From Fimicolochytrium jonesii (lineage: Eukaryota): a stretch of 20,000 nt of DNA. Position numbers and translations under genes: made by a program. Location of the stretch: contig NW_026515700.1 of the NCBI RefSeq assembly GCF_025526975.1, positions 307,041-327,040 on the forward strand. The letters are read 5' to 3'. The notes beneath the pieces were generated by a model. That model did not search any database. It had not been told where the DNA came from and saw only the letters and a list, made by a program, of their open reading frames with translations. Positions 1-20,000 of the stretch are shown one piece after another. Numbering within the stretch: position 1 is the first letter of the stretch; every line of letters starts with the position of its first letter.

Positions 1-1279
1 AACATCCAACTGATCTCTCCCAACGTTCTTCTTTGTCAACGTCGTCTTGAACCCCAACTGCCGAACCAACTCCAATATCTTGTCCCCGACCTTCTCCGCA
101 TCCTTCACGTCGTCATCGCTGCGAGTGTTGGTGCCGATAAACGGGAGGATTTCTGCGATTTTAGCGGCGGTGGCGGGTGAGGAGCGCGCTTTCAATTTGA
201 CGACGTGGCCGAGGGTCAGGCAGCTCGTGATGCCGTGCGGGATACCGTACGGGGATCCGAGCGCATACCCCAGCGTATGGGAGAGTCCGAGGCCGCCTTT
301 GATATTGGAGCCAAGGAAGCCGAGGGAGGCGTAGGCGGCGAGGAAGAGGCGGGTGATGGTATCTGGGTTCTGCGGGTCCTGTTTGTACTTGGGGAGAAAG
401 GTGAAGAGTTCTTTGATGGCGGAGAGGGCCAGGAGTTGGCATGGCATCCAGGTTGCTGTGGGGTGGTATTGCAGTTCGATGGCGTGGTCGAGGGCGCGGA
501 TGCCTGTGGAGATGAAGAGGTCCGGTGGGGTGTGCGCGCCGAAACGGGGGTCGTAGAAGACGTGGGTGGGTAAGGTTCCCGGCTGGGAAATGGCTTGTTT
601 GGTCCCGTCGGGTTGGGTGAATCCGGCGCCGAAGGTGCATTCGGCGGCGGAGAGGGTGGTGGGGATCGCGATGTGGCGGAGGTAGTGGCCGGTCTTTTCG
701 TAGACGCGGAAAGAGATGGCTTTGGCGGAGTCGATGGGTGAGCCGCCGCCAATGGAGATGATGGTATCGATTGGGTGGTCTCCTTGAGCCTGAATGCGAG
801 AACGAAAGGGTATGATGAGTGTTGAGTATGAGTGTGTGAAATTGGGCGATGCATCAAAACGACATCCTCCTCGCTGCGCTCGCGACAAGGATGTTGGGCA
901 TCGATGCTCAAGAACACGGGCTCGCTATCGCTCGCAGGTATTCGCTGCCGCTCCCTTGCGCCAAACAACGCTCACTCCTTTCGTTGCTAACCCTCACCTT
1001 CAAAACAACCTCTACCGCCTCATCCAGCTCCTTGACAGGCGCATGTTGTTTGATTTTACTGAAAGTCACGGCATGCCTCTCCTTCCCCAACAACTCCTCC
1101 ACCTCTTTGACTAAAGGCGTTTTTGTCGCCAGCGAGTTCCCCGTCACAATAAAAGCTCTAGAATCTTCCTTGGGCAGGGCGGCAAGAAGGTTATCTTTCA
1201 CGCTGTTTGGGCCGTAGGAGAGTTGTTGGAGGGTTGTTGGCTTGTAGGTGCCCTGCAGGGGTGAGCGAGAGGATTCCAT
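1..1279 (-). CDS. Iron-containing alcohol dehydrogenase family protein (Fe-ADH / maleylacetate reductase-like), 2 exons visible, 3' end outside window
   Basis: Exon 1 is 1279-998 (MESSRSPLQGTYKPTTLQQLSYGPNS...IKQHAPVKELDEAVEVVLK). The intron is 997-790 (GTGAGG...CATTCAG). Exon 2 runs 789-1, open to the window edge. It contains IISIGGGSPIDSAK (NAD-binding GGGS), AIPTTLSAAE, STGIRALDHAIE and GLSHTLGYALGSPYGIPHG (metal-ligand Asp/His pattern of the family). Confidence 0.92.
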
Positions 1280-1717
1280 CTTGTGCCTTGTTCTTGTTGT
1301 TGTGTTGTTATGTTGTTGTGAGGTGTGAGATATGAATGCGATTATTTGAGCGACAGGGCAGTGAGTACCGGGTCTATGTACTGTACTGTAGGTGCGGGTG
1401 CTATGTGAGGGCCATGCCACACTGCGTTCATAATGGCGGGGCGGGATGGGGCTCTCCGCCGGTCCCGCAGAACACCGGGAGACTCGCCCGTCTGGGGAAG
1501 TGTGACATCACGCGCGCGAAAGTCGTCGCGCAAGACGTCGCTGCGAACGTGGACTCCGACGACGCAGACGCCACGAGCACACAGGAGAAAAGGCAGAGAA
1601 GCATGGGTGGGCTCATTATGCGAGGAAATATGATGGACCGCCGCCGTAGTACATACATAGGACACAGTTGCGCAATCTATGTATATAGCTAGCTTTCGCA
1701 AGTCTTGGTCAGGTCCG

Positions 1718-3810
1718 CTATCGCCAAATATTGCGGAAGGGCCAGATCATATCTACATGGCTAGCTCCTCCACTCCCTCCTTTCGCAGTTAGGCGGTGAG
1801 AGTAAAGCTCGCGGCATGCGTCTGCTCCTCGAGCTACTGTTAGTGCTGGGAGATCCTCGTTGGCGAATATAGGATGGTCCAATGTGACATCACCCGGAAC
1901 ACCAATGCCATTAGCCAGCAACGTCCCCTTCTTGGACTTCTTTATCGTTTTCAAGATTTTTGCGCCATGTCCGGCGTTCGACTCCTGAAAGAAATCAGAC
2001 ATCTGATCTTGAGGATCTGAGGTTTTGATAAAGGCGGCGTTTTGCGTGCTGAACGCGAGCACGCCGGGTTCAGACGATGTTCTGAACAGCGCCGAGCCAG
2101 ACCAGAGACGCTATTCCCCGTCCCATCGGAGGGATCTGTCATGTGGATAGACAGGTCTGGGATCGCCAACTTCCAGAGCATATGGACTTGCGCCTGACGG
2201 GTGTCACGTACTGTACTGCTGGTGCTGGTGGACAGGAAAGAGGGATCGCTTCGTTGTACTGTACCTCTGTCAAGGTCGCGAAGTGGGGGAGAATGGACAT
2301 CAGTCGGCAATCCACCGGCGCTGCCTGTCCAAAGAGCGCAATTGCGACAGCTTCTCCGTCACGGCGGTTGTACCACGCTGTAGGAATTTGGCAATATGAG
2401 AATCGCCATCTGGCAAAGAGATTCCAGTGATCTGAATCGCTACGACGTGCGTTATCTTCAGCACCCGATGTCCATCTCCCTAGTAATAGATACATCATCG
2501 ACGGGGAACCCGCTAGCATCTTCCTCATCATATGGCGGCAAAGCAGTCCAAGCTGCGGCGCCGTCCTCCACGGAATCCGCTCTCCACCCTTCCGGAGTGG
2601 TGAAGACGAAAGTGTGGGGTACGCCGTCCCGAATCCAAAATGACCAGGAAAATATGTCTAGGAGCTGGTGGACGGTGGAGGTCAGCATGAGCTGCGCACG
2701 TCATACGCACGCTTGTTGGCAATGGCGTGCGGAGTCTCAAGCCACTGCGCGGCGCGGCGGTCCTTAAAGCAAGAGAAGGCATCTAGACGTTCGACACGAC
2801 GTCAGGGCGTGTTGAATGATGGAGATACCGGGACGCCAGGAGTTATGGATGCCCGATTGACCAAGTGGCAATACCACGGCATGGCCGCCTTCATCAGATC
2901 TTCCCCTCGATCCCTTAAGTAGCTTCAGTAGTGTCCATCGCTTCATCAGATCTTTCCCTTAATCACCTCGGTCATTATCCTTGGTCAATCGCCATCGCTC
3001 AGCATCAGTACCTTCCTTCGATCCGTCCCGATCGCGCAAGGGTCGGTCGATGTAGTCATCACAGGGGATGACGAGCATCTGCGATCTATCACAGGGTAGA
3101 ATGTGCTGCTTGTGCTACACTCAAGGGCTACTTGCTTCCCGTCGTCCATTTGCAGCAAATGATCTTGTTCGGATCAATTGTCGAAAGAGTCGTGCAGACG
3201 GGGCCGGTGGCGCGCGCTTTCGCCGAAGGCCTCCGATGTGCCTCCGAAGGCCTCTCTCATGGGGAAGGGCTCCTTCGAGTGGAAAATGGGTTCGGCTTGC
3301 GTGCCTCACGCACTCACGCCCGGCCGTACACTCCTCCTTCCTTCACGCCACCTTGTTCTGCTTCGGTTGTAGCGGACTTTGGAAGGTAGATGGTAAAGCT
3401 GAGGCATTGAACGCACCCCAAAGCCTGTCGGAATCCCGTGCGATTCCTGGTTAAAAAAACCGCCACAGATGCGTCCGTGACCGGGAAGACCGATGTTGCA
3501 ACAACCTCAAACCAGTGTCCGGGTTCCATGGCAGCCCGGAAGACAAAAGCAATTGTCTGCTTGCTTTGATTCAGTAATCCGATTCTGACCACGGTGCAGA
3601 TGACGGTGGGTGGAATATGGCAGCGAGAAGGCTTGCTCACACCCGTGGTGGCTATGCTCGGAATAATGTCTGGGGCGTCGTAACCAGATTTGTGGCCAGT
3701 ATATACTGTTTGGCGTAGTGGCGAATCTTCCTGGTCTGCAGACGTGCAGGTCACCGGTTCGATTCCCACGTCCTTCAGCTCAGAGTATGACCGCGACAGT
3801 TGTATGTTAC
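1718..3810 (-). other. Possible degenerate coding remnant(s) of unknown family
   Basis: Several protein-like minus-strand ORF pieces (1718-2062, 1951-2310, 2458-2688, 3314-3892) in different frames. I see no recognisable motif and could not splice them into a coherent model. Confidence 0.2.
2889..3024. repeat. Three imperfect direct repeats (core CATCAGATCTTYCCYTNRATC), ~52-60 bp apart
   Basis: cttcatcagatcttcccctcgatcc (2889-2913), ccatcgcttcatcagatctttcccttaatc (2935-2964), gccatcgctcagcatcagtaccttccttcgatcc (2991-3024). Confidence 0.55.
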
Positions 3811-3961
3811 CTGAATGCACTTTCTTTTTGCTTCTGTAACACTCCCTTTGTAAACACTCGCGCTTAACCGAGCCTCTCCGCTCTTCATTCAACGTGCGGT
3901 GTGGGGAAGCGGGTCGATGCTAGTGAGAAGTGTGGTTTCGCTCCGAAAAAAGACCAAGAGG

Positions 3962-3967
3962 AAAAAA
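3962..3967 (-). terminator. RNA polymerase III T-run terminator of the tRNA gene
   Basis: TTTTTT on the minus strand, 4 nt downstream of the tRNA 3' end. Confidence 0.75.
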
Positions 3968-3971
3968 GAGA

Positions 3972-4043
3972 AGGTCTCGCCGAGAATCGAACTCGGGTCG
4001 TGAGATTCAGAGTCTCAAGTGCTAACCGCTACACCACGAAACC
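3972..4043 (-). tRNA. tRNA-Gln (anticodon CTG), intronless
   Basis: The reverse complement reads GGTTTCGTGGTGTAGCGGTTAGCACTTGAGACTCTGAATCTCACGACCCGAGTTCGATTCTCGGCGAGACCT (72 nt). Acceptor stem GGTTTCG/CGAGACC, anticodon arm TGAGA-CT-CTG-AA-TCTCA, T arm CCGAG-TTCGATT-CTCGG. Confidence 0.96.
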
Positions 4044-4302
4044 GCAGATGTTTTGCGATGATGTTTAAACTACAGATTCGTAAATACGCGGGAGTCGCAA
4101 TTCATTTCCCGAAGTTGATGATACGCGGTGTCAAAACTGGTCGGAGAGCTTTGGGCCTCTCGCCCAACAACCATTTTATTTTCACCTTATATTGGCCATA
4201 ACTTTATAGATGGGAATTACAGAACAAGCAGATTTTATGCCCAAAAATCGTACATACTGCCACATTGTTCTTCACCGGCGCTCCCATCACCACTGCAAAA
4301 AC

Positions 4303-5385
4303 TTACAGCACATGCAAAACATTATCCGGCACATGAAAACTCTCCAAAATCTCTGCAACCGCTGTGTTGAACCCCGGTGGTCCACACACCACAATGCACA
4401 AACTATCCCACGGGTATTCATTCACCCAGTTGCACCTGCCCAGATTCCCCCCTTCCAGATCCGCTGTTCCGTCGACGGACGGCAGCTTCCTGTCGAGCAA
4501 TGTCTTCAAATCTTCCGGTAATATCTCTTTGATATGCTGCCGGGTGACGCGGCCTTTTGATCCAGTCCATGAAGCAGATGGACTGGAGAGGATGTGAGAT
4601 ACGCGTAAGGACCCTTGCTCGGCGCGTTCCATGCATGCGAGCTCGGTGATTAGGAACATCTCTTCCTCGGAGCGGTTCGACCATAGGAGCCGGAGATGCG
4701 ATCTGAGGAGACCTTTGCGGGCGCTTGTTGGTGTGGATGCTCGTACTCGCTGCTCGGGTTGACTGTTGCGTTGGCCAAATTGGCGATAGAAATCTAGGAT
4801 TTGGAGCATGGGTGTGATTCCTGCTCAGATCATGATTGATTAGTTCGACGTTCAATGATGTTCAATTGCGAGTGGAGCAAAACACATACCTGTCCCAGCT
4901 GCAATCATAACGACGTTAGGGTAACAGCCGTCCTCAGAATCCGGATGGATCAGAGGCGTAACGATATGACTTTCCGGATTTGTCATGTCCACAAGGTCGC
5001 CGACGGCGACCTCGTCCAAAGGAGCTGTGACAAGCCCGGCGGGGTATATCTGGAGAACGACTATGTGAGTACATTTTGAGTGCCCACGCTCATACATGAG
5101 AGGCACGCACCTTAATGTATAGATCGATGCAATCATCATTCGGGCTCTTAATTGGCGTATACTCTCTGATGTGGATTGTGCCCGACTTGTCTCTCAATCT
5201 GATATCAAGGCAACGATCAGACCATGCACTGGTTTCTGGGACAGACGAGAACGCACCGCAAAGTCACTGCATCCCCAGGCTCAATATCCACCGGAATCGT
5301 CTGCTTCAACCGAAACCGAAACTTTCGCACCGGCATGGGTGCATTGAAAGCCGTCACCGTCGTCTTCTCAACAAGCGTCGCTCCA
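4303..5385 (-). other. Cytochrome b5 reductase-like FAD- and NAD(P)H-binding domains of the fusion protein
   Basis: REYTPI (RxY[T/S]), YIKIYPAGLVT, MIAAGTGITPMLQ, LLWSNRSEEE, WTGSKGRV, VVCGPPGF. Confidence 0.93.
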
Positions 5386-8300
5386 GCGCCTCTCGACGCG
5401 GAAGTATTCAGAGATGTATGTGAAGTTTCCGACGTCGTTGACGGTGGAGAGAGAATGAACTTCCGCGGACCCGTGTCGGATGGTGGTAATAACGGCTGAG
5501 ATAATGCGGCCGAAGCTATGATTTTGGGTCCCAGTCCTGATTTCGTGGGTTTGTAAGGCCCCTTCTTGGCCTCGAATGATGTAGAAGCTTCTTGAATGGC
5601 GGCCGGGACAATGCTGCTTCGACGACGGGCTAGTGCAGGAGGAGCCGCGCTCACGCTTAGGATCGACCGTCCCATCTCGGTCACCTTTTCCTTAGGGAGG
5701 CACGCAATGACCAGGCTGCTGAGTTTATTCATGGCCTTGATGGAGAGTTGATTAGTCCGTGAGCTTCATGTAAATGCACATGTCAGAGCAACCAAATCTA
5801 ACTTACAAACCGGCTATGCATGTGAATACCGCCGTTTTTCACTTTGCCCAGGAATGCGTTTGTGGCGTCCATGCCAACATAATCTTCCAGTAACCGACGG
5901 CCACCGGGATGCTGATCAAAATAGCCGTTCAAATCCATGACCAGTCTAGTGTGAAGTCAGAGGTTCGATCTCCATCTCAAAGAACACAAAGCCACCGTCT
6001 ACATACCCTCCGATCAAAATCCAAGGCTTTCCGTCCATGCACGATTGCTCAAAATCCTCCAGTGTTATCTCGCGTGCGGGTTCTTTGATCTGCACATCCT
6101 CGGTGAACTGCACAACGCCGACATTCTCCTCTGTGTTTCGCTCGACCCATTTGCCGAGACGGCTTTGCAAGAACCGGTCAAGGAAGCGGTTTGCGAAATC
6201 GCCGAGGTAGGCCTGGATTGATTTGATGCCCAGCAGGATGACGACGAGCAGACCGAAGTAGCCTAGGTAGAGGGAGGGCCAGATCTTGCTGGTGGAGCCG
6301 TAGCTTGCGGCTGGGTGGTTTGAATCGTATCAGTACGGATGAAGTATCAAAGAGCACTGTGCTTCTTGGAGAAATCTTACCCAAGTCCTGCACGCCGTAC
6401 CAGCCATTTAGGATGCCTACGAACTCGTTTAGTCATTTGAAGCCCGGTTATCGCTATAAGCGCCGCTTTACACGTACCCAGTACATAGGTCAAGTAAGAC
6501 CCGAGTTTGTGAACCGACCGCATTCCTTGGGAGTATCTCGCAAAGATCCGCCAGTCTTTCTGCGCAAGAAATCCTACCGTCCCGCCCGCGATTCCGACGC
6601 AGGCGGTAGCCACGCCGATTTTGATATGATCGTACGTGTGCATCTTCAACTGGATAACAAGTATCACTTTAATTCTCCGTTAAAGCTGCTGCCGTCGAGC
6701 CCAACTCCAAACCTTACAATAAACTCGTCATACGAGACGGCAATGTGTCGCAACGTAAACGCAAACTCTCCCAGCGCAAAGCTCATGAAGAACTTGTGCC
6801 AGCCCAACCACAGATCAGCACGTTTTCCATAACGGGCAATATAGATCCCCACAGGTATCATCACGAAGAGAATCAGGAGCATGTCGCCTGCGTGCCATCT
6901 GGTTTCGGGAACGAGCAGTATTGGTGTACGAAAGGGTAAATGAACCCTTATCGCATAGAACACTTACATCCGGAAAAAGACGTCGAAATCGTGGGAGTCC
7001 GTGATCGCAACCGACGACGAGCCACTACTCCCCGACCCAACCCGAATATTCAATTTTACCTGAAACCGGTTACCGGCCCCATGATATGCCAACTTCTTGT
7101 CGGATGACGAATACGCAAAGATCACCGGAAGCGTTGCACTCGTGCTGCTGATCTCCTTGTCGCAGGCGTCGCCGGTGCTGAGTTTGCGGGTGAATGCGAA
7201 GGCGCGGGTGGAGGACCAGTCTGCTGTCACATCTTTCATGTTTGTGATGTCGTTTGTGCAGCCTTGGCTGACATCCGTTGGTGGCTATGAGTCGATGAGA
7301 AGATGGAGTAAGGGTATGCGGGGTGACCCACAGCATTATATGACCCTTTACCTGTGTATACGATGTGGAGTACAAATCGTGAACACTCCAGGTTCCATCG
7401 TCGTCCTCATAAACCGCATACATGTCTGCGTTCGTCATGGTATCACCGATCCCGAATGCAAACCTACCGCCCGCGTTCGTCAAAGATCGGTCCTTTTCTC
7501 ACCCAAAGTACATGGAAGCCCTTCAGTTTCTTACCACCCGCTGTAATTCGAGGCAATAACAAAATCCACCGTTTTCGCAGTGACATCGATGTAGTATTGC
7601 AAGATCAGCCCTGTCGTCAATTGAACGGTTTGTTTCGCGGAGCCCTGGGTCGTGCCAGTTGATGTGCTGCTCGTGGTCACTCCGCGAAGAGCATCAATTG
7701 TGGTTGCGTCCGCCCAGCTGTGGCGCAATAGAAGAACCTGTTTCAGTAGGTGATCCAACGGACGCGGAGAACGTGCCAGCTCCACCGCAGCCCTAGTGAC
7801 GCACCTAAACGCGCTTTCTGGAAAGGCGGCGATATCCGTATTCCACAGGATTATGTTTGACAAGGTCACATTGTTTAAATCCTTGGTGTCTTGGGCGTTG
7901 AGCACATCGGGGAGTTGATACCAGAACGCATCACCGTCTAGGATGCATAACAGCGTGAGTTTCTCTCCAGTATATCCTACATTCAAATATCACATCCTCC
8001 TCCTCCACCGCTCACCCCGTAACCTCATAAACTGAGTCATGATCGACGCCTTGAACAACGGCCCCACTAGCCCAGATTCAGCATCCTCGGCTAATCCGCC
8101 CACATACGGCTCTATGTTGTCGATATTCCCTTCATACGCATCATAGAGAGCTTTCTGTAGAACCTCGTCGGCGGTGATGTCGGCGAATGCATAAACTTTC
8201 GTGAGGCCGAAACTCTTCCTGCATTCGTTATAGCTGGGGAGACCGATATCTCTGTGGGCAATTGGTTTTTCCAGGATTAAGCCTCAGTCTGCCAGGGCAT

Positions 8301-10014
8301 CGCCTGATTCGCAAAGCACTGACCGGCCCCTCTGGATGTTGAAAGCCGCCAGATCGAAGAAAAGCTGCGGCTTCAGCCCGAATGGAGCTGCCGGCATGAA
8401 TTGACGGAGGTCATCGACAAGAACTACGTCTGCGGCTTGTTCCAGCTTTTGAGGTTTGGCAATTCAATGATGAGCGTGACTTCCTTTGCACCGCACACAA
8501 CATTCTCCGAAACCCAACTCACCTGTGCCACCAAGCCTCGAAGAATCGGCTCGATACCATCAGTCACGACGGCGGCAGGGTTCGTGATCGCGTCGCGGAG
8601 AATTAGATGCCCCTTTGGGAATGGCGCCCATTTCTCGTCAAGACGTGGTATGATGGGGCTGATTGCGCTGTGGCCGTAGCGGAAGGATGCTCCCCAGAAA
8701 AGCATGTCAATAGCTGTGAGAGTAAACGGTCGATGAGCAGAGAGTAAAGCGCATAGGAGGTGGACCGGTAACTCACCGGGATCTATCGATGCGTTGTAAC
8801 CCTTATATGCTGGAAGTGGCTGGCCCAGCAATCGAGGAAGATACTAAGGACATTGCATCAGTTGAAACTCTCGAATCGCAATATGACGGACGTAATTATA
8901 GGTAGCCACCTCGGAGTACGTGACTTTTTGAATGCAAGCGACGACCCACGTTCTGGCCATCTGAAAGAGAGCCTCATCTGTGGCATTTGGATATAGTTTC
9001 AGATACTGAGCAGCACGACGGTTGTGCTCTCGCATGAATAACGTTTGGATTGAGAGCAGCGCTGGATTCTTGACAAAGGAAAACGTCGGTAAGTGGATGC
9101 TAAGCTGGTGAAGGCCGATTATACACGTAATGATAGATCACCTCATTCGCACGGACATCCCTACGCAAAGCAATTCGTCAATATGAGATCACAATTACTC
9201 ATACTCGTTGCCAACTCTCACCCAGCCAGGAAGGTTCGGGGTTTCAATCCCAACATGATATCCGGCGTACTTTCTGGCCGAAAAGGTAGAAGATTTCCCT
9301 TGTACGTTCTGAACAGCCCGTTGGAGAACGTCCGTAGCATCGCAGCACGCTCGTCATCTGCACCGTAAACCTGTGACCCGTCCACCCATGCCGATTGCTT
9401 GTTGTGGAACACACGCTCGTGCGTCGTCGGATCGGGGGTGTAGTTGATGCGGGTGAACTTCATAGTTGCTGTTCCCGTGCTCCCTGGGTCGTAGACTGGA
9501 TCGCCAGATGGTACGCCGATGTTGAAGGACTCGGAGGCATTATTTTCAACATGGATGATGTCCTATAATCGCTGACACATTAGCCCCCAGCATCCGACAA
9601 CACATCCCATTCTCAATCCTTACTGACATGAGCCATAAATTGTCCCCAGAAAGCCAGCATATTCGACACCTTCTCCACGTTCGGCACATCGTCCCCTGCA
9701 CTTCCCATCACTGTATTCGACACATGTCGTGCACTTGGGTAGGTGGAGTTCCCCGTCCCTATCGGCGCGCCAATGCCGTCGACATAACGTGATCCCCGAA
9801 CTTCGATCCGGCCAAATGGCGTCCCGTACGAGCCCCAAGCGGGATTAGCCGCATTGTTCTGCATGGCACATGTATATACGGGTGAGTTTCAAAATCTCAT
9901 TAATCCCTCCGGCGCAACGATTTTTATTACCCCACTTCCGTCGAAATGCCGGTAGGCAGCGCGTGTAGCGCCAAAAAGTTGCTCAAAGAGCAGGTAGCAT
10001 AACCACGGCTTCAT
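4303..10014 (-). CDS. Multidomain membrane oxidoreductase: signal peptide + animal-type heme peroxidase + DOMON + cytochrome b561 + cytochrome b5 + FAD/NAD(P)H reductase (1423 aa, 22 exons)
   Basis: Exons on the minus strand: 10014-9931, 9858-9628, 9562-9222, 9160-9142, 9068-8910, 8843-8777, 8713-8523, 8445-8324, 8251-8016, 7937-7805, 7717-7535, 7463-7352, 7284-6968, 6898-6718, 6649-6478, 6416-6381, 6310-6007, 5945-5807, 5735-5257, 5198-5111, 5049-4890, 4820-4303. All 21 introns are GT..AG with consistent phases. The total is 4272 nt including TAA. Domain motifs are listed in the sub-features. Confidence 0.88.
5705..6085 (-). other. Cytochrome b5 heme-binding domain of the fusion protein
   Basis: ITLEDF...PWILIGGLVMDLNGYFDQHPGGRRLLEDYVGMDATNAF...HMHSRFAMNKLSSLVIA, with canonical HPGG, G.DAT..F and HS motifs. 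Confidence 0.92.
6190..6898 (-). other. Cytochrome b561-type transmembrane di-heme domain of the fusion protein
   Basis: Four spaced His in hydrophobic helices: WHAGDMLLILFVMIPVGIYIARY, WLGWHKFFM, DHIKIGV, MRSVHKLGSYLTYVLG. These are followed by a further hydrophobic helix, WPSLYLGYFGLLVVILLGI. Boundaries are approximate. Confidence 0.85.
7040..7630 (-). other. DOMON domain (heme-binding Met/His type) of the fusion protein
   Basis: GWFAFGIGDTMTNADM (ligand Met), VHDLYS...PPTD, FAFTRKLSTGDACD, VIFAYS, LAYHG (ligand His). Boundaries are approximate. Confidence 0.9.
7805..9957 (-). other. Peroxidase-cyclooxygenase superfamily (animal heme peroxidase) domain of the fusion protein
   Basis: YRHFDGSG-NN..NPAWG, PSARHVSN, WGQFMAHD (distal Gln/His), SAWVDGSQVYG (Ca loop), GDVRANE (distal Arg/Glu), LFMREHNR, FRYGHS (proximal His), DLAAFNIQRGRDIGLPSYN, YVGGLAE, QFMRLRDGDAFWY. 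Confidence 0.95.
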
Positions 10015-10659
10015 GTCGAGCGGTGTATACGGGCTCCAGAGCGGCCAAAAATTCCGATTTTGATCCCTTTTGCAGAGTTGCCGCGTCCATAGCAGAGTTG
10101 TGATAATATCGTGCAGAGAGGTTAAGGCACTGGTAGATTGCATCCCGTTACCGAGAAGGGCCCAGAACCAGCTTTTCCGGACGACATAACAAATAGTTGC
10201 TGCCCGCATCTCCGGTCCGTCATTCAAGGACCATAGGTTAACTCTATTGTATCATTTCCACCGGCCACTAAAGCCATGGTGACATAGCATATGCGGCATT
10301 GAGATCGAGAGAGATTCGGAAATGCCCTGATTCTATCTCTCGGAAGGTATTCCGCTAGTCCCAATACCTTGCACTCACAGTCAAAATGGGGAAAGATACG
10401 CGTGACGTCAGCAGTCAAGGGGTGCATTCTCCCCTGTTCTCGCCCCATTTCGACATTATACTTTCTAAACGTTTGCGCTATTTGCGTTCAGCACCAAGAC
10501 GACCACATGCGCCCCACTTTACTGAACGGTTTTGAAGTGCATATAAGGTCTCGCCCAAAAGATTTTTCCCCTCCTATAAATGAACCCAGTAGTAGACCTC
10601 GCATTTAGACGTATTTCGAGGCGCTATTTCAAACCAATTGGCAGAGGTCAGCCATAGCA
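10015..10659. promoter_or_regulatory. Divergent intergenic region with TATA-like elements on the + strand
   Basis: Lies between head-to-head starts of the fusion gene and the GH28-like gene. TATAAG is near 10542 and CTATAAAT near 10574, ~85-120 nt upstream of the ATG at 10660. Confidence 0.4.
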
Positions 10660-13095
10660 ATGCCTATCCGTGAGGTGGCTGGGCCCATTGGCCTGCATTG
10701 TGGCGCTTATGGCGATTGGTGGTGATGTTGCGCTGGCCGCAACTACGTACGACCTTGAAGATCACCGCAACTGCGAAGGTCACATCGACTACAAAAGTTA
10801 CCACTCCGATCGCATCGACAGCGAAGGTAACATCGACGCCGAAGCCGTCACCTATCCTTACTTCGACGCTAAAGCCATCTGACTCCCAGTACATCAACAC
10901 CAAAGCCGACCACCCCTCCCGTTACATCAACACCAAAGCCGCCACCCCTCCTGTGACATCAGCGCCCAAACCATCTACTCCGCCCGTGACAGCTACGCCA
11001 AAGTCGTCCAACCACCCCGTGACATCTATGCTAAAGCCGTCAACTCCCACCATTGATCGTCGACGCCACGATCTGTCAGGAGCAGTGTCACATCGTCAAG
11101 CAGGCCGCTTTCTTCTGTGCCTTCCGCAACTCCCATTGTGTCATCAGGCAGGCCGATCTCGTCGACGCCTGTCGCCACTCAAGTCGCGCCCGCTTCGTCG
11201 TCCTATTCGCCTCCTCCGGTATCCTCACACTCGACGCCTGCCGCATCATCCCTTAGGCCTAATTCACCAGCTTATTCGGCTTTTCCTTCGTCTTCACCAG
11301 CATACTCCCCACCTGCCGCTTCTTCTGCCGGGTCGACTGTTTCCTCATACTTGCCCCCTCCGGCATCTGGTTCTCCGTGGTACCCGGGTGTGAGCACCTT
11401 CATCGCATCAGACGCACATAGACCCAGCAGCTCCTTTGCAGCTTACAGTCCCCCGCCCTCAGCTGGTGATGCCTCATTTTCACCGCTACAAACGGCCTCA
11501 TTTTCACCGCTACAGGGCGGCGATGCTCCTTCATCTAGCTGGGACTCCGCGTTTGCATCCCCGAGTTGCCGAGTTACCGGAGTGACCCGTGTACAGCTGG
11601 GTGTCACCATCGCCCAGCGCATGGGATGCTGCTTCGCCTTCCACCGATTTTGGAGCTCATAGTTCTTTCCCATCGGATTGGCCATCTGGATCGCCGCAAC
11701 CTTCCGCCTCCCAAAGCCATGGTCGTCTGCATCGCCGTGGGCATCTGCGCCGCCCTCATCATCTCTCTTATCGGTCTCTGCACCGTCCTCAGCCATCTAT
11801 CCTCCTCCTTCCCTACCCTCAACCCCGATTGCTTCCTCGCCGATCTTTTCACAGCCGAACTATTCTCAATCCTCTCCGGCCGTCATAAGCCTCTCTCCGT
11901 CCGCACCAGCACCAGCACCAACACCCACTACCTCGCAGGAGCGTCACCTGCGCTTCCAGGATGTCAGCTACAGAAATATTTGCGGCTCTTCAATGCTGCC
12001 AAATTTCATATCACGGTCATTGGCAATCACAACGAGCTGTGGAACATCCGGGTCGAGGCCGCATTTCTGTGCCGTCATTTCTTGGTTTGATTATCCATTC
12101 TTGGCGGGGCATTGCAGAACTGAAATCTTGCGACGTAACAGAAACGGACGGCTTTGTCATCCGAGTCCAACTACGTGCACGACGTCTATGTCCGCAACGG
12201 CGACGAATGCTTCACGGTCAAAACGCCCACCAACAACTTCCGCGGCGAAAACATCTTTTGCAACAATACGGCTGGCAACAATATCGGGTCGTTTGGAAAT
12301 GGCCCCGTGCCTGTGAGGGTTTCCAATGTGTATTATCGGAATGTCACGCTGGTAAGAACATTGTGACACTTTATGATCATTTTTTTGAACTTCTGCCTTG
12401 CACTTGTTTCCATCCAGATTGGTCCAGCCTCCGCCGGGATCATGCACAAGGCGTACATCATCAACAATGGATATGTGACGAACGTCACTTACGAGGACTT
12501 CCGGATGGAGTCCGCTGCGTGAGTCCTAGGTAGCTAACCGGCTCCCCGGATTTTAGGTACCCGATTTCCATCAACCCATTCTGGTGTGGCAAAGGCGATT
12601 GCGGAAACACCTATGGAAAGTAAGTGTGATTTCCGATTGACCTCTGGCTTCGAGTGCGGCTGCAAACGCGGGTCGTCATAAACCTTGGCATGTGGAAAAG
12701 ATTTAGTCTGGGGAAGCTCTACAGTGCGGTCGGAGTGAGGGCTTCAGATAACGGTGGACCTAGAGGCATGGAATCTGATGTGAACGACCGTATCCGCGTG
12801 CGATGGGGCCAGAACGGCGGCCATTTGTCTGGCCGACGTCCTCCCATGCTAACGTTCACCCATCCCTCCCAGCCTTACATTCAGCAACATAACATACCGC
12901 AATTTCAAAATTTACGGCAAAAACGACAAACCCAGAGCGCTCGTCCAAATGAAGTGCATCAGCTCAACGCAATCCCCCATCGGCAAAATTCAGTGCTCCA
13001 ACATCAAGCTCTGTAACGTCGACAGGAGTCAGGCGGTTGGGTATGGCGCGGACGACGTTACCAATGTTAGTGGTCATACTACGAATTGCAAGTAG
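10660..13095 (+). pseudogene. GH28 rhamnogalacturonase-like pectinase with signal peptide and long Ser/Thr/Pro-rich stalk; frameshifted, N-terminal part of the catalytic domain apparently missing
   Basis: A signal-like segment (RWLGPLACIVALMAIGGDVALAATT) is out of frame with ATG 10660. The S/T/P-rich frame switches near 10748, 11055, ~11570-11590 and ~11715. GH28 pieces: HLRFQD, LFNAAKFHITVIGNHNELWNIRVEA, ETDGF, SNYVHDVYVRNGDECFTVKTPTNNFRGENIFC..AGNNIGSFG..VSNVYYRNVTL. Clean 3' exons follow: 12418-12518 (GIMHKAY..GYVTNVTYEDF), 12557-12619 (YPISINPFWC) and 12873-13095 (LTFSNITYRNF...CSNIKL...TAG). NGDEC with no GHG motif points to the rhamnogalacturonase type rather than polygalacturonase. Confidence 0.8.
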
Positions 13096-14412
13096 GTTTG
13101 TAGATGCGGCGGACGATGCGGGCAGTCTGACTTCGAGTTGCACTATTCGAGGCAAACTCCTTAACCACTCGGACACAGTGTCGTGAATCAAACCTGAAAG
13201 ATTGTGTGCCGTTGGGAAACGCACGCCTCCTGAAGCGTGGAAAGAATGCTTGATATTTGTTGCAGCAGCTGTGAAAAGTAATCCGACCTCTGAAGAAGGA
13301 GAGAGTTCCTCGACCGCACGGCTTAGGATCGCGGCGAGAAGGCGTACCATACCGGTGCACTTCATGCCCAATGGCAGCACAAAGGCAGGAGAACGGCAGG
13401 AGAGCGCCTGAAGAATGTGCACATTCCCAAACCCGGCATGATAAGAGTCGGTACACTTCCCGTTGTGTCCTTGTCAATTGTTCCAAAGAGAAGAAACCTA
13501 TCTCCCAATCCATGTCCGCCATTGTTCGAAAAACCTCACCGCCTCAATCACGGTTTGGCCGATTGTTGGAAGAAAAAAAAAAAAGAAGTGAACCAATGCA
13601 TTCATTGGTTTCGATTGTACCCAAAAAAAAAACTGGTCCATTCCGTCCGTCCTTGTCCGAATTTTTCAAATAAGTCCTTTTCCAATTGTTTGAAAGACAA
13701 AAAATTGGTTCAATCGTGGTTCTTCCTTTGTTCCCGTTTCTCCTGTGCTTCGGATCCGTTTTGAAGGAGCTAGAGCGGAGAAAGGCGTGTCGTGCTTATG
13801 TCAGCTCCGACGGTATTCGACGGTTCACAATCGTTGAACGAAAGAATAACCAGATGTATGACACAAACGTAGAAAGCTAGGGTTAGGAGTCAGAAGGAAC
13901 GGCAGTCAAATGAAGTTGCCCAGGGGTAGGGGAGGACAAACGGGTATCGCAGATAACAGGCATAACAGGAACGCAGCTAGGAGGGAGGAAGACCGAGGGA
14001 GGAGGAAATAAGGTACAATCAAAACCACGTCCATATCTCAAGGTCCACCAGAGAAAAAGGTTTCGTGCAGCTGTTCTCGATGCTGGTGTGACAGGGGTGT
14101 GACAGGGGTTCGCCACAGCATCCTGTGGTAACCAAGCCTCCTTTGACTTCCTCCGCCATCTTTTGTCTAGGTGAGGGTACCACGATGCAGGCCGCGGGGC
14201 GTGGTATACGCAGTTGGGATATCTTCGGGCGAGTAGAATGGGGGAGTTCGCCCTCTTTCCGAAAATCAATGAGCGGGCGGTATCGCATTCACGCCGATGC
14301 TTTTCAGGCGTCGTAGCTGCAGATGAAAGCACAGATTAAGCCTGACCTGTCTAAATGACCCGACGCAAAGAACTGTGAAAATATCCAGAGCCAGTTTTGC
14401 ACAAGGAACAAC

Positions 14413-16506
14413 TCACCGATTCTCCCTCCGAAACAACAGCGAAGCAGCCGCCCCAACCTCCCCAAACTCGAAACCAAACCCATCTTCTTCTCTCCTTACG
14501 GGCCCGTTCGCATTACCACAATCTGCCGCCGATTTCCGTACTGTCGATCGCTCAGCGGTATCCACCTCTATCCGCACATCCTCCCTCGCGTGGTACGACC
14601 CGACCGCCCTTTCCCTCGCCTCTGCCAGTGCCGCTATGGCTCTGAGCCGGTATGCATTCACATCCATAGGCATACCAGGACTCCTCCTCCTCCGTCTTCT
14701 TTCACTGTCACTACGGCCCAACACGCCATCCCCGTCGCGGTACTTCCTCGTGCTGTTCCGCGCGTACGTATTCCCCGTGCCTTTATCGTGGTCAGTGAAG
14801 CGGGATGGGCGTGGAGATAGGGATCGGGTTCGGTCTCGTTCTGGATTGGGGAGGGTGGAGGAGGGGCGGGATCGTGTGGCGTGTGGGGGGATGGTGGTGA
14901 GGGTGGTGTCGCGGTGATGGGAAATGGGCCGTGGACGAGTAAGGGTGGTGTCGCGGTTGGAGTGTGCTGCAGCTGTCGTTGGTGTTGTGATTGGATTGGG
15001 AGAACGTTGAGCGCCGCTTCTATCCATACGGGTGCTGTCATGACGCGACGGCGCTGATGAGAGGCTCCGGTCCGCATTGGCCATCAGCGTTTCGTCTATC
15101 CCCACCCGGCCGTCTTGCATGGTGGAGGGTGGGGTCGATACACCGGATCCGGTGTCCGCAGCAGCAAAATAAGCCTGCATAGCAGAAACCGCCTCCTCAT
15201 CATAAGCCGGCGGGACGTGCGGATGTGGTGTTGATTGAGTGCGCGTGCTGTCCCGGTAGAACTGATCGCGCTCTCGCGCACGGTCAATGAGAGCCGCTGC
15301 TGTCGGGCGGGTCGACTTTGACTGTTTTGGTTTCGGTTGTGGTAATCCGGGCTCGGTTTTGATCTTCACGGCGTCCTCTACCTGCACTGTCGGTTGCTCG
15401 ACCATTTCGTTCTTGATGTCAGGCACCGCAGCAACGCTGTTCTCGGGTTTGATAACCTTATCTTCAGGGATTGTGACAAGAGGTACTTCACTAGCTGCGC
15501 AACTGACGACACCCGGGACGCCCGGCGGGTCAGGCGTGCGACGCCACATTAGGAGTGGGTCGAAAATGATCTCGGGTTGTGGGCCCCAGCCTTGGACAGT
15601 CTTTTCTTTCGCAATCCCATTCCCCGTTCTCTCATCCCATCGCAGCTTGTACTCGTCAAACCGACTTACATCCGGTTCTGGTAGAAAATCCTGGCCGTCA
15701 AAACCGCCTACACGTAGTCGAGAGTGGGTGTCGCTGCTGTTGCTGCCAAGACCGGCCATGCTGTTTCCCATTCCGCTGTTGTGAGTAGCCAGTCCGATGT
15801 TTGCGGCAGCGGTGTTGAGGTTGTTCGGCCGATCGTGCCAAGTAGACCCCCGCATCTGCATGGGCTTGCCCATTCCCGGGCCGTATGCGCTACCGCGCAT
15901 AGCTGCTGCATTCGCACGAGCATTGTTGCCGAGTGAGTAGTCTCGTCCGCCGGGTATCATGCCGCCCATCATCCTCATACCATTCATCCCGTATCCAACA
16001 CCGACGCCGCCCATTCCGACCTTCACGCCGTCATACGTCCCGAGTACACCCGCAGGTGGATACGCCATCATATTCATTCCCATATCCATTTCCATGCCCA
16101 TGCCCATGCTCATCCCAATCGTCGCATTCGGGTATCCTCCACCATGGTATCCCATCCCCATCTGATATGCTGCTTGTCCGCCCGCCATGCCCATATGCGG
16201 GCCTGCTGCTCCCCAACCTCCCGGATCCAGTCCCACGGGGCTGTATTGATTCATAAAGTCTGGCTCGTCGTATGGATTGGGCATCATTCCTCCTCCTCCT
16301 CCGTAGCCGTATAGGTCCGGAAATACAGGCCCGCCGCCCCCGCCTCCTCCGCGCCCGTTGCGGAACCCAATAGAGTCATCGTAGAATCGGTTCTGATAGA
16401 CAGACACCAGGAAGGAAGAGCAGTTAGAAGAGGTATCAGGGTACGGACCTGTAGGTCTGTATATGGGATCGATCGCTAGAGCCTTGGAGCAGCACGTACG
16501 TACCAT
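14413..16506 (-). CDS. Hypothetical low-complexity, probably disordered protein (~660 aa spliced; Gly/Met/Tyr/Asn-rich N-terminus, Arg/Ser/Thr-rich C-terminus)
   Basis: 697-codon open frame. There is a likely in-frame 111-nt intron at 16503-16393 straight after the ATG (ATG|GTACGT...CTAAC...TATCAG|AAC), giving MNRFYDDSIGFRNGRGGGGGGG... No recognisable folded domain. Confidence 0.65.
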   Translation of the reverse strand: MVRTCCSKALAIDPIYRPTGPYPDTSSNCSSFLVSVYQNRFYDDSIGFRNGRGGGGGGGPVFPDLYGYGGGGGMMPNPYDEPDFMNQYSPVGLDPGGWGAAGPHMGMAGGQAAYQMGMGYHGGGYPNATIGMSMGMGMEMDMGMNMMAYPPAGVLGTYDGVKVGMGGVGVGYGMNGMRMMGGMIPGGRDYSLGNNARANAAAMRGSAYGPGMGKPMQMRGSTWHDRPNNLNTAAANIGLATHNSGMGNSMAGLGSNSSDTHSRLRVGGFDGQDFLPEPDVSRFDEYKLRWDERTGNGIAKEKTVQGWGPQPEIIFDPLLMWRRTPDPPGVPGVVSCAASEVPLVTIPEDKVIKPENSVAAVPDIKNEMVEQPTVQVEDAVKIKTEPGLPQPKPKQSKSTRPTAAALIDRARERDQFYRDSTRTQSTPHPHVPPAYDEEAVSAMQAYFAAADTGSGVSTPPSTMQDGRVGIDETLMANADRSLSSAPSRHDSTRMDRSGAQRSPNPITTPTTAAAHSNRDTTLTRPRPISHHRDTTLTTIPPHATRSRPSSTLPNPERDRTRSLSPRPSRFTDHDKGTGNTYARNSTRKYRDGDGVLGRSDSERRRRRRSPGMPMDVNAYRLRAIAALAEARERAVGSYHAREDVRIEVDTAERSTVRKSAADCGNANGPVRREEDGFGFEFGEVGAAASLLFRRENR

Positions 16507-16875
16507 TCTGGATGGAGTAAACAGCAGCTGTGCTTTTTTTGGCTGACCCTCGTTTGCACATCAAACTGCTCAGAGCGGATATTTGAGCGACCAGACAGCT
16601 CTGACTCTATGGGTATATATGAGTGATGCAGATAAGTTGGTGGTTGCGCGTGTGTCTACAGGGAGGATTGGCAGGACAGGACAGCAGGACTCAGGACAAC
16701 CCTGCACAGCCACCCGGACTCTGAGGACTATCACCATTGCAGACATCATTGTCACGGATTTCAACACCAGACACATACAGCATCGCGGTTGGCAACAGCA
16801 CGGTTCCCCAGTGGCTGGACTTCGGCTCCCTGCTCTCCTTTTCGCTTTTGAGTTACTCTGGACTTGGGAATCAGC

Positions 16876-17381
16876 ATGCCAAGGTATGGTACCTGATTCT
16901 CGCCACACCCAGACACGCCGTCTTCGGCGTGGCCTCTCACAGTGGCCTTGTACGGCGCGCACAAGAGCTGAAGATGTCTTCAACAATTGGAGCTGACTCT
17001 ATCTTTCTCTCTATATCTTCACCACAAACTGGTGTGGTGCCTAGGCACAAGAAGGGTCGCGCTCGGGTGAACTTTCCTGGTTGTGATAAGAGATATGGGC
17101 AACGTTACGACCCTGGATGCATTGGATGTGGGGACGTTGGGTCTACGGGATTTTGGAGGGTTGGGAGGGAGATTTATCTTCGCTTGTTGGACTATGGGTA
17201 TTGGCCCATGATGGGGCAGGGTGCATATGAACCATATGCGTGCGAGGGATGCATGCGGAGGTGGCGGAAGCTGGGCTGGACTGTAAGCGGCGTGGCTGTT
17301 GACGAGGAGGAGGGGAATGATGTCGTTGTTATGGTGAATGGTGAAGGAGAGAACCCATCCTTTGAAGTGATTGAGGATCCC
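16876..17381 (+). pseudogene. Truncated ORF with a GATA-like C4 zinc finger, interrupted by the subtelomeric unit
   Basis: Possible start ATG 16876 with intron 16884-16942 (GTATGG...CTCACAG) in frame. It encodes CIGC..STGFWR...YACEGCMRRWRKLG and an acidic stretch. The frame then runs directly into AGGGTTAGGGTTA at 17382. Confidence 0.4.
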
Positions 17382-17730
17382 AGGGTTAGGGTTACAGGAC
17401 TGTTCCGGGTTATGGGTTATTTTTGGTGGTCCGGAAAGTGTCAAATAAAGTTGCTAGCAATGTTCAAGGGTGTCTTACGGTACTGTACATAGAAATTTGG
17501 GGCATGTTTTCCACTCAATGCTCCCGGAAAATCTGTTTTTCCGCTTTTTGACTATGAAAATGTCACCAAAACGCATTTTCTGAAACTCTGAGTGGATGGA
17601 TTTTGCTTAAAGTTCAATATGTCTCAGAAAACATCCCCAGAAACATCTAGGAACCTTCATCTACTCTAGTATTTATCAACTCCTGGCACTTTTTGTTTCC
17701 AGGCAATATGGGGGTGTTCTGCAGTTGGTG
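17382..17730 (+). repeat. Diverged, 3'-truncated internal copy of the subtelomeric unit, preceded by only two telomere repeats
   Basis: AGGGTTAGGGTTA at 17382-17394, then 17395-17730 colinear with 18394-18729 (roughly 90% identical by eye). Homology stops after CAGTTGGTG. Confidence 0.93.
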
Positions 17731-17773
17731 TTATGGACGACGCGCCCATACCATAAGCTTACCTACTGACAGC

Positions 17774-17855
17774 CGCCAATGTCAACCGCCAAATGTCAAA
17801 CGCCAATGTCAATGTCAATGTCAGTGTCAATGTCAGTGTCAATGTCAATGTCAAT
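17774..17855. repeat. Hexamer microsatellite (CARTGT)n, ~8-9 units, preceded by CGCCAA(A)TGTCAA repeats
   Basis: cgccaatgtcaaccgccaaatgtcaaacgccaatgtcaatgtcaatgtcagtgtcaatgtcagtgtcaatgtcaatgtcaatg. Confidence 0.9.
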
Positions 17856-17982
17856 GCCACTCCCTCTCTCCTCTCATTTCGCCAATCCTCTTGCAATATC
17901 GCCACTCCTCCTCTCTCCTCTCATTTCGCCAATCCTCTTGCAATATCGCCACTCCTCCTCTCTCCTCTCATTTCGCCAATCC
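17856..17982. repeat. 47-bp pyrimidine-rich minisatellite, ~2.7 copies
   Basis: Unit gccactcctcctctctcctctcatttcgccaatcctcttgcaatatc, starting at 17856 (45-bp variant), 17901 and 17948 (partial). Confidence 0.92.
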
Positions 17983-18183
17983 CCCCTCGGCTTCTCCACA
18001 CCCCCCACTGCTTCCCCATAGCCAGCAGCTGTAGCAATGCTCTCTACGCTCGCCACGCACGCTCTAGGAGCATAGCTGGCGCCCCCCAGTCCCCTCTTGT
18101 TGTTGTTGTTCTCTGATCTGCTGGGTTGCCTATCTATAAATAGCCGGCCTCTTTTCGTCCATTCCCTTCCTCCCCAGCAGATC

Positions 18184-18845
18184 AGGGTTAGGGTTAGGGG
18201 TTAGGGTTAGGGTTAGGGTTAGGGTTAGGGTTAGGGTTAGGGTTAGGGTTAGGGTTAGGGTTAGGGGTTAGGGTTAGGGTTAGGGTTAGGGTTAGGGTTA
18301 GGGTTAGGGTTAGGGTTAGGGTTAGGGTTAGGGTTAGGGGTTAGGGTTAGGGGTTAGGGTTAGGGTTAGGGGTTAGGGTTAGGGTTAGGGTTACAGGACT
18401 GTTCCCGGTTATGGGTTATTTTTGGCCATCCAAAAAGTGTCATATAAAGTTGCTAGCAATGTTCAGGGGCATCTTACTGTAATGTGCTTCAAGTTTTGGG
18501 GCATGTTTTCCACTCAATGCCCCGGGAAAATCTGTTTTTCCGATTTTTGACTATGAAAATATTGCCAAAATGCATTTTCTGAAACTCTGAGTGGATGGAT
18601 TTCGCTTAAAGTGGAATATGTCTCAGAAAACATCCCCAAAAACATCTAGGAACCTTCATCTACTCTAGTATTCATCAACTCCTGGCACTTTTTGTTTCCA
18701 GGCAATATGGGGGTGTTCTCCAGTTGGTGGCGAATGACTCATTTTGGTTTGCTCTCAATTTGCTACATGTTCAAGGGTTAGGGTTAGGGTTAGGGTTTTA
18801 GGGTTAGGGTTAGGGTTAGGGTTAGGGTTAGGGTTAGGGTTAGGG

Positions 18846-18886
<41 letters not shown>

Positions 18887-20000
18887 GGTTAGGGTTAGGG
18901 TTAGGGTTAGGGTTAGGGTTAGGGTTAGGGTTAGGGTTAGGGTTAGGGTTAGGGTTAGGGTTAGGGTTACAGGACTGTTCCCGGTTATGGGTTATTTTTG
19001 GCCATCCAAAAAGTGTCATATAAAGTTGCTAGCAATGTTCAGGGGCATCTTACTGTAATGTGCTTCAAGTTTTGGGGCATGTTTTCCACTCAATGCCCCG
19101 GGAAAATCTGTTTTTCCGATTTTTGACTATGAAAATATTGCCAAAATGCATTTTCTGAAACTCTGAGTGGATGGATTTCGCTTAAAGTGGAATATGTCTC
19201 AGAAAACATCCCCAAAAACATCTAGGAACCTTCATCTACTCTAGTATTCATCAACTCCTGGCACTTTTTGTTTCCAGGCAATATGGGGGTGTTCTCCAGT
19301 TGGTGGCGAATGACTCATTTTGGTTTGCTCTCAATTTGCTACATGTTCAAGGGTTAGGGTTAGGGTTAGGGTTTTAGGGTTAGGGTTAGGGTTAGGGTTA
19401 GGGTTAGGGTTAGGGTTAGGGTTAGGGTTAGGGTTAGGGTTAGGGTTAGGGTTAGGGTTAGGGTTAGGGTTAGGGTTAGGGTTAGGGTTAGGGTTAGGGT
19501 TAGGGTTAGGGTTAGGGTTAGGGTTAGGGTTAGGGTTACAGGACTGTTCCCGGTTATGGGTTATTTTTGGCCATCCAAAAAGTGTCATATAAAGTTGCTA
19601 GCAATGTTCAGGGGCATCTTACTGTAATGTGCTTCAAGTTTTGGGGCATGTTTTCCACTCAATGCCCCGGGAAAATCTGTTTTTCCGATTTTTGACTATG
19701 AAAATATTGCCAAAATGCATTTTCTGAAACTCTGAGTGGATGGATTTCGCTTAAAGTGGAATATGTCTCAGAAAACATCCCCAAAAACATCTAGGAACCT
19801 TCATCTACTCTAGTATTCATCAACTCCTGCACTTTTTGTTTCCAGGCAATATGGGGGTGTTCTCCAGTTGGTGGCGAATGACTCATTTTGGTTTGCTCTC
19901 AATTTGCTACATGTTCAAGGTTAGTTAGGGTTAGGGTTAGGGTTAGGTTAGGGTTAGGGTTAGGGTTAGGTTAGGGTTAGGGTTAGGGTTAGGGTTAGGG
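18184..20000 (+). repeat. Composite telomeric array: (TTAGGG)n tracts alternating with a ~380-bp spacer
   Basis: Tracts: 18184-18393, 18774-18969, 19350-19538, 19918-20000 (open at the window edge). Spacers: 18394-18773 (380 bp), 18970-19349 (380 bp), 19539-19917 (379 bp). The G-rich strand is on +, consistent with the chromosome end lying to the right. Confidence 0.97.

What the first reader, a model, noticed from the sequence alone, without database searches (positions are those of the whole stretch)
4303..10014. One-polypeptide trans-membrane electron wire feeding an extracellular heme peroxidase (DUOX-analogous, built from different parts)
Seen: one phase-consistent 22-exon frame joins signal peptide, heme peroxidase, DOMON, cytochrome b561, cytochrome b5 and FAD/NAD(P)H reductase. 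Ligands are present for up to five hemes (peroxidase His; DOMON Met/His; four b561 His; b5 HPGG/HS) plus FAD. Established: DUOX couples a peroxidase-like domain to EF-hands and a NOX/gp91 core. DOMON-b561 proteins (CYBDOM, FRRS1/SDR2) move electrons across membranes from an external donor such as ascorbate. The b5 + b5-reductase pair is the diaphorase module of nitrate reductase and CYB5R4. Inference: electrons flow NAD(P)H > FAD > b5 > b561 > DOMON to the outside, to make superoxide/H2O2 for the attached peroxidase, to reduce iron or quinones, or to recycle the peroxidase. I know of no characterised protein with this architecture, but I cannot exclude unannotated homologues in other fungi or protists.
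Basis: partly seen in the sequence, partly recalled or inferred. Interest (0 to 1): 0.92.

Follow-up and report, generated by a model that had tools for sequence, protein, structure and literature searches.

The report
Peroxidase-tipped transmembrane electron wire
A chytrid fungus gene, likely read as one membrane protein, joins an NAD(P)H-type reductase and four predicted heme sites to a peroxidase predicted to face outward, and would let the cell likely make and use its own surface peroxide, as animal dual oxidases do but from different parts, in a family shared with mycorrhizal fungi and some algae.

Summary
Observation confirmed. A 22-exon minus-strand frame (10014-4303, 1423 aa) gives heme peroxidase, DOMON, cytochrome b561 plus a fifth helix, cytochrome b5 and an FAD/NAD(P)H reductase. 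Residues 1-589 are identical to a Fimicolochytrium jonesii protein. That public model stops at intron 11, inside DOMON, but the Powellomyces orthologue is one 1421-aa protein, 62% identical end to end. No transcript could be checked.

It belongs to a large family: 50 of 145 clusters carry all six domains. Members occur in chytrids, a blastoclad, ten mycorrhizal genera, a brown alga and a glaucophyte, and their peroxidase domains form one clade apart from DUOX. The eight wire ligands are almost invariant and the proximal His is kept, but the distal catalytic His is present in only 27 of 61 rows. This copy keeps the full catalytic set.

Outward electron flow is well supported; the end product is inferred. 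Best reading: a DUOX-like peroxide source feeding the peroxidase (0.45). Rivals: iron/quinone reductase (0.3), peroxide sink (0.15). It fails DUOX membership. Ten paper searches found no description of it. The scan noted this design before in two other genomes.

The parts
4303..10014 (-). Whole gene, 22 exons: 10014-9931, 9858-9628, 9562-9222, 9160-9142, 9068-8910, 8843-8777, 8713-8523, 8445-8324, 8251-8016, 7937-7805, 7717-7535, 7463-7352, 7284-6968, 6898-6718, 6649-6478, 6416-6381, 6310-6007, 5945-5807, 5735-5257, 5198-5111, 5049-4890, 4820-4303; 1423 aa
9958..10014 (-). Putative signal peptide (aa 1-19), weak in this copy (two polar residues in the core)
   Evidence: hydropathy only; SignalP not available; the orthologue aligns from here
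7805..9954 (-). Peroxidase-cyclooxygenase heme peroxidase domain (aa 21-528): distal Q101, H105, R222; ester Glu225; Ala104 in place of the ester Asp; proximal H315, N400, R403; D106 and D166 at the expected calcium site
   Evidence: residue roles from DdPoxA (PMC5787809 passages); calcium-site assignment by recalled homology
7045..7635 (-). DOMON domain (aa 556-706), heme ligands M598 and H694
   Evidence: a family member's model matches the cellobiose dehydrogenase cytochrome 4QI3
7464..7534 (-). Intron 11; read-through gives Trp then TAA (7533-7531), where the public 654-aa model ends. It cuts DOMON before both heme ligands
6210..6981 (-). Cytochrome b561 four-helix core (H734, H766, H800, H839) plus a fifth helix (aa 728-895)
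   Evidence: Pfam Cytochrom_B561 above cut-off in homologues P0009, P0148, P0051
5703..6077 (-). Cytochrome b5 domain (aa 940-1020), H975 in HPGG and H1006
4969..5381 (-). FAD-binding domain of cytochrome b5 reductase type (aa 1128-1225), R1180-x-Y1182
4303..4926 (-). NAD(P)H-binding domain (aa 1240-1423), G1250-T-G1252 and C1397-G1398; stop codon

Best explanation
The gene is likely one membrane protein whose predicted chain NAD(P)H, FAD, b5 heme, two b561 hemes and DOMON heme would carry cytosolic electrons to the outer face, where they likely end on O2 to give superoxide/H2O2 that the attached peroxidase, whose catalytic residues are all present, would use to oxidise iodide, thiocyanate or phenolics. 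Shown: frame, domains, ligands, conservation. Inferred: a single transcript, the topology, outward flow, O2 as acceptor (at the peroxidase-fold heme, or through iron/quinone cycling at DOMON), and the substrates. In relatives that lost the distal His the oxidant itself would be the product, as in mammalian DUOX.
For: One chain in orthologues: Powellomyces 1421 aa, 62% identical over the whole length, 51-75% per domain and 32% in the long linker. 50 of 145 new clusters show all six domains in order. Wire ligands in 83 aligned rows: M598 81, H694 81, H734/H766/H800 83, H839 80, H975 83, H1006 81. Five helices, with K+R enriched in loops 1 and 3 and after helix 5 (family means 2.4, 3.7, 4.8 against 0.7, 0.7), place peroxidase and DOMON outside and b5/reductase inside. 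Outward flow through b561-DOMON is shown for Arabidopsis HYP1 (PMC10784544 passages). The active site matches DdPoxA, a secreted one-ester peroxidase that oxidises iodide and thiocyanate with H2O2. Among 61 rows with those columns filled, 34 lack the distal His, yet 30 of them keep all eight wire ligands and 31 keep the proximal His; the state changes at least 7 times on the tree. So the wire stays useful without peroxide cleavage. DUOX shows the same loss of peroxidase activity (PMC4420034 passage), and fPoxDB counts 0 DUOX genes in fungal and oomycete genomes (PMC4029949 passage).
Against: No activity, expression or transcript data. Thermodynamics: b561/DOMON proteins are listed at -29 to +190 mV (PMC12723747 table) and DdPoxA Fe(III)/Fe(II) at -276 mV. 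Reducing the ferric peroxidase heme is therefore uphill, as is one-electron reduction of O2 (about -160 mV, recalled), unless these hemes are tuned lower. The characterised b561-DOMON protein HYP1 reduces Fe(III) and Cu(II); 'superoxide' does not occur in that paper's text. Wires without a peroxidase exist (P0157, P0051; a ciliate-rich Atlas cluster at 0.77, a lead only). The public model of this species stops at residue 589, and this copy's signal peptide is weak.
Confidence: 0.45

Rival explanations
1. It is likely an NAD(P)H-driven surface reductase for ferric/cupric chelates or quinones, acting at the DOMON heme, with the peroxidase as an accessory that clears or uses the peroxide that such cycling produces.
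For: This is the measured activity of the closest characterised module, CYBDOM HYP1. It is downhill from NAD(P)H through hemes at -29 to +190 mV. Peroxidase-less wires exist. It tolerates loss of the distal His. The family is expanded in mycorrhizal fungi: 32 of 34 hits.
Against: It does not explain why a 500-residue peroxidase fold with its proximal His (57 of 61 rows) and heme-pocket arginines stays fused across fungi and algae from a single origin.
Confidence: 0.3
2. It would be an NAD(P)H-fed peroxide sink: the wire re-reduces Compound I/II of the peroxidase and so removes outside H2O2 at the cost of cytosolic NAD(P)H.
For: This is the most downhill acceptor (Compound I/II near +1 V, recalled). 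This copy has the whole catalytic set. The fold search places DOMON nearest the cellobiose dehydrogenase cytochrome, which passes electrons to partner enzymes (recalled).
Against: 34 of 61 members lack the distal His, and only 21 keep Gln+His+Arg, yet the wire is kept. This cannot be the family's shared job, though it may hold for intact copies.
Confidence: 0.15
3. In this species the locus would mainly yield a short secreted peroxidase ending at intron 11, with the rest separate or unexpressed.
For: The public protein P0001 ends at residue 589, where intron read-through meets a stop.
Against: The stop cuts DOMON before both ligands. Identity to the orthologue is 74% before and 68% after the intron within DOMON, and 51-71% in the downstream domains. 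The intron has canonical ends and is phase-consistent. Orthologues are single chains.
Confidence: 0.07

Closest known systems
Dual oxidase (DUOX; family 7 of the peroxidase-cyclooxygenase superfamily)
   Same: Outer peroxidase-fold domain, transmembrane di-heme core and cytosolic FAD/NAD(P)H domain in one chain; the peroxidase site is often degenerate.
   Different: No ferric-reductase/NOX core and no EF-hands. It uses b561, DOMON, b5 and a b5-reductase-type domain, five predicted hemes. The proximal His is kept, and this copy is catalytically complete. Its peroxidase clade excludes the two DUOX rows (100/98; sister link only 82/41).
CYBDOM proteins (Arabidopsis HYP1/CRR)
   Same: Outer Met/His DOMON on a five-helix b561, three b hemes in a row.
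   Different: CYBDOMs take electrons from ascorbate. Here a b5 and a flavin reductase are fused inside and a peroxidase outside.
DdPoxA (6ERC) and Cyanobacterium TDX16 peroxidase (8S6C)
   Same: Best solved matches (E 3e-82 and 6e-107; folds). Same distal and proximal triads; like DdPoxA it has the ester Glu but not the ester Asp.
   Different: DdPoxA is a free secreted enzyme needing outside H2O2, and both chains are single-domain; here the domain is tethered to an electron source.
CYB5R4 / nitrate reductase b5 + b5-reductase module
   Same: b5 followed by FAD_binding_6/NAD_binding_1; best solved matches are b5 reductases 2EIX, 7ROM and CYB5R4 6MV1.
   Different: Here the module is fused to a transmembrane cytochrome rather than being soluble or feeding a molybdenum centre (comparison recalled).
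DOMON-bearing ferric reductases (eFRE of Naegleria and oomycetes, PMC3591440)
   Same: Outer DOMON on an NAD(P)H-driven transmembrane heme protein.
   Different: They use the ferric reductase domain; the passages read mention no b561, b5 or peroxidase in them.

Membership tests
DUOX | N-terminal peroxidase-homology domain (PF03098) | tested here: met
DUOX | NOX-type ferric reductase core with FAD_binding_8 | tested here: not met
   No Ferric_reduct or FAD_binding_8 hit in 7 + 12 proteins scanned; the core has five helices and matches b561
DUOX | EF-hands | tested here: not met
   No EF-hand family hit
DUOX | Peroxidase domain without proximal His, inside the DUOX clade | tested here: not met
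   H315 present; the family clade excludes DUOX (only two DUOX rows)
DUOX | NADPH-dependent H2O2 production | not testable with these tools
   needs an assay
CYBDOM | Met/His DOMON outside a b561 with four His | tested here: met
   (b561 fold match 4O7G is weak: E 5e-3, TM 0.54 over the target, on homologue P0072)
CYBDOM | DOMON plus b561 only, ascorbate as donor | tested here: not met
   Four further domains including its own flavin reductase; ascorbate use itself is untested
Peroxidase-cyclooxygenase superfamily (domain) | Distal Gln-His-Arg and proximal His-Asn-Arg triads | tested here: met
   Q101/H105/R222 and H315/N400/R403 align with DdPoxA
Peroxidase-cyclooxygenase superfamily (domain) | Two heme ester residues as in lactoperoxidase | tested here: not met
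   Glu225 present, Asp replaced by Ala104: the one-ester type of DdPoxA
Peroxidase-cyclooxygenase superfamily (domain) | Compound I formation and halide oxidation | not testable with these tools
   needs an assay
Cytochrome b5 reductase-type flavoprotein | RxY, GTG and CG motifs; NADH or NADPH preference | tested here: inconclusive
   Motifs met; the columns that may set the nucleotide preference are variable and poorly aligned

The most novel reading that the evidence does not exclude
A second, independently built class of NAD(P)H oxidase-peroxidase, old in eukaryotes and kept by chytrids, mycorrhizal fungi and some algae. A five-heme wire would end on the peroxidase-fold heme itself, which reduces O2: intact copies make halogenating oxidants without free peroxide, and distal-His-less copies (all mycorrhizal ones with that column filled) release ROS. 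Intron 11 retention might also switch this gene to a secreted peroxidase.
Probability: 0.3. Interest if true: 0.92.

Novelty: new variant of a known kind. Interest (0 to 1): 0.78.

Why it matters
The NAD(P)H-driven transmembrane oxidases and reductases in the reviews I read (NOX, DUOX, FRE, STEAP) all rest on the ferric reductase domain, and b561 systems use ascorbate. This family joins b561 to its own NAD(P)H input and to a peroxidase, so it would be a convergent answer to DUOX in a kingdom where fPoxDB counts no DUOX. It is expanded in arbuscular mycorrhizal fungi, whose handling of ROS and iron at the root interface is an open question, and it gives named genes to test. This chytrid copy, with a complete active site, is a good one to express first. 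Database names ('heme peroxidase', and a truncated model here) hide the design.

Tried and rejected

A quick FastTree nested DUOX inside the family; the mixture-model tree on 28 of those 112 rows rejected this, so I dropped 'DUOX arose from this family'. The Atlas search of the wire alone gave no usable hit. Nucleotide preference could not be read. The 65 extra N-terminal residues of the public model were rejected as a start because the orthologue aligns from 10014.

Papers: ten searches found no description of this architecture. PMC10629195 mentions animal-like heme peroxidases in Mucoromycota but gives a peroxidase + P450 architecture (passages). PMC8778642 and bioRxiv 2021.12.02.471044 had nothing relevant for my terms. 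Iyer 2007 on DOMON architectures is not held and could list this fusion. No supplements were read; subscription journals and PeroxiBase/RedoxiBase entries were not searchable.

Full report
1. Observation. The window is eukaryotic, intron-rich DNA with TTAGGG arrays from 18184 onward. On the minus strand, 10014 to 4303 splices into 22 exons and 1423 aa with 21 GT-AG introns of 58-87 nt. A homology-free splice programme found 21 introns, 18 identical to the final model; three I moved by hand. It scores the real span +34.7, against -95 for the other strand and -83 to -149 for 17 of 20 shuffles, 3 giving no chain. Of 18 exons scanned, seven hit An_peroxidase in order, two DOMON (below cut-off), one Cyt-b5 and one NAD_binding_1.

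2. Source and orthologues. Exon 3 matched a Fimicolochytrium jonesii 'heme peroxidase' at 100% (P0001, 654 aa), a spizellomycetalean chytrid. P0001 equals model residues 1-589 and stops where read-through of intron 11 gives a stop. That point lies about 30 residues into DOMON, before both ligands. Powellomyces hirtus P0002 is one 1421-aa chain, 62% identical throughout: 75% in the peroxidase, 74/68% in DOMON before and after the intron, 56% b561, 70% b5, 71% FAD, 51% NAD, 32% in the long linker. The short public model is most likely an annotation error or a minor isoform. I have no reads to decide.

3. Family. One search added Borealophlyctis and Acaulospora. One search gave 34 hits, 32 from ten mycorrhizal genera; 22 of 34 carry all five of An_peroxidase, DOMON, Cyt-b5, FAD_binding_6 and NAD_binding_1. 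A search of 1.84 billion representatives with P0013 listed 150 proteins. Of the 145 new ones, profiles built from the family found all six domains in order in 50 and peroxidase only in 40; most others are partial. Pfam on 12 proteins agrees with the design. Of 20 looked up, 10 carried species names: Boothiomyces, Cladochytrium (2), Thoreauomyces, Phlyctochytrium, Polychytrium, Spizellomyces, Sorochytrium (Blastocladiomycota), Discosporangium (brown alga) and Cyanophora (glaucophyte). The Atlas holds a 179-member cluster with these domains. In a 28-row mixture-model tree (15 family, 2 DUOX, 11 other rows, chosen by me from 112), the family peroxidase domains form one group (100/98); DUOX is outside, with weak sister support. 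That fits one fusion event. Outgroups came from my own searches, the root is not inferred, and transfer to algae was not tested. Wires without peroxidase exist (P0157, P0051).

4. Anatomy. Family-averaged hydropathy shows an N-terminal peak and five helices (735-753, 768-786, 803-821, 841-859, 875-893), with basic residues in loops 1 and 3 and after helix 5; a weaker peak at 1244-1262 lies on the nucleotide-binding motif. This predicts peroxidase and DOMON outside, b5 and reductase inside. This copy's own signal peptide is weak (1.61 against 3.77). AlphaFold models of two homologues, not of this protein, gave the expected folds. P0103 (pLDDT 82.7) matches 8S6C, DdPoxA, lactoperoxidase and DUOX peroxidase domains. 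P0072 (pLDDT 89.0) has a beta-sandwich, five helices and b5, matching cytochrome b5, the cellobiose dehydrogenase cytochrome and, weakly, Arabidopsis b561. The reductase is of b5-reductase type.

5. What is conserved. In 83 rows (model, 12 earlier hits, 70 long hits) the eight wire ligands are present in 80-83, and the proximal His in 73. In the 61 rows with the relevant columns filled, the distal His is present in 27, Gln+His+Arg in 21, and the full set with Glu and Asn in 8. The 34 without distal His keep all wire ligands in 30 and the proximal His in 31; the state changes at least 7 times on a FastTree of the wire, which cannot tell gain from loss. Mycorrhizal copies carry Phe, Tyr, Ser or Ala there and Asp for the proximal Asn. 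This gene keeps Q101, H105, R222, E225, H315, N400 and R403, with Ala for the second ester Asp: the DdPoxA type, which oxidises iodide and thiocyanate (PMC5787809, passages).

6. Mechanism. Electron export is well supported (about 0.9): ligands, topology, and the HYP1 precedent of three b hemes linking cytosol to outside (PMC10784544, passages). The acceptor is inferred. A peroxide sink is the most downhill option but cannot be the shared function, since most members lack the distal His. Metal or quinone reduction matches HYP1 and the listed potentials of -29 to +190 mV (PMC12723747, table passage), but leaves the retained heme pocket unexplained. Oxidant production explains the fusion to a DdPoxA-like enzyme and the repeated DUOX-like decay of the distal site, at the price of an uphill step (DdPoxA -276 mV). 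I commit to it at 0.45, with 0.3 for the reductase, 0.15 for the sink and 0.07 for a split or short product. The first two are not exclusive: redox cycling of iron or quinones also yields peroxide.

7. Known systems and novelty. It works like DUOX in layout but fails membership (no NOX core, no EF-hands, separate clade). It contains a CYBDOM but has its own NAD(P)H input. I read passages, not whole texts, of PMC3591440, PMC9421330, PMC4420034, PMC4029949, PMC10629195, PMC8778642, PMC9137787 and bioRxiv 2021.12.02.471044; none describes this architecture, and neither did the ten searches. Iyer 2007 was not held, and supplements were not read; either could list it. A sequence look-up in the scan's notes found nothing; a word look-up found two earlier notes of the same design in other genomes. 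These are unchecked AI notes, seen after my reading was formed.

8. Verdict. A real, conserved and apparently unstudied family: known parts, a new single-chain assembly. Novelty: new variant of a known kind. Interest 0.78.

Noticed in passing
window 7464-7534 (-): Retention of intron 11 gives an immediate stop and would yield a secreted peroxidase without the wire; the public model has this form.
   Followed up: partly
window 1-1280 (-): Iron-containing alcohol dehydrogenase gene (Fe-ADH hit E 1e-6, below cut-off), running off the window start.
   Followed up: partly
window 3972-4043 (-): tRNA-Gln(CTG) about 260 nt past the gene's stop. A tRNA-like stretch near 3710-3775 (+) was not recognised by either tool.
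   Followed up: partly
window 10660-13100 (+): Gene-like region with a signal-like start, a Pro/Ser/Thr-rich repeat (33-nt unit at 10883-11026) and a C-terminal part that resembles a polygalacturonase (recalled motifs, no Pfam hit). It shows stops and frame changes and may be a decayed gene.
   Followed up: partly
window 14413-16560 (-): 715-codon open frame, Gly/Met-rich then Arg/Ser-rich, no Pfam hit.
   Followed up: no
window 17371-20000: Subtelomeric array: units of about 570-1000 nt, each a unique segment plus a TTAGGG tract of about 190-210 nt, three copies 100% identical over 300 nt and one 87%. The gene lies about 8 kb from it.
   Followed up: partly
P0051, P0089, P0064, P0080: Family variants: SH3 domains in the reductase region (Boothiomyces P0051; weak hit in Spizellomyces P0089), a C-terminal protein kinase hit (Phlyctochytrium P0064, possibly merged genes), two DOMON domains (P0080).
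   Followed up: no
Atlas rank 2: A 54-member, mostly ciliate cluster with DOMON, Cyt-b5 and FAD_binding_6 and no peroxidase (score 0.77): possibly the wire alone.
   Followed up: no
P0063-P0077 clade: A chytrid subfamily has His one position before the usual distal His (10 of 61 rows) and often Gly for the proximal Asn: a third kind of heme pocket.
   Followed up: no

Follow-up and report, generated by a model that had tools for sequence, protein, structure and literature searches.

The window (the whole stretch of 20,000 nucleotides that was analysed) belongs to the chytrid Fimicolochytrium jonesii and carries ordinary genes to within ~1 kb of a diverged spacer copy, termed the relic, that lies inward of an array of telomere repeats and spacers (Table 1). 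Among the 20 ORF pieces of the window, six had Pfam matches and none was a transposon ORF. A multi-domain gene, with exons for haem peroxidase, DOMON, and NAD binding, occupies about 4300–10000 of the minus strand. Its peroxidase exon (9221–9562, minus strand) has 71% identity to a Powellomyces hirtus protein; the model of this gene may be split, as the Powellomyces relative is one protein of 1421 aa compared to a record of 654 aa here. The long low-complexity ORF that follows had its best atlas match (0.87) amongst unnamed eukaryote clusters. Closest to the array, an open frame on the plus strand (16974–17381) with two CxxC-like motifs runs into the relic junction and may be what is left of a gene severed when the chromosome broke long ago. 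A homologue search with this frame was negative (best atlas match, 0.83), and its codon score was −0.06 overall and +0.06 in the 3′ half, compared to 0.13–0.20 in three of four control exons.

Table 1. Features of the window, numbered from its first nucleotide
Feature	Position	Strand	Description
tRNA-Gln(CTG) gene	3972–4043	−	
715-codon low-complexity ORF	14413–16560	−	No Pfam family
Two-repeat telomere vestige	17382–17393	+	Short interstitial telomeric sequence, abuts the inner copy
Relic spacer copy	17394–17730	+	337 bp aligned, 90.8% identical, 31 substitutions, no indels
Unique stretch joining relic to tract 1	17731–18184	+	454 bp; short tandem repeats
Tract 1	18185–18393	+	34 repeats, 209 bp; five GGGGTTA variants
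Spacer 1	18393–18774	+	382 bp including boundary A at both ends; 40% GC, non-coding
Tract 2	18775–18969	+	32 repeats, 195 bp; GGGTTTTA is repeat 4, GGGTTTA is repeat 15
Spacer 2	18969–19350	+	382 bp; no difference from spacer 1
Tract 3	19351–19538	+	31 repeats, 188 bp; GGGTTTTA is repeat 4
Spacer 3	19538–19918	+	381 bp; one G fewer; 381/381 aligned bases identical
Tract 4	19919–20000	+	82 bp as far as the window edge, which cuts the tract

The array fills the window from 18185 to its edge at 20000. A first-pass annotation had described the three spacers as alike apart from one G, with periods of 576 and 569 bp, and this was confirmed: spacers 1 and 2 are the same, spacer 3 is short of a single G, and the spacers start at 18393, 18969, and 19538. 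The repeat variant it had pointed out as common to tracts 2 and 3 was located at 18793 and 19369, the fourth repeat both times, and the single NheI (18452, 19028, and 19597) and SmaI (18521, 19097, and 19666) sites it had read in each spacer are present. Two degenerate telomere repeats occur inside the spacer near its inner end (spacer positions 14 and 21). All matches to GGGTTAGGGTT allowing at most one mismatch (102 of 102, compared to 0.34 in shuffles) were on the plus strand, the first of them at 17383. Because the G-rich strand faces outward, the array likely represents a true chromosome end, a position read from the orientation of the repeats. Tract 4 is without the GGGTTTTA variant, and four of its 14 complete repeats are short of one or two G. 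The missing G are likely consensus noise from low coverage at the contig end; the final 200 bases contain deletion errors, which weakens the consensus in this part, and polishing may have homogenised the copies. The missing variant is likely a trace of trimming followed by re-extension.

Two full units, each a spacer with the tract that follows it, are available for comparison. Unit 1 (576 bp) and unit 2 (569 bp) become the same sequence once one 7-nt repeat is removed, in line with the earlier proposal that spacer and tract had been copied together, and since the match includes the tract, the whole tract moved along with the spacer. This joint copying would have taken place in the cell, and less likely in the assembler. 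Tracts 2 and 3 are nearly pure (three variant repeats of 63) and tract 1 is of a different composition, with GGGGTTA in 5 of 34 repeats compared to 0 of 63 (Fisher p = 0.004); none of its variants 4, 7, and 9 repeats ahead of the spacer is seen again in tract 2 or 3. Tract 1 is thus not the template, given its different make, and is likely the native telomere of this end, predating the array.

A fourth spacer copy, overlooked in the first-pass annotation, is the relic itself. Its inner junction is exactly that of the array spacers, while the outer 45 bp are absent, and it retains the NheI site without the SmaI site. As this diverged copy shares the telomere junction, the spacer belongs to a repeat family that has resided at chromosome ends before, though the relic is not a direct donor of the array, being 9% diverged and having lost the outer 45 bp. 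No 11-mer of the vestige type was found on either strand of 1–17381. The substitutions of the relic are clustered (12 neighbours within 2 nt compared to 5.3 expected, p ~0.001), with 18 of the 31 falling within the first 110 bp. Six differences in the first 41 bp form alternative hairpins in the relic and the outer copies (17403–17436 compared to 18419–18436), and these hairpins resemble the expected product of quasi-palindrome template switching.

The unique stretch between the relic and tract 1 holds further features. Five CCAAT motifs, every one on the plus strand, occur in 17770–18184 (window background, 0.85 per kb), and a TATAAA at 18135, with a pyrimidine run behind it, points into the telomere; judged by these motifs, 17770–18184 is a candidate promoter, either for a TERRA-like RNA or captured from a gene. 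In addition, a perfect 13-bp inverted repeat (18113–18125 and 18173–18185), with a second arm that ends right where tract 1 begins, may be a scar left by fold-back during end repair or may have arisen by chance (window-wide E = 0.31).

Several identities were considered for the spacer. A coding origin, prompted by 31 relic substitutions without indels, was rejected, as stop codons interrupt all six frames and the substitutions have no bias by codon position (11/10/10). Scans of the spacer revealed no ORF for a reverse transcriptase or REL endonuclease, so on ORF content the element is not of the MoTeR type, and no hammerhead core, pol III box B, or A-tail. A structured RNA gene or a fragment of telomerase RNA was likewise set aside: no Rfam match was better than E = 0.91, and the spacer folds no more stably than shuffled sequence as RNA (z = −1.24 for the plus strand, −0.23 for the minus strand, and −0.33 for the relic) or as DNA (z = −1.53), a comparison of low power with two sequence variants. 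Amongst metagenome contigs, a spacer 21-mer had no matches and an 18-mer of the junction had nine, none of which extended into the spacer (11–17 of the next 60 bases agree); spacer patterns gave 0 and 0 matches in two scans of viral contigs and 0 in prokaryote genomes. The absence of relatives in these scans says little, because the collections contain few chytrid telomeres.

Natural arrays of this build are already published (PMC9066243, and the accessible part of PMC8381367), and wild fungi and worms both provide examples of the architecture. The wild Pyricularia isolate US71 has a tandem 4-kb unit with internal tracts of 6–34 repeats, those of 22–34 repeats being of native length, an array that has been linked to spontaneous telomere failure (accessible text of PMC8381367). 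As in the Pyricularia oryzae foxtail strains described there, the F. jonesii array consists of tandem units in a wild fungus set between TTAGGG tracts of up to native length, and, as in MoTeR arrays, a truncated relic with a short telomere vestige lies deeper inside (parts available of PMC8381367 and 10.1101/845669). The Pyricularia units, by contrast, are described as 1.7–5 kb and mostly carrying or needing a reverse transcriptase, whereas the unit here has a 382-bp, ORF-free spacer and occurs in a chytrid. In Naumovozyma castellii TelKO strains, ~275-bp units are amplified after telomerase knockout (PMC6778800, as excerpted). These share with F. jonesii a short non-coding element directly inside the telomere repeats (220 or 445 bp in the yeast) and uniform units of element plus tract (accessible parts of PMC6778800, PMC12408736, and PMC13535437). 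They also share a short vestige at the inner border, which in F. jonesii measures 12 bp and belongs to the relic only, the array copies following long tracts. In the yeast as described, however, arrays follow telomerase knockout and have ~50-bp tracts, with the wild type having a single element per end. Further, the TelKO and Y′ variants portrayed in the available text of PMC12408736 differ at the inner end, whereas the copies here differ at the outer end.

Amongst wild Caenorhabditis elegans, CB4856 and DL226 carry TALT1 at one end in arrays of five and six copies (PMC9066243; PMC4805358 in part). In contrast to the array here, those five or six copies extend over 13–16 kb, have short repeat tracts, and have a known internal donor (PMC9066243; PMC4805358 in part). 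The relic, the only other copy in the window, is 9% diverged and shorter. Y′ elements of Saccharomyces cerevisiae are several kb in length and encode a helicase. The natural Y′ arrays of this yeast are, like the array here, tandem subtelomeric elements in wild strains with normal-length caps, but they are heterogeneous where the F. jonesii array is homogeneous (accessible part of PMC13345159). A literature search, with subscription journals mostly outside its coverage, found no such array in chytrids, nor a chytrid TERT or telomerase RNA.

By analogy, the array appears to work like a TelKO or TALT array. On balance, a short non-coding, telomere-adjacent element and a full-length tract were probably amplified together by homology-driven DNA copying and then captured by this end. 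Under such a scheme the element would long have been resident at the chromosome ends of F. jonesii, and an old copy would have become internalised after an end broke and joined other DNA, leaving the relic. On some end, a telomere of ~31 repeats would then have invaded either a short vestige upstream of the element or the element itself, with the site of invasion setting the register, and element and tract would have been copied repeatedly through a D-loop, or excised as a ~570-bp circle and rolled. This end would have gained the array through strand invasion by tract 1, its own telomere, within the final few repeats ahead of an element, and the last tract would subsequently have been trimmed and re-extended, probably by telomerase. 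There are precedents for parts of this sequence of events, as equal lengths of interstitial tracts in Pyricularia have been read as a sign of D-loop copying and as speaking against sequential transposition (10.1101/845669, accessible text), and copying in TelKO strains is described as beginning at a 9-bp repeat vestige upstream of the 220-bp element (PMC6778800, accessible text). D-loop iteration, a rolling circle, and in-register unequal exchange give an equal product, and the data single out none of them. The ~570-bp t-circles suggested as a possibility in the first-pass annotation are therefore one of several routes. A circle would be expected to produce identical units, repeat variants included; one 7-nt repeat separates units 1 and 2, and tract 4 is without the shared variant that a single uninterrupted rolling pass would be expected to leave there.

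Other explanations concern the origin of the array or of the spacer. It is unlikely that assembly expanded one or two real copies to three where the contig end is thin, or that two haplotypes were stitched together. Such an origin would account for spacer copies that are 100% identical and for deletion errors that increase in spacer 3 and tract 4, and the 7-nt gap between units 1 and 2 could be consensus noise; going from one spacer to three, however, requires joins via tracts of just ~200 bp. Long-read assemblers usually reject joins as short as this. The same joins should bring the GGGGTTA variants of tract 1 into tracts 2 and 3, where they occur in 0 of 63 repeats, and the relic, at 91% identity, marks the element as a genuine family of repeats joined to telomere sequence. 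Decidedly unlikely is an array built by target-primed reverse transcription of a tiny non-autonomous, or heavily 5′-truncated, MoTeR/FoTeR or Penelope-like element and capped by telomerase. The one diverged copy (1/1) does combine a fixed inner junction on TAACCC repeats (minus strand) with a variable outer end, the same inner-fixed polarity as MoTeR relics (PMC8381367; 10.1101/845669) and truncated FoTeRs (PMC12857005) in the accessible parts of those reports. The copies, at 337–382 bp, are within the 336–409 bp range given for FoTeR 3′ UTRs (PMC12857005, accessible text), and the two degenerate telomere repeats are close to the spacer inner end. Independent insertions, on the other hand, should vary in truncation point and tract length, and here the outer ends are identical in 3 of 3 spacers and tracts 2 and 3 differ by just one repeat; the spacer also contained no ORF, hammerhead core, pol III box B, or A-tail, and there was no run of variant repeats at its outer end. 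The identical outer ends and tract lengths argue against an array assembled by transposition. As for the element, it may itself derive from a retroelement, because the polarity of the relic matches MoTeR and FoTeR remnants, and a descent from the 3′ end of a telomeric retrotransposon, with the array still made by DNA copying, is possible, if on the doubtful side. It is extremely improbable that the spacer is a cDNA, later duplicated, which telomerase made by running beyond the template into more 5′ sequence of its own RNA or of a parasitic RNA. On the minus strand a 5-bp hairpin stands immediately 5′ of UAACCCUAACCC, the expected place of a template boundary element, but one of its base pairs is disrupted in the relic, the minus-strand fold is no better than shuffles (z = −0.23), and Rfam was without a match. 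To our knowledge, there is no precedent for a telomerase read-through of 380 nt.

The remaining explanations accept amplification by recombination and assign it a larger part in telomere maintenance. The first-pass annotation had likened the array to TALT and type I survivors; the likeness stands for the architecture, though the loss of telomerase that it would imply is not indicated, because the internal tracts are long and mostly pure. A fungus without telomerase activity, absent or lost, with all ends kept by type I-like amplification of this unit, is very improbable. The array is homogeneous, its architecture resembles TelKO and TALT survivor ends (accessible parts of PMC6778800 and PMC4805358), and fungi naturally without telomerase exist (PMC13234504, accessible text). 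Yet the internal tracts are nearly pure and measure 188–209 bp compared to the ~50 bp given for TelKO survivors (PMC6778800, accessible text), and, since its tracts are not short, the array was not classed among type I ALT products. Additionally, the naturally telomerase-free yeasts covered in the available text of PMC13234504 have dropped TTAGGG entirely, long caps have served as an argument that natural Y′ amplifications are not of type I (PMC13345159, accessible part), and another chytrid has canonical TTAGGG ends (PMC6284735). Improbable, too, is a standing wild pathway in this early-diverging fungus, in which ends would be routinely extended by ~570-bp units rolled from t-circles, beside or instead of telomerase, with canonical TTAGGG kept and an element that may have been domesticated from the 3′ end of a telomeric retrotransposon. 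For an element amplified with its tract by homology-driven copying and captured by this end, the role is most likely none, or an occasional rescue of the end, and not the main route of telomere maintenance.

The points that set this array apart are the small unit, the full-length tracts, and the chytrid lineage. As F. jonesii is a culturable fungus, a 570-bp ladder or circle could be easily assayed for. A single end from a single assembly adds modestly to a pattern already known, but, if the array is real, amplification of ends of the TelKO/TALT type would extend to the chytrids, with one of the smallest natural units, and would help to show how frequently telomere recombination is used by wild cells that are probably telomerase-positive.
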